From Fimbriosthenelais zetlandica (taxonomy: Eukaryota): DNA of 64,000 nucleotides. Location: the NCBI GenBank assembly GCA_977030845.1, contig OZ365110.1, forward strand, positions 45,198,001-45,262,000. The letters are read 5' to 3'. Below, piece by piece: positions 1 through 64,000 of this stretch (within the stretch, counting starts at the first letter, position 1; each line of letters opens with the position of its first letter). The notes under the pieces were generated by a model. That model was not told the origin of the DNA. It was given only the letters and a program-made list of their open reading frames with translations, and did not search any database. The translations under genes and the position numbers were made by a program.

Positions 1-2499
1 CTGAATTTCTGCGCCTGGAAATAGAAATATACAAATATAAAAACCATATGATCTATATTAACTATAATAAAGAGCAGCCCCCAGCCTGGATCCTGCCTGC
101 TCTGTTAAGACTCACGAGTGAATTAAAATCAAACCTTTCAACATAAGCCTCGCACCAGAGCTACCTTGATTGATAGAACATGTATAGGTCCTACTGACTT
201 TACTGAAGTTAAAAATCAAAGGACACCAGAGTTGTTTGTATTTTTATAATTATTTATTGTTTTCTTCAGATACGTGAAAGGCAAAATAATAAGCACAATA
301 TAGTCCATCTACGAGGCACAAGATATAGACACAAAGTAAGGCATGTATCATCAGGTTTATGTGAACAACACAATCATTGGACAGTAACAAGATAAGAATA
401 CAACACATCATGAAAATGACGGCGATTGGGAATCAAAGATGATCTGTATTAATACTAACAACATAATCCCACGCGCTCGACAAGGGCTTTTTTATGGGCT
501 AGCCTCCTCGTCTTGGTAGGGCTATAATCCGAATAACTGATAATAATAGTATTTCACAATTCACTGCTTCATATACAAAGATTTGTAGATCGTCCAATAA
601 TGGATTTAGTTAATTTTCTGGTACCGGTACATGTAGCATGCCTCTGTGTCTTAGCTCTCAGTACTTAATTAAACCGGTCTCAAGTTGTTTTGAAGAAGAC
701 ACGTGGGTTGCTGTCGACTTGCACCCTGCAAACTTATTAACATTTTGTAATGCTTGCGTCAGGCCTTTTAAGGTCTGTTAGGCTATTATTTTGGAATTAC
801 TGTTGTTATGGAGCCTATATCTAAACAAATTATGCAAATGCAAGTCTAGCCCCCCGAAGAACGTTTCTTCCCCAACTCAACTTTGATTTTCAAAGAAGTG
901 ATACACCAAATCATAGAATACTGATAATGTCTATGGGAATAATTCTGACAATGTCTGTCTATCATATGTCTCAATATACCAACATAATATTATAGAATAA
1001 TGTTCGTTAAAGAAATATGTACCTGCGTTTCTTGAAATATGTTTTAATCCATTCAGACTTCCAAACCATTAATCTTGTAACATATCAACGGGATGCAAGA
1101 ACATATTATATAACATGGTGCAAAAGAGATGGCACCTCGAGTGAAATGTAACACCCAGATAACAGGGGTTGTTTCTTGATTTGTGCTCCCCACAGTAAAT
1201 GCAATGAAACTCGGAAAATATTTAAAATTCAATATTTATGGAGCCTAAGGGATTTTGGTGCCTGGGATTGGCAGGCAAACTGTGTGTAATAAGAATTGGG
1301 TCACGCCTATATGTAACCAAGGCAACAAGGCGTAGAATGAGTGCATAGCTGGCAATCTATAGGCGTCATCAAGACAATAATTCAGCACTAGGAAAATGGA
1401 AACCACTTTCTATTACAAAAACATGTGTTCCATGATTTTCTTCTTGAGCAATTTCCGTTGTTTTTTTTATATGTATCACTCCAAAGCTTAGGATTTGTAC
1501 AATACAGCCAAATTATATGCCACTAAAAGGCTTCTTACTACAGGTACCGTACCTATCCTTGAAATATTCTCCACTGTCCGCACACTTTTCTCTTTATCAT
1601 TTCCACCAAAATTAAGATGCTTCAACTTTCATATATTTGGGTGTAGGGCAACAGTATCCACCACAGGCAAGACAGGGCGGTAGAAAGCATTGCATAATCT
1701 GCTGGTGTTACCTTGAGAAATAAGAGTAGGGTATGTCACTTGGTGAACATCATATACCGAGGAAAACATGGAGAGCCCCCCAATTATGAGCTTGGTAATT
1801 AATCCAACACAACATTTAATCAATTCAAATTGCTAACAAGTAAGGACTGCTCCACAAGTTTTCCCTTAAATTTGTAAATATTATGTTCTTTTAATTTCTA
1901 AATGAATTCCAAAACCCAAAAATTCTCGACATATCTTGTCAATTAACAATTTCAATATTACATTTTGACCCTTCTACTGACTCGTCGCCTTGTATACAGA
2001 AATCTACTTATTTTCTTTTTATAGGTTTGAACAACTCAAAAAGTAGCCTGAACGACGTCGACGGGTCTGTTTCCAATTGATTATAAATCGTAATAAACTT
2101 AGAATGGTATCTATTTTGTATGTTATTTTAGCTGCCTTCTGTTTCTAAACAGTATTTTTCTTCGCCCATCGTCAGTTTCCTGAAGCAGCATATACATGTA
2201 CACTATTATAATATGGCTTATAGTTACACCTATTATAATTCAACCAAAAATTAAGCGAGTGCAAAAATAAGAAGATTATTCCAAATTGTAACAAATGAAA
2301 TTTCATCATATAGAGTACATACATGATTGAGAAACAATATTATAATTAATAATTATGTAAGATTGGACAATGAATTTTTGTTATTATCGGGACATAAAAC
2401 ATACACCTTTCTGGATGAATCTTATATTATAAACTTGTGCTGTTGATATATGAATATCAGAAATTCCTTTAGACAAATATATAAAACATCTCCAAAAGT

Positions 2500-3560
2500 T
2501 TTAGATTTGAAAATTTCTTTCAAAATTTGAGGACAGAATTCCCATTGTATTTTGGTTCGAAGGACATGATGTGGGCAGGATAAGATTGTAAATAGCATTC
2601 ACATGTAGAATAGAAACATTTTTCTTTAATCTTGAGTTTGTATCAAAATGGCATGAATTGGGGACAGTTAGATAGACAACGGTCGGACGTTTCTCTGTGA
2701 ATATGATGTGACAATTCATATATCGATCAAAGTTCCCAATGTTTATGGAAAAGCAGATTTGACAGGAGGAAAGGAGGGTCCAACAAGTACAGGAATATTA
2801 AAAGGTAACAATGTGTGCTTGATATGATGAAAATTGACAAATATGTTTGGTATTTTTGGCATCCATGACCGTTTAATTCTAACCTCGTCCATTATAAACG
2901 ACACAAAAGATTTACTGTGGAACTTGGAAAGTGATCTGATAATTATTTTCTCAGTCGTAGCTCGCTGTCTATTCGTGAATCTGGCTTTTAATTCAGGGGA
3001 AACAGATAGATCTAAGGAATCTTTGGAGTTCAAACCACATTGTTTTCATATCAGATGAGCACATCAAGGAACAAATTACTCACAGAAGAGCTACATACTC
3101 TTCACTCTTATATTATTGTGAGCGATAATACAATATTTTTCTATAGCCAATATAAATGCTTCTCAAACATAATACTTCATGTCATAGTGGTGATAATCAT
3201 ACACGAACAGTGATCATCTTAAATTTTCAAAACCATCAAGTTTGACTCGTAATTCATCAGATTCGACATGGAAACTTTCCTTCCCAGTTATAAACTCTAA
3301 ATTTCCATTTCATTAAACCAGGGATGGCAAATGTAGTCCGGAGGAGGGGCAAAGAACGAGAGACCTTTCGATGAGAGAAAATCTTAGGCCATGAAGATGT
3401 CTGAAGGAAACTCTGGATGGTCTGGGTAATTCATAAACAGAACATTACTGATCAAGTCATAACCAGGTTAGTAAATACCAAGAATCTTATCTCTAAACTC
3501 TGCCACTCTCGTTTCGTATACCTGATGAAAGCGAAGCACTCCCCCACACAAACAAAAAGA
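2500..3560 (-). pseudogene. decayed protein-like reading, family unknown
   Basis: Stop- and frameshift-interrupted translations such as YETRVAEFRDKILGIY*PGYDLISNVLFMNYPDHPEFPSDIF and HIVTF*YSCTC look coding-derived. No confident family call. Confidence 0.2.
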
Positions 3561-5277
3561 AACACATAGTGAGTAGACCCTGTAGATTTCTGGATTATTT
3601 CGTTTAATTAAGCACCTAGGGATATTCATATATGCACAAATGGTAAGAGAACTAACTAATAAATGAGCTCAGTCTCAGACTGATAATTGGGTCATGGGTT
3701 ACCACAGCTCGTCACCTTGCAGGCCGAGTGGTGCGGACAACCATTTCCTCCCCAAGTTAATTATTGGATCCTTTACCCTTATATTCCTATATACAAAAAC
3801 CTTCAATCTCAAATGTCATTCCAAATTTCCTAAATTTCATTTCGTTGCGCATCTTTCAACAGGACACAACATGTCAGTATCTTTCTGTCATTTGCTCTAA
3901 TTTCATTCAGTTCGGACTGTCTTACTCAAACGAGTAATTAGTGGGTATAGTTCTATAGCTTACAACTGAACAGCATTTCGATCTAACCTAACTGCAGATA
4001 ATGTATCTTCAAAATTCAATCTATGCATCTATATGCATAATAAAATCGGTCATAATCCTCACTAACTCTACACTGATTACTAATCATTGCAATCAATCCA
4101 TAAATTCCTCAAGTAAGCAACATCGGGGGATCACAGGCAATACAGCTTCTACCCATCATGGCGTAGGGGAAAATAACATACTTAACATAACACAAGCATG
4201 AACCTAATACAAAAACAAAGACTCTAAATAAAACATTAAACAAACATAATCCAGTGGAAATAAAAAGATAAAAAGAAATCGGGAGGGAAACCTCGCTTTC
4301 ATTAGGTATAAATAATCTTCACATCTGAACTCCAATTTCACATTTTTTTTCTCAATAAAGTTCATTCAATTTTAAAACTCTTTTGGTATTTGTTTGTTAC
4401 GAGACATGATTGTCTCCACAAAGAGATTTTTGACCACGTCAAGTTTGTTTTCTGGTGGATAAACATTGGGACTTTCATTGACATACCGTTAATGGTATGT
4501 AATGAGTTGTGTGAGGCAGATTGAGAGAGATGAGTAATGCCTCTCATCCCCACAAGAGCACAGCAGAGGCTAGAGCCTACCTTGGTCTATCACCTAAAAA
4601 GAAAGCCCTCTTCTTTTGTTGTACAGACATGGCAACCCTTGATACATACAAAAAAAATCATGACAGCATGAATACCTTGATCTCAAGGTAAATAAAAGTG
4701 TACCAAACTGTCGCGCACCAAAATATAGTGGTTCTGCCCTTGTTATTATTATTATAAGGGGGCATTATGAAATACTATAGCAGAGCCATCTAGCATTTTA
4801 CAACCAAAATTAAGTATGCATTACCTAGCGCAAAGCAAGCAGGCCATCGCTCCCGCTCTCCTCGCCTATCGTAACAAAAATATGGCGACGGACTATATAT
4901 ATATGTACGCGTGTGTGTCACAGACAACGCACTACGTACGCACACATCTATGCACTGTGGTACGCAGTCAGTCTGTCGCATCTGAATAAAACATAATTAA
5001 CCATAAGGGGCATTTTTTCTGGGATGAATCTGACAATGTGAATATGACAATGTATAAAGCCTTGGGCTTCTGTTTGAAATGAAAAGAGGGGGAAAATAAA
5101 GAGAAAATAATACATAGAGTTCGCCTGATTCACATTGATGCCTTGGCCGTAGATCTATGCCCACTATTGGGAACATAATAGTATGTATGGTAATATAATC
5201 CAACACCACTTTGGTGTGTCACTCCCATTTTACATGCTACAGCATCTAGGTACTAGTTATCATCGGGCTCTATACAG

Positions 5278-6122
5278 ATTACCATGGAAACGCATGGCTA
5301 TTGTTTCAGTGACAACATACAGTTATATTAGTCTAAAACGACTGAGGACACTCCTCTAATTAACAATGGGGCTTTCCAGAAGCCCTATCTCTTCTCTACA
5401 AAAAATCATTCATGTTCACAAATGAGCTACTGAAACAGCTGGTCTCTATGTAAGTGGGGTGCAGGACTGGTGGGTTTCCACTCTATAACTGATGTGTCAC
5501 ACTTTTAATTTTAACCTCCTGGACAGGTACAGGTCTTGTAGTAGGAGTTCCAATTGTCTTTTCTTCTTACAGCTGCTCCTCGTGTGGTTTTCACCATACA
5601 TTCACAGACAAGATCCACATCTTGTTGTAAATTCTCAGTCCACAATGGTACGAAATACAAATCCAACCATCTTTGAGTAGATCTTTTCCCAGGCCCTTCC
5701 CACCACAGACGCCTTAGGGTGGTCATGGAGGCAACAGCTATGGTTTCCATAGCAACTGTTGGACATCTAGTTTAAAATAATTATTATAACTATTATCAAA
5801 CAAAGAAGAGTTTCTTTTGATTTTCGTGCAGATATGGCAGTTGTGACATTTCGTTTATACATGTGTGTATACATACATATATATATAATATATCATATGA
5901 ATGAAAAATGCCGTAAGCTACGTCCAGTGTACAATGATATTCTGTACGGCAAAGGGAGAAAGATTTGGTCTATGATAGTTTCGCACCTACGGTAGTTTCG
6001 TACCCTCTTGGACCAGGCTTCCTTTTCAAGAAGTCCCTCATTTTATCACTCACGTCTTCCTTGCTGTCTGAACAAAACACATACTGATTGGCATGCAGAA
6101 TTACCCTGGTTGCCATAGCAAC
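5278..6122. promoter_or_regulatory. cluster of RFX X-box motifs
   Basis: ATTACCATGGAAAC (5278), GTTTCCATAGCAAC (5743) and GTTGCCATAGCAAC (6109). Confidence 0.45.
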
Positions 6123-7140
6123 TATCACTTTTAAAAAACACATGTGACTTTCCTAGACACCTGGTACAATTCTTGGTTCCATCACGTTCGTCCATTTGTA
6201 GGATTTTTGTAATGATTTTCTTCCTTTTCCCTTACATATTATTATTTCCTTAAGTTTCTTTATCAATTTGATATACATCAATCTAAGTGGTGGACCCTTC
6301 ACATTCATTTCAATTTTCCTTTTTTGCGAGGTCCTTTTCAAGTTTATTTGATAATTTCAAATAAAAACAGATACCACCGGTTGTTAGGTTTAAAGATTTG
6401 GCCTGCAGAAGACAATGGTGCCCTCAGTTGGCAGGAAGGGTTACTTAGAGCCTAGAATGTCCATAATTCTAGATCAGGAGGGTGAGATAATGAGAACTAG
6501 GGCATGGACGACTGATAAGAATCCCCTAATTGTCATACATGTACATGGATCAGGGTGCTGCCAGGTAGAAAAGAAACCTCCCAGGCCAAATTGCTTCCTT
6601 TGTCATAATAGAAAATTCATTCCTATGCAAAACTATGCCAGGGCTCGGGTCCGGTACCGTCTCTTATCAAAAGGCAAGGGTGACATCCTGAGGGCACCCA
6701 GAAGTAATGGCAACTTTGGCAAGAGCTTCTTCTTTCTCTCTCTCTATATCTCTGTGATAACAACATGGACCTCGTGATTTGTAGGACATAAAGGACTTGC
6801 AGATGATAATATTCTAACTCGCATTCTCTCTTGATATTATTTAGTCTTTGATTGATTGTATGGACGTTGCTGTAATGGTATCTTACAAGTTATTAATACG
6901 ATAATGGACACGTCTTTCATTTCACCAAGGAAGGAAAAAATCTCACCTCCATTTTATTCTGGAGGGTTAACAATTTTTCAATTTAAGCACTCGGGTCCTT
7001 AATCCTCTTTATTTCTTGATCCTATTTTTATTATAAAAACAGGAACAAGGGGAGATACGATTGCCTCTCTTGTGTAGGACGGTGGTGATGGTAGAGGTTT
7101 TACTGGAGGTGGTGGGGACCCTGGTTCAGGTCTAGTTTTT

Positions 7141-7146
7141 TTTATT
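7141..7146 (-). terminator. candidate polyadenylation signal AATAAA of the HR96-like gene
   Basis: First AATAAA about 60 nt after the stop codon on the minus strand. Further copies lie near 7008 and 6953, and which is used is unknown. Confidence 0.35.
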
Positions 7147-7204
7147 TACGGTAACAAGTCAGAGTGGATATAGGTCTATAGATTATTAGGGTACTGGTCA
7201 CTGG

Positions 7205-7988
7205 TTATGACCGGAGGTCCAGCACTTCCTGCATGAGTGGCTGTATACCCTCCGGGTTCACCTTGAGGAGGACTTGTGAGTGTTCCTCATTCAGGTTACG
7301 AATGTCCGTCAGTTTCATGAGGAGTTTGGGGTACATGTTCCGGGCAACATGGTTAGGGTACCTGGTCTCAAGATAACGCTTGAGAAGCATGGAGTAGCGC
7401 TCCTGCTCCTGCCACACCAGGTCCTTGTTGAAGAGGTTGGGCCGGTCTGGCGAAAAGAGCGACACAATGAGCAGTAGGATGAGTGTGGGCTGGTCTGCTT
7501 CAAGATCGACCGCCAGAGATTTGACAAAGTTCATGTGGTCCTCAAAGAGGCCGCCCTCGGCGTTTCTCAGCTGCTCCATGCTCATGGCACTCGTCTCCTC
7601 TTGGTCCCCGCCCTCCAGGAAATGCTGCTTCTCTTTGTCAAAGGTGATCACCGAGCGGAGGATGAGCAGCTCGATGGAGCCACCCTTTAGTAAGGAGATC
7701 TGGTCGGCTTGTGGCAGCGCTTTGAAGGATTTCACTTTCTTGGCCATGTCGATGACTCGTCGCACGGAGATCTCGGCGATGTTCACAAGGTCGCCCATGT
7801 TACAGGCGTTGGAACGGGGCAGTTCCTTCTCCATGCTGATCTCCAGGGACTGCTGATAGGCCATCTTCAGTTCATCGATGAGTTCTATTTCCTCGTATGT
7901 GAGCTCGGTTTGTGGGGAACCAGCGGTGTCTGGAACTGTGGGAACTGTGGACGACGATGAGGAATGGTCCATCTGCTCCGGCTGGACC
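7205..7988 (-). CDS. HR96: HR96/NR1J-like nuclear receptor, last coding exon (ligand-binding domain + stop)
   Basis: The 255-aa ORF has LBD signatures ISVRRVIDMAKKVKSFKALPQADQISLLKGGSIELLILRS (helices 3-5) and a C-terminal AF2 PLMQEVLDL. The acceptor TTTAATTTCTCCAG|G at 7989/7988 needs a phase-2 upstream exon, which matches the 8343 donor. Stop TAA is at 7205-7207. Confidence 0.95.
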
Positions 7989-8342
7989 CTGGAGAAATTA
8001 AAAAATATATATAATTATATATCAATATGATGAAAGAAAGATTCTAGCACATAAGGAATTTGATTTGAATTTGGAAAAGAAACTTAAATAAAATTAATCA
8101 ATGGGACATAATTAAAATATGATTTTTTTCATATTACAATAACCCCCTATTCTAGGGTGGCCCTGTGTAATATTGAAAGGAATTTTCATATTCAAAATTA
8201 GTTGATGGGACATAGTTTACTCAATCTGTTCTATGAACAGAAACGCAGTTTTTTATATCGTGTTTGAGATTAGGGATAGCCAAAGCCATAGTAATATAGT
8301 CGAAGGAAAAATGCGGTGATGAATATAAATGATTTACGGTAC

Positions 8343-8480
8343 CTAGGTGTGGTGTAGTTGGGCCCGAATGATCCCCGTGGGACCTGGTAGTGGGGAGAAA
8401 GCCCGTTGTTGTTGGGGATGTTCTCCTGCGGAGAATCATCCATGGCCCCAGAACAGTTATTGGTCCTAAGGGGTACCGGC
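8343..8480 (-). CDS. HR96: HR96/NR1J-like nuclear receptor, hinge exon (138 nt, phase 2-2)
   Basis: Acceptor TTTGTGTCTTTCAG|G and donor AG|GTACCG. It encodes (R)PVPLRTNNCSGAMDDSPQENIPNNNGLSPHYQVPRGSFGPNYTTP(R), and its phases fit both flanking exons. Confidence 0.8.
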
Positions 8481-11400
8481 CTGAAAGACACAAACATTTC
8501 ACGAGTCATATACATGTAGAGAGATCAAGAGGCCAGCATTTTAGAGGTAGCCAATTTCTTTCCATTTAAAAATAATAAAAGCATTTTCTTTTTCACAAAT
8601 ACATATATATACGATCATCACATGCTTTGAAATGTTTATTTAGGTCAATCATTCATTAACCTCCTAGGTTGTCGATATATAATTTATTAGTTATGGACTG
8701 AAATGGAGATTGTAATTTAATTAGCTCAATTTTCTGATATTAAACAAAACAAAATGTGATAAAGTGGGACCAAACCATTAAGAAAACATAAGAAAATCAA
8801 AACATCTTTATTCGGAAGTTTATAGAGTACACGGAAATAAAAAACCATGCGAAAGTTGCAGAAGTATGAAAGTACAACTGTAACCCCTGGTCTTGTTTAA
8901 GACACGCAAGGCTGAGTTACCTTAATGTACCTTAAGGGGGCATCTCTGTGCATGTCGCTTTGATACATGATCCAGATTCAATGTCATAAGAGGACTTGTG
9001 CAAGAGGAGGCACACGAGAACGGTCGACTCAGCACTGATCAAGTTTGTCACAATTACTCAGGATCATGCACCCATTCATGACAATGCAGCCTTTCTTTGA
9101 ACATATGATAACACTTATTTGCCCTCAGATACCTTTGGTAACCCCATACTTTGTGCCCCAATAATTATGGGGAGAGATATAACTGTCTCCGCTGAGAGGT
9201 GGAGTAATTTGGCCAGTGCTCGGGGCAGGTGTACACTAATATTTCAGGGCTTGCATGAATCTTTGTGGGAAACGATCCGCTTTTCGTGAAAAATATGATA
9301 CCTCAGTAACATCATTTTGTAATGTGGTGACAAGGGTGTGCCTCGATATATTACATCCCCTGTTCTCCCGCCAATTGCAAAACTATCTTAGTTGCTCATT
9401 AGTGATAATTTCCATATAATTTAGTAATATGTAATGATACACGTATATACCTGCACCTATACATGTAATATTGTATATATGTCAATGCCTATATTATACC
9501 ACATTTAGGCATGGATGAGCATGATCCATATATAAGCGATCCTGAGCAAAATATCTTCTACCTTCGATTATGAATGAATGGCTGAATACAAAGCCCATCT
9601 ATGCCATAACAGAGCATTGGCCAACCACACACCTGTACTTCCAACATGGGAGATGATAAACGTAAAGGGAGGGAAGGCAGAGAGGAGAACGATGGGGAGG
9701 AGGGGGAGGAGGATGAGGCGCTCGCGCCAGAAAACCTAGCATTGTTCAAAGGCTCGCCTTTCAAAGGGACAGGAAGGGATTGGTGAACGCTACCGTGGCG
9801 TGTTTCCACAGCTACATGAAAAAGGCCTCATACAACAACTAGATCATCAAAGGGCTGAGCTGTGTTGATTTTCTGTGGTTGGATGTATAACACACACATT
9901 AAGCTAAAAACAATGTTATTTCCCGCCAGTCCACGCACCTTTCCATCATAGTTTCTGGTCCTTGTTTTGGAGCCAATGGCTCAGTTTGCAAATCTATTAG
10001 GAACTTGAGTCTTCCTAATTATTAAACAATTTAATCGAGCAGAAAATCCCATTCTCTTGATTAAAAATTGTAAATTTTAATTTTCACCAAATACTTGCAA
10101 GAAAGCGAGGGTCAAATGAGCTGGCCTGCTCATATTCACACAGATTTATTCTGTTACCTTGGCCGGGACAAGCCAGGAACGAAAGGAATTATTTTAGGAT
10201 GGAATTATATCTTGCCATTTTCAATCTTCGACATATATTATATTGACGGACTACTTTTATTGTATTATTATTTCCCCAATATTCCCAGCTCTGGTGGGTA
10301 TAAATTAGCCTGTTTTTTTAGTCTAGTCCAGGCTAGTTTTTTAGGAAAGCAGAACACGTCTAGCATGTGGTCAGACGGTGTGCATGAAGGAGTGGGATTT
10401 GCTCATCCATGTGAGAATTCTCCAGCCAGTTGTGTGCCTCTCCCCCTCACTCTATCATGCTATTTAACACACACTACAATGGTCATCTCTTCCACTGCAC
10501 AAATATGGCATGTGAAGGGAGCACGGTCGGTTGGACACTGGACCACATGGTCCACTGATCTCCCAGCCCAGGCTGGACTATCAAACATAGCCAAACCTAC
10601 ATACACCATCATGTTTGCTAGATAACGTGCGGCTCAAGAGTTTTTTTTTTTACTCTGGCAAGGTTCGGTGTTTTTGAAGGGGTGTTTGTGAAATGTCAAA
10701 TGAGCGAGGTTGTATGGGACTGGATGGAAGATGGAATTCACATGAATGATAATCAGTAGCCTATGTCTAAAATGTCAAGGGATAGTCCACAGCAGAAAAT
10801 ACTTCAATGAAAGATATAAAAAAGAAGGAAGGGAGGAGGGAAGCGCAAGAAAAAGAAGTGTTCAAGAAAGTATCAAAGGGATGAAAGAAACAACTAGAGA
10901 CAAGAAGGTGGGGAGAGGAAGGAGTGAAGAGGAAGGCAGGGTGGAAGGAAGGCAGGGAGGAATCTAAGGACTACTATACATGATGTTCTGGCGGAAATGC
11001 CTCAATCATATGTAATATAAACAAGATCAGGCTGTCTACATGTATAAATACACTTTATACTTCAAAGTACATAAAAGACATGTCTACCGCTATACATGAA
11101 ACATTCCTGCCCAATAACTAGCTGATAAGGGAGGACTTCATCTTGATCTAGCCTCCTCCATAACAGCCATACCCCCTACCACTACTCGTCACTAGTCACG
11201 ACTTTGATCAGGGAGAGTAGAAGGGGGGCAGGGTAATTTACCCTCTCTAATACTGAAATATAACCGGGCACTACAAAGTCTGGGCCTTGCTACTCTGACC
11301 CTTGTCCTCAGCCCTATCTTCCTCTATTCTAGGCTGATTTAATGGAAGGCTGCATTTATGATTGACCTCACATGTCCCTGGTCTACAGCAGTAAGACTTG

Positions 11401-12643
11401 AGCCAAAGCAAAGGTTTCACTCTTGTTTTTTCACTTGTTCTACGATTAAAAGGACTCGAGTACAGAACCTGAAACTTTCCAGACCATATTTCAGGGGGTA
11501 ATTGGGAGTTGTTAGTATAAAAAAGGAATTACTGGCTAATCATTAAGTTGACCCAATGATTCAGGTGATTAAAGCCAGGCTCTTAGACAACTTCTCTACA
11601 GAGAGGAGGCATTCATGGGAGCGTCCCTTCATTCTTTGAGGCGCAGAATGCCAGCAATATTCACCTCTTGTAATTTCTCCCTCAGCTTGCTCCCCGGAGC
11701 AGTCGCCGCCATTGATCGGGCGCGGTTGAGGAGGAAACCTGGCATTGCAAGATCGTTTATGGGCAAAGAGATAAATAGGCAAAGCTCCCAGTCAGTGGGT
11801 ACATATCCATCCCACCCCGAGGGACACTTCTCACTAAATATAGCTAAGCCGTGCCGATCATATTCAAGGCATCATAATCACAGTCGTGATGCCTCTCCAG
11901 ACGACACGGGCGTTATCACCATGGAAACGCTGCGCGGGAACGTTTGAGGGAAGCAGACGACATCGAGCAGTATCAGTGGAAAGGAGGGAATCCATTATTC
12001 ATACAGACGCACCGAATCCTTTGAAATTTGATGAGAGAATAAAACCTCATACAGATCAAAGCAGACGACATTTTTCAGCGCCTCTGCTGCCGCGCCGATC
12101 CTCCCCTCCTTCTACTCCTCCCTATTCTCTTCGCCGAGGGAAATGTATTTGTTTTCAGCAAGTGACTAACTTGCACAAAGGTTATCGTTACCTGGGCAAA
12201 ACCAATGTATGGACAATATCATGAGTGTCTCAGGTTCCCCAAGCATGTTCTTGAGGGAAGGGGGCGGGGGGGAGGGGGGCTCAGGGGCTGATTTACAACA
12301 CTTCAGTTCAGTCTAGAACGATTCCAGAGTATAACATTAAGCTATTATTAAAACATTGAGCTATTAGAATCTTACTTTCAGCCAAATAGGTTCTTTCATC
12401 AGAACAACTTCACCCTTATTCCAAAGAGTCACATTTAGAACTTAATACAATAAGCTAGTCATACTTTTATAATTTCCTCTAGTGCTACTTTGGAAAGATC
12501 GGATAAAGAACGCATGATAAAAATTAATATTGTTACCACTTCCGTCAAATTTTCCCATGAAAGCATAGTACTTTTCCACGAGGAATACTTACGGAGAATA
12601 ACTACGGGTGAGGGGTGGCTGTGATTGCGGCTGTGGTTGAAGG

Positions 12644-12677
<34 letters not shown>

Positions 12678-12678
12678 G
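12644..12678. repeat. (TGT)n microsatellite
   Basis: About 11-12 trinucleotide units. Confidence 0.95.
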
Positions 12679-14151
12679 CTTTTCCTTTAGTCTGTAAAAG
12701 ACCGAAAGAGAAAAAAATTTGTAATTTCCAATTTGAAAGAAGATCTAGCAACATCTCTTCATAGAGCACTCTAGAGAATATAACTGACGTTTCCTCCGAT
12801 ACTTAATTCAAGGTGAGGTCGCAGATATATTTCCACTAGTCTATATTGCTGTCTTGTTTTTTTTTAAAAATCTTATCAACTATGTTAATTTTGATAAATA
12901 CAATTATGTTAAGGGCAAACTCTGACCATTCTTTGATGCATCAAAGTTGATAATTATTTTTTTCAAATTTAAATTATCCTGAATATCTCTACATGGTAGT
13001 GTAGGTTTTCATCAATTATAGAAAACCCGTTGGCCATATAGGAATAGGTCATGGGAGAACCACTAGGTGGCAGGAGTGTCTTCAAAAGTTACCACAAACA
13101 TGTAAATCAAGAACTCTGGTGGCTATCTTGCGTATTAAGAGATTTCCATTTCTTTCTTCATTCCCAGTTCTGTACCCCTCACGGTCATGATTTTTTAAAT
13201 CCGAGTCACTATTAAGATTATCCTCAGTCATTCAAATCATGAATAAAAACTTTGAATGGAAAGACTTCGTGAATCATCGATTACACGAGGTAGTGGAGAT
13301 GACAGGAGGTGGATGGATTATGGTCCAGCACCTCACCTGTCTCTTCAAACACCACACCTGGCCAACAGATTATATGCCAAATGATCCCCCTCCCCCTCCC
13401 AGGTGTTGATGAGCCGGTCACTGGGTCAAGGTAGAGACAAGGTCCATTCCTTGGCCCGAATCATTCTATCACCTACACCTGTCAATCAGAACAACTCACA
13501 TATTTCATAACACCTCCTTAGCTTTCACTTTCCATCTCCAATCTCTAGTGCACTCATCAACTTGTCCAGCCCCCATTTGTAGGGGTCATACAAAGGCATG
13601 CTACTGTTTTACCTAAGAAGGCCTCCACAAACTATTGTCGGGTTAAATATGAACAAATTACATTAGAAATAATACGTTTAAATGCATGGGTATATTTTGA
13701 TTTAGGATACACCTTTTTCGACAGCGAGTGGCATAGTCGTTAGTTGTTTCTGAGAGCCATATTTAAGTTTTTGGGCACTTCGAGAATCGCATCCATTAGG
13801 GGGTTTCCTTCGGAATAACTGAGTTTATTAAGGGCAGAGTAGCACCCAAACAATCCATCCCTGAGGTATTCTTTTACCTGAAGTCAGCTTATTGACTTGT
13901 TAGAAGAGATACAATGGAACCATGAGGAGTTACATCTAAGGAGAATCATATAACAATGTGATTATTTCTTGTGATCCTTCCACAGAGCGTATTATTAATC
14001 AGTAATATGAATGATCCATCCCCACACCCTTCCATTGTTCAAGGCGGTTTCATTTTTCTAGCACTATTTAGCATTAAAGACTTGATGATAATCAAAAATT
14101 GTATCATAACTGGCGCCATCCTTCACTTCTGGGTACAATACATGTGAAAAT

Positions 14152-14186
14152 GGTGGCGGCGGCGGTGGCGGTGGCGGTGGCGGTGT
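14152..14186. repeat. (GGCGGT)n / GGC-rich simple repeat
   Basis: Directly visible hexamer run. Confidence 0.85.
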
Positions 14187-17100
14187 CGCCGTTTAGTGAA
14201 CGGGGTTCTATATGATGTATGCCTGTCTAGCCGTAGATAGGGTGTGGTCTCTGAAGTGGGGAAAAGTGGGGAGGAAGTGGGTGTGGAAGAGGAGGAGGGA
14301 GGGGGAGTGGGAAGGGTAGGGGGTTATTCTGTAATAGAGGGGTGCCCTGAAAGCTTGCCTCACATGACTACATGGGCCCTAGTCACCCAACGAGAGAGCC
14401 TCTACCTCCCCAACCCCCAACTCCAAAGCTGACGCCAGGGAATCAATAGATTCTTATTTCTCATTTCAGTGCATCAGCCCCTCATGCAAAATGAATCGCA
14501 ACTAGGGAATTGTTCGCCTTTGAAGTCTTTCACTACACATTTTCCATCGCGCTCCGGCGAGACTGCCACTAGCGCCGCCCTATTGACTGATCATTCAACT
14601 ATTGATGTGATGATTGATTTTCAAAGTGAACGCACAACACTTTTTCTCCGCGTTTCAACGCACAAATCATCACCACCGCCGACTTGCTCATATTAAAATA
14701 TAGCAGCAATAAAGGCTCATAATTTTTCATTCTACCTTTTTCCAGCTCAGTGACGAAAACTTAGGAATAATGGACATTGTACACATAACAATGATCAGCC
14801 ATGATGACTTCGCTCTACGTGTCCATTGACATTGGAAATCATCTCCCCCGTTCCATCCACAAATGAATACATATAATATTCAGGCAAACTTTCGAATCCA
14901 ACTATTTAACAGTTGGGCAGATCGAATGTGTCGGCTAGAGTGGAATAGTGACTGGAACTGGAGACATTGAATTTGACGTTGGGAACACACGCGACCCCTA
15001 ACGTCTAGACAGTTAATCGCGTGGACACGGAGAAGAATGCACGCACTCTAACTGTTCGTAATTACTTTAATTAACTTTTACACATTAATATTTTACGCCT
15101 TTTATCTGGTGGAGAATGCGGGCGCCCAAAAACTGACGCCTTTGGTGTGCTGCTATGGCTGACAGGATGGCAGTCACAATGCAAAATGTATTACTAAAAT
15201 AGATAACTTGAAAGATCAGAAAGAAAATTGATATGGTCCAAAACGTGATGAATTAAGGAAGGGCCGCAAGTCATTTATTTATTAATTTACCATAAATTCT
15301 CAATGGATCAACAAGTTATGAGCCGATTTCTACCATATTTTACTTTGGTATTGCGCTTATTACTAACCTCCTAGGTCGTACTTGAAAAACCACTCAAGAG
15401 ATGTAAATTTGAGCTGGCACAGATGGAATCACCAAGGCGAGTTGTCAAGGCAACAAAGTGTCGTGCAATTTAAGACATAGTATTTTATATGACCAGGTAA
15501 GGAGCCAGGTAACCTTTGTAACAGGTAGGTTCATAATATTACATACCTAGCTATACACATAGGTCTATATGACATTCTAGGTTCAATAATATGACAATGT
15601 AATGAAATCATATGAGATATGAAGACTGCATGTGTGTCAATTTCTGATGGCATAGAGAATGGTTCGTGAATACAGGTATGATGAATTTCTTTGTCGACAA
15701 CCATTCTTGTTCCCATACAATGGGAATAATAGGTGAAGAATCTGTTAGTGTTAATCCAGGTCGACGATAGTGAGTACATACAATCATGTGGGGTATCTTT
15801 GATACGAACAGGGAAACTGATAGGATGCTCTATTCAGGTGGGCCAAGGTGGAAAATGTAATAGGAGCATGTGACATTGATCAAGGGGATAAAGGATTTCT
15901 CCACTGTCCCTATCTTTTCTCTTCTAGCCCCACTATTCTCGCTCTCCCTTCCTCTCTCTGCCTCCGTTTCTCCATCGCTCTCGATCCCTGTGAGGCCAAA
16001 GTAATTCCAACCGGAATATTTATAGAGTAATTATTTAATTTCCGATAACATGTACTTAGTTGCCTGAGCTAAAACTGAACTCGGCCTCACCTTTTATGAT
16101 CCAAGAAACTTGAGAATTCCTACACCGATAATAAATGGCGGGTTACAGATGGTTCCGTCCTTTTACTTTGGAGACCAAAAGGTTTTATGAGGACAAGTAA
16201 AAAAAAGAATCCGCGTGCTTCACATGATCTCCTAATACCAAGCTAAAATTCATCACAAAAGGATAAAGCAACCCGGGGGCATTGTTCTTTGTTATAGGAA
16301 ACCCAATGTGTCAAAGTATAGAGGAAGAAAACAAAGTCTACCTCCAGCTAGCATCAAGGAGAAATGTCAATGTGTGCAATAACATGAAAATGTCATGTCA
16401 AAGGCGGGAGGTGGGGGGAAGCAACGCCTTTTAAACAGTATAGCTCGAGGCAGCCAGATAATGGACGCTCTTCCCTTATGCACATGTCATCTGATCATTT
16501 CAAAATAGGTATCCACGACTCAAAGGCACCAAGGTAAGCACTCCAGGGGAAACGACTCTACTGAGGCCTTCCATGTGAAGCATGCAATGGTGCGAGCCAT
16601 ATATAAATCCTAGAGTATCTTGAACTTGGTACAAGAGGATGTCAGAGAGGTAACCGGGCTCGAGATCCCTTTTAAGTCAGTCCACATATGGTAGAATATC
16701 ATCTTTCCAAAATGATATTTCAATGAATTGATATACCTAACAATGGACTGGAAAAAAAGACGTTTAAAAATCATTAAAAAAATAATAATAAAGTATGCCA
16801 CATTTAGAGCAAAAATGGTTTGAATGGATCCAAATAAATTTATACTGAAAGGAGACGTTGATACCATTAAGTAATGAACTGATCCTAGATACCAATTAGA
16901 GTAGTTGTCAGAGTAACGTACATGAGTGATAAGGATGCATCTTCACAGAAGGTTGACCTTGACGGGAGATATACCACAAGAAATTCTTTAACCGTTATCA
17001 TAGGCATGGAACAATATCAAAGCCAAATACATGTACATGTATTCTCTCAATGAGGAACTGAACCACCCTGGCAGCGCTCCCTTCCCCGCCACCACCCCTC

Positions 17101-20100
17101 ACGTGTATATTGTTACGCCAGCTTACAGAATGAGACAAAGATCAAAGACGTGATCCAGCCTGTGACGTCACGAGAAGTGATGATCCAGCGTCCAGTCGAT
17201 GACGTAAATCCGGTAAAGGCAGCGTGGAGAAAAGTAAATCCTCCATAAAGGGGGGGAAACCAAGAAAGAAGAGGGGGATCGGCCACTACATTGCATGATG
17301 GAAAAGTGGGTGACTGGTATAGATTTTGGCAGGCACTGGAGACAGTGACTATAGGAATAACTAGGACAAATATAGAGGTTAGGCATCCAGTATGTCTCAA
17401 CTTCCAAGTCGGTATAAATAAGTGAGGAGGTAAAAGCAGGCCACCCGCTGTGGTATACAATATCATACGAACCCTTATAAATGTGGTAATTCAATTCCAC
17501 AATGATCAGTCAATCCAATCATTATAATTATATTATATGATAAACAAAATTTCTTGTTAAGAAAAGCAGGGGAAAATCCACTAAAATATAATTTGATAAA
17601 CACAAGTGTTTGGAACGGTAACCATGCGGACAAAAGGTACGAATTTCAATTGCTTCTCTATAATATCCAACATTGAATCGAGCCTGAAAATCAATCAAAT
17701 TCCAGTGAATCAGAGAGAAACTTATATCTCGTAGAATGTTCGTACCAAATAAAAGCATGGGGTTGGTAAAGTAGGCAGCCTGTGTGCCCCTTCGTAAGGC
17801 ATGTAAACCGTGACTATATAAGAGAACCCGGGGTGTTGTAAAACACACAAGACAATAAAAACTTTTATCCCAGCCTGGCGTCAAATGAACCGACGGACGT
17901 GCAGACACGCGACCCAGAAGGTTAGAACAAGCCTGTACCATTCAGATAGATGGGTGGCTGGCTTATCCTGGGCATTTCTCCTGCTACCTTCATTATTTTC
18001 AAAATGTTCATTATTTGGCATTACATGTACTTAATAATGACAAATCATTCATAACTGCATTAATTTACGAATTTAAATAAATGGAGAGATTTCTTTGATT
18101 TTCTTCCCATCTTTTCAGGGCGCAACGTATACCGTATTACATGATTCAGAACCGATCGGTGCAACCACGTTAAAACAAATATACAAGTAGAATGATGCAA
18201 GTCTATTGCATGTTTTGGTCAGGAGCCTATAGTCCGCCTTGACCCGTACCGGGTGGAGTACACCGGGTCCGGTAGACCTGCTGTAGGCAGCGGGGGCTTC
18301 CATAAACCTACCAGTATGGCCATAAAAAAACACGGGCCTTCCATCACGCCAAGTGAAATCTTACCCAACCTGCTACAAGCCACACACTCCATATACTGCT
18401 CACATATCACAGTGTAAACAGGGCATTAGAGATACACTCCCGCCAAGTGACTAATGCAAAACCATCTCTTTAAAGCGACAATTTAACCTTGTATATCTGA
18501 ACAAGAAATATAAAGTACATAAAAGAAGAAAACATGACTTAAAATATATATGTGATATACGGGAAAACCACAAACACCTGCGATGGAGAAAATGAAAGAA
18601 AGAAATGAAAGAAACCATATGATATGATTTTAGTACGATCAAACGGTCAATAACTTCAATATTTAAAATCTAGACAGTAAATTATCATTATGAAAGTCTA
18701 CAAAGGAACCGCCCCCCCCCCCCCTGCACCCCCGCCAATTCACTCAACATCAATGAGTTCCCCTCTTACATGAGAAGTCATATTCTCCTCCAGACATGAA
18801 AGAAAAACAAAACCTTTGTCCTTGAAACTAGTCCAAATGGTGTAGTTCAGCTTCACCCCTTTCTCTGCTCCATTCCCCCTCCCTTTTTCCAACCGGGTAC
18901 AAAGCATCCTCTGTTGGTGCAAAAACATATAAAAAGCAAAAAGGGAGCGAGTAGCAAGCGCTTTACGTCTGTCTTGCTCTTTGTCTGTCCCTCTGGGACA
19001 TTATATCTGATATAATTGTATTTCTGAAAGCTTGGAATCTAATGGTATACAAGTGAGCAACTGTTCTTCTCAATTTTAAAATTATTTCGCTTAAAAGCTG
19101 TCGCTCCTCCGTAGGATTTTCGTTGGCCTCCAGTAAAGATCGGGAGAGGTTGTCAAGGTGAGCTGTGAGCATCTCTGACAACCAGAAAGGAAAGAGGGTC
19201 ATGTAATGTTAACGGTATGTTGTGACAGGTATTCTAACTAAACTGGACTTTGATCACAACATAACCGTGTATTCAACCTATGAACATCCACGTTCACGTT
19301 TATGATTGACACATTTTATAGGTTGAACAGACCAGAGCGTTTTTGTGTTCGGGCTCATGGCGTGGGTGACTCTTTCTAGACACACCTGATTGGCCTGTCT
19401 CTTTGTGTACCGCTAGCCAAAATAGTGCACGCCTAAATGAAGCAAATGCATAGCCTCTGCGCCTCGATAACAAATCTAATTGTTGTGCTAAATTGCTGGC
19501 CATGTTTGACAAGTAAAACGCAAGTAATAACAACCGTTCACTGTCTGTTCAAGCCATTAAATAATCATATTTATCTGTAGCATTATGTACATCGTAAAGC
19601 TCCCATCCACAAGCCCCCACCTTAAATTCCCAGGTACCATTGACTTCACAAAATAGCCAACTCGTGGACCCCTTTGTACCCATGGAATATCAAACCTGTA
19701 GTTTCCGTGGGTGACATATTATATGCTTGGTGCATGTCAGTTGCTCAAACTCAAAGGTCCATTAGCGTGCATGTCCAGGGCATAGAAATCAGTAAAATTG
19801 GCATATCTTATTTCTGGTTATAATATCCTGCCATGCACAGTGTATTCGGAATCAACTTGCACGTTTCACGCACAAAATGCAGGAGAAAACCTCATCCTTT
19901 TTGTGTGAAGTTCGTGTCGATTATGGTGATACTAAGAATATTTGTGGCATTATTATAGAATATTCTGGTAATCTAAGACTTGTGGCATAATAATGACAAT
20001 ACCCATACATTAGCCCTTGGTAAGCCAATGGAGAAAATGTAGCATCCTCATCTTGTGAATCAGGCCCCAGGACTGGCTCATGTTCACCCACACTCTTCCT

Positions 20101-21595
20101 TGGCTTGGGGACTGGGCACTGAGTGTGTGTGTGACCGAAGGCTCAACGTAAATGTTGTGTGCTTCTTTGAACCTATCATGGAAGTAGGATCCATAGAAGG
20201 TCTGACATCAAAGTGATAGGGATGTGAACCTGGGGGTGGGTGGGGGGGGGTATGGGTAGGGGTAGGGGTAGGGGATGGGAACAGGGATAGAGAAGGAGAA
20301 GGGCGCGTTAGACCCACTTGTTAGACCCACATATAAAGGGCACCTATTAGCATGTGACTATATAGGGACTCCTGTCTACCGAAATCTCCATAACAGAAAT
20401 CAATAAGACAAGGTATATATCGCTATGCACTTAATCCTTTACATGTACAAGTTCAGTTATGCATTGTTGACAAATGAAAACAAGGGTAAAGTAAACATTT
20501 TGCGTGTTGTTTCTTTGAGAAATATTAGTATCCCTTTCATCATATGATTTTGCCTGTCAATAACAGAGATATGGCGAATGATCAACTAGTGTTAGCTCTA
20601 GTAAATCACTCAGTCTCTTCTCATCTCGACGATATTGAGAAGAATCAAAATGAAGCTCCGTGGTCCTGATTTCGGAAGCCGAAGCAACCACGCAGTAACC
20701 CCACCAGTCGCCCCATACATACCGGTTACATGTGGCCAGATAAGGTGGGGGTTGCAATAATGAAGCCGTTCATATTTCTACGGCAGAGATTAGCGCTTTG
20801 ATGTAGTAGTAAGCGGGAAAATAACGACATCTCACAGGGGATCCGGTGGCCGAGAGATCATGAAATGTCTGGAATATTCTCCCCATAAACTGGCCCTCAT
20901 GAATGTGGGGGCCACTGCTCCTGGCTAAATCATGCCTCAGTGGGCCCTATCGGAGCAAGTTTCTCGTAACGAGTCCCCAACCAAAACTCTCCATGAATAG
21001 CAAATATAGTCCATGTCGCCACTAGATATGCTTCATACCTCCCGATGAAATAACATCAGAATCACAAAAAAGAGAGTTGATTATCTATAACGTTAACCCT
21101 CCTAATTCATTGAGTAAACTCAATTTGAATATATCGTTTCAGGGGGTTTATTTCTCATTTCTGATTATTTCTGGGATAGACATGTGAAAGTCTACAGTCC
21201 ACAGTCAAGTGGCGTCGCTGGGGCGAGCAGCTCTGATATGCATAACTTGTAGCTAAGAGTTAACGCTTTGGAAGAAGAGATTCATTTCGGACCTGCCTTT
21301 CAGATGATCCAGTGAATAATAATATTGTGATCATAGCAAGGGCAATGACCATGTTAATATTTCACTGATTTAAAACAGGGCCAGATGATTTTCAAAACTC
21401 GAGTAGCATATTTGAGACCAGGGGCCTGTTTCATAGAAAAACAGCCCTGATGCCTAATCTAGTTATGCAAGTGATCTATAGATATATAGAGAGATCAGAT
21501 ACATTAACAAGATATCCTCCCACATCCTCCCTCCCTGCATGTACATGTACATCGATATCACTGGTACACAAAGGTGAAAATGATAAGTGGCTGGC

Positions 21596-21617
21596 GAGAG
21601 AGAGTGAGTGAGTGAGT

Positions 21618-21688
<71 letters not shown>
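21596..21688. repeat. compound (GAGT)n-(GA)n microsatellite
   Basis: About 5 GAGT units followed by more than 30 GA units. Confidence 0.95.
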
Positions 21689-21694
<6 letters not shown>

Positions 21695-23634
21695 AGATAG
21701 AGAGGATAGGAGACAGGAGATGGACAGAAGAAGGGAGAGCGAGAGAGAAAGAGGACAGAAGCGGTAGAGATTAAAGACAGAACCAGGCTGTGTGGTGCCG
21801 GCAAGCTTATGACGAAGCTCTCTTTCCTCTCGTCGAGGTAGCTCAGTGTACGGGTTGATAATCTTCACAATGGCGGCGAGCATCGAGTTAAATATGGCTG
21901 CTCTTCATGTACTCTACACAGCTCATCTCTTCAAGGCAATGTGACCACACCTTCCCTTGCAATTCCATTTATTGATGTTTCCCGACCCAATCATTAGCAT
22001 CATCTTCTAAGGCAGGCCTTAATGCATGTGATTAATAGAACCATACTATAAAGGCATGTAGGCCTATATATGTCAATGGGGATCATCATATATGATCTAC
22101 ACATGCAGGTGGTGGACAGGTATTAATGTATGTATATATAGGTAACATTAAGGATAATTGGGGGTGGGCTTCACCAGTCAACCTGCTCTCACCTGGCCAT
22201 CAGAGCTGTGTATATTACTCACCAATTGCCTGTACACATGGAAATATATGACAGGTGCGCAGCGGGTGCCGTGTAACTTACAGGCTTTTGTATTATATGT
22301 ACAATATACATACACCAGGACCACATGCATAGGTTGATATGGAAACAATAATTAAACAGCTATATAAGCAATCACGTCAATATGTCAAGAAGGGTGGTTG
22401 GCTACTCAATTTAGACTGTGAATGAAGGCTTCCTAAGTCTAAAAGATACCGATTGGGGATTTTTCCCACGGAGTTTCTCATAAAGTGTTTAGATAATTGT
22501 AGGTAATATGTATGTGGAGGTTGGGAGTGTACAATAGGTTACCGCCACGCTGTGAGATCAGAGGTTGAAGAAATACAATACCTCACTCATCAGGATACAC
22601 AGGCTTTTTACGCATCAAAGTGTAGAGCTGATTCAAAGCAATATTTGAAACATTAAAAGCTGGCTCATATAATTCCCAATAAGTTACCTAACAAATGGCC
22701 TTCAAAGGCTGGGGTTCAGGGCTCGCCAACTTGCTCAGTAAAAATTGCTCAGAACTCTAAGCATTTTTCCCACCTATGAAAATGGCATTTACTGGAAAAC
22801 CATTAATCTTGAATATTTCTGTCAACTAGCCCCAAGTGGATGATCAAATGTTTTCTGCTTTCCTATTTTAACCGAGACTGTGGCAGAAGTCAACTAGATA
22901 CAGGAGCTTCCCGCATAATCAAGTGGACAAGCAGCGCCAGGGTATCAAGATAATACTGCCATCTAGTGACTGTTTACCGCTTCAATGTGCTTTACCTTTC
23001 TGAACTCAAGTAGAAAGGCCATAAACACCCATATACTGCGGCAGTAAACTTCAATATCAGTCATAATTGCGTCATTATGAAGCAAAGGCGAAGTATGGCA
23101 AGGAGGAGTGCCTAACTGAAGGTTATAGTATAAAACCATACGCGCGTCTAGAGCATACTAAAATAAATATGTTTTTGAAACACTATCCTAACTAGTTGAC
23201 TTGATCAATTTCCTTAAGGTCATTTGAGAAATACATATGTAGAATGGATTTCCTAAACACAGTATAAAATTTATAGTAAATTTCCATATCAATTACTTCA
23301 GACAAAGGTAGCAGCCATACCTTTCATGTAGCCATTTTCTATTTCATTAGACTTACAACTTTTTTTTTAGATTTTTAGATTTTTTTTAGAAGAAAGCCAA
23401 GCATACATTGATAACTTCCAGGTGCGATTTTCTCTCATATTTCTTTTTTAAGAGGGGAGATGATTCCCAGAAGATTTAGTTCATTGCAACGTGAGGAATG
23501 CACTTTACATCCCATGACCTACTGGAACCCTTAGCCCGGCCAGCAAATCAAATACTCACCGCTCACCAGTTAAGATAGAGAAACATAAAACAAGAAGATA
23601 AGAGAAAAGAGAATGGAGAAGAAATACAACTTAC

Positions 23635-23801
23635 CTGTTTTCTTCTATTTTCTGTCTTTTCCTAGCCTTTTCTTCTTCTGTCAGGATGTATTCTTTTCGC
23701 ATGCCTATCTCAAAGCATTTTCGCAATCGACACCGTTTGCAAAATCTGCGATTTGATATGTCCATCTTGCACTTCTCGTCATAGGGGCACTTGAAATAAT
23801 C
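23635..23801 (-). CDS. HR96: HR96/NR1J-like nuclear receptor, second zinc-finger exon (167 nt)
   Basis: Acceptor TTTTCTTCCCCAG|GAT and donor AG|GTAAGT. It encodes DYFKCPYDEKCKMDISNRRFCKRCRLRKCFEIGMRKEYILTEEEKARKRQKIEEN, the second C4 finger plus C-terminal extension, closely resembling Drosophila HR96 as I recall it. Confidence 0.95.
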
Positions 23802-24524
23802 CTGGGGAAGAAAATTGCAAAAATTTAGATTCGGTTTCATTTAAAAAACATTTGTACTATACAGAGAATCTGATAACTGAATAACTTTAGGACACGAAGA
23901 GGTCATGTCAATTTTTAAAAGGTCATTCTCTAGTCTACCTGTATTGAGCAGTTTTTAGAATCAGATTTATGCTGAAAAATCGAATTCCATCCATGAAAGG
24001 TCCGGAAAGGGGACCAAAAATCAAATATCTCATTGAAATTACCTGCCCCATTCACGTCACTTCACAACATTAACTAACCAAGAAAGATATTGATCCGCTA
24101 TTGAAGAGATCAAACAAGGGCCCGAACAAGTAAGCATTTCAATTCTATATTTAGGATGATCATTCCAATTCCAATTCATGAAGGGTTTTGAAACGGGAGT
24201 GGCGGTGCCAATATTTACCAGTGTGATATTTCAAAAGGTCAACACACCACTGCCTCTAGCGTTTACAAGCTAGCGTGGCAAACGACCAAGTGTTCCATGT
24301 TGCCATGGTTACATACCCAGCTTCCTGGTTAAGGCGACAAAAAAGAGATAGAAATGAGGGACTATATCTGTGAAATGCTGTCACGAGGTGAACAACCGTA
24401 ATGTCATATATTAATATGTGTCTCTCCGTTCTTTGAAGACACCCATGTACCTGAATGGCAGTCGACAACTAGGTGTCAATACAATTGTTAATGAATTCCT
24501 TGTAGACGTCTCTAGCAAGTGAAA

Positions 24525-24530
<6 letters not shown>

Positions 24531-24588
<58 letters not shown>

Positions 24589-24713
24589 TGTGGAAAGAGA
24601 TTGGTAGGGGCTGCAGGGGAAAGGCAGTAACAGTTGACAAATTAATATATCAGAGAGGGGAGGGTGGGGGGGGGGGGTTTGAAGGGAGGGTGGGGGGGGG
24701 GGGGGGGGGGGGG
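24531..24713. repeat. 55-nt poly(A) run followed by G-runs
   Basis: A55 at 24531-24585 and long G tracts at 24657-24713. Confidence 0.9.
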
Positions 24714-25355
24714 AAGACCGAAGACACAGAAGAGAAATAATCATTATGAAGGTGGATCTAACTACACCATTCTTCACAGGGTAATAATATACAATGGATG
24801 CATTTGTGATCAGAGAATGACAATAATGTTGTCAGTGTATAGAAAAGGCGGTCAATGATGGCCTTGCCAGTTCTGGACAAACGCCAGCAAACACCTGACA
24901 CACATATCAGAGGAGAGATGAAGAGGAGGTTGAGACTGAGATATGTTGACAAGCGTGTACGGGATGGTCGGTAACTCTTACCATCCATTTAAACTGCTTT
25001 TTTCCCCAATTCTCATGCATTAGATACTGTCACAAATAGGTAGGATGACCTCACTCCAATGGCAAGTATTCCTCAATCCAGAGACAAAGTTCTTCCCTTG
25101 GTCATGCGGGGTTCCAATCCACCTCGAAAAGGTAGGTATGCACAAAACAACTCCATTTTTTTTAGCCATATAATGCTATTATTTGTATCGTTTCTCATAC
25201 AGGGCATAAATTTCCTGAATGTCTTGGTGATCCCGCCCACCTCCTTGCGCCCATTAGTGAAGGTCAGTGCTGAGTGAACTCTGATAGGATAATGATGGGG
25301 ATAAGGATGGTTTATGAGGGGCCTTCACAGAGCAAGAAGCCAGCCTCAGGCTGCG

Positions 25356-25705
25356 ACTCATACCACACTCCAGTCACATTCACAGGGTGAGTAGCGAGCC
25401 TTACATTTGGCATCAACTCATACCCTGCCCCAGTCACATTCACAGGGTGAGTAGCGAGCCTTACATTTGGCATCAACTCATACCCTGCCCCAGTCACATT
25501 CACAGGGTGAGTAGCGAGCCTTAGATGTGGCATCAACTCATACCCTGCTCCAGCCACATTCACAGGGTGAGTAGCGAGCCTTAGATGTGGCATCAACTCA
25601 TACCCTGCTCCAGCCACATTCACAGGGTGAATAGCGAGCCTTAGATGTGACATCAACTCGTATACCCTGCTCCAGCCACATTTCAGAGCAAGTGTAGCCA
25701 GCCTT
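25356..25705. repeat. 60-bp minisatellite, about 5.7 copies, in the intron between the zinc-finger exons
   Basis: Unit ACTCATACCCTGCTCCAGCCACATTCACAGGGTGAGTAGCGAGCCTTAGATGTGGCATCA starts at 25356, 25416, 25476, 25536, 25596 and 25656. Confidence 0.95.
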
Positions 25706-28112
25706 ATATATATTAGGCCTAGATGTGACACCAGGAAAAAACTAATAAAGTAGCAATGGCAAAATACTCATGAAGGCACCTTTTCCAGCTTATCAGCAGG
25801 ACCATATTTTAGCCGACTAAACCATCCATTGTTTTCACCAAAGAATACAATAATCAGATAACATCTTCAAACATCCCCACTAACGAGAAATACTGCTGCC
25901 TATCTTTCCTCTTCTTAATGTTGGAGACAAGCCCTAGCGGAAAGGGCGCAAGTTGCAACCCACTCAATATCCATCCCTACCTGATGTAATGGGGAGATGA
26001 GGGGCATAAATCGTGGGCAGGGGACCAGTAAAGCACCTCCAAAGACAGGTACTGGTACCGCGGCTATCTGATCCAGGCCTTTTTTGCCCAGTCTTTCCTT
26101 GCCACATCTGTGTTTTATGTGGCAAGGTAATTAAGTCGTTTGAATTATCGATGGTAACGTGCTGTAATTATGCTGCAGCGTTCACAAGCCATCGCCATGA
26201 TCCAAATGAAAGCATGATCATACATGATTCTATATAAGATTATCCCAATGGAATGGGCAAAACTACATGGAGTAATATACCATTGCAGGAACTGACATAC
26301 CAAAGATAATTATGGTATTTAATTCATTTGGAAGTTCCCCTAAATCTATAGAAGGATACCTCAGATACAAAAACCTTCTCTAAACCAGAGGTTTTATAAT
26401 GTGCCTCAATGTACTTCAGTGAACCTATTCAGTACGTCATTCTAACAGTATACCTCCAACAGGTTTCTCCACAAACGCTGCTTTAAATACAACCATCAAC
26501 TAATGAAGATGGAATTGATGAACAATTATACTTTGTAATACACATCTCTAATTAGGAGTGAAAGTATCATAAATACTAGTTCCCATTTTTTTTTTTGTAT
26601 CTACACAGAAACATGTGTCTTTAGTTGAAATGCTGGTCAGCGGGGAGTTTATGTTAGTCTTGAAGAAGCAGTAGAGGAGGGTCTATATTTAACCAAGTAC
26701 AAATTTATGAAGACAGTTGTGTGGGTTAAAAGTCGGGAGGGAAGGGAAGATTGGTCCTGTTTTGATGTTAATGAAGGCTGAGGTTGAATGACCTACTGAG
26801 AGTACAGAAAGGACATTGAGGGTATAATCTTTTACCTTCCTGAAACTCGCAGATAACAACCCACCAACTACAAAATCCATATTAGTTTAGAACCACTAAA
26901 TATCATTTGGCTTCATGTCCAATTATTAGGTGAAAGAATCCAAACTATGAATTAGCTTCCAAGTATTCACGCAGAAACCAGATGTTGCCTACGGCTTCGA
27001 CATATTGCAACATATGAATATTACATAATAATTGCGATATGAATCAAAATAATTTCACGCTCTGTTCCTGAGATGAATGCCAGTAATTTAGAGGGAGGAA
27101 GCCATGGCAATAGCTCTGGTATATCAGCCAAGCGTGCAATATCTACACAGGGCAGAGTTCACTGCTCGAGCCTTAATGAGAGACGCGGGCAAATGCACAC
27201 ATGAAAAGCGTCATCAAAGCATGAGAGGGTGTGACAAAGTAAGTAAATATTGTCAATCATTATTCATTCTCGCCAAACGCATTGTGACAGGGGAGGTGTA
27301 GGGGAGATGAGGCGAGTCGAGCTTCAACAAATTGATATACACCTTATTGTATGTAGTTAAAATGGCAAGAGCAAGATATCTTGCTCTAAGTTTAACTTAA
27401 TAAGGATCTAGAAAAGTCTACGATAATAGTTCCATGGTCTTGTTAATTAAGTAGAGTGATGTCAATAGGAAACAACAAAAAAACTGAAGCAAAGCAACAG
27501 GAATCAGTTACTAGCGTTCTGAAAATCCCCCAGGGAGCATTTTTATACAGAGATTCTAAGCCCTTCCTCGTGGATGGATGTGAATAATTGAATGCCAACT
27601 TCTTGTCAGACAGGTAATGATTGATGCTTTTAGTTGACGCAGCTGATAAATCGCTCACTGACTTGTAACCTGCTAACCTGCAAGACATCCTCAATCTGTC
27701 TAATGATTACTGATATTAGAAACCAGGAATGAAATGCTTACATCAACGAGCTCTGTCCATTATAAAAAGAGATTACCATAAATCTATCCTCCCTTTATTA
27801 ATCTCCAGTTATGTTTTGTTGATTGAGTTGCTAATTGACGGTATTTATTATGAGTTATACATTAGGCAGATTAAACACTGGCTGGCTGCAATTAAGATAA
27901 CGTAAGGACAAAGTTCATGTCTATAGGCTTACTGCAGAAAATTAAGAAATGGGAATAAAAGGACGTGGAGATTGTCCCTGGACTGAAAATAGAAGACAGG
28001 TGCATTCCCATAAAGACCTGAAGAGATTTCTTAAATAAAGAACAACCCTAGATCATCAATTTATGATGTCGGTAGCACTTAAATGACCTCTCCCCCACAC
28101 CATTCTACTCAC

Positions 28113-28411
28113 CAAGCCTTTTGGTGCATTCCGTCGGAAGAACGCTTTGCAGGATTCACAAGAAATGGCATCGAAGTTGTATCCAAGTGCTCGGTCACCA
28201 CACACCCCACATATTTTGTCCTCTTTGTTTTTCCTCGCTCGTCCTGGTCCTTGTGTCGGGGAGGGGACACCTCCAGGTCCCATGGAGCCTGGAGGCATGC
28301 CTCCCGAGGCCCCGAGGCCTTCCAGGTAGGGCCCGTCCACCTCGACCTTGATGTCCATGTCAAGGTGATGAGGCGGCAGGTAACGCCCCACAGGCTCGCC
28401 TATATGTATCC
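28113..28411 (-). CDS. HR96: HR96/NR1J-like nuclear receptor, A/B region + first zinc-finger exon (299 nt)
   Basis: Acceptor TCTTTATCTTTTCAG|GG and donor TTG|GTGAGT. It encodes [33 protein letters not shown], whose ESCKA P-box is diagnostic of the NR1J group. The exon starts in phase 1, so an upstream exon exists (or translation starts at the internal MDIKVEV). Confidence 0.95.
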
Positions 28412-31400
28412 CTGAAAAGATAAAGAGAGAGACTTCCGTTAAGACATGATCTGACGACAGGAAACAAGTGACAGGGCTATATAACAGGGGGGTGTCCATC
28501 AATGTCTGTGATGTTCTCTCAAGAAAATGCAAAGACAGTTAAGCATTCATACATTCAACCGTAGCATCATTTCATATCAGATTGTCGTGAATAAGTTTCT
28601 GTCTTGAATATATACCCCACTGGCCTATACTGGACAAGATTACCTTGTGTGCATCAGGTATTTTTGAGTGTTCTATGACAAGGAAATATCGCAATAGGTG
28701 TTAAAACAAAATACTGTGCTCTCTTGGTTTCACTCTTATTGAAAGGTATTATTAGCTGGAACTCGCTCATACTGGCGCCAGGACCAACTGCACATTTGGA
28801 ATGGAATGCCAGGGCCAGAAGGTCAAAAACAGGGTTTAGGGAGATAGTTACTCAATCATAATCTCCCTGTAATAACACAACCTCCCCCTGTCATCATCAC
28901 AAATCTAAAGCAATATATGAACATTTTTCATTTTTTCCGGCTCAAAATTAGAGCTTTTAAGCAGCCCTCCGAGAGCATGCACTGCAAGGGGGACACAAGA
29001 GGGCGTTGTTCTCGTCATGTGACCATCATGTGATCACGATCCATGATGGACGTAATCAGCCTAGCTTTAGTTGGGAGCATGTTAAGCATGTTAAACATGC
29101 TATTTCTCTTTATTACACCTGCGGTCTTGTGCCATGCATCGCTGAATGCCTCTCACACACGCGTTACCTGGGCTCCCGCAGCTTTAGGTAGGGGGCGAAA
29201 AGGTCATGGATTTCAACGTCAGAAATACTTTAATTATTAACACCTTACTATAGGCGATCACGTATTCTGTAAAAGGCCTAGACAGTAAGAGCCCCAGATT
29301 AACTAGTACAACTAGCCCTATAGTATACAGCTTCCAAATAAGTCTATCTAATGTGTATCATATATCCAAGGGATCTGAGATCCTGCAGATACTTTTTATG
29401 TATTTTCTGCATATATATTTCTCGTCGACGCTACAGATTAAATGAAATTAATTAAATTCAAATATACCGTAAAAATAACATTTTGATAGAGGATGGATCA
29501 ATGGCAGAATATATATTCAACCTAGAAGGATCGATCCTTCCCACGAAACCGTGACAAAATCCATTTACTTCCGTAATTAGGATAAACTCAATAAACGGAT
29601 AACATTAACAAAAATACAAAGCCAATCCACGATTAAAGATACTTATTTGCGTAAAAAACCTTTAAGAGGTTTTTGTCTCTCCAACACTTCAGGTAACCGT
29701 AGAACAATACAAAAGCACGGTTCATGCACACGACCCATTAGCCGTGCTCTAGAAGTGAGAGAAAATTAAAAGATTGAAACCAATTGTACTTCTCAACTCG
29801 TGATGTATTCCCTCCAGACATGCTAGTCCATGAGGCATACGCAATGCATGACATCCAATCCTGTAATTTTCATGTCTGGACAAGCTACCATAAACAACCA
29901 TCTGCATAGAAACGGGTCGGGATTTCAACCAGGCCCCAGTTAGAAGGGTCATAAAGAATTCATGGCTATAAAGGAGGCTGGACAGGTATAGGTGAGGTTT
30001 TTAGAAGCCTGTTAATTCAATTCCAACTATACCGTTACTATTCCATTGGTCCATTTTTTGAGGTAATGAATAATGCTAACCACCACTTCCAAGTTTACCA
30101 GATTCAACTGAAGTATATATTTCTTTCCCAGACCGGCTAGAGAAATATTTACAGATATATTTAAAAATGGTTGAGTAACGTTTTGGAACATGAAAATTGA
30201 TCAAAACAATATTACTATAAAATAAATCAAAAGTAATTTCATGAACTTGGCCCAAGCACAAAGTTCTGTTGTAATTATATATATGTTCAATCTGTTCTGG
30301 AGACGAATAAGATAATGAATTTATCACCGCCTCTCACTTTAACAAGTCTATAGTCTGATAATTCTCAGTCATTAATCACAATTATTGAAGACAAATGCAG
30401 AGCACCACCCGTGACAGGTTATCATAATGTGAAGCGGCGGAGCGTGCATAATCAAGATCCAAGTATATATCCTCTTCCTCAACTCGCTTCTTAAAAGAAA
30501 CAATCAAACTGCTAAGGAGGCGGGCTACACTGGTTATGGACAAATAACAATCAATCGAAAAAATCGACTTTTGGTAATGTTTTCAGGCGAAACCCTAGAT
30601 TAACGATGTAGGCTATATCTCCTTTAAAAATTAACTCATTGTCAAGATTAATGACATTTTGATAACGTTATATTTATTATGATTAGTAGCTAATCATTGA
30701 AGACATTTCTATTGAATCTTTGTGAGCATCAGTTGGTAATGGGAAAAGTTAGATCAAGTGAGGAAGTTTTAAGTGTGTTATTGGACAATCAAACATGGTT
30801 GGCGCTGATTTATTACAGGGTCGTGGTGTCACGCCATTATCTTGGAGGCCCTTTTGTCAGGTAGCGGAGGTTCTCCACACCCCGCCCTCCTCGAGCCAGT
30901 CAAAAGCCTTTAGAAGCTCTTTTTCTGGCTAAGTCAAAAGGTAATACTGTATGGTCCTTTTGTAAGTGAGACTTTAAAGGGCACGGCAGGGTTCTTCTAC
31001 CTCTGGCTATCCTACACATAAAAGGTTAAAAAAAAGATGGAGAAGAATTGCCTAAAACATGGTGACATGGATATGATTGGTGGGGCCTCCTCCGCCTGGG
31101 GGCTCGAACGCCAGCTGACGTGCAAGTGGAGGCATGCAGACTGACCTATGGCCTAATTTCAATGTCGACCTGAAGGAGGCGGACGGGGAAAAGTCAGGTG
31201 GGAGAGTCTATAGGATATGGCTTTGTGTTAATTAAGGGGCTGTCAGAAGTTCATGAATGGAGGGGAAGTGGTTAAAACTAATTTAAGCCGAAGGAGTGTG
31301 TTATTTTAGACTTCCCTATTTATTCTGAATTCTTCTGTATTTCTAAGGTAGTATGGACGAAGTGATGGACTGATATAAAAAAATAACGGTTACATCCTTA

Positions 31401-32399
31401 TATATTTATTTATTTTATGGAGAAATACGTAATATTTCTTTAATATATTAATATTTTTTTCTTTGCACACTACTGAGTCTTCACATTATATTTCCATATG
31501 GCGATGAAAACCCAGAGGAGATCTCCGAAGAACACTGGGTTCTTCATCAGGAGCACTAAAAGGTATGATGCATAATGTCTTGGAGATTAAGACAAGTCTA
31601 TGTCAGTACCTCACGTTAGCCAACATTGCAGTCATGTTGTGACCTACACAATTTTAGGTCGCCAAATGACATCAGCAGAACAGAAAGTACACCTGCACAA
31701 ATCTCCAAAATTAAATGTTTACCTTTTATAAAAGGTTGGTAATCATCACAGACCTGAGTTATAATCTTCTAGCACAAGGCCTTTCAAATTAATATTGCAA
31801 ATAAGTTTCAAATTAGTGTACTTATCTGCAATGCAAGTAAATACCGTATATTAACGCCTTCACTTTAGAATAATAAGGGAAAAAGTTAGTCTGAACCTTT
31901 AGAATTAATTTAGATAGACATGGATGGATATTGTAACACAAGAAGGTCGTGGGTCGACAATGAGGACATGACGTAATAGACAGACGGGGATCAGGTTTCT
32001 GGACGGTGGGGAGAGGGGACAGGTACTAAAGCCTATAAATCATACATATAACGAACCAGGAGCCCGTTTCAGAGGAAAGATGTACACACCTTGGTTATGA
32101 AACGGGTCCCCATACAGTCCCCTCCCCTGACTAACCCTAACGTGTGCAACCATTAATAACCCACATAACCGTATCATGTAACCAATATCAGTAGGGATCA
32201 TGTAAGTTATGATGGTATTTATACTTCCCTTATTTATTAGATATTTTCCTTTCAATATAAGTTACAATAGATTCGGCCCGGGAAAAATTTAATCACCAGC
32301 TGCTATGATATGACTATAAAAGGGAACCTATCGTCTTAAATTCTCTTTTGACACGGGACATTCTTTTTTTCCCGTCAAATCTTGCGATGAAGCATGCCT

Positions 32400-33330
32400 T
32401 TGCATGTATACCTTTCATAACAATTTTTTACCAGCTGACTTATGAAGCTTTTTTTCTCTAAAGAGTGAGCTCACACTTGAAGCCCGAGCTATAATAATTG
32501 TAACCTTTAACACGACCCCCTGCAGAACATTGACTGTGTGCCTTGTCAGATATGTACGTCAACATGCGATGGTGATAATTACATACTGGCAATTCAGAAA
32601 ACTTAATAACCTTCCCAGGCCAGAAATGCACAATACAAGCTTGTTTTTCATCCGCCTGCCAATCGATATATCAATCTGATTTGACTGGTTTACAATAATA
32701 TTAAGATGTACAAGTCTGTCAGATCATGAACAGAACTTTGTACAATCATGCGGCCATTTTTTCTGCCAATATTGAACTCGGGTAGGCATAATATTAGATT
32801 CCTGACATAGAGATTTGACGCAAGTATCATGCGTCAACTTAATACCATTGGTAACCTCAATCAAATGAGCAATGTGAAGACAAGGCGAGCCTTTGCATGC
32901 CTTCACTAGGCAAGAGCAAATAAGTCATTGACCGTCGCCATTAGGCTACCATGGTAATGGTGTAATCTTTGCCGTCCGGGGCTGACGCTGTGAGCCGGGA
33001 TGAGAGCCCTGCCAATTTTCTTCATCTCCTTTTGTTTCTGGGATGTCAATAAGACACAGGAATCGTCCAGACAAGCGTCATTTCCGGTTCCATGGGACGC
33101 CAATCTCCGCCCTTCCGGTGGTAGCCATTTGTGAGGCGGGGAATGGCCGCCTTGACGGGGTACCTCAGTGGCGCCCCTACTGGCTTCCAACCTTCTAACA
33201 ATTCATATTGTTCAGCCAGTTCTAGCGCGCAGTGTCAAATTATTTTGTCCAGTTACTGGGACAAGAAATATATAATATATAATTATATTGCGGTACTTGT
33301 GGTGCAGGTAAGTATTGGAACTCGACGTGG
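32400..33330 (-). pseudogene. decayed coding relic with a SWIM-type zinc-finger motif (possibly DNA-transposon derived)
   Basis: Manual translation gives DYTITMV, a frameshift, then LICSCLVKACKGSPCLHIAHLI (CxC-x9-CxH) at about 32859-32924. The surrounding frames are interrupted by stops. Confidence 0.3.
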
Positions 33331-35889
33331 AAATAATACGTAGGCTTTTATTACTTGGGCCGGGCATTGCACATATTGCATTAGCGTAAAGTCATGGACA
33401 GAATGGGCACATGATAAATTTTCCAATGGATTCCAAACAAGTCTCGATATCCAAACATTATTTTGTTTTTGTCATATAAGCAACCAGATCGCAGGCCAGG
33501 TGTGAACTGATGAATGATCAAAGAAGCTCTCAATATCACCGACATCCAGGCAGCTGGCAAGGTTATCATTATCATGTACACACCCTCAGGTGTTACAGAC
33601 TTCCCCATTCCAACAGGCCACCACCATCCCTCTTGTATCGGGGAGAGGTAGGACCTAATGTAATAGCCTATAGCTCAAGCAGTTACCTGTCCCCCTCTGT
33701 CACAGCCAAGTAAATCTTTAATCAGACGCTAATATCTCACGTCACGTGAAGCGAAAGCTCTCGTACAGCGAGAAGTCAATAAATAGTGCCTCTTTTTAAC
33801 ACCATTACAGGTAACAGGCTGTGGTACTCCAACCCCGCCTCTTTACAGAGCTAATGTAACCAATAATGTTTGCAAATAACATTCCACTTCTACCACCATC
33901 GTCTTCTCTGTATACCCTCCTGAGAATCCGATACCACCATTAGTTTCAATTGGCCAAATCCCAGCCTCAGTCGGTTTTTGGCAGTGTCACTAAAGGCTGG
34001 GGAAAAGTGATCATGGTTGCCAATATTGACATAGGGTTGATTGAAGGAGGCAGAGCTAAGTCGCTAGATGATTGCTTCTCTTAGCTGACACAGGCGGCGC
34101 TAACGGTCGCCTGGCGTGCTAAGCGACATTACGGCGATGACGCGGCGACCGAGGCAGAAGGGGGGCAAAAAGGAGAAAGGTACGGACCTAGACTAACCAT
34201 GGGGGATCTAACCTACCACAGAGGGGATTATCCTAATCCTTCTTGTTGAGCATATAAAACATGCATTCCATTCTTAACAGATACAAACATATGGATTGAA
34301 ATGGGCTTCAAAGGCCGGAAACTTGCTAATTATATAATCTTAATGCTTAAGAGTAGCAACATATAACGCATCATTTGGGAGTGTGAGAGATCAAACGAAC
34401 ACTTGGTTTTCCCGTCGACCGAACCACCGACACCTAAGATGCTACTCCAGCTCCGGCCTTCAGGCCCTCGTGATACGACTATCCCCGTCATTCTTGTCCT
34501 TGTCAAATCACAGGTATCTTTTCAATTCACAGGTGTGATGGCCGTGAAAGTTAAGTAGTTAATCTAGTCTGACCCTGAAAAGCACCATCAAACCCTGACG
34601 AGGCGTTTACATTTAAACAAGTACGTTCTGACTCTGTCAACAGAGGAACCTCCTTCACGCATCCCAATCAATATCTGAGATATATAATATTATATATAAC
34701 ACTAAAGGTGCATCCACAAGGTATACACGTCCACCCCGTCAAAATTCTGTCGCATGCGTGATTTTGACTGTTGCAGATCTCCTGCCACTAGCCTTTAGTA
34801 AATGAATGCGTCAAATTGGACTGTGCTCCACAGCCATGGCCGCGAGAAGCAAGTTTAAGGCCCGTGTCCACTAGTCATTTTCTTGATATACACGTGTCTT
34901 GCCCGGTGAATTTCTTATAGGCGAATGGCAGGCCACCGTGATAGATATACCGATATTTTTGTTGTTGCGGAGTATATAATTCCCAATGATGAGTAAATGA
35001 TGAGTAAGCCAAGCTAAATATGCAGGAATAGACGTTGTGAGGAGGTAACATTGATTTTATTGATTCCATTTATCACGGGCTTCCATCTTAACACACCTTA
35101 ACCGCCTATCAGCTGGAGTGGAGGGGGAGTTAATGGCTTTCAGTGATCTAGTGGCAAAGACAATCGGTGACGTGAATAATGCAAGTGGCCCCCCGAACCA
35201 TAAACCTTGATAAATCCAACGAGGCGCGTGCCGCTTCAAAACAAGCAACATCTCACAAGTTATTCCCACCCAATGTCCTCCTATAGTAATTGTAGGCTGT
35301 CTTTTGCAAACTAAACCTTTCAGCTCAAATAAGCAAATTCCTAGTAAGTCTCATGCCGGAAAAATCCATCCAGCCTATTCAGCGCAGAGGCTTCTCTAAC
35401 AGAATAAGACCAAATCATGAGATACATTTGACCTATTCCCTTAATCTGATTAGAGAAGATTTACATTGGTTCCTAATGTAATTAGGCTCGGGTAAGGGAG
35501 AACATTTTTATTCATCTGTCACCCTAACCGTCCTAACATCTGGTAAGATTAGCCATTTACTAGCCTAACCAGACTTGTCTGAGCCATCCTAAGCAGTAAA
35601 TCCACATATATTTGCAGCAATGGCGCTCTCATTATCATTAAACGAGCGAATCCGCCACGTTCATTCATCACCTGAATTCATATGGGTCAGTGATGGGGAA
35701 AGAGCCGGGGAAATTATCATTGGTTCGCTGCGAATGAACAATTTGGATTTGAATAGACCTATTGTGGATAAATAATGTATGAACGTTAATCATGTGGAAG
35801 ACAGGGTGAAAACTAATATCTTGTTACCGGCGTTCACACTAAACAAAGACTGATCACCACGTGGCCAACTCAATGGGCGCTGTCATGGA

Positions 35890-35960
35890 AGCCATATTGT
35901 AACGTCACGTTATACGTCATCAAACCTGCCGTAACGTCAATGTCACGCGTCTGTGACGTA
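35890..35960. promoter_or_regulatory. CRE/ATF half-site cluster in a CpG-rich block
   Basis: Four CGTCA/TGACG sites within about 60 bp (35900, 35913, 35932, 35954), inside a CpG-enriched region of about 35.7-36.45 kb. Confidence 0.35.
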
Positions 35961-38900
35961 GTTCAGAGGTGTGGATAAGAACCGTAAGTTAACCGTCCAT
36001 CTCCAAGGGGAGAAACCCGGTTGGTAGGCGGGATAATTCAGAGATTTAGGACTCCCTTACCACGCTCATAACGACAGTTTGTGACTTGAGGAAGGTGAGC
36101 AGGGAACCAGCTTTTAAAGGTCGTGGCCAATCCACGACGCAACACCTTCATAATCAGCGCTAGGCGGACGCTGGGGCGGCGCCCTGCTTTATGTTGGCAT
36201 AAATTCCCACTCAGCGTGGATATGAATAATAAATAGTTCCAACGCATTTGCTGTTGGTCAATCACAAAACATATTAGAGCGAGGAACGTGGGGGAAGCGG
36301 TCGTCCGATTTATGGGCGTCCCCGAGCTGTGTTCGCTATACGAAGCGTCTCAGTATATCAAATTAGTCCCAAGGAAGCCACATAAAAAACGGGGAGGATC
36401 GGGCGCAGGTTAATACACAGCGCGCGAGCAGGAAATTAGGGGAGGGCCTATTCCCGCCGAGAGGGGTTGAGTAGACATGTGGAGTGAAGTGACGCAAATA
36501 AAAAAAAATACAGTACATATAAAGGCATACTGTGCCCATGTATGTATCACATACAAATATGTATTTAATATATACGAATATCAGACAACAGTCGGGTTGT
36601 ATTCCTCACAATAAATAATTATGAAGAATAGCTCAATACATCTATTCTGCCATTCATAGTTCATCACAGGGAATTCTATAGGCATCACACTCTGCCTGAT
36701 GGCTTCCTTAGGCCAAATATAAAATGCCATACTTCTATATTCCATGCTATTCATTTTTGGGTCTCAATTACCAAACCATTAAAAAAAGAAAGGGTTTGAA
36801 CTGGAGATAAACCACTTGATTAACTACATGTATACCTGAGGTGGTCACTGATACAGACACCTGAAGTGCACAGCACCTTAATTGTGTAGCTCTTCAGGTA
36901 TATCAGTCTCTGAACTAAGCACTCCGGCGGTATATGCCATGGAACTATAGATCTAGCTGTGACGACACAACAATATATGAATATAACATATAAGAAATGA
37001 TATGTTATAGACGTGAATAGGTTATAATGCTAAAATGGTGTATGTGTATATCATATATCAACGCGTAGAGGCAGCAAGAGTGGAGCAATCGATAAGTGAA
37101 ACTGGGGAGGAGGAGGACTAGGGGAGGTAGCCCAACGAGCCAGGCACAACACACCAAGCAATCCCAGCCTGATCAGCCAAGCGCGAATACCTAAGACGAT
37201 CTTATATGGTTGAGAGAATCTGGCGCCGTTCCCAGGAGTTTTTATTCTCTCCTCAAAGGAGAGGGACAGGGAGAGGGAAAAGGAGGGGAGAAGGATGAGA
37301 GGAGAGATAGGGAAGAACAAGATATGAGAGATGCATTCATAGCTCTAAGATGATCAGAACTAAAGGATTAATTCAAAAAGATTAACAGAAAAGATGAGGA
37401 AGAACGAAAGAGAATGGCATGTGAGGAAAAGGTAGAAGAAGAGGAATGGTAAGGGTAAAAGAAAGAGATAACTTTGATAAATGTATAGTTGAGATATAAA
37501 GAACAAAAGGCAAGGGAACAATGAAGAGGAGAGGGGGGTGGATGAAGTGATAGAGGCAAGGTATTCCAGCCGAATGAGAGCTCTTCTCTAACAAGAGGTA
37601 TTAAAAATAGACGCTAGGGTGCGCCTGCTCACAGCCTCTTCATATGTTTTTAATGTAGCTGCCTCTTTGATGTGCATACACACTGTTTTGAAAGCAAGCC
37701 AGGCCTAGAAGCGAGGGTAAATTATGGAGCGGAAGACCTGGGATTGGACCAAAGACCCGACGGGTGCATATGATTAGCGTTACAGCAATGAACAAAGTCC
37801 TTATAAATAGATTTGGCAACTCATTGAAACAAATCAGTGCAGTGATTTTTCTCATTTCCGCAAATCAACCCTTATACCAACCATTAAAGCGATGTAGCCT
37901 CTCTATGGTTCTTGTTACTAAGGCTAGGTACAGGCTGAAAATCAAATCTACAAGAGGAATTCATGTAATTTTATGAATTCAGAGAGGAGCAATTGTACAC
38001 ATTTTTGCAAAACCGGAGAGAGCTTTGTTGCCGACAATCGAAAAAATAATTACATTGTATCGTCTTGAATTACCAGGGAAATGTGAAGTTTGTACTATTC
38101 ATGTATTTTCAGAAAATCAGTTCGCATTGACATAAAATATCACAGGGATATGGAACCAACAATGGACCGTAGTGACAGACCCATGCCAAGATGTAAAGTC
38201 TTATAGATGCTTTATGATTAATGCTTATCAAAAGCAATGTGAAGTCTGGATATTCTGGACAAAAAAAAACCTCTGGTATTTTCAACGAGGAAATGGCCTG
38301 GAAAACTCAGCCTCGTGGAAGAATCGGCGACAGCTGTGGAACGAGGCAGCCTGCCGCCAACTTCAACAACACCTAAAAACACTCACACTTTCCGTGACCA
38401 AAGCTAATTTTCACATTTTTTTCGCTTTTTTCATCATTAATTCATTGTGATTGGGTCCTTTTTGGTGTTATTACCACAAAATCGGTCTGCTCCTCAGTAG
38501 CATGTGCGAAAGGAAATGGAGAAAAAAGGTTTGGTGATTAGGACGCAAGGTTGGTTTGGGGCAAGGGAGATTATGAATTTATAGTGTGTTGGGAAGGGGA
38601 GAGTGTTAAAAAGCTTGCGATGAAGGTGTGTATGGGGGGAAAGTTGGAGAACAGCCTGTCCTAGATAGCAGAGATCCAAGAATACCACCACGCATCATTT
38701 CCTATGGTTCACGAGCCAGATCAAGCCCCTCTGAAGTTTTCAGGGATTCCAGTTAAAAAGGGAAATCATGAATGGAACTCATTTCTTTAGCAAGATGGGC
38801 GGGGCTATACAACTGTATTTTGGCTGTACCAACGAAGAGAATGAAAGTTTATTATTGCTTTCAGGGAATATACAGTTTGGTGTGATAAGGGCACCAGCAT

Positions 38901-41900
38901 GTAGCATATGTTGCACAGATGTATGACTATTATGTTGATATATTCGAATTAAATCCGTTGGAAGTATTGGCTTGAAGTTTGTAGCCTATAGACATACCAT
39001 ACAAATGCATTTAAATTGAGGCGTGGCAGGATATTAACTAACTAAGAGGACGTTAAAGTATATATAATACCATTACTGTACATGGAAGAGAAAGTCCACT
39101 TTTTTGCCTATCAATTATTCCGCACAGTGTCAGAAAACAATTCGCCAAGGAAACCAGGATGTCGTCAATCGTCGCGAATGTCGTAAAATGGTGCTGATGT
39201 CGTATTAAAGACGAAACAAACATTCAAGAGATGAATAATACTCTGATGAGCATTCGTATAATAGGACGATAATTCTTATCAGCAAGATATCAATATGGGA
39301 GGAAAATAATGAGAAATGGCCATTAGAGCGGAACAAGTATGTGTGGCGAACCATTGCAGACTGTATATTAAGTAATAATGCAATGGAAATGAGCAAATTT
39401 CGAGTAGGAATTCAAGACTGATGCTGCTTCAAAATATTTTCATCCCCGTTAAACAAGGTCCCCATATCTTAGGGAAGGTTATATCAGAGCATAATATACC
39501 AGTAGGTAATAGTTATAGCTAGACATGGTGCTCCCAGTAAAGCATAAAGATCTAATCGGGTTATACATACCCGATGCACACATGCCTCATTGGCAATAAA
39601 ACACAGCTGGTCTGGCTGGTTTTAAGGCCATGACTTGGGACTCTCTCTTCTGACAGAAGCAGGGCATTCCCCCCACCCCTCACTCTCACTCCCAGGCTCA
39701 CAGGGGTCTCACGGCAAACCAAGCGAGATGGCCCACTTTACCAAGTCACCCAACCCCTGTCCCTACAAAAAAATCTTCCCCCAACAGCCACTGGTGCTGT
39801 TTCCATCCCTTGGTCCAAACTTCTCTGCACGGCCTCGGAAAGATGATATAAGACAAGAAAGATACCAAAGGTGTCTGGATGGTGAAGTCAGGCGTATTAA
39901 TGAAAAAAAAACCACAAAGGGATTAATTTCAAAATGGGACAAAAGAAAGGGAACAGCAATATTGGGAGGGGAAGTGGGTGGAGGGGGAAGAGCTAGAGAA
40001 AGAGAACTTGAGAGACATACACGTAGTCAAGCAATAGACTGTAATATGAACCCTACCAACACCTCAGTGTTTAGTCGGTGGAGTAACAATATTTGCAAAA
40101 TATGACACCTGGAAAAATATTGCAGTATAATGGCCCTGAACCACACTTGCACATTCACACTTTCTGCACTGAACATCCCAAAAATTAAACTCTTCCAAAT
40201 TCTGGAGCTGACGCTCAGGAAGCTGGTATAAAAACCTTTAAAAATGAATAGGCCTTACATTCGAGAATATTGTGCACCTAGATGTAAGTGTTCAAATCTG
40301 CAATAGAAGCCTAACAGGGAATGACGCAGTATGATTCAAGCTAAGATAAGAAAGACTGATAATGGCTGCTACCAATAACTCCAGTGCAGAGTGCCAATGT
40401 CCGGTCGTTAAAACAATAAAATTGATCCGTCCTTTTTATCAAAGACCAGATATTATATGATTACCAATCAAAAATATTTATACACTAATTTACTTCAATT
40501 CCAACTTCGGACCCCTATACTTTTCGTCCTTTATATAAATCCAATATTAAATCATTTAAATAAGAGAAATCCATATATAAGGGTCAAATATTACAGGACT
40601 GTGGGCATCATATTGTATATAATCTGTGTTAAAACTCAGGAGGATAAGGTTAGGCTAATCCACGCATGTTCATGATGTGCAAAGCAAACACACCTAATCC
40701 ACCAAGAGTGCTAGTTGCTATAATGGCCAATATCCCTGTTACATACCGGGAACAGTTGACGTGGCCAGGAAGGTTAAAACCTCACAGGGCCACTTGTTCT
40801 CTAACCCGTGGGCTTGTTAGTTTTAGCGATGGCCTCTAGGCTTGACCAGTTCCAGACAGAATATATAGCTATTCATGTTGAGGTGTGTTTTGGTCTCATA
40901 GAGTAGCCACTAATTTATGGCATTATAAATAGTAACATTAGAGACACAAAATGAACTAACTCGGGTCAGTTTGTTTTGGACCTTAAATCACATTATGTAT
41001 ACACAGGATAAATTGTACTTTGTGTTGTAATGAAGCTAATGTGGAAGCCATTGAACCCCGAATAATGAAAATTTTCCAGTAGAAGACCATTTTTTAAACA
41101 CAAAACCAAAGTTTGTTGACCTCAAAAACCAGTTGAACTGAGATAATTAGAAACAAAATATATAGAGCAGACGTCAGACCAGCCATGTATATCAGTGGCC
41201 AGTACTGTGACGCTTGACCACCATCATCATCTGGACGCCTCTGGATGTATATATAACCCAGGATTTTTGGTTTCTACTCTCGGCCACAGTCTACTCACCC
41301 TGGCTGTCTTCCATACATCCCAGGGGCCGCAACTCTTCTCCCCTCCCAACTCCCCATACCTGACCCTGACGTGACCTACAAACCACGCCGACCTTGACCT
41401 GCAGGTGACCCCGAGAAAGTTAAGTCTATGACAGGAGCTGTGTGAGAGAGAGATACCCTGGCGAGATGTGCAGCAACAGACATGAGCAAGACACATGTTT
41501 TTCTCCACGGGGTTAGATGTTTCCTTTCCTTTCCTTTGTTCGGAAAACATGGGTTTAGGCTACTCCAAACCACACGACCCCTTCAAGAATGGTCCCTTTT
41601 GGACATATCACCAACCAAGGGCATAACCCTCAAATACAAAGTCAGTCTTGATGTATACGTCTTCCCCAGAAATAATCAGTTATTTTATTATCATTACTTG
41701 TGCAGTTTCGGGCCGCTTTTCAAAGACGTGAAATTTAGTGGGGAAGAGAAAGAAAGCCCTCAGGGTCAAGACCTCGGTACTGCAGTAATGAGTAAATACC
41801 AAGGACTTGGAGGAAGTTCCAAACCATTCATCTTGCCTTTTACATTCAACCTTTTTCTCCAGGATGAAACAGACACGGCCATTGGCTTGATTTACTCATG

Positions 41901-42707
41901 TGATGATGTTTTTTTTGTTCCTCGTTTACCTCTCCCTCAGTGTTGTTAACTTAGTGTTCGTTCCAGGACGTCAGGGTGGAGGGCTGGGGCGGGGGCGTTA
42001 GAGAGTATAATGGTACAGGGTAAGGGGAGGGTGGGGAGTGCTGGTAGGGAGGGAGGGGGGGAGGAGGAAGGTGGGAGAGATGTTGTGGGGGAGAGTGTGA
42101 TCGGCAGGAGAGATAGGAGTTGCTCACTACCCATAAACTTGCCACACCAGGATACAGACTTGATGAGCTCATCCCATCACCACCGGCTCCACCTATATCT
42201 CCACAACAAACTCATTTCCCAACTACTGTCCACAGTTAAACTCTCCCCTCCCTCTTATTTCCAGCTTTAAATTACGTAACATTTCATAAGGATTTTCGCC
42301 CTTTAATTTATTATCTCGGTAATTTCACAGATAGGTTCTGGTTACATAACCAATTCTATTCCATTATATGAGAAGGAAAACAGGACATTAGATTTCTGTC
42401 CAAATCTAAAACAAATTGTTTTAAACGTGGCTTTAATCTTAGAGCAAACCTTTACCCTAAGCTTTAATATAAATGTTCTTTCCTCAATTCCATAGAACGT
42501 TAGTTTAAACGTCGTGATATTTAAAAGGACTCTGTATTATAATGGAAATGAATACCACTAGTTATGAAGCATAGCTGGGCAAATCCCACAGTCATCTTTC
42601 ATACTAAGTGATTTTATTAGGACAGATAAGCAAACATTCTCCGACTGATATGGATTGGCTGGAGCCCAATTGATCGGCGAATACTGTAATTTGAAATTTG
42701 GAGCAAC

Positions 42708-43279
42708 TGTTAATGTGGGGATTCAGACGTTTTACTTTTAATGCTTGATTACAATGTGATATAGGGGTTGGCATCTTGTTTGTGTAAGTGACATGTCTGA
42801 GCTTGCAACTTGACAATGGCCAGCATCAATGCCAGCATTATAGCTTTGTCAGCTTGTAACAAACAAAGGGACAATAACATAAAAAGGGGAAATCTGGGTA
42901 ATATTGAAATGGGCCAATGACGGTTAAGGGTATAGATGGGAACAGTTTAAAAAGGCATGCTGTAGGGACAATCAGGGTCACTTGTGATCCACCCGTGGCA
43001 GGGGTTTAAGGTCACTTGTTGACTCCCGAATTATTGGGCAACAACTCCACCACTAACATTCTACTGTCTTCACCTACCATATATTCTAGGGGGATATAGC
43101 TGGGAAAGGAATACAACTAGGAGTATATCTTTGGACATTGTGTATCAACTGTATCTTTGGACATTGTATATGAAATATATTGGATGTTATATAAGGCATA
43201 AATAAATAAGTGGCAAGCCATTAAAGCATACGATCTCTGGTCGTCTCTAATATACAGAGGTCAGCCCCGTATATTTACA
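42708..43279 (+). repeat. 5' LTR (572 bp)
   Basis: Starts TGT and ends ACA. No difference from 45100-45671 was found by eye. TATA-like TATATAAG at 43188 and AATAAA at 43201. Confidence 0.95.
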
Positions 43280-43280
43280 C

Positions 43281-43299
43281 TGGTGTGAGAACCCGGTTT
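43281..43299 (+). promoter_or_regulatory. primer-binding-site-like sequence TGGTGTGAGAACCCGGTTT
   Basis: Begins TGG 1 nt after the LTR end. The first 11 nt match the tRNA-Leu-type PBS TGGTGTCAGAA at 10/11. The priming tRNA cannot be assigned firmly. Confidence 0.7.
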
Positions 43300-43346
43300 G
43301 GCTTGCCCTTAATTTTTGCCTTGGGAGTAATATATTGGACAGAATT

Positions 43347-44870
43347 ATGGCGGACTTGGACGATTTCTTCAGGAGAATGGGGGAGAAGATGGATAGAATG
43401 TTGGAGAGGCAGATCCCACAACCTCAGCGACCAACATTTCAACCTGCATATCCACAACAACCATGGAATGCATATCAACCACAATACAACCAACACCAGG
43501 TCCAACAACAGCAATTTCCACAAGTATATCAACAGGTACCACAACAACCCTTCCACAGACAACATCAGGTACAGCAACATTTCATACAACAGGTACCACA
43601 ACAGCCATTCTTTAGACAACATATAGGGCAACAACAATACTTCAGACAACAACAAGCACCACAACAGCAGATAAATAATTTTAGACAACATCAAGTACCA
43701 CACCAACAGTTCATTCGAGAAAAGCAGTTCTTCAGTCAACAACAGCGACCACAACATCATTCTTTTACACAACAGCGACCACAACAGCATTACTTTACAG
43801 AACAGCAACCACAACAGCAGTCTTTCAAACAACAGCAACAGCAAGAACCGTCCTTCAGACAAGAACTTTACTCACTCTTACGTGAACTGGTTAATGAAAA
43901 TGACAATGAACTGCAAGATGAACTAGATGAACTGGACGACAAACAGGATGATGAACTGGGTGGTGCCAAGGATGATGAATTGGACTATGTACATTTTGAA
44001 AAACAGAATGATGAACTGAAGAAGACACTGGATAATGACGTGAATAATGGACAAAAGGAATGGTATGATAAACTCGAGGACAAACAGGACAATGAAGATT
44101 CAGACAAACAGGTAGATGATGATCTGGATGAAAAACAGGACAATATACTAGGTAATATACAAGTTAATGAACCAAATGTTACACTGAATGATGAACTGAT
44201 TGATGAACCAAATGATACACTGATTGATGAACTGATTGATGAACCAAATGATACACTGAATGATGAACTGATTGATAAACCAAATGATACACCGATTGAT
44301 GAACCAAATGATACACTGATTGATGAACCAAATGATACACTGATTGATGAACTGATTGATGAACCAAATGATACACCGATTGATGAACCAAATGATACAC
44401 TGATTGATGAACTGATTGATGAACCAAATGATACACTGAATGATGAACTGATTGATAAACCAAATGATACACCGATTGATGAACCAAATGATACACCGAT
44501 TGATGAACTGATTGATGAACCAAATGATACACTGAATGATGAACTGATTGATGAACCAAATGTTACACTGAATGAGGAATTGAAGAATGAACTTGATGAA
44601 AAACGGGACCATCAAATGTGTGACAAACAGGTTGATAAACATTTCGACAAAAATGTTGATGATTCAGATATTATGATCATGGTGTCAGGGGAAAATGATG
44701 GGTCTCAAGATCAGCAACCATGTATCATGGGCAGTGTGGATGTTTTAGTTCCAAAGGTAGTCCAAGGATGGACTGGAATAAGAAGGAGGGGGAGCTATGT
44801 AACAAATTGCTGGGATGCCAAGGCTTTTAAAGAAACTATTTTCAGGGGCCTAGTATCTTGTGCTGGATAG
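43347..44870 (+). CDS. uncharacterised 507-aa low-complexity protein carried by the LTR element (Q-rich N-half, acidic tandem-repeat C-half)
   Basis: Uninterrupted 1.5-kb ORF filling most of the internal region. The first ATG at 43347 has a good context (ATTATGG); the ORF track starts at TTG 43335. No recognisable domain or signal peptide. Confidence 0.65.
   Translation: MADLDDFFRRMGEKMDRMLERQIPQPQRPTFQPAYPQQPWNAYQPQYNQHQVQQQQFPQVYQQVPQQPFHRQHQVQQHFIQQVPQQPFFRQHIGQQQYFRQQQAPQQQINNFRQHQVPHQQFIREKQFFSQQQRPQHHSFTQQRPQQHYFTEQQPQQQSFKQQQQQEPSFRQELYSLLRELVNENDNELQDELDELDDKQDDELGGAKDDELDYVHFEKQNDELKKTLDNDVNNGQKEWYDKLEDKQDNEDSDKQVDDDLDEKQDNILGNIQVNEPNVTLNDELIDEPNDTLIDELIDEPNDTLNDELIDKPNDTPIDEPNDTLIDEPNDTLIDELIDEPNDTPIDEPNDTLIDELIDEPNDTLNDELIDKPNDTPIDEPNDTPIDELIDEPNDTLNDELIDEPNVTLNEELKNELDEKRDHQMCDKQVDKHFDKNVDDSDIMIMVSGENDGSQDQQPCIMGSVDVLVPKVVQGWTGIRRRGSYVTNCWDAKAFKETIFRGLVSCAG
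44166..44579 (+). repeat. coding tandem repeat built from 24-nt (DEPNDTLI) and 12-nt (DELI) modules
   Basis: Repeated gatgaaccaaatgatacactgatt and gatgaactgatt units. All unit lengths are multiples of 3. Confidence 0.95.
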
Positions 44871-45085
44871 ATATGCATTTCAATATTATATTATTTTTAC
44901 AAATCATCTGATTAATGATATTTTTGACACGGACTGTCCAAAGGAAATTTCTTGCTTTATTATTAGGGTTCGCCCAGGAGTGCGAAAACAAAGGAGGAAG
45001 GAATGTTAATGTGGACATGTATAATGTTATTCTTTTCTTGAAATTTCTATGTTTATTATAAGGGTTCGCCCAGGAGTGCGAAAGC

Positions 45086-45099
45086 AAAGGAGGAAGGAA
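45086..45099 (+). promoter_or_regulatory. polypurine tract AAAGGAGGAAGGAA
   Basis: Pure purine run directly abutting the TG of the 3' LTR. Confidence 0.9.
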
Positions 45100-45671
45100 T
45101 GTTAATGTGGGGATTCAGACGTTTTACTTTTAATGCTTGATTACAATGTGATATAGGGGTTGGCATCTTGTTTGTGTAAGTGACATGTCTGAGCTTGCAA
45201 CTTGACAATGGCCAGCATCAATGCCAGCATTATAGCTTTGTCAGCTTGTAACAAACAAAGGGACAATAACATAAAAAGGGGAAATCTGGGTAATATTGAA
45301 ATGGGCCAATGACGGTTAAGGGTATAGATGGGAACAGTTTAAAAAGGCATGCTGTAGGGACAATCAGGGTCACTTGTGATCCACCCGTGGCAGGGGTTTA
45401 AGGTCACTTGTTGACTCCCGAATTATTGGGCAACAACTCCACCACTAACATTCTACTGTCTTCACCTACCATATATTCTAGGGGGATATAGCTGGGAAAG
45501 GAATACAACTAGGAGTATATCTTTGGACATTGTGTATCAACTGTATCTTTGGACATTGTATATGAAATATATTGGATGTTATATAAGGCATAAATAAATA
45601 AGTGGCAAGCCATTAAAGCATACGATCTCTGGTCGTCTCTAATATACAGAGGTCAGCCCCGTATATTTACA
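45100..45671 (+). repeat. 3' LTR (572 bp)
   Basis: Direct copy of the 5' LTR, preceded by a PPT and followed by the TSD CAAC. Confidence 0.95.
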
Positions 45672-48600
45672 CAACCACTTATCGATCCGAGTACACAACA
45701 GTGGTAGGACATCATAGGAAAGGAATGCAGAAGGTTCATAAAATTTTATATCTCATTCTTTATGACTAGAGGGAACACTCGACCAAGTGTTCTTTCTCTA
45801 GCAGCAGTTATCAGATGTTAAAATAGTGGAATTGAAATCAAGCCCACCTCAGCCAAGAACAGAGATAGATGTCCACCATTAGATTTATATTGTACTTTGT
45901 TTATGTGTGCTGGAGTGCTATCATCAATGTACCCCATAAATTTCTGAAATAATATACGATTAATATGATTGTGCCTCCTCAAATGACCAAGTCAATCGAT
46001 CAATAGACGAGCAATATCGCAGACAATTCTTAAATAGTTATCTAAGAAGAGATGATAACGATTTCCATAAACCGAAAGTAGGCTTAACGAATCCATATCA
46101 CAATTGTCATTGTTGTGCCCCCTCTATAGCCAATCAATACATGCGAATAAAATATTGACTAGTAATGCTTTCACAATCAGTAAGCACGTTGGCTAAGTTG
46201 AACACGTACAGTTATATGGGGGTCCAAGTTGCAGGTCTATTGTTGGTACTTTCTGATAAGATGTCCCATTTAAAACGACCTTACCATGTACCACACACAT
46301 GTATGCAATCTGATTCAGGCGCCACAACACAATATTTGCCAAATCCTGGTACTCTGATCATTACCATGTACACATACAAATTATGTATCTAAAAAGCTCT
46401 TCGAAACAAACGTTATTAACGTATTCATAGTATTGACCTTCTTTGCATAAAATCTGGGCGAATGTACGTGAACTGTTCAACTGTTACATGTACATTGTAA
46501 TATACATTACACCTTCGGTTTTAATATAAGAATTGACAAGACACGTGATGCTAATCTGGCTGTTCTAAAAAAAAGTGAAGCACTTAACATAGGTCGATTC
46601 AAGGTGTACAGTACATTAGTTTCATTAGTTCTTTGGCACAGGACACAATAGCAACCAGGAATAATCCTTAACTAATTCCTAAAGCAAATATTGGATGGCT
46701 CAGCCATTTATACAGGAGCCACAGGGGTGTCAAGGTGCGAGGCAGACATATATTAGGTGAACCTGTAAGATAAACGTTCAAGAAACAAAGATGCTGAAAA
46801 GAGGACAAAATAATAATGTGATTCTAAACAGAGAATAATAAATATTATATACTATTCATTTTACTTTCCTGGTTATTATGAATTTATATGGCATGAATCT
46901 GGTCCATTTCTATATAAGTTATGGTTTTGGAAAGAATGATTGATGAGCCATGATAAAAATAACAATATGCCTAGTAAAAATTTAATTTTAATGAATCTAA
47001 TGCAGCTTATGGAACCAACCTCTACTTCCTGCATTTTGAATTGGTCCGCGGAACATATCCCTCCCAATCTTCATTCCAAATGGCATGAATCTGTTGTTTA
47101 GAGAGGCATGGGTGTATCTATATACATGTAAACCCCTTAAGAGTAGAATCCTCGCCCCGGGGGCTTTTCCAGCGTCTCTAACAATGACCAGCCACAACAA
47201 CAATAATAAAGCCCAATCCTCTCCTCTCGCTCACTCAATGGCCGGATTGGGGTCGTGCATCACATGTAATCCTCTTTTGAAACCTTTAAGTGAACATGCT
47301 GGGTTCTGGCGAGGTAGTTGAGCGATAATTGGCAGTTTCAGCTTTAAGTGCTCATTACGTCTGAATGTGTATTGAAAATCCGGGTGTGTGTAAAGGGGCC
47401 CAGACGATAGGTCACTTGGCGGTTTTGGTGGCAAAAGGAAAGCAATCAACCACTAAAGGAAGACAACAAAGTGACCAATAGTTGCTTGTGGGTGTTTATT
47501 GTTGTCCTGTGTTGCTGTAGGGTTGTATAGGGATGGATTAGGATATGTAATATGGGTGGATTTGTATGGCGGTGACGGTTAGTCAGTGGGAGGAAAAATA
47601 GACGGAATCAGCAGCGCGTACTTGAGTACACAGAGGTTATGTCCGCGCCATCCAGAGAACACTCCAACAACCAGGTCCTTCCTGGCTTCACTCTAATATA
47701 CCATCCCCCACCCTGGAGGAGAGAGGCATGTGGGTCAATGGCTTCCTAACCTCTCCACACTGGTCTATTATTCCTTACAGATGTGTGTATTGTGAACTAG
47801 TCCGTGTACTCAACACTCTTTCTTGTTGCTACAGCCTTCTCCTACTCATTAACTCCAGTGCTCGTAGATCACCTGGAGGGGGAGGGTTCAGCGTTCCTCC
47901 AGCGTTCAATGGGCGCCAAAGCAGTCAGTGAAGCCAGCGTTGCCTGGTTAAAACCCTGGTGTCTGGGTGACAGTTAAAGCTGTCTTATGAAGCTGTCAGA
48001 GGACTGTCAGACCGTTGACAGCACCCACTGTCACCTCTGGTGTCTGGCCAGCGTTCTCCCGGCGTTAGCTACCGCCAATACAAGTCTCCTGAGTTGGGGG
48101 GAGAGGAGTATAACACGAGGCTATGCGGCCTCGAGTCCCAAACCCAGCCACCAGAGAATCTATGTCAGACGGGGAACCTTCCTCTGTTATAGGTCTAATA
48201 CCACAGGTCTGCTGCTTTGTTCGCCATACATACACCTACCCCTCCTCCTGCGTCTCCCCATTAAGCTAGATCCTGTCTTAATGGGTAGATGACCCAGTCA
48301 AGTGACCAATGGTCTCCTGGAGGAGTTCACAGTCATGCACTTCCTCCAGACAGCTGAAGAACTGGTTTTGTTGTAAAAGGGTTGGCGAGGGCAGGCAGCA
48401 GCACTAGCACTCCTCCACCTCCTCTTCTAATAGTATTCTCGTACTATGGAGCCGCCGAGCGGTTTGCACTCGCTGTTTGAGGCTGATTCTGTAGCCAGGA
48501 GAGGAGAGAGAAGGGAGAGAGCTTATTGAATGTTGTCCCTAGCGCGGCGATGGTGAGGTGGCCCTATGCCGCTTAGTACAGTGCACGCACTTAGGTGCAT

Positions 48601-51600
48601 TGGCCTGGTGTTGGTGGAGATGGTGGTTCTGTATGTGTGAGTGTGTGGGTGACCAGGGGCACTCCAAATAAAATGGATTGTCATGCCGTTTAGGATCCCC
48701 CCCAAATTCGTTTTTTTCTGAGAAAGGGGAGGGGTGGAGGGAGAAAGTATCTTCATAATATCTAGATACAATTTCTGATGGAACTGGTAACCCATTTTCA
48801 TGAAAAAATATTTTATTGGAAAAAAATGGACTTCAACTCAAAATATGTACCTTTTCACTTGTACCGTAAAGTAAAATAGCTTGTACGAAGAATGGTACCT
48901 CTTTTCTTGGCAAACATGCCTGTTTTGAAATTTCATTTCAAAGGAGTTACTAAATTCACCCCTCTTTGATATATTTTGTTATACACAGTGGGAAGCGAGA
49001 CTAACGACTTTAAAGCATCCCATTATCTTTAAAATTGGGAACGCAATGCAACCCACTTTGGTTCCCAGTGCCCCAGGGTGGGAGGGTGGGTGAGTGATGG
49101 AGCTGTATGTGTGTGTGTTGTCCAAGTGTGTCTGTGTGTTGGAAAACTTGCACACACCGCCCTATATAACGATCACACACAGTGAGTTCTGTGTTTGGTA
49201 TACTGAGGTCGTATAGTTCCAATTCGAGATAAATCTTGGAAATAACAGGGATGGAATGGTGGAGTGGTGTGGAGGAGGTACTAAGGGGTGGGAGATGTTG
49301 AAGGCCCTGTATATAGAAAGCTTTGGGACGGTGGTATTATAGAAGCCTCTCAGCTAGGGGCAGGTTTGCTTCGCAGCTCTATACCGGCGGATGACCTCGA
49401 TTCACCAACCGTAATTAATAGGTCTCCTTCTCATAACAGAGGCTTAGCCAATGGGATACCACTCCTTCCGTGCTAGCTAAACACCATGCCAATCCATACA
49501 CGAAATTAATGTGGACAGAGAACCCATAAACACGTAATACCTAGCTTCAATATTACTCATGCATGAAATGATAAAAATCCAAAGTATGCATGTCAAGACA
49601 GGAGAAAATAAAGTGGTTGTAACATAGATTTTATCAGCAATTTACCTCAGGAATATTTCACTAATTTGAAACTTTTTTCTGAAGAAAGTTTTTACTCCAT
49701 ATTTCCAATTTGAACAGGTATGTAACAATAGATGGTCTTTACATTGTAGTTGAAAGTACAATATAACCACGCCATATTACAAATCAACAATATCTCACAC
49801 ACAGAAGCTAATGCCACATTAAAACATGCAAGAATGGCTTCATACTTTTCAGTGAGTCAACCCATTCAGGTATGAGATCCGCACATGCTTGTTTCATTCG
49901 TTCACGGAAGACTGAACAAGCAATAATAAGCAAACTTCGGGAGAGCTAAATAGTTATTGGAAGACCGAATATGCCATATTTTCACCCTACAGAATTATAT
50001 CATTAATGGTGAAAACGTAACAAATCGAGTCACAATGACGGGTTTTGGTCATGGCTTAGTGGAGCTCAGATTAACACTGCCGGCTACTTAAGTAGCTATT
50101 GGGTGTCAATTCCATGTACATCACAATGAGGGACAGAGAAACAAAATCATAGACAATCAACCGAGCAATCTGAAGACATTCCCTGAGAAAGAGATTATCG
50201 GCTCAGTCATTGTACAAGGCGGGTTCCTTGAAAGCCAATTCTTCAGGATAAATAGCCCATGTCATGGTTTCAGGCCCCTTTTCCCCATTTTCCCTTGAAG
50301 CCATTTTGACCAATTACATCATAGCTTCTCATCCACGGCATTAGCAGTCCTGAATGGCGCAAACCCGATTACACCCTGTGTCACTTAACGTTTAGAATAG
50401 AGCTCTTTTTTGCTCCAAACTGTGAGCCTTTGTTATGCTGCACTAAAGGCAGGTTGACATAGAGTATTGCTCATTCACTCTCCAGCCCAGAGCCTCTATC
50501 CCGCCAGCTCTCGCTGCACGTGACCTGAACCGAACTCGGCCTGAGGTCACATGACCAGTGTCCTCACGTAACATTGCGGCAGTACAGGGTATTACAACCA
50601 GTTACAACGGTGAGGTATTTACCAGATTCCACTCTGGGGAAAAGAGCGTGACTCTGATCTTGTAATACAACGCGAATTACGAGTTTATTAGCACATATTG
50701 CGTAAAAGCCAAACCGCCAGACTGTTTTGTTGTCTGATGGTTTGTCTGGCGCATTATGGTATGCCATGTTTTGACGGGTGTCAGCTATAACCATGCAGCA
50801 CAGACACAAATTTTAATCTACTCCATGTGCCGAGCACTCGAATGTAAATTAGCCATGATCAGGAGTAGAAAGTTCAAACTTCGCCAACACTAGGTTATCC
50901 TGGGTTTTTAAATGTTTCTTTTTCTTTGGTTCAGAATACCAAAGTAGAACACAATGTTTTGGAGGACATGCATGGTGCAATCCTGTATACAATCACTTCC
51001 GCATTGGACATTTTTTGTGTGAATCGTATATATGTACATTCATCATGACATGTTAAATTTTTACGACATGACTTTGGCACATTAAATATTAATCTTTCTA
51101 TCAATACAGATTTATCTGATAAAGTGTATATATGACCTTGAGCGGTCATATGCGGGCATATCACAATGGTTTACACATTTTTCAAATAATGCTCTAGCGT
51201 CTTTGTTTAAAAAGTGCCAATCAATGAATAGTGCATGTAAGCCTATATAATAATAGAAATGTATAAAAGTGTATTTCATACACTTAGTTTTTGTTTGAAA
51301 TATGGACAAAGATCACCAGCCACATGACCCAAAAGGAAGTAAACCTTATAGTCACATCATAACTAGGCTACAGGCCTACATGTGGCCATGTATACAGTAT
51401 CCATGTACCTAGGTCAACCCTCTATTCTGGCTATATATGATACTGTTGTCCTCTATAGAGCTAGCTGTCCAAATCTCTATACACAAAATGGTCATGTGAA
51501 CAGCGGGGGCAGTGAAAGTGTTTGGTGTGGGTGAAGGTGAAGTGTGTAGGCGAGAGATCGATGGTTATGTGGAGGGGTTGGGGGATGAAGCCAGCCTAGT

Positions 51601-51835
51601 ACGCCCGGTATTTACCACAGATCAATATAACCTATAGCTTGTAGAACCCCAAGATATCATTGGTTTCCTTTCATCAACTTCAGACCTGACAGTGGAGTTC
51701 TTACTCCCATGTATTCATTACATTGTATTGAGTATAACATTAGGAAAGTACATGCACAAACATGTCCTCATAAAAATATCGCTATTAGAGGAATTGCGCA
51801 CTTATCTTTTGGCCAAATGTATATATAGGAACCAT

Positions 51836-51875
51836 CACTCACCTGAAAAATAAGAGACATCATTTTAACAACAAA
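51836..51875 (-). other. recursive-splice-site-like motif (3'ss fused to 5'ss): GTCTCTTATTTTTCAG|GTGAGTG
   Basis: Pyrimidine tract + CAG immediately followed by a consensus GTGAGT. The junction is at 51843/51842, with about 35 nt upstream free of AG. Confidence 0.5.
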
Positions 51876-52065
51876 ACTTAAATGCAAGTAAATGACGTAT
51901 GAAGACAAAACATGCAGCTTATTAAGGGATCTTATTATATTTGAGTTGGTTAGGACTTAATTATTTGAACTGTCACATTTGTGAATATCCTGCAATTTAA
52001 GGAAATTGATGGCAATTGTTGACAGTTTCTATAAGGGATATAATAACCTATATTATTGAAAATAT

Positions 52066-52081
52066 TGACCCAGTGTGACCT
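52066..52081 (-). promoter_or_regulatory. perfect DR4 nuclear-receptor element
   Basis: AGGTCA cact GGGTCA on the minus strand. Confidence 0.5.
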
Positions 52082-54689
52082 CCTCAGTCACCAAAGGTTA
52101 GGTTTACTTGAAACCCAGGTCAAAGGGGTAGAGGGGTCTGTGGGAGGTTCTATGGACGGGATGGGTATTGCCTGGGGTGTGTATTCAGATGTGAGGGTGT
52201 CTGACAGGATGGGGAGGTGAGGTGGCAATGTTCAGGGTCAGCGATTGGTCAGAGACGCCAAAAAGATGTAGGTCTACTCTATACCGGAGAAGTGTCCCTT
52301 TCATATAATATTATTAATTAGTCTATGCTTAAATCATTTTACTCTAAGGTCTATGCTTAAAAGTCATCCATACTTTTATTTCAGATTTCGCAAGGGCCAT
52401 CACTTTTATCTTCTATTACCTCACATGGTATAAAACAGTGTCATGCAATACTGGTTAAAAGAACTCTTTAAAGGCTTGGAAAGTAAGTATCACTTTCAAG
52501 AGTCCCACATCATAGTCCTGTTCCTCACTACAGACTTCCAATGATCATCTCGTGGTGTCCAGTAGCACGTGACCCAGTCCGCAAATAGACGAGAGGTCAA
52601 TATCAGAGTTCAAGGTCAAAGGTTTCGACATCATCCTGCCCTGTTACTGTCTGGTATCTGGGCGGGGGAGAGGGGTGAGGGCATTTTGGGTAGCGGATAA
52701 AATCAAATCTAGAGGCATTTCGAGGAAAGTATCGTAATGTTCAAGAGGCATTATTTGTATAGGGGAGAGACTAGTCTGCAGTGTATGTTAAAATGGACAA
52801 TGATGATAATATGAAGAAGTGAGGGAAAGTTGGGGGCGATTACTCCACAAATAACAATATAGAGAATTTCTATTAGAGCTTAGGTCTACATTTTACTCTA
52901 AGATGAGAGTTAACAAGGTAATATAGGTAATGGAGCATATTAAGCATAAAATATGACTTTATTTGTGAGGGGGTGGGGGTGTTGTTGGCTAACTGGAGGA
53001 ATGTGTGTATTTCAGCCGCGTTCCACATTTGGAATGGGAGCCTCTAGGAGTCGCTCGGAGGTCAGTGGATGAGGCCCGGAACGAGGCTATAAAAGTCACA
53101 TCAAACGTGCATAACGAGCGGACAGCGGTATCTTCTACGGCCCGCTGATCCCCCCACCCCTCATACATCTAGACTGGCCACCTAGACTAGCTACAGTCAC
53201 TCTCATTTAAACACATTCCATCCCTATATACATAGCAAAAAAAAACAATATCCTTGAATAAAGTTACGTCAGCAAATAACAAAGCCAATCACTATCCCTA
53301 ACACCAAAACAGCGCACTATTAAAGAGGTCTTATTTGTGATTGAAAGACATCGATAGCCTATAGACAAAATATAATACAAGTCGGGCAAACTATTAGAAA
53401 AGACCCGTGCAAGTGTAAGTTCAATGTCAAGGGGGGAACTATCCTTTGCATGAAGTAAAGGCTCCTTATTTCTGGTTCGACTGTTTTACATCGTTTGTGC
53501 GGTAGGCAAGTGGACCTCTATTCTGTAGACATATCAATAGAAACAACCAGAATATTCTGGTTCAAATTTATACCCCAGCTCGAGTGACTCATCCCCAGTT
53601 AAACTAAATATCATGGAGGAATGACTCCATGAATGATAAGAACGTAAACGGGGTCATTTTGAAAAATAATAATGGGCATAACTGAAACACAGTGTCTATG
53701 TGCATGGCGGTGGGATTGGAATTATGAGATAAAGGTTTGAAACATTTTCATTTTTTGGACAAAAACGTTTTTTCACAATGTTTTATATACTTGTACATAT
53801 ACCATATTGTGAATGCCAAAACCTAATGGAAACGTTGCGGATTGAAACAAAAACATAGCCATTGGCATGCATGCCTCGCAACGTGTCTCAACCCTGGGTC
53901 GTTCCTGGCATATCTGCACTGACTACAGATAGGGCTAAGTAGGAAGGATCTTCCTTGATATCTACAATAAGAGACATTAAATCAGAGCACATGCCAGAGT
54001 CTGGTCGAGATAAGCTATCTGATAAGGCTGACTATGAGCCTCTTCGTTCAGAAAAATTAACTTAAAACAAATATGCCTTCTCCAGTTAAATTCTTCAGTA
54101 CATGATGCACAGGTGCAAAGTGACCAAAATGTTTATTACATTTGGCCCTCAACCATGCAGTCAACTATGCAAGACAGGACATAATTATGTCATCTTAAGA
54201 TGACCAGACCACCGACCAGCTTGACCATTTATCCTCGACTATAATGCCAGAGTCCCGGTTTGACCAGTGGCGTGAAATGACTGACCTCGCCTTAAACAGA
54301 CTGTGTCCATGATCAGTCACTGGCTCACTGTACTACATTTAGATGCAGGTTATTATAACTTCTCCACCTTCTAGGGAATATCAAGATCAATTCCAATTTC
54401 AAAATCTTGAACGGGAATATGAAGGAGATACAAGAGAATGTTCTAGTCACAAATATGAAACCAAAAGGAAGATTGCCCAACCCAAAAGGAAGAGGGCAAT
54501 CCTTTTGCTGAACAGAACCAAATGAAATAGGGTCTAGATCGAAGTACCAAAGTTCCAATTGTGTTGAATGTTTTTGTACAACATGGATTGAAGAGCTGTG
54601 ATTAGCCGAATACCAAATCTATATCCCAGACCATGGAGCTAAATATAGTAAGAGCATCACAAAAAGCTGACGGAGCCAATAATCAACCT

Positions 54690-54891
54690 GCCGCCATATT
54701 GTCACGGCCTCGCTTTGTTTTGCTGACCCTAATGACCGTGACCCTTCACCCCGTCTGACCCCAGACATGAGGCAGGACTCACCTCAAGTGAGGTCACATC
54801 CGGATCCTGGCAACGATTCGCATGCGCATTAGAACCAAACTTTTTGTAACCAAGCCATGAAAGTCTATGCATTGGAATATATATTGATTGG
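54690..54891 (-). promoter_or_regulatory. candidate alternative promoter / non-coding first exon
   Basis: On the minus strand: two CCAAT boxes (54887, 54871), NRF1-like TGCGCATGCG (54818-54828), a strong donor GAG|GTGAGT at 54783/54782 with no good acceptor upstream, and a YY1-like AATATGGCGGC (54690-54700). Confidence 0.4.
54724..54761 (-). promoter_or_regulatory. cluster of five nuclear-receptor half-sites (DR3/DR0/DR1/DR4 spacings)
   Basis: TGACCC taa TGACCG TGACCC t TCACCC cgtc TGACCC. Confidence 0.55.
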
Positions 54892-57478
54892 TAATCACGG
54901 TGAATCCAAGGGGGTCACTTTCAAACTGTACACACATAAGGATCTCACGGATTTCTCACAGTGGTTTAAGACACCTTAATGGGCTTACTCTCACCTAATT
55001 CGGACCTGATCAATAGTTTTTGTAGGTGTTTGAGTTGGCTGACATGTCTGACCAGGTTTCCAACACAAGCTGACTGATCGATTACTCATTCTATAGAAGT
55101 ACATGTAACAAAACATGTTCAGTCATAATTACTGGCCAGGTAGGCTAAAATGTGTATAGAATTACATGGAGGCCTATTCCATCCGGGGTATTCCATTGCT
55201 ACTGGCGGCATGACACACTAAATTACATCTCTCAATTCTCATCCATTTCACAAATGGGCACATACAATTACAGGAATAAAATGCCCAACAGTACATTTAT
55301 TCCATTCTAAACATTATTGACTCCGAGTATTGACTGCATGGGCTGTCCACTTCCAATCGAAATTGGTCTCTCATGTTCAATTCTAAAGGAGTCAGTTGAG
55401 AAAAAGGAGAAAAAGAGACCCCTGGTCACCCTAACTGACCGCTCCATGTCATGACATTCAGATGTAACATGCTCCCCTTTTTGCTTATTCACATACATGG
55501 CACCATAATTGTTGAACACGATTGATTGACAAGTTATGCCCCGCCCCCATGCATGTTGTTCCCAGGGTCCTGGGGCCAATCGTCTCACATCTCAGTGACG
55601 AAAAACACACATAAAAGCGCGCTCATTTCCATAGCCTAAACTTTCTGTACTCACAGGGAATAATTGAATAGAGCCGGGCAGTGTAAAGAATTTATAATGG
55701 CGTTAAGGCAATAGAGAGAGAAGTTTATAGCAGTATGTCGAGAAAGAAAGGGGAGAGAGAAATAATATATCAAGGCAGAGAAAAGGAGAGATGGAAGAAG
55801 AAAGATCACTGACACTGGCGTAATAACAAAGAATAAGAAGAATGACCCAATGCAGTGATGCCTCAAACCCCAAGTCTTATATCTTCAGATTCTGCGCAAC
55901 TTGGGCCTCAAATGGATACAATCTCTCCTCCGAGACATGATTTGCAATTCCCCCATCGGGTGGGGGCACACCAGGCGCCAGCCATTAGTCCAGCTATCAC
56001 GTGATAAGAGCGAGAAATTGCGAGATTTGCGGGCGTGGTCCGATGTGACCTGCTCCTACGAAATGCAAAGGCGAGTCAATAGGCTTGACCTTATTCTGAG
56101 GTTAACAATGACACCCTATAACGCGGCAATCCTGTAAAAACCCCCACAAAACGAGACAGTTTTACATTTCTTAGTGCCGGCCTTAATTCAATTGTACCCA
56201 GTAAATATCACCCGTGATGTAGCCTAACATGCAACCTTTATAAATTCCATTTGAAAATACGGAATATCACTAATTCTTTAGAAGTGTAGGATTCCCTTTC
56301 GTCAGCTATAGGGTTCCCTTTCGTCAGCTCTCTAACACCGGAACTTCATACAACACTTTTTGTCAGCCCTACTGAGCGACCAGGATGACCACGTGACACC
56401 TCGCTTCTCTTAATGGCCGCTAGGAGCCACCTGTGCCCCGGTGCGCATGCCCAGTAAAGTGACAGTATGGCCTTTTCCACGCATTCAACACAGGGCCGGA
56501 CTGTTAGTAAAATTGATTCGCTAAATTTTCGCGCATGAATAAAATATGCTTGTATGTGCAGAGGCGGCTCCGGGGCATGATGGGAGAGGCAGCCACGCCC
56601 AGTCTCGTAGGTGGCGAGAGTTGGCGCTTTACGGCAAGAGCGGTTCTTCCGGCAGATATTAGCGCCATCTAATGATGGAACTGGGTCATAAATATATAGG
56701 GCCTTCAACACCTTCTTTGTATAAACATGGGAATCGGGCGATTATAATTAAGCATGTGAATCACACGCCCCCACATTTGTCTTTAATGAAGTGTTAGAGC
56801 GCTCAGTTGGTTGCATGGGGCCCATAATGGTTTTCAAAAAGGATACAACTTATGTTTAATATTTCAAAAATGGCAGGTGATCGCCGAACGATCATTTCCT
56901 CTTACTGCAGGTGGATTGGATTGTAAATTTTGCAGAAGAGACTGGCTTTGCACAGTTAACAACAATATCCATGCTACCTTTGGCATAAACCTATGGATTT
57001 TATTTGTTAGCCGTATTTTAGAATGAACCAATAACACCTCCAGGATTTCTATGGATACCAGAGTGTCCAAAAATTATACAGCTTGAATTTGGTCAACTCC
57101 ATTTAGGTTCTGTTAAGAACAGCACGAGTATCATTATAGGGAGTGTTCCAGTATCATCTACTTCTACCTGAATGAGCTGCTCCCCCTACTATGGAATGGT
57201 AGAGGGACGGGGAACCAATTGGAAAACAGGGCGGGGCGTCTGGAGAATCTAATTTAATTGTGATTATAGCGAGTTTAAAAAATCAAACAGAATCATAGAT
57301 GACTGTCAGAATCACGCAGGCCATACACAACACTGCATAAAATATAATGCCTCCACATTAAATAGATGGGCTTTTAGTTTAGCTGAGAATTCAACTAAAA
57401 CGCACAATATAACTTTGCTTAAATGTTACTAATATAAATTATACTTAGCCAAAGTTGACCAAGGAAAGGAACTTCTAG

Positions 57479-57560
57479 CACTCACCTGAAAATATATAAA
57501 GGAATATGCATAAGAACATGAATTTCAAGGACATAAAATCATTCAAGTCAGTAAATAAAA
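57479..57560 (-). other. recursive-splice-site-like motif: TTCCTTTATATATTTTCAG|GTGAGTG
   Basis: The junction is at 57486/57485. About 80 nt upstream are AG-free and contain a branch-point-like TACTGAC. Confidence 0.55.
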
Positions 57561-58278
57561 CCATAGATCTATGTTATGACTACCAGCAATTAAGTTACAG
57601 AGAGGTGTCCAGTGGAGGTCCTAGATTCCATTCATGAAGAATATAAACTAGTCATCTGACGTAAATATTTAATTATTAACTGTTTAATATTTCAGATAAA
57701 ACTAACAGTCACACATGGCTGACTCAGGGCAATTTTCCAACATCAGCTTTAAAGTGAGAAGCAATAAAACAGAATAGATATATTATTAAAGACTAGAAAA
57801 AACGTGTCAAAGAACACCGGCAGCGAATCATTTTATGATTCATCTTCAAAATCTTTTGTACTTTGAAGTTTCATATTAAAATTGATTCGACAAATAAAAA
57901 TTTCTCTCATAAATGAATGGCGTCTCTAGACGCATAAATAATAGAAAATTTTTAATCGATAAATATTATAACAGGGAGCCTATAGATCCACTGATTTTGG
58001 TAGAAAATATAAAACAGATTAAAAGTAATCAAATTTTAACATATACTACATCTGATTCAAAATAAGTATTTTGATTGCTCATTCTGTGCACATTTTGGAT
58101 GAGCGCTTTTGCAATGGATCTCGTTGGATCGTGACGCGAGTGATTTAGTATCGCGAGACCTGATTTGATTAAGTGGTCAGTTCCATCCAATGATCGTAAA
58201 GTCCGATTGATGCCACCCTAGTTCAGGGGTGGCCATGTCTCCATAGCTGACCCCTCCTCATCCCCAGTTCACCCCAAA

Positions 58279-58295
58279 TGACCTCAGAGTGACCT
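58279..58295 (-). promoter_or_regulatory. perfect DR5 nuclear-receptor element
   Basis: AGGTCA ctctg AGGTCA on the minus strand. Confidence 0.5.
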
Positions 58296-61200
58296 GGATC
58301 CTATATGGGTGGACTGGAACTTAGGACAAAGCATGGTTGCGGGTATGAGTGAGGGTGAAGGCACATCTTAATCCAGGGCGGTCCTTAATCATACAATCAC
58401 TCATCATCAGCAATATCTGGATCCCACCGAACGCATTGCCTTTGACCTTCGACACCTAGATATCCCCCTCTACAAGATAATATTTTGACCCACTTCTCCA
58501 TGGATAATACAGAAGTAGGAATCCTACCTAATTACTACTTACAGAGATGTTCAAAACATGTCCAAAATAAAATTCAATTCCAAGAAGGCCTATACCAGTA
58601 TCTTCTTCATAACTGTTATTACACTCATCAGTGGGAGCAGGTGTGAGCAAAATATGTGGGAAATGGGTCTGCGCGGGTGTATGTAGGCCGACACTCTATA
58701 TTCAACGGCTCCTAACAGATAGAAAGCCATTACTGGTTATCATCTGTTTTCCAAGAAATACTGAATGCTGATTAAGAATGTCTCGAAATTACTAGTGTCC
58801 TGTTCACCTGTACCGGTATATAAAACACTACTATGTCTAGATAAAGATATTATATGAGGATTCTAGAATATGAATCCGTTCAGACACGAGGAGCAATGAA
58901 TTTAGAAGCCACAATGCAATTTTACTCTGTTATCCCATGATACGGTAATTACTATCAAAAGTATCAAAATTCCTGTGAGAAATTAAAGTTCGTTTCGTTA
59001 GGTAGAATAAGGGTCTGTAATTTCGATGAAAGCTACATTTTATCATCATCAGAGGCCAAAATCCACGTGGTATCATGGCTGCGGCCTTAAAGGATCAGAT
59101 CACATCGATGTGGGGCATGGTCGGGAGCACTGAGTCACCCATTCCCTCCTCTCTCTTGATCAGGGTATAGACCCAGTATGGGGGGTCGATGTCTTATCTA
59201 TAGCCTATATATACCCCTTACACCAGTGACACTCAGATCAGATTTAGGGGCGAGAGACTCCCTTTATATCTTGTAAGTGTAATAATCAATCTACACTATC
59301 CTATGCACAGTACTCTCACCCGAGAAATGTATGGTAAAAGACCAAAGACCAAAAGGAAGTGACTGTTATATAGGCTTAACATAATATTTCTTATCAGCTT
59401 ACTTTCCTGGGATATTATCCCATTGATCATCTTACTGTTTCAATGGTTTATCATTGGCATAACATGCAGTAATTTCGGCATTAGATGGCTGAAGGGGTAT
59501 TCTAATGCTAAGTAATTTGTCTAATGCATTAGGGGCAATAGGCTAGATTAAAATGGCAGCACTAGTCTACAAACTGCTGACACTGACATTTTGTGGTTTT
59601 GTAACTCGTTAAGCACTGATAAAGACCCCTGATAAGCACCATATAGATCACTCTGTTGCTAGAATTGACTTTGGATTGTCTGAGTGATATTAGGAACAGT
59701 TACGGTATTCAGGTCGAGGATCAAGATGGATTGAGTGAACGTCAGTCCTCCAAAGCAGCGCGCCTGGGGCGCCACCACCCGGCTCAGGTCATACGACCCA
59801 GCAACGCACTCAGTGACCCCCGCTCCATGGTCAACAATACCAGGAGCCTAGGGGACAAAATCAGTCACCGGAAAATTCTTCACAAACCCCAGGAAAACAA
59901 TACAAACAATGGCTATATTTTTACCACCATTTCACCCTGCCCTCGGCATACATTCACATTGATATGGCCAGGTCTATATATATGTGCAGCAATATTTAGA
60001 ATTGGATGATGTATTCTTGCGGTTCTTTGGACCCATTTCTTTTGACAAGTGAGAAGGAAAGAAGGAGGCAAACCTTTAATCAATAAGGCGCTTTGGACTG
60101 ATGGGACAAACCACAAGCTGACAGCCAACTAATCAGTGCCAGCTAGGACATCTGTTGTTCAGGAAAATAAACCATTACTTCCCGCTGACAAAGGGCCTTA
60201 CATATTGCCACGGAATGTTGGGTGAGGTTAGGGTAGTCCCCTCACTAATTACGTGCCTCTCTCATATATTTCCTAACTATTAACCACCCCCATTTACCTA
60301 TTTCCAATACAAAAATAATCATTTTCTAGATCCTGCTATGACGTAAACACTTCTTGCCCATAGGTCTATTATAAAAAAATATATCCTGATTATATAGGCC
60401 CAATTAACTTGAAAAGTTAAAATTATTTCAAATAAAAAATGGCAAATATCCTAGTAAAGACCATTATTATTACTTAATTTCGCGAATATAATAAGTATCA
60501 AGTTTCTTAAATTACATTAGCCTAGAAATTGACTAATTAGGCAGTATGCCTAAGAAAGAAAATGCCCTGAAGCACAAGATGCTGCGTCAAATTTAATTAT
60601 CATGAATTAACCAAGTAAGATAAAGAATAACTTATAGCTGAACTATAGGCCTAGGCTATTAAAGCTGGAACAGAGCCTCAGCCATTTAGCATGGACCTTT
60701 ATCTACAAGAAGGCCTATACGAGATCCAATAGAAATCAAACAGGATAATAGGCCTAAATACACAAACAATCCTCATATATGTATGGCCTACAGCTGGGCT
60801 GATTAGATGTAGGTCAGGGTTGAGTGGGTGAGAGAAGGCATGTTTGCCTGATGAGAGAGAGACAGACAGTCAGTCATCAGAGAATTGTTACATTCTATCA
60901 TATCTGGGCCAATGTGACATTGTGTTCTCTTGATGACTATGCCTCTGATGTGGTTGCTTTGCACGGTTTGTGATTCACCATTTTGTGGCCATCTCTGAGT
61001 TGCCAAGTTATTGAGTGTGTTGTGTGTGTGCTAGTGATGTCAGAGGATGTGCTCTCGGATGGAGGTACGGCTGGTAGGGATGTCGGCAGCCATTTTGTAC
61101 CGAATGACCCCGACGTGAAAATGCACTCGATGGCCTTTGGTTGGTGTAGTGGTGGTGGTGGACCCACATGAATGAGGATGGGTGGATATGGTGGGTAGAG

Positions 61201-62129
61201 GGAGTGATGGGGATGGGTTGGGGATGTGTGAATGTGGGAAGGGGGAAAGTATCTTGAAGGTGTTAATAGGTTTTAATCGTTCAGCCTCACGAAACCCCAA
61301 AACAATGCTGAATGGTGGCAGAAAGGCCCTTCAAAGGGCCTGCCAGGTGTGATGACAGGGAGGGAGGGGGAGTCTAATAATGTATAGGCCTAAGCAAATT
61401 ATGATATAGCCGAATTAAATTATTCCTTATTATGAATACTTTTTAGGGAGAAATTGGATGGGTTTACAGAAATTTTCCTGCAGGTGAAGACCAATAATGA
61501 ACGGATAAACCTCGGAGGGTATTGAGGACCCAAATCCACTGACCCTGTCAATAATAAGCTTTTAATGGGTCAGATGTTCTTTTGGTCTAATATAGACATT
61601 TCAGTCCTGTTCCTCACGCCCTCTGCAAGCGAATATGCCTATTAGGCCAATATTATACACATGGCCACGTAAAATTTAATATACAAAGGTAGCCAGCCAT
61701 ACAGGGTAGAGGAGAGTAGGAGTTGTGGATATGCAGGGTGGGTGGGATTAACTGAGAGGGGAAGTTTGAATGTATTATTACAACTTATGATGGGGGCGTG
61801 TCGGGCATTAGAGACTCATAAAACGCGCAGACTCCAGCTGTTATCAGCTGGGAGATGGGTGGAAGAAGGGTGTGGACATGTTATCCCTGGCCACATCAAG
61901 TACAGACAGCTGGCACATCAAAACACTTCATCCTTCTTCATATAGCAAGCAAATAAAGAAAACAATCCCAGGTTGACAAAACCAAGACCTTCCTTCCATG
62001 GAGGGATGCGGAACATCATAACCATAATCTACTGCAGATAGATAATATCAGTGCGGCGACAATATTTGTCTAGAGGTACAACTAATATTGAAAAATGCAG
62101 CAGGAGTACAATGTCCGGCAATCGAGATA

Positions 62130-62167
62130 CTCTATCCTTAGAGTAAAATTTTACTCTAAGCTCTATC
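62130..62167. repeat. perfect 24-bp palindrome flanked by 7-bp direct repeats
   Basis: CTCTATC-[CTTAGAGTAAAATTTTACTCTAAG]-CTCTATC. Confidence 0.85.
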
Positions 62168-63172
62168 ACAATTCAATGCCTGGGACATTATTTGCCCAAG
62201 TGTAGTTTGTCATAAACAAACTTGATTACCGAAGCCTCGTTCCTTCCATTTCCAAATGAATAATTTGTTTTTATGTACTTTTGAACTGACAAATAGAACC
62301 ACTATAGCTATATCTATATTCTATAGCTATAATTCGTATAGATTTACATTAAAAGTAGGGATACATCTCCGTTTTATAGGCCTATCAAAATCCAGAAATT
62401 ATTGAAACTCCATGCGTGAGGACATGTATAGAGAAATAAGTCAAAGAAAAAAACGGTGGTGGTGCTATTTGTCAAAATTTGCCATATTTACATTCACCTG
62501 GTGAATGCACTGCTGTCTACCCCTTTGTTGCCCATATAAACAGGACCACACATGTCGGCAGGGGCAGGTAGGGATGTGGCACCATTTTTACCAGACCAAG
62601 CCAACAGGACCTCCCCTATCTCTCACAAAGAAGATAATTTACCAACACGAAACAACCACATGATATTGACCTACGCAATTTATACCACCAACATAAGATG
62701 GTCTTCATAATAATCGTTCATTTGATCAGCCATTTTGTGATGGATGTAAAAATGCTGTGGGTACAATCTATGTTGTTTTACGGTTGTCTTAGATTTCTTT
62801 CTCCGACTAAGGGCTCAGGTGGGTTAAGATCAACCGGATCTTAGACGGAGCTTCTTTCATTCCTTCAGAACCAAAGACTAACCAACCTAGTTTGATTAAG
62901 TTTGTGTCAACCTAAGTATCAGTATCGACGCGGGACTATAAAATTACATACCCTGATAAAGACTAATCATCTTGAAGAAAGTGACTTTTAGGCTATATAC
63001 TTGGGACAGGTCGATGTACTATCGAGTTGAGGAAAAATCTAAACATTAAAATATTAATACAAAGAGTGAGTATTAAATTTCTAAAAATACCATGTTCAAT
63101 GAAGATGAATGAATCACATTATAACATGTTCATGTTTTTGTATCCGTGATTAGTCATGTTTAATATACGGTG

Positions 63173-63190
63173 GGGTCAGTGACCTGACCC
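63173..63190. promoter_or_regulatory. perfect IR1 (EcRE/FXRE-type) element with an overlapping extra half-site
   Basis: GGGTCA g TGACCT, then overlapping TGACCC. Confidence 0.45.
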
Positions 63191-63433
63191 GGCAGCTATC
63201 TCCTTCTGACCTAATCTCCATGACCCTTACAACACACTGCACAACCTCAAAGCACTTCTTTCCGCATCTAAACACAGGGAATGTGAAAAGAAAAAAAATT
63301 AAAACCAAAACATAATGAAAAAATATTGCTGGTGTCCTTTGTGCCAACACTCCGGCTTTGGGGAGTGAGGAAGAGGACATCCGGGACTACTTTCTTGAAA
63401 CAATAAACAATATTCATACACCCGGTTTGGCTT

Positions 63434-63447
63434 GCGCCATCTGGTGC
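63434..63447. promoter_or_regulatory. CTCF-like motif GCGCCATCTGGTGC
   Basis: 13/14 match to the core GCGCCMYCTRGTGG. Single-motif evidence only. Confidence 0.3.
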
Positions 63448-64000
63448 GGTGGAAAGGGCTTGAGGGAGAGGGCCCGCAGCCACAGTCTACCACCGATTTG
63501 TGACAGGAGGGCAATTTAAAGGCAAGGTCCAAAACAAGAACCTGATTGTTCTACACGGAGCTCGAGTTTCAGGCCTGACCGAGTTTACCTCATGCAACAG
63601 GCGGTGGTAGGCTACTGAGGTAATGTTGAGGTAATAGGTCATAACACGCACACCCTGAGCGATAATGGAGGAAAACAAGGAGGCTGTATACTGTCCTTAG
63701 CTGCCATGTGCTGAGGGCATGCCCTGAATTTTGGTCAGAACAGGCCCACGGCCTCAGGCACTTCCTTTCTTTACTATCATCAACATATATTTTAAACCTT
63801 TTTGCTTTGCTTTCTTACATATTTTGCAAAATATCACGGAGGTCGAACCCTACCATTAATAAAATTGATTTAAATAGGTCTACCGCCGTTTAGTAGATGA
63901 ACTATAGGGATTTTAACCAATGATTTCTCAGGCAAACTACAAATACAAGTACCAAAATATTTGCAGAAGCTTTGATTCAACTTGGAATGCATCTGCAGTT

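What the first reader, a model, noticed from the sequence alone, without database searches (positions are those of the whole stretch)
42704..45675. Very young non-autonomous LTR retrotransposon carrying a cargo ORF instead of gag-pol
Seen: 572-bp LTRs with no differences found by eye, intact TG..CA ends, a CAAC TSD, PBS and PPT. The 1.8-kb interior is almost filled by one intact 507-codon ORF lacking RT, RNase H, integrase, protease and CCHC motifs. Known: LTRs are identical at insertion, so this is recent, and elements without pol need a helper in trans. Known TRIM/LARD elements are usually non-coding. Inference: an active parasite-of-a-parasite family that keeps a protein of its own, inserted antisense in the 5' region of an HR96-like gene and possibly polymorphic. 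This is the best candidate for an undescribed system in this window.
Basis: partly seen in the sequence, partly recalled or inferred. Interest (0 to 1): 0.8.

Follow-up and report, generated by a model that had tools for sequence, protein, structure and literature searches.

The report
Young gag-derived non-autonomous LTR retrotransposon
This is a real, very recently inserted small LTR retrotransposon, one of about 19 copies in an animal genome, whose single gene is a stripped-down descendant of a capsid (gag) gene, not foreign cargo, and which most likely borrows its enzymes from an 8-kb relative with the same ends and primer site.

Summary
The window has two 572-bp LTRs that are 100% identical, with TG..CA ends, a CAAC duplication on both sides, a primer-binding site, a polypurine tract and an intact 507-codon ORF. 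No RT, integrase, protease or CCHC domain is present.

The element belongs to a family with 19 ORF-bearing copies, and every ORF is open. Thirteen of the 15 copies examined have identical LTR pairs. Sister copies carry an extra N-terminal domain, which is the first lobe of a Ty3/gypsy-type capsid. A cousin family keeps a full capsid plus four zinc knuckles, followed by the same acidic repeats and the same C-terminal tail. So the ORF is a degraded gag, and the window copy is a "short form" that lost the capsid lobe.

A likely helper exists. It is an 8.03-kb element in five copies, with 711-bp LTRs, a 489-aa gag frame and a 1420-aa pol frame that contains an integrase. It shares the LTR termini, primer site and leader with this family.

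The reading frame is under constraint across the family: 26 of 26 indels are multiples of three, and no stops occur. Within the short form alone, however, no amino-acid-level selection is visible.

Expression and insertion polymorphism could not be tested. The closest known kind is the plant TR-GAG element.

The parts
42704..42707 (+). 5' target-site duplication, CAAC
   Evidence: Same 4 bases at 45672-45675. 4-bp duplications were also found at 18 other insertions of the family.
42708..43279 (+). 5' LTR, 572 bp, TG...CA. Contains TATATAAGG at 43188-43196 and AATAAA at 43201-43206; promoter and poly(A) roles are inferred only.
   Evidence: 100% identical to the 3' LTR. 41 LTR matches at 84-100% identity were scored in the genome.
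43281..43296 (+). Primer-binding site, TGGTGTGAGAACCCGG
   Evidence: The 19-mer spanning the LTR end plus the PBS occurs at 34 places exactly and 44 places with up to 2 mismatches. These include the five 8-kb autonomous copies. The primer tRNA was not identified.
43270..43324 (+). Last 10 nt of the LTR, the PBS and a 27-nt leader, all shared with the autonomous partner
   Evidence: 98% identity over 55 nt at all five partner copies.
43347..44870 (+). ORF of 507 codons plus stop. Short N-terminal helix; Q/P/F-rich region (residues 23-175, 39% Q); hyper-acidic region (residues 176-425, net charge -76); conserved C-terminal tail.
   Evidence: No Pfam domain. AlphaFold2 mean pLDDT 37.8, no confident fold.
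44167..44583 (+). In-frame tandem repeats with 12-nt periodicity (TRF periods 36/60/96) encoding DEPNDTLIDELI-type units. Copy number varies between copies.
44622..44867 (+). Conserved C-terminal tail, ending TIFRGLVSCAG
   Evidence: Found at 26 places in the genome, all in gag-only LTR elements, with none in the partner or in host genes. dN/dS is 0.41 against the cousin family, with dS about 1. No homologue in the 5.8-billion-protein search.
44944..45014 (+). Upstream copy of the 96-nt unit: inner polypurine tract (44990-45003) followed by TGTTAATGTGG
   Evidence: 93% identical to 45040-45110. Use of this inner PPT explains the sister copies whose LTRs are 96 nt longer, each with a matching TSD.
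45086..45099 (+). Polypurine tract used for this copy, AAAGGAGGAAGGAA
45100..45671 (+). 3' LTR, 572 bp
45672..45675 (+). 3' target-site duplication, CAAC

Best explanation
**What it is.** The stretch is a recently inserted, non-autonomous LTR retrotransposon of Ty3/gypsy ancestry. It is the "short form" of a family with 19 ORF-bearing copies.

**How it moves.** It has no enzymes of its own. It is most likely reverse-transcribed and integrated by the proteins of an 8.03-kb autonomous relative present in five copies. The two share the first 11 and last 10 LTR bases, the PPT end, the primer-binding site and a 27-nt leader.

**What the ORF is.** It descends from gag. Cousin families encode capsid, four zinc knuckles, acidic repeats and the C-tail. 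The long form keeps only the first capsid lobe. The short form, including the window copy, lost that lobe through a deletion that created a new ATG.

**What the protein looks like and may do.** What remains is a mostly disordered protein: a Q/aromatic-rich half, a hyper-acidic repeat half and a conserved C-terminal tail. I infer that this protein, or its translation, helps the element's RNA reach the helper's particles, for example as an adaptor or condensate-forming partner of helper Gag. That would explain why the frame is kept open across the family.

**Shown versus inferred.** Shown: the anatomy, the family, the gag descent, the shared cis signals and the frame constraint. Inferred: trans-mobilisation by that particular partner, and any activity of the protein.
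For: - **Anatomy:** confirmed.
- **Family:** 15 full-length copies were examined. Thirteen have 0 LTR-LTR mismatches, and all have 4-bp TSDs.
- **Open frames:** all 19 copies that carry the C-tail have open frames of 359-627 aa.
- **Gag descent:** the long-form N-domain gives a weak Retrotrans_gag match (E=0.005). Its only hit among 1.8 billion representatives is a Ty3_capsid+CCHC protein. It matches the cousin ORF at E=9e-20, and that ORF has four CCHC knuckles and the same tail. The modelled N-lobe best matches the dArc1, PNMA2 and Arc capsids.
- **Short form as a deletion:**
- **Partner:** five copies share the PBS and leader at 98% over 55 nt. Their LTR starts with the same 11 nt after GGAA. 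LTR-start spacing is 7320-7321 bp and the LTR is 711 bp. The gag frame of 489 aa is 60% identical to the N-domain. Integrase lies in a 1420-aa frame 4.55 kb from the PBS. There is no BEL/Pao peptidase at these loci.
- **Frame constraint:** 26 of 26 CDS indel runs are multiples of 3, against 3 of 16 in the LTRs. The probability of no stop in the Q-rich region after 74 random substitutions is 0.013.
- **Selection on sequence:** pN/pS is 0.08-0.5 by region. The C-tail dN/dS is 0.41 across families.
Against: - Within the short form alone, variant codons are 2 synonymous to 23 non-synonymous. Some of this may be repeat misalignment. Even so, amino-acid-level selection is not visible for the window's own variant, and its open frame could simply reflect youth.
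Its RT and protease were therefore not seen, and its Ty3/gypsy assignment rests on gag similarity, domain order and exclusion of BEL/Pao.
- The Integrase_H2C2 search list was saturated and uninformative.
- There are no expression data.
- The N-domain Pfam match is below the curated cut-off, and the fold matches have weak E-values (0.045 at best).
Confidence: 0.55

Rival explanations
1. Same element and same helper, but the ORF of the short form no longer matters. It is a decaying gag remnant that is still open only because all copies are very young and most length changes are slippage of 12- and 30-nt repeats, which cannot break the frame.
For: The short-form copies differ by 2 synonymous and 23 non-synonymous variant codons. 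In non-repeat parts, the pairwise counts are about what neutrality predicts. Nearly all copies have identical LTRs. The protein has no confident fold and no homologues outside this genome. The chimeric copy L038a replaced most of the ORF with a LINE fragment and still sits between intact LTRs.
Against: Five single-codon indels and several large non-repeat indels are also multiples of three, while LTR indels are not. The Q-rich region diverged by 18% between forms without a stop (P=0.013). The C-tail is conserved at the protein level across families whose synonymous sites are saturated. All 19 copies are open.
Confidence: 0.3
2. The protein is a Gag-derived inhibitor or copy-number regulator of the helper, working like Ty1 p22 or the endogenised Drt2. 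It would not be an aid to the element's own spread.
For: Truncated Gag proteins that poison particle assembly are known for Ty1 (PMC4599808). Ty1 capsid-derived restriction factors appeared among the fold matches. The non-autonomous copies outnumber the five helper copies.
Against: The window ORF has no capsid lobe left with which to co-assemble. It is carried by a mobile parasite, not by a fixed host locus. Nothing here tests inhibition.
Confidence: 0.08
3. One reading: the ORF, or at least its acidic-repeat plus C-tail module, is a captured foreign (host or other) gene carried as cargo.
For: The tail and acidic module are absent from the autonomous partner at the sensitivity used. The family does capture foreign sequence: L038a carries a LINE RT fragment.
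Against: No host copy of the tail exists in the genome; all 26 hits are inside gag-only LTR elements. In cousin families the module sits in frame directly after a complete gag. No homologue was found elsewhere.
Confidence: 0.07

Closest known systems
TR-GAG elements of plants (terminal-repeat retrotransposons with a GAG domain; described in Coffea, Arabidopsis and Triticeae, as cited in PMC13570524)
   Same: Small (<4 kb) LTR elements with a PBS, a PPT and a single gag-related ORF but no pol. They are regarded as semi-autonomous and dependent on a partner. Subfamilies are mosaic.
   Different: This is an animal genome. The window copy has lost the capsid domain altogether, and the long form keeps only the first lobe with no zinc knuckles. 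The ORF is extended by acidic tandem repeats and a conserved tail that the partner lacks. In the literature I could search, TR-GAG is reported only from plants.
LARD / TRIM non-autonomous LTR elements
   Same: No enzymes; rely on LTRs, PBS and PPT; mobilised in trans.
   Different: LARDs and TRIMs are defined as non-coding, and TRIMs are under about 1 kb. Here 84% of the interior is an ORF whose frame is under constraint.
Ty1 Gag prion-like domain and retrosome formation (PMC10002725, PMC10466094)
   Same: A Q-rich, low-complexity region inside a Gag-lineage protein. In Ty1 such a domain is required for the foci where particles assemble.
   Different: That is Ty1/copia in yeast. No homology is claimed, and the resemblance is compositional only (39% Q). 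Nothing about condensates was tested here.
Ty1 p22 / Drt2, Gag-derived inhibitors (PMC4599808; PDB 9rxy)
   Same: A shortened Gag-lineage protein that could act on a full-length element's particles.
   Different: Those keep the capsid C-terminal domain and restrict the element. The window ORF keeps no capsid lobe and is carried by a mobile parasite.

Membership tests
LTR retrotransposon (structural definition) | Two direct long terminal repeats with TG..CA ends, flanked by a short target-site duplication | tested here: met
   572-bp LTRs, 100% identical, TG..CA ends, CAAC on both sides.
LTR retrotransposon (structural definition) | Primer-binding site after the 5' LTR and polypurine tract before the 3' LTR | tested here: met
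   TGG-initiated PBS at 43281-43296 and PPT at 45086-45099, both conserved across the family. The matching tRNA was not identified.
Non-autonomous LTR element | Lacks reverse transcriptase, RNase H, integrase and protease | tested here: met
   Pfam finds no domain in the only long ORF at E<=10. The interior is only 1820 bp.
Non-autonomous LTR element | An autonomous partner with matching cis signals exists in the same genome | tested here: met
   Five 8.03-kb copies share the LTR termini, PPT end, PBS and leader, and carry gag and integrase frames. Their RT was not seen directly.
TR-GAG | The single ORF encodes a recognisable GAG (capsid) domain | tested here: not met
   The window ORF has no Pfam match, and alignment shows the capsid lobe is deleted. 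Long-form sisters retain only the N-lobe (Retrotrans_gag E=0.005, below the cut-off). The cousin family meets the criterion.
TR-GAG | Size under about 4 kb with LTRs, PBS and PPT, and no pol | tested here: met
   2964 bp; family range 2.9-3.6 kb.
LARD / TRIM | Internal region without coding capacity | tested here: not met
   Intact 507-codon ORF. All 19 copies are open, and all 26 CDS indel runs are multiples of three.
Ty3/gypsy (Metaviridae) lineage | Gag of the Ty3/Arc capsid type | tested here: inconclusive
   Relatives match Ty3_capsid and Retrotrans_gag. P0001 scores above the cut-offs, while the cousin ORF and the N-domain score below them. The best fold matches are dArc1, PNMA2 and Arc, but with weak E-values.
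Ty3/gypsy (Metaviridae) lineage | Pol domain order PR-RT-RH-IN in the partner | tested here: inconclusive
   The integrase lies late in a 1420-aa frame, 4.55 kb after the PBS. There is no BEL/Pao peptidase at these loci. RT and PR were not seen because the sequence could not be fetched.

The most novel reading that the evidence does not exclude
The acidic-repeat plus conserved C-tail module, found only in the gag-only relatives and never in the autonomous partner, is an acquired "hijacker" domain. The short form shows that this domain, together with a Q-rich disordered region, suffices for spread without any capsid or nucleocapsid. That would make this a protein-coding satellite of a retrotransposon, with its own dedicated factor for exploiting the helper's particles.
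Probability: 0.2. Interest if true: 0.75.

Novelty: new variant of a known kind. Interest (0 to 1): 0.5.

Why it matters
One genome holds a graded series from a complete element to a capsid-less parasite. The steps are:
- an 8-kb autonomous element;
- gag-only elements with full capsid and zinc knuckles;
- elements with only the first capsid lobe;
- elements with none.

All share the same primer site and LTR ends, and nearly all examined copies of the window family have identical LTR pairs. This is a natural system for two questions: what a non-autonomous LTR element actually needs from its own gag, and why such elements keep an ORF at all.

Gag-only non-autonomous LTR elements are described mainly in plants, so a young family like this one in an animal would be a useful counterpart. 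For annotators, the practical lesson is that the ORF should not be called a host gene.

Tried and rejected
- **Homology searches that found nothing.** Pfam on the window ORF. The 5.8-billion-protein search with the C-tail and with the cousin gag. The ESM Atlas with the C-tail. PDB sequence searches gave only non-significant hits. Rfam over the element gave only sub-threshold snoRNA-like noise. No tRNA gene was found in the window to match the PBS.
- **Look-ups that returned nothing.** The exact-protein look-up of the ORF in public assemblies found no record. Two searches for sequencing runs listed none, so read laying was never used and expression and polymorphism remain untested.
- **AlphaFold2 on the window ORF.** Mean pLDDT was 37.8, so the model was not used for fold search.
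- **Integrase_H2C2 search.** It was meant to class the partner, but the list was saturated by other abundant families.
- **Fetching the partner and further relatives.** I did not try to get round it.
- **Bacterial-type promoter/terminator scan.** Not applicable to this genome.
- **Retrozyme or ribozyme content.** Considered and dropped; no Rfam hit.
- **A CaaX-type lipidation motif at the C-terminus.** Considered and dropped, because only two residues follow the cysteine.
Full report
**1. The observation**

- The two LTRs (42708-43279 and 45100-45671) are 572 bp each, with no mismatch and no gap.
- They start TGTTAA and end TTTACA, and CAAC flanks both sides.
- One base after the 5' LTR comes TGGTGTGAGAACCCGG, a TGG-initiated primer-binding site.
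- AAAGGAGGAAGGAA lies directly before the 3' LTR.
- The 1820-bp interior holds one ORF of 507 codons, 43347-44870, whose ATG has A at -3 and G at +4. It is the first ATG after the LTR.
- Pfam finds no domain in the ORF even at E<=10.

A 96-nt unit ending in the polypurine tract plus the first 11 LTR bases occurs twice (44944-45014 and 45040-45110, 93% identical).

**2. The family**

The window is G000:C10:45198001-45262000 in a 447-Mb assembly. A search with the LTR scored 41 matches at 84-100% identity, mostly in pairs 2.3-3.0 kb apart.

I fetched 15 full-length copies.
- Thirteen have no difference between their own two LTRs. Three more have 1-3 differences, and one (L037) has very different LTRs.
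- LTRs of different copies differ from each other by 1-13%.
- Every insertion has its own 4-bp duplication, and so do the solo LTRs.
- In eight copies the LTR begins 96 nt earlier, at the inner TGTTAATGTGG, and the duplications fit that boundary. Plus-strand priming from either of the two polypurine tracts explains both LTR lengths. This mechanism is my inference from the anatomy.
- A search with the ORF's last 82 residues finds 19 copies of this family, all with open frames of 359-627 aa. Two of them are the same locus on two contigs.

**3. What the ORF is**

The copies fall into two forms.

The long form has about 100 extra N-terminal residues. Three lines of evidence tie this domain to gag:
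- It gives a weak Retrotrans_gag match (E=0.005, below the cut-off).
- Its only hit among 1.8 billion representative proteins (E=6e-4) is a protein with Ty3_capsid, Retrotrans_gag and a CCHC knuckle.
- It matches the ORF of a cousin LTR element (L051, LTR spacing 3747 bp) at E=9e-20.

That cousin ORF has a capsid region and four CCHC knuckles, followed by acidic tandem repeats and the same C-terminal tail ending TIFRGLVSCAG. An AlphaFold2 model of the cousin's capsid region is confident only in the N-lobe (pLDDT 71-83). Its best PDB matches are the dArc1 capsid (E=0.045, probability 1.0), PNMA2 and the Arc N-lobe. These scores are weak, but all point the same way.

The short form includes the window copy. 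It shares the first ~62 nt after the LTR with the long form and then jumps to the end of the N-domain, with a new ATG at the junction. So the ORF is a gag descendant, and the window copy has lost every recognisable capsid part.

What remains in the window ORF:
- a short N-terminal helix;
- a Q/P/F-rich region with 39% Q;
- a hyper-acidic region with net charge -76 and 12-nt periodic repeats;
- the conserved C-terminal tail.

AlphaFold2 gives no confident fold (mean pLDDT 37.8). The alignment behind that model was shallow.

**4. The helper**

The 19-mer spanning the LTR end and the primer-binding site occurs at 44 places with up to two mismatches. Five of these places share the following features:
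- a 489-aa frame that is 60% identical to the long-form N-domain;
- an integrase core inside a 1420-aa frame, 4.55 kb downstream of the primer-binding site;
- 98% identity to the window over the last 10 LTR bases, the primer-binding site and 27 nt of leader;
- LTRs that start with the same 11 bases after GGAA.

Their LTR starts are 7320-7321 bp apart and the LTR is 711 bp, so the element is about 8.03 kb. A BEL/Pao peptidase search returned an unsaturated list with no hit at these loci. Together with the gag type and the late integrase, this points to Ty3/gypsy.

RT and protease were therefore not seen. The tail is absent from these copies and from host genes: all 26 profile hits lie in gag-only elements.

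**5. Is the ORF maintained?**

For maintenance:
- All 26 distinct indel runs in the coding alignment are multiples of three, including five single-codon ones. Only 3 of 16 in the LTR alignment are.
- The Q-rich region differs at 74 of 408 aligned bases between the two forms without a stop. Random placement of that many changes leaves the frame open in 1.3-1.4% of trials.
- pN/pS is 0.08 in the N-domain and 0.44-0.53 elsewhere. These come from few sites and non-independent pairs.
- The tail has dN/dS 0.41 against the cousin family, with synonymous sites near saturation.

Against maintenance:
- Among the short-form copies alone I count 2 synonymous and 23 non-synonymous variant codons. Part of this may be repeat misalignment, but it gives no sign of amino-acid-level selection in the window's own variant.
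- One chimeric copy replaced most of the ORF with a LINE fragment.

One further pattern: the 3' half of the ORF differs by at most 1-2% between copies whose LTRs differ by up to 13%. This points to frequent recombination between subfamilies, to faster LTR evolution, or to both.

**6. Mechanism**

Shown: the element has all the cis signals and no enzymes, its family has inserted many times very recently, and a complete relative with the same signals is present.

Inferred: that relative supplies the reverse transcriptase and integrase, and probably the capsid.

More speculative: the retained protein helps the element's RNA reach the helper's assembly sites. Two precedents bear on this, and neither was tested here. 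Ty1 Gag needs a prion-like domain for retrosome formation (PMC10002725). Truncated Ty1 Gag can instead inhibit the element (PMC4599808).

**7. Comparison and novelty**

The nearest described kind is the TR-GAG element of plants: a small LTR element with only a gag ORF, called semi-autonomous (PMC13570524). In the library I could search, all 15 papers that use that term together with "non-autonomous" and "LTR retrotransposon" concern plants. I found no animal counterpart. The library is incomplete, and Repbase and Dfam could not be consulted.

The window copy fails the defining TR-GAG feature, a recognisable GAG domain. It also fails the non-coding criterion of LARD and TRIM elements. I therefore rate it a new variant of a known kind.

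My composition figures agree with that.

**8. Verdict**

The feature is real and the family was very recently active. The "cargo" reading is replaced by "degraded gag with an added acidic and tail module". Interest is moderate. The graded series from autonomous element to capsid-less parasite within one genome is the attractive part. The function of the protein, its expression and insertion polymorphism remain open.

Noticed in passing
window 28110-28241 (-): Exon encoding a nuclear-receptor C4 zinc-finger DNA-binding domain ([29 protein letters not shown]; Pfam zf-C4 E=2.5e-11). The element lies about 14.5 kb upstream of it on the opposite strand. Whether that position is an intron or intergenic DNA is unknown.
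   Followed up: partly
L038 (G000:C21:3952012-3957704), locus 405-5193: Three-LTR tandem (LTR-interior a-LTR-interior b-LTR) flanked by a single AAAG duplication. Interior a starts as the short-form ORF and then switches into a LINE-like reverse-transcriptase fragment (RVT_1 E=1.9e-24). This is evidence of template switching or sequence capture.
   Followed up: partly
L037 (G000:C11:12680778-12684644): One copy has a matching CATG duplication but very different LTRs (555 vs 594 bp, 32 mismatches, 49 gap columns). This suggests gene conversion or recombination after insertion.
   Followed up: no
L031, L034-L036, L038-L041 and solo LTRs L046, L047, L049: LTR length dimorphism. In these copies the LTR begins 96 nt earlier, at the inner TGTTAATGTGG, and the target duplications match that boundary. 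Plus-strand priming from either of the two polypurine tracts would explain this.
   Followed up: yes
G000:C25:22676096, 22680984, 22685872: Three identical PBS sites spaced exactly 4888 bp apart, with gag-like frames of 306, 306 and 787 aa. This looks like a tandem array of a related gag-only element.
   Followed up: no
L051 1-4700 and 9300-10000: The cousin element sits in a block of complex repeats (units spaced roughly 500-900 bp, 60-100% identical) that continues on its other side.
   Followed up: no
L039 (C39) and L040 (C38): The same insertion with identical flanks appears on two contigs. This is probably a haplotig or a recent duplication, so the 19 copies represent 18 independent loci.
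   Followed up: no
whole genome: The genome holds hundreds of integrase-bearing LTR elements with long open pol frames (many of 1400-1570 aa, often in identical-score groups), plus BEL/Pao elements with 1700-2100-aa frames. This is an unusually young and active retrotransposon population.
   Followed up: no

What the first reader, a model, noticed from the sequence alone, without database searches (positions are those of the whole stretch)
51836..51875. Recursive splice site (ratchet point) candidate A
Seen on the gene's sense strand: ...ATGTCTCTTATTTTTCAG|GTGAGTGATGG, a textbook 3' splice site fused to a textbook 5' splice site, about 23.4 kb upstream of the first recognised exon. Known: AG|GT ratchet points subdivide very long introns in Drosophila, and RS-exons do so in vertebrates. 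To my knowledge they are little documented in other invertebrates. Inference: the receptor's long 5' intron is removed stepwise.
Basis: partly seen in the sequence, partly recalled or inferred. Interest (0 to 1): 0.7.

Follow-up and report, generated by a model that had tools for sequence, protein, structure and literature searches.

The report
Candidate recursive splice site, HR96 upstream

Summary
The motif is real: on the minus strand, TCTCTTATTTTTCAG|GTGAGTGATGG, with the AG ending at 51843 and the GT at 51842.

**Not chance.** One match where 0.04 are expected per window. A second site (B, 57486) has the same 14-nt core on the same strand, and its flanks are unrelated to A's. Genome-wide, a consensus donor follows Y5CAG|GT 1.7 times more often than R5CAG|GT.

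**The geometry given is wrong.** The HR96 protein starts in an overlooked coding exon (1b, ATG 47086 to 47020), conserved with a synonymous-change pattern in a related species. The 18.6-kb intron before the DNA-binding exon therefore does not contain site A. A lies 4.76 kb upstream of exon 1b and is intronic only if a more distal, unfound exon exists.

**Related species.** No ratchet motif stands at A's aligned place, although six other blocks in the region are conserved. Yet its syntenic region also holds exactly two such sites, both on the sense strand and both upstream of exon 1b. One carries the identical 14-nt core.

**RNA.** No RNA run was listed.

**Verdict.** A plausible (about 50%) but unproven recursive splice site. 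It is a new member of a known kind. This scan had already flagged 17 similar candidates on other DNA of this genome.

The parts
51836..51875 (-). Site A: polypyrimidine tract, then CAG fused to GTGAGT. The AG ends at 51843 and the GT is at 51842-51841.
   Evidence: and 65 (donor score 12.9, the only donor scoring 10 or more on the sense strand between 53132 and 46900).
57479..57492 (-). Site B: the same 14-nt core TTTTCAGGTGAGTG, AG ending at 57486, an 81-nt AG-free zone and a CTTAT branch-like motif at -26. It lies 5.64 kb upstream of A.
   Evidence: Flanks are not homologous to A's.
47020..47086 (-). Previously unrecognised coding exon 1b of HR96 (MPFGMKIGRDMFRGPIQNAGSR plus 1 nt), followed by the donor G|GTTGGT at 47019. 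It joins exon 2 in frame.
   Evidence: 22 codons compared with the relative, 9 with third-position synonymous changes only and 4 conservative replacements. Conservation stops at the ATG-3 position and at the donor.
28113..28411 (-). Exon 2: N-terminal segment plus the first zinc finger. The acceptor is ttttcag|GG at 28412/28411 and the donor TTG|GTGAGT at 28112.
   Evidence: (PF00105), and (17 codons before the internal Met: 10 synonymous changes, 1 replacement).
23635..23801 (-). Exon 3 (second zinc finger), donor CAG|GTAAGT.
   Evidence: 86% nucleotide identity to the relative.
7205..7981 (-). Ligand-binding-domain exon ending at the stop codon.
   Evidence: PF00104; HR96/NR1J orthologues.
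53060..53132 (-). Conserved non-coding block 1. It has a 23-nt identical core TTTGATGTGACTTTTATAGCCTC and lies 1.22 kb upstream of A.
50505..50579 (-). Conserved non-coding block with GGTCAtgTGACC and AGGTCA half-sites. It lies 1.26 kb downstream of A.
   Evidence: and 51 (35 of 40 identical).

Best explanation
Site A is most likely a working ratchet point: a 3' splice site fused to a 5' splice site. It would act on HR96 transcripts (or another sense-strand transcript) that start at a distal exon not yet identified, upstream of site B.

The proposed steps are all inferred:
- The distal exon's donor pairs first with B's AG at 57486.
- The junction recreates a donor (exon|GTGAGT), which pairs with A's AG at 51843.
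- The donor recreated at A then pairs with the acceptor of exon 1b or of exon 2 (28411).

What is shown: the motif itself, its non-random frequency and its sense-strand placement in two species. The transcript, the upstream exon and the splicing intermediates are inferred.
For: - Motif quality: YYYYYCAGGTRAGT occurs once in the window against 0.04 expected. T stands at -5 and -6, as in 99.5% of fly ratchet points (10.1101/006163).
- Site B carries the identical 14-mer 5.6 kb upstream on the same strand. This is not a duplication and the site is not a repeat.
- Genome counts: the 14-mer occurs 30 times against 8 for the reversed control, and Y5CAGGTRAGT 714 times against 325.
- A consensus donor follows Y5CAGGT in 714 of 39,730 cases (1.80%) but follows R5CAGGT in 395 of 37,521 (1.05%, at least 52 of them satellite copies). 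Acceptor-like and donor-like halves are therefore coupled, which ordinary donors would not produce. About 300-390 sites are in excess.
- Synteny: in 74 kb of the relative's syntenic DNA the sense strand holds exactly two high-grade fused sites and the antisense strand none. Both lie upstream of exon 1b. One (L015:4404, ctaac...gtctttttcag|GTGAGTG) has the same 14-mer core. At this genome's density for the 14-mer (30 in 894 Mb of strand), finding it in 74 kb has a chance of about 0.002.
- This genome shows the same picture: two sense sites upstream of exon 1b and none in the 47 kb downstream.
- No Pfam-bearing ORF lies in the 70 kb upstream, which is compatible with a large intronic or regulatory domain.
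Against: - No RNA evidence of any kind; no RNA run was listed.
- No exon upstream of A or B was found in this genome out to extended coordinate 134,000, or in the relative out to 46 kb upstream of exon 1b.
- The nearest downstream exon (1b) lacks a conserved acceptor and has TATATA at -38/-40 in both species. It may have its own promoter, which would put A in flanking DNA.
- At A's aligned place the relative has no AGGT, although six other blocks in the same 25 kb are conserved.
- The only weak match (L006:1570-1593) reads TTTTTCAG|AGGAGTG, with no GT.
- Fly ratchet points are strongly conserved.
- The segments would be short (5.6 and 4.8 kb) compared with the fly mean of about 18 kb.
- A's branch-point candidates are weak.
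Confidence: 0.5

Rival explanations
1. Site A is an ordinary splice site of an unannotated non-coding 5' exon or cassette exon. Either its GTGAGT is the donor ending an alternative first or leader exon, or its AG starts a real included exon (an RS-exon type arrangement) that ends at a downstream donor.
For: - Nuclear-receptor genes often have several 5' exons; Ostrea edulis HR96-like is annotated with isoforms up to X30.
- A is the only strong donor (score 12.9) between conserved block 1 and exon 1b, 1.22 kb downstream of block 1.
- The relative has a comparably strong donor (AAG|GTGAGT, L006:1820, score 12.2) 1.58 kb downstream of the same block. That donor is preceded 242 nt earlier by TTTTTCAG|, which weakly aligns to A. 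This looks like a normal exon in the relative.
- Possible downstream donors follow A, for example GGGA|GTAAGA about 138 nt away.
Against: - A plain donor does not need the T-rich tract plus CAG in front of it. Three of the four fused sites in the two species have full acceptor anatomy.
- Genome-wide, strong donors preceded by purine tracts show no excess (395 against 381 for the reversed control). Ordinary donors therefore contribute little to the excess of the pyrimidine-preceded form.
- The sequence upstream of A is about 30% G+C and intron-like.
- No sequence conservation exists between the putative exons.
Confidence: 0.2
2. The motif is a chance occurrence without function, in DNA upstream of the exon-1b promoter that is not transcribed on this strand.
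For: - About 45-58% of genome-wide Y5CAGGTRAGT hits are at background level.
- The site is not conserved at the aligned place, whereas neighbouring blocks are.
- No upstream exon was found.
- The scan read the whole genome, so some chance pairs are expected to be flagged. The 14-mer was defined after seeing A and B.
Against: - Two identical 14-mers on one strand within 5.6 kb: among 30 genome copies about 0.006 such pairs are expected (calculated).
- The relative's syntenic region also carries two sense-strand fused sites and no antisense ones, including the same 14-mer.
- All four sites face the gene's direction and lie upstream of exon 1b.
Confidence: 0.2
3. The fused sites belong to a separate sense-strand transcript, for example a long non-coding RNA upstream of HR96, and not to the receptor's own pre-mRNA.
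For: - Exon 1b may have its own TATA-type promoter.
- No link between the sites and HR96 exons is shown.
Against: - No evidence for such a transcript.
- No Rfam match in 46-60 kb.
- No Pfam-bearing ORF upstream.
Confidence: 0.1

Closest known systems
Drosophila zero-nucleotide-exon ratchet points (Ubx, kuz, osp, luna; Duff et al., preprint 10.1101/006163; Pai et al., PMC6110457; PMC8605326)
   Same: - An acceptor fused to a donor (Yn-CAG|GTRAGT).
- T at -5 and -6.
- Sense-strand placement.
- More than one site per locus.
- Genome-wide excess of the fused motif.
   Different: - The fly donor half is mostly GTAAGT; here it is GTGAGT.
- Fly sites sit in proven introns of 11-133 kb with segments averaging about 18 kb, and their flanks are strongly conserved.
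- Here the intron is unproven, the segments would be about 5 kb, and the site is not kept at the aligned place in a relative.
- There is no RNA evidence.
Vertebrate RS-exons and fly cryptic RS-exons (recursive splicing by exon definition; reviewed in PMC5126111; PMC6110456)
   Same: - An AG|GT junction that can be followed by a downstream donor.
- The relative has TTTTTCAG|, then 242 nt, then AAG|GTGAGT at roughly the corresponding distance from a conserved block.
   Different: - No conserved downstream donor or RS-exon was shown for A.
- Inclusion or skipping cannot be assessed without RNA.
Ordinary 5' splice sites of alternative first exons in nuclear-receptor genes
   Same: - A strong CAG|GTGAGT donor upstream of the first coding exons.
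- The receptor family is known for many 5' isoforms.
   Different: An ordinary donor needs no pyrimidine tract plus AG directly in front of it. The genome-wide coupling of the two halves argues for a distinct class.

Membership tests
Zero-nucleotide recursive splice site (ratchet point) | Consensus 3' splice site (pyrimidine tract, YAG) fused without a gap to a consensus 5' splice site (GTRAGT) | tested here: met
   tctcttatttttcag|GTGAGT, 13 of 19 pyrimidines, donor score 12.9.
Zero-nucleotide recursive splice site (ratchet point) | T at positions -5 and -6 (99.5% of fly ratchet points, 10.1101/006163) | tested here: met
   tttttcag. The fly rule was read.
Zero-nucleotide recursive splice site (ratchet point) | Lies inside a long intron, on the sense strand of the host transcript | tested here: inconclusive
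   The sense strand of HR96 is confirmed. However, the site is outside the 18.6-kb intron 47019-28412, and no exon upstream of it was found.
Zero-nucleotide recursive splice site (ratchet point) | Site and flanks conserved in related species | tested here: not met
   No AGGT stands at the aligned place in the relative, and the flanks are unalignable. The relative does hold two fused sites elsewhere in the syntenic region, one with the same 14-mer. The kind and number are therefore kept, but not the position.
Zero-nucleotide recursive splice site (ratchet point) | Splicing intermediates: upstream exon joined to the base after the AG, lariats to and from the site, saw-tooth read density | not testable with these tools
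   No RNA run was listed for either query, so read laying could not be used.
Zero-nucleotide recursive splice site (ratchet point) | The fused motif is over-represented in the genome relative to controls | tested here: met
   30 against 8; 714 against 325; 1.80% against 1.05% continuation to RAGT after Y5 and R5 tracts respectively.
HR96 / NR1J nuclear receptor (host gene) | C4 zinc-finger DNA-binding domain plus ligand-binding domain, with closest named relatives annotated HR96 | tested here: met
   (PF00105, PF00104). (Ridgeia 76%; Lingula, Patella and Ostrea 'HR96')..

The most novel reading that the evidence does not exclude
This lophotrochozoan (probably annelid) genome uses fly-style zero-nucleotide recursive splicing at several hundred sites. 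At the HR96 locus a two-ratchet layout upstream of exon 1b is kept between species, while the exact positions turn over and the TTTTCAG|GTGAGTG core is re-created. This would be ratchet-point turnover under a constraint on number rather than on place.
Probability: 0.3. Interest if true: 0.6.

Novelty: new member of a known kind. Interest (0 to 1): 0.35.

Why it matters
Recursive splicing is documented by RNA evidence in flies and vertebrates. A full-text search found no paper linking it to annelids or molluscs.

If RNA data confirmed sites such as A and B, they would show that ratchet points are a general bilaterian device. They would also show that ratchet points can occur in rather short segments of 5' regulatory introns, and that they can move between species.

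For this gene the practical result is a corrected model. The HR96 protein starts in a small exon 18.6 kb upstream of the DNA-binding exon, and conserved non-coding blocks, one of them with nuclear-receptor half-sites, lie around site A.

Tried and rejected
- **RNA evidence.** Two searches for RNA runs (6 kb around the site; the ligand-binding exon) listed none (searches failed because the service was busy). Read laying could not be used.
- **Repeat or duplication.** Rejected: the site is single-copy and the A and B flanks are unrelated.
- **Closer relative (Logan ERR14368248/9, L017/L018).** Its divergence would be ideal, with non-coding patches 70-86% identical. No handle to its site-A region was found: the block-1 ORF gave no candidate and the block-50.5k ORF gave only a spurious hit. 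A second relative's contig (P0121) had no DNA served.
- **Walk in the relative.** Eight steps (L003 to L019) reached 46 kb upstream of exon 1b. No conserved upstream exon was found by blastn or tblastx.
- **Other checks that gave nothing.** Pfam on ten long ORFs in the 70 kb upstream gave nothing. Rfam on 46-60 kb gave nothing. The CpG observed/expected profile showed no clear promoter island. The RNA fold around A had z = -0.1.
- **Conditional-independence null.** A null using the total CAGGTRAGT count was dropped, because that count is inflated by tandem satellites.
- **Weak anchors.** Those at 61.1 and 67.4 kb are too short to prove that B and L015:4404 are positional orthologues.

Full report
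**Observation.** The minus strand reads ...aaaatgatgtctcttatttttcag|gtgagtgatggttcc. The G of the AG is at 51843 and the GT at 51842-51841.
- The acceptor of the DNA-binding-domain exon is at 28412/28411.
- YYYYYCAGGTRAGT occurs once in the window on both strands, against 0.04 expected from shuffles.
- The 14-mer TTTTCAGGTGAGTG occurs twice, both on the minus strand, at 51836-51849 (A) and 57479-57492 (B). The expectation is 0.07 even when one mismatch is allowed.
- A has T at -5 and -6, 13 of 19 upstream pyrimidines and a 32-nt AG-free zone. B has 14 of 19 and an 81-nt zone.
- The region around A is single-copy in the 447-Mb genome.
- The flanks of A and B are unrelated outside the core, so they are not copies of one element.

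**Host gene.** Pfam finds a C4 zinc finger in the ORF at 28056-28532 and a ligand-binding domain at 7205-7972, both on the minus strand.
- The ligand-binding exon's best named relatives are annotated HR96 or NR1-type receptors of annelids, brachiopods and molluscs: Ridgeia 76%, Owenia, Capitella, Lingula, Patella, Ostrea.
- The organism is therefore a lophotrochozoan, probably an annelid.

**Corrected gene model.** I walked along a 2.58-Mb contig of a related species (ENA ERZ25767047, ctg38945) from its DNA-binding exon upstream.
- Introns do not align between the two species. Collinear short blocks do: window 37702-37638, 40135-40082, 47089-47014, 50579-50505, 53132-53060 and 53478-53426.
- The block at 47 kb is coding. 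From an ATG at 47086, 22 codons (MPFGMKIGRDMFRGPIQNAGSR) differ from the relative by nine third-position synonymous changes and four conservative replacements. Similarity starts 3 nt before the ATG and ends at a donor, G|GTTGGT here and G|GTGGGT in the relative.
- This exon ends in phase 1 and joins exon 2 in frame.
- The 17 codons between the exon-2 acceptor and its internal Met show ten synonymous changes and one replacement (protein view). Translation must therefore start upstream, in this exon 1b.
- Consequently the intron ending at 28412 begins at 47019. It is 18.6 kb long, includes the young LTR element at 42.7-45.7 kb, and does not contain site A. A lies 4.76 kb upstream of the exon-1b ATG.
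- Exon 1b has no positionally conserved acceptor. Both species carry TATATA 38-40 nt before the ATG, so it may be a first exon with its own promoter.
- A is then intronic only for transcripts from a more distal exon. I could not find such an exon:
  - no strong further fused sites or Pfam-bearing ORFs on the sense strand up to extended coordinate 134,000;
  - no conserved block beyond 53.5 kb other than two weak ones.

**Is the motif more than chance, genome-wide?**
- The 14-mer occurs 30 times, against 8 for its reversed control.
- Two close same-strand pairs exist among the 30. One is A/B. The other is at C10:27.05 Mb, which another agent of this scan had flagged independently. About 0.006 pairs within 6 kb are expected.
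- Y5CAGGTRAGT occurs 714 times against 325 for the reversed control. R5CAGGTRAGT occurs 395 times against 381, and at least 52 of those are satellite copies.
- Conditioning on the shared core, 714 of 39,730 Y5CAGGT sites (1.80%) continue with RAGT. Only 395 of 37,521 R5CAGGT sites (1.05%) do (z about 8.7 by my calculation).
- So an acceptor-like upstream half and a consensus donor downstream are coupled. Ordinary exon donors, which should not care about the upstream tract, leave no visible excess in the purine class.
- Roughly 300-390 fused sites are in excess. This gives a single Y5 hit a prior of about 0.4-0.55 of being selected.
- The list also shows a three-site same-strand array with about 20-kb spacing on C1.

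**Conservation.**
- Between the flanking blocks (window 53060 and 50579; relative L006:241 and 5074) the relative has no fused site.
- MAFFT places A opposite L006 about 3815, where there is no AGGT.
- The only local similarity, 19 of 24 identical with E = 2.2, is L006:1570-1593. It reads catttttcag|AGGAGTG, an acceptor without the GT.
- That match lies 1.34 kb downstream of block 1, while A lies 1.22 kb downstream of it. It is followed 242 nt later by a strong donor, AAG|GTGAGT. The relative may have an ordinary exon there, but the match is too weak to rely on.
- Fly ratchet points and their flanks are strongly conserved (10.1101/006163), so this result counts against A.

**Synteny.** Merging the 74 kb walked in the relative and scanning both strands with one filter gives exactly two high-grade fused sites on the sense strand and none on the antisense strand. 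Both lie upstream of exon 1b.
- L006:6757 reads cactaac...ccatag|GTAAGT, 2.6 kb upstream of the ATG.
- L015:4404 reads ctaac...gtctttttcag|GTGAGTG, 22.9 kb upstream, and carries the same 14-mer core as A and B.
- The flanks of L015:4404 do not align to B. Positional orthology therefore rests only on order relative to the blocks.
- This genome shows the same layout: two sense sites within 10.4 kb upstream of exon 1b, none downstream, and one antisense site 38 kb away.
- At this genome's density, the 14-mer alone has a chance of about 0.002 of appearing in 74 kb.
- I read this as evidence that sense-strand transcription and splicing run through the region upstream of exon 1b in both species. The number and kind of sites are kept but not their exact places.

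**RNA.** Two run searches listed no RNA run, so no reads could be laid. None was listed; that does not mean none exists.

**Weighing.**
- Chance is unlikely for the A/B pair and for the parallel pair in the relative. It is kept alive by three things: the missing conservation at the aligned place, the missing upstream exon, and the post-hoc definition of the 14-mer.
- A plain donor of a leader exon does not explain the full acceptor anatomy. The genome-wide coupling also disfavours it. The relative's possible 242-nt exon keeps it open.
- My odds are: recursive splice site about 0.5; ordinary splice site of an unannotated 5' or cassette exon about 0.2; chance about 0.2; sites of a separate sense transcript about 0.1.

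**Comparison and novelty.**
- The site works like a fly ratchet point in anatomy. Membership is incomplete: the intron context is inconclusive, positional conservation was tested and not met, and intermediates are untestable here.
- The mechanism is known. A full-text search found no paper tying recursive splicing to annelids or molluscs.
- This scan has already noted 17 such candidates on other DNA of this genome, some with better support. These are leads, not evidence.
- Site A is thus one more, rather weaker, predicted member of a known kind.
- The more solid by-products are the new coding exon 1b and the conserved blocks around A.

Noticed in passing
window 47020-47086 (-), donor at 47019: Unrecognised first coding exon of HR96 (MPFGMKIGRDMFRGPIQNAGSR), conserved with a synonymous-change pattern in a related species. 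TATATA lies 38-40 nt before the ATG in both species.
   Followed up: yes
window 50505-50579 (-): Conserved non-coding block (35 of 40 identical in the core) holding a GGTCAtgTGACC palindrome and a further AGGTCA half-site. It is possibly a nuclear-receptor response element near a nuclear-receptor gene.
   Followed up: partly
window 53060-53132 and 53426-53478 (-): Two conserved non-coding blocks. The first has a 23-nt identical core, TTTGATGTGACTTTTATAGCCTC, which reads CTATAAAAG on the + strand. It could be a promoter or enhancer; no conserved donor follows it.
   Followed up: partly
window 11987-12062 (-): A 77-nt block 91% identical to the relative, lying between the zinc-finger and ligand-binding exons. 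It is probably a small hinge exon.
   Followed up: no
L006:1579-1820 (relative): Possible 242-nt exon in the relative (TTTTTCAG| ... AAG|GTGAGT), 1.34 kb downstream of block 1. That is about where site A lies in this genome.
   Followed up: partly
G000:C1:52244153, 52264113, 52283853 (+): Three Y5CAGGTAAGT sites on one strand, spaced 19.96 and 19.74 kb apart. This looks like a ratchet array in a giant intron.
   Followed up: no
G000:C10:45282854 (+), extended coordinate 84854: Fused site ccatctgtttcag|GTAAGT on the opposite strand, 33 kb upstream of A. It may belong to a + strand transcript.
   Followed up: no
G000:C1:1.21-1.35 Mb and C5:29.1-30.8 kb: Tandem arrays that carry CAGGTGAGT: 56-nt units recurring about every 17 kb, and a 42-46-nt AAAGGCAGGTGAGT satellite. 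They inflate genome counts of donor-like words.
   Followed up: no
window 51836-51895 (-): The sequence cgtcatttacttg upstream of A can pair with caggtgagtgatg across the junction. The fold is no better than that of shuffled sequence (z = -0.1).
   Followed up: yes

What the first reader, a model, noticed from the sequence alone, without database searches (positions are those of the whole stretch)
57479..57560. Recursive splice site candidate B with the same 14-nt core and a long AG-exclusion zone
Seen: TTTTCAG|GTGAGTG again, identical over 14 nt to site A and on the same strand, 5.6 kb further upstream. It is preceded by about 80 nt with no AG and a TACTGAC branch-like motif. The flanks are otherwise unrelated to site A, so this is not a simple duplicated repeat. 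I found no equally strong site elsewhere on the minus strand apart from true exon borders. Inference: the transcription unit starts above 57.5 kb and uses serial recursive splicing.
Basis: partly seen in the sequence, partly recalled or inferred. Interest (0 to 1): 0.72.

Follow-up and report, generated by a model that had tools for sequence, protein, structure and literature searches.

The report
Candidate recursive splice site upstream of HR96
An intron-end signal fused directly to an intron-start signal lies 10 kb upstream of a nuclear-receptor (HR96) gene in a probable annelid. It is too well built, and too well matched in a distant relative, to be chance, so it is probably a fly-style "ratchet point" for stepwise intron removal. 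No RNA data could be examined, and no upstream exon is proven.

Summary
TTTTCAG|GTGAGTG lies at 57479-57492 on the minus strand and is identical to site A (51836-51849). It follows 83 nt without AG and a TACTGAC motif. Flanks are single-copy and unrelated to A.

- **Chance is unlikely.** The genome holds 30 exact copies, so 0.005 same-strand pairs this close are expected.
- **Relative.** A relative with saturated introns carries the same 14-mer on the gene's strand at the collinear place (expected 0.002-0.04).
- **Genome-wide.** TTTCAG|GTRAGT sites form same-strand pairs within 40 kb far above chance (16 against about 2.7). Opposite-strand pairs do not (4 against 2.7).
- **Scoring.** A matrix trained on other loci ranks the relative's site, B and A first among 1,878 AG|GT sites.

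- The conserved start-codon exon of the host gene (HR96) lies at 47086-47020, downstream of both sites, so a distal promoter is required and not shown.
- B and A lack the short cryptic exon donor seen at 12 of 18 comparison sites.
- Site A is not kept in the relative.

No RNA run was listed. The scan has already reported recursive-splice arrays elsewhere in this genome.

Verdict: a probable (about 0.5) new member of a known kind, unverified by RNA.

The parts
57479..57492 (-). Site B core TTTTCAG|GTGAGTG. The acceptor AG is at 57487-57486 and the regenerated donor GT at 57485-57484. T is present at -4 to -7.
57488..57568 (-). AG-free zone. The previous AG is at 57570-57569, 83 nt from the site's AG. 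The stretch is T-rich, with 15 of 20 pyrimidines next to the CAG.
57547..57553 (-). TACTGAC branch-point-like motif, with its branch A 62 nt upstream of the AG.
57510..57514 (-). CTTAT, a second branch-point-like motif at about -25, the usual distance.
51836..51849 (-). Site A, the same 14-mer. Its AG-free zone is 34 nt and 13 of 20 upstream bases are pyrimidines.
47020..47086 (-). HR96 start-codon exon ('1c'), encoding MPFGMKIGRDMFRGPIQNAGSR(G). Its donor is GAG|gttggt. It is conserved in the relative and joins exon 2 in frame.
28113..28411 (-). HR96 exon 2 (first zinc finger). Acceptor ctctctttatcttttcag|GG, donor TTG|gtgagt.
23634..23801 (-). HR96 exon 3 (second zinc finger).
7205..7912 (-). 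HR96 last exon (ligand-binding domain, Pfam PF00104) with its stop codon.
53060..53132 (.). Conserved non-coding block lying between A and B. It holds a perfect TATAAAAG on the + strand.
50521..50579 (.). Conserved non-coding block between A and exon 1c, with AGGTCA/TGACCT nuclear-receptor half-sites.

Best explanation
Site B is a zero-nucleotide recursive splice site (ratchet point) on a minus-strand primary transcript that starts upstream of 57.5 kb. That transcript is most likely a distal-promoter form of the HR96 pre-mRNA.

Proposed steps, all inferred:
1. An upstream non-coding exon is spliced to the AG at 57487-57486. The branch point would be CTTAT at about -25 or TACTGAC at -62.
2. The join puts that exon directly in front of GTGAGTG, which regenerates a donor.
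3. That donor is then spliced to site A, 5.6 kb downstream.
4. From A it is spliced to the acceptor in front of the start-codon exon at 47.09 kb, or to exon 2 at 28.41 kb.

What is shown: the anatomy of the site, its non-randomness, recurrence of the core in a relative, and the genome-wide behaviour of such motifs.
What is inferred: the transcript, its start, and the order of the steps.
For: 1. **Motif quality.** The acceptor and donor are near consensus, T is present at -5 and -6, and the AG-free zone is 83 nt.
2. **Pairing with A.** The genome holds 30 exact 14-mers against 8 for the reversed control. The expected number of same-strand pairs within 5.65 kb is 0.0055.
3. **Relative.**
   - I walked 92 kb of a relative's contig (ERZ25767047, ctg38945).
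   - It shows collinear conserved blocks matching window 53.48, 53.1, 50.55, 47.05 (exon 1c), 40.1 and 37.67 kb.
   - It also carries one exact TTTTCAGGTGAGTG on the gene strand, upstream of the 53.4 kb block, as B is.
   - That site lies 22.9 kb before exon 1c, against 10.4 kb here; other intervals in the relative are 1.5-2.3 times longer.
   - Its flanks are unalignable.
   - The expected number by chance is 0.002 for the 14-mer and 0.04 for the 12-mer class.
4. **Genome-wide counts.** TTTCAGGTGAGT occurs 249 times against 62 for its reversed control.
5. **Genome-wide pairing.**
   - On C1, adjacent TTTYAGGTRAGT hits within 40 kb are 13 same-strand and 3 opposite. The reversed control gives 4 and 3.
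   - On C1, C10 and C11 together, TTTCAGGTRAGT gives 16 same-strand and 4 opposite pairs against about 2.7 expected for each. For the same-strand excess P = 3e-8.
6. **Comparison sites.** Eighteen of 20 clustered sites fetched have pyrimidine tracts, AG-free zones of 32-170 nt and mostly unrelated flanks. Twelve of the 18 have a cryptic-exon donor 18-54 nt downstream, against 7.6% at random positions. Fly-type recursive splicing therefore very probably operates in this species.
7. **Independent scoring.** A matrix trained on those 18 sites ranks the relative's site, B and A first among 1,878 AG|GT sites.
8. **Strand and composition.** The site is on the strand of HR96. The minus strand is T-rich in 18 of 19 4-kb bins from 48 to 124 kb. 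The comparison sites show the same sense-strand T excess.
9. **Possible upstream exons.** Short exon-like units with strong splice sites lie on the minus strand at 87-100 kb.
10. **Alternative first exons elsewhere.** Molluscan HR96 transcripts carry alternative 5' exons.
11. **Literature.** Fly ratchet points keep the acceptor|donor core while their flanks drift. One fly ratchet point lies in a 5'UTR intron (PMC8605326). Fly segments range from 2.6 to 63.6 kb (10.1101/006163).
Against: - **No RNA evidence.** No run was listed, and read laying would not take the relative's run ids.
- **Both sites are outside the minimal gene.** The conserved start-codon exon is at 47086-47020, downstream of both sites. 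It may have its own proximal promoter: a CCAATTATCGCTCA block is shared upstream of it in both species.
- **No distal exon identified.** None was found by conservation or by homology to other HR96 N-termini.
- **No cryptic RS-exon donor.** B and A have no good donor within 160 nt downstream, whereas 12 of 18 comparison sites do.
- **Site A is not conserved.** It has no counterpart between the matching conserved blocks in the relative.
- **A possible opposing promoter.** A conserved TATAAAAG on the + strand at 53.1 kb could drive transcription in the opposite sense across B.
- **Interrupted tract.** The pyrimidine tract of B contains three A residues.
- **Isolated sites.** No further TTTCAG|GTRAGT site occurs on the minus strand within about 2 Mb.
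Confidence: 0.5

Rival explanations
1. Chance juxtaposition. The 14-mer is a rare but non-functional sequence in non-transcribed DNA upstream of HR96, and the copy in the relative is a coincidence.
For: - The broad 12-mer class TTTYAGGTRAGT is not enriched over its reversed control (652 against 743), so many single hits must be chance.
- B and A lack the cryptic-exon donor found at most comparison sites.
- No transcript is shown.
Against: - Only 0.0055 such same-strand pairs are expected genome-wide.
- An exact third copy sits on the right strand at the collinear place in the relative, where 0.002-0.04 is expected.
- B, A and that copy are the three top-scoring of 1,878 AG|GT sites under an independently trained matrix.
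Confidence: 0.12
2. B (and A) is the donor of an alternative non-coding first exon whose start site lies one to three hundred bases upstream. Only GTGAGTG would be used, and the acceptor-like tract in front would be incidental 5'UTR sequence.
For: - HR96 genes of molluscs use alternative first exons.
- TGAGTCA (AP-1-like) and ACGTCA motifs lie 241 and 177 nt upstream of B.
- No RS-exon donor lies downstream.
- Exon 2 and perhaps exon 1c have acceptors that could receive such an exon.
Against: - T at -4 to -7, an 83-nt AG-free zone and branch-like motifs are acceptor features that a first exon does not need.
- The same acceptor half is kept in A and in the relative's copy, while nothing else upstream is shared.
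- No common promoter motifs occur upstream of B, A and the relative's site.
Confidence: 0.12
3. A DNA-level regulatory element. The core contains CAGGTG, an E-box of the Snail/ZEB/E-protein type, and would act as a transcription-factor site in the HR96 upstream control region, which is full of conserved enhancer-like blocks.
For: - The region from 37 to 53.5 kb holds six collinear conserved blocks. Several carry recognisable factor sites, such as AGGTCA half-sites at 50.5 kb.
- The core is conserved without its flanks.
Against: - All three copies are on the gene's strand.
- The conserved part extends over TTTT and AGTG, which an E-box does not need.
- The other conserved blocks are 55-76 nt long, not 14 nt.
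- The genome-wide excess of pairs is strictly same-strand, which points to an RNA-level signal.
Confidence: 0.08
4. A true recursive or cryptic splice site that belongs to a separate minus-strand transcript, either a long non-coding RNA or the 3' part of an upstream gene, rather than to HR96.
For: - Exon-like units lie on the minus strand at 87-100 kb, and no coding exon lies between 57 and 124 kb.
- Exon 1c may have its own promoter.
- The minus-strand T excess runs to at least 124 kb.
Against: - No such gene is identified.
- No Rfam family matches anywhere in the 124 kb.
- The sites lie only 4.75 and 10.4 kb from exon 1c, whose upstream AG in this species could serve as the final acceptor.
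Confidence: 0.13

Closest known systems
Drosophila zero-nucleotide ratchet points (Burnette et al. 2005, cited from my own knowledge; Duff et al., bioRxiv 10.1101/006163)
   Same: - Acceptor and donor are juxtaposed as (Y)nCAG|GTRAGT.
- TT is present at -5 and -6.
- The site is on the sense strand.
- The core is kept while the flanks drift.
- The 5.6 kb segment lies inside the fly range of 2.6-63.6 kb.
- One fly ratchet point lies in a 5'UTR intron (Bx; PMC8605326).
   Different: - The host intron and its upstream exon are not identified.
- The organism is a probable annelid, for which I found no report of recursive splicing.
- The pyrimidine tract is interrupted by A residues.
- There are no junction reads, sawtooth coverage or lariat data.
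RS-exon model of recursive splicing (Sibley et al. 2015 and Joseph et al. 2018, as summarised in PMC8605326)
   Same: A strong regenerated donor directly follows the acceptor. Twelve of 18 other arrayed sites in this genome show the expected cryptic exon of 18-54 nt.
   Different: B and A have no good donor within 160 nt downstream. They would have to be recognised without exon definition, or through a weak donor.
Other predicted recursive-splice arrays in this same genome (earlier scan notes s1-196126, s1-188344, s1-207628, s1-223626, s1-207629)
   Same: The motif class and the same-strand arrangement are the same. I saw the C10 27.05-27.09 Mb array independently.
   Different: Those arrays lie inside giant introns between coding exons, with spacings of 10-37 kb. 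B and A lie upstream of the first coding exon and are only 5.6 kb apart.

Membership tests
Zero-nucleotide recursive splice site (ratchet point) | Juxtaposed strong acceptor and strong donor, (Y)nNCAG|GTRAGT | tested here: met
   TTTTCAG|GTGAGTG. It ranks second of 1,878 AG|GT sites under a matrix trained on 18 independent sites.
Zero-nucleotide recursive splice site (ratchet point) | TT at positions -5 and -6, as in 99.5% of fly ratchet points (10.1101/006163) | tested here: met
   T is present at -4 to -7 in B, in A and in the relative's copy.
Zero-nucleotide recursive splice site (ratchet point) | Prominent pyrimidine tract and a branch point about 21-36 nt upstream | tested here: inconclusive
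   Fifteen of 20 bases are pyrimidines, with three A residues. CTTAT lies at about -25 and TACTGAC at -62, within an 83-nt AG-free zone. Branch use cannot be shown without lariat reads.
Zero-nucleotide recursive splice site (ratchet point) | Lies in the sense orientation inside a long intron (11 kb or more in flies) of an expressed gene | tested here: inconclusive
   It is on the strand of HR96 but 10.4 kb upstream of the conserved start-codon exon. No upstream exon is proven. There are only exon-like candidates at 87-100 kb.
Zero-nucleotide recursive splice site (ratchet point) | Evolutionary conservation of the acceptor|donor core | tested here: met
   The exact 14-mer lies on the sense strand at the collinear place in a relative with unalignable flanks. 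Orthology is inferred from the order of conserved blocks only. Site A is not conserved.
Zero-nucleotide recursive splice site (ratchet point) | Cryptic RS-exon: a second donor some tens of nt downstream (PMC8605326) | tested here: not met
   No donor scoring 6 or more lies within 160 nt of B or A, and the best scores 4.5. Twelve of 18 comparison sites have one at 18-54 nt, against a random rate of 7.6%.
Zero-nucleotide recursive splice site (ratchet point) | Exon-to-ratchet-point junction reads, sawtooth read density, recursive lariats | not testable with these tools
   No run was listed for this genome. Read laying accepts only ids from that search.
Nuclear receptor HR96 / NR1J (host gene) | C4 zinc-finger DNA-binding domain plus ligand-binding domain, with closest named homologues annotated HR96 | tested here: met
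   Pfam PF00105 and PF00104 match. Best named hits are HR96 of Ridgeia (uniref name), Lingula, Patella and others at 65-76% identity. The spliced reading frame is open.

The most novel reading that the evidence does not exclude
Fly-type zero-nucleotide recursive splicing operates in an annelid, which would make it ancestral to protostomes at least. Here it would serve a previously unseen distal promoter of the xenobiotic-sensing receptor HR96, through ratchet points that work without a cryptic RS-exon. That would be a variant of the exon-definition rule proposed for flies and mammals.
Probability: 0.3. Interest if true: 0.6.

Novelty: new member of a known kind. Interest (0 to 1): 0.42.

Why it matters
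Recursive splicing has been documented by RNA data in flies and vertebrates. I found no paper in the searched library describing it in annelids or molluscs.

If B is used, three things follow:
- It adds to the case that ratchet points are an old bilaterian device for handling long introns.
- It shows that HR96 has a distal promoter more than 10 kb upstream of its start codon.
- It gives a test case for recursive sites that lack a cryptic exon.

On its own it is one more candidate in a genome where the scan has already flagged several stronger arrays, and it remains unverified by RNA.

Tried and rejected
- **RNA evidence.** I did not try further.
- **Repeat origin.** Rejected. The flanks of A and B are single-copy. 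A 10-kb query returned not even itself, a tool quirk.
- **Close relative (Logan runs ERR14368248/9; non-coding DNA 70-86% identical).**
  - Only the LBD contig could be fetched.
  - Non-coding ORFs are too poorly conserved to find the contig carrying B by protein search.
- **Distal exon hunt.**
  - No conserved block lies upstream of 53.5 kb apart from a marginal 28-nt match at 61.1 kb, E = 0.72.
  - There is no paralogue of exon 1c and no match to alternative N-termini of other HR96 proteins.
  - Nothing in Rfam matches.
- **Own-species or near-species full-length HR96 protein.** Not found.
- **Composition skew in the relative.** Uninformative, about zero.
- **Promoter motifs upstream of B, A and the relative's site.** No common pattern.

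Full report
**1.
- The 14-mer TTTTCAGGTGAGTG occurs exactly twice in the 64-kb window. Both copies are on the minus strand, at 57479-57492 (B) and 51836-51849 (A). Dinucleotide shuffles give 0.07 matches even with one mismatch allowed.
- Upstream of the CAG of B the previous AG is 83 nt away. Only 1.8% of AG-to-AG gaps on this strand are 80 nt or longer.
- TACTGAC is present at 57553-57547, 62 nt before the AG. A CTTAT lies at about -25.
- A and B are the only YYNCAG|GTRAGT matches on either strand. The only other minus-strand CAG|GTRAGT is the true donor of an exon at 23.6 kb.
- The two sites share nothing beyond the core, and both lie in single-copy DNA.

**2. The host locus.**
- The window carries an HR96 (NR1J) nuclear-receptor gene on the minus strand. 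Pfam zf-C4 and Hormone_recep both match. The best named relatives are annelid, brachiopod and mollusc HR96 proteins at 65-76% identity, so the organism is probably an annelid.
- The exon with the first zinc finger (28411-28113) has a strong acceptor, ctctctttatcttttcag|GG.
- The peptide [13 protein letters not shown], which lies upstream of that exon's internal Met, is conserved in ORFs of five other annelid-like contigs. One of them has Val in place of that Met. The true start codon must therefore lie further upstream.
- Comparison with a relative revealed a 67-nt coding exon at 47086-47020 (MPFGMKIGRDMFRGPIQNAGSR, phase 1). Its substitutions fall mostly at third codon positions, and it joins exon 2 in frame.
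- Both candidate sites therefore lie upstream of the first coding exon, A by 4.75 kb and B by 10.4 kb.
- Whether exon 1c has its own promoter is not settled. A 14-nt block, CCAATTATCGCTCA, is shared about 215-245 nt upstream of the ATG in both species. In this species an AG directly precedes the conserved part, but in the relative it does not.

**3. Is it more than chance?**
- The genome (447 Mb) holds 30 exact copies of the 14-mer, against 8 for the reversed control. With 30 copies, 0.0055 same-strand pairs within 5.65 kb are expected.
- I walked 92 kb of the orthologous contig of a relative (ENA ERZ25767047, ctg38945; LBD exon 79% identical in DNA; introns 1.5-2.3 times longer).
- Non-coding DNA there is unalignable except for six short collinear blocks. 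These match window 53.48, 53.1, 50.55, 47.05 (exon 1c), 40.1 and 37.67 kb.
- In the 54 kb upstream of the relative's exon 1c there is exactly one strong juxtaposed site. It is the same 14-mer, on the gene's strand, upstream of the 53.4 kb block as B is, and 22.9 kb before exon 1c. It has a CTAAC about 26 nt upstream and no flank similarity to A or B.
- The chance expectation for that copy is 0.002 for the 14-mer and 0.04 for the 12-mer class.
- Site A has no counterpart between the matching blocks.

**4. Does this genome use such sites?**
- TTTCAGGTGAGT occurs 249 times against 62 for its reversed control. TTTCAGGTAAGT occurs 194 times against 133.
- The looser TTTYAGGTRAGT is not enriched (652 against 743), so many single hits are chance.
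- The hits are arranged non-randomly, though.
  - On contig C1, 16 adjacent pairs lie within 40 kb where 5.3 are expected. Thirteen are same-strand and 3 opposite.
  - The reversed control pattern gives 7 pairs, 4 same-strand and 3 opposite.
  - Merging the two TTTCAG patterns on C1, C10 and C11, and leaving out one segmental duplication and one tandem array, gives 16 same-strand pairs against 4 opposite. About 2.7 are expected for each, and P = 3e-8 for the same-strand excess.
- Of 20 clustered sites fetched, 18 have 13-19 pyrimidines in 20 and AG-free zones of 32-170 nt. Their flanks are mostly unrelated apart from short similarity around the site in one array. Two are a duplication.
- Their flanks show a T excess on the motif strand, with mean AT skew -0.029 and 16 of 19 negative.
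- Twelve of the 18 have a good donor 18-54 nt downstream, against 7.6% at random positions. This is the cryptic RS-exon layout described for flies (PMC8605326).
- Fly-type recursive splicing therefore very probably operates in this species. Earlier notes of this scan reached the same view at other loci. I saw one of their arrays, C10 27.05-27.09 Mb, independently.

**5. How B compares.**
- A matrix trained on the 18 independent sites scores the relative's copy at 24.9 and B and A at 23.7 each. These are the top three of 1,878 AG|GT sites on both strands of 237 kb of sequence from the two species. The next scores are 18.9 and 13.2, and both of those are also on the minus strand upstream of B.
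- B meets the fly criteria of a juxtaposed consensus, TT at -5 and -6, and a conserved core (10.1101/006163).
- B fails one criterion. Neither B nor A has a usable donor within 160 nt downstream.
- The 5.6 kb spacing is inside the fly range of 2.6-63.6 kb but below the 14-37 kb seen in this genome's other arrays.

**6. Is the minus strand transcribed across 57.5 kb?** This is unproven.
- In favour:
  - The minus strand is T-rich in 18 of 19 4-kb bins from 48 to 124 kb, as it is in the known HR96 introns.
  - Short exon-like units with strong acceptors and donors lie on the minus strand at extended coordinates 99744-99706, 94688-94641, 87315-87271 and 86962-86918. Only one comparable unit lies on the plus strand.
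  - Molluscan HR96 transcripts show alternative first exons.
- Against:
  - No distal exon could be confirmed by conservation or homology.
  - No Rfam RNA lies in the 124 kb.
  - The conserved block at 53.1 kb contains a perfect TATAAAAG on the plus strand. That could mark a divergent promoter reading antisense to B.

**7. Verdict.**
- The best explanation is a recursive splice site on a minus-strand transcript that begins upstream of B, most likely a distal-promoter HR96 pre-mRNA (confidence about 0.5).
- The rivals are:
  - a recursive site of a separate transcript (0.13);
  - the donor of an alternative first exon (0.12);
  - chance (0.12);
  - a DNA-level E-box-type element (0.08).
- It is a new member of a known kind, in a phylum where I found no published report. 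It is weaker than other arrays already flagged in this genome, because its host intron is not defined and it lacks the cryptic exon.

Noticed in passing
window 47020-47086 (minus): A previously unrecognised start-codon exon of HR96 (MPFGMKIGRDMFRGPIQNAGSR). The public Ridgeia HR96 model starts at the internal Met and so appears N-terminally truncated, because GIHIGEP... upstream of that Met is conserved in several annelid-like contigs.
   Followed up: yes
window 53060-53132 and 53426-53478: Two conserved non-coding blocks between A and B. The first holds a 23-nt identical stretch with a perfect TATAAAAG on the + strand, possibly a divergent promoter.
   Followed up: partly
window 50521-50579, 40082-40135, 37638-37702: Conserved non-coding blocks with recognisable factor sites: AGGTCA/TGACCT half-sites and TACGTG at 50.5 kb, TTGCAAAT at 40.1 kb, and ATCAAAG at 37.7 kb. 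They are likely HR96 enhancers.
   Followed up: partly
L004:5706-5744, L004:641-688, L003:3271-3315, L003:2918-2962 (minus strand; 23-36 kb beyond the window end): Four short exon-like units (39, 48, 45 and 45 nt) with strong acceptors and donors. Two begin with GTGA, like expressed RS-exons. They are possible 5' exons of a long minus-strand transcript.
   Followed up: partly
L003:849-860 (+ strand; G000:C10:45282849): TTTCAG|GTAAGTTTT on the plus strand with a 57-nt AG-free zone. It is the only strong juxtaposed site on that strand in the 124 kb.
   Followed up: no
G000:C1:4961850-5062948 (+): Five same-strand TTTCAG|GTGAGT sites spaced 14-38 kb apart. Three share 32-112 nt of local similarity around the site (L011-L013), suggesting that ratchet sites were duplicated within one giant intron.
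   Followed up: partly
G000:C10:24137700-24209075 (-): Six same-strand juxtaposed sites within 71 kb, alternating between two sequence types at about 26-kb periodicity. This is either a tandem segmental repeat or a recursive array.
   Followed up: no
genome-wide: The 17-mer CTTTTTCTCAGGTGAGT makes up about 30 of the first 100 Y9AG|GTRAGT hits, on both strands. It is a dispersed repeat family that inflates motif counts.
   Followed up: no
G000:C1:58457333-58475040 (L028/L029): A 1.7-kb segmental duplication (96.7% identical), 15.7 kb apart, that mimics a same-strand pair. The upstream sequence is not acceptor-like.
   Followed up: yes
relative contig, about 13 kb upstream of its zinc-finger exon (L032/L033): A 60-65 nt tandem repeat on the antisense strand, in which each unit carries cag|GTAAGCC.
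   Followed up: no
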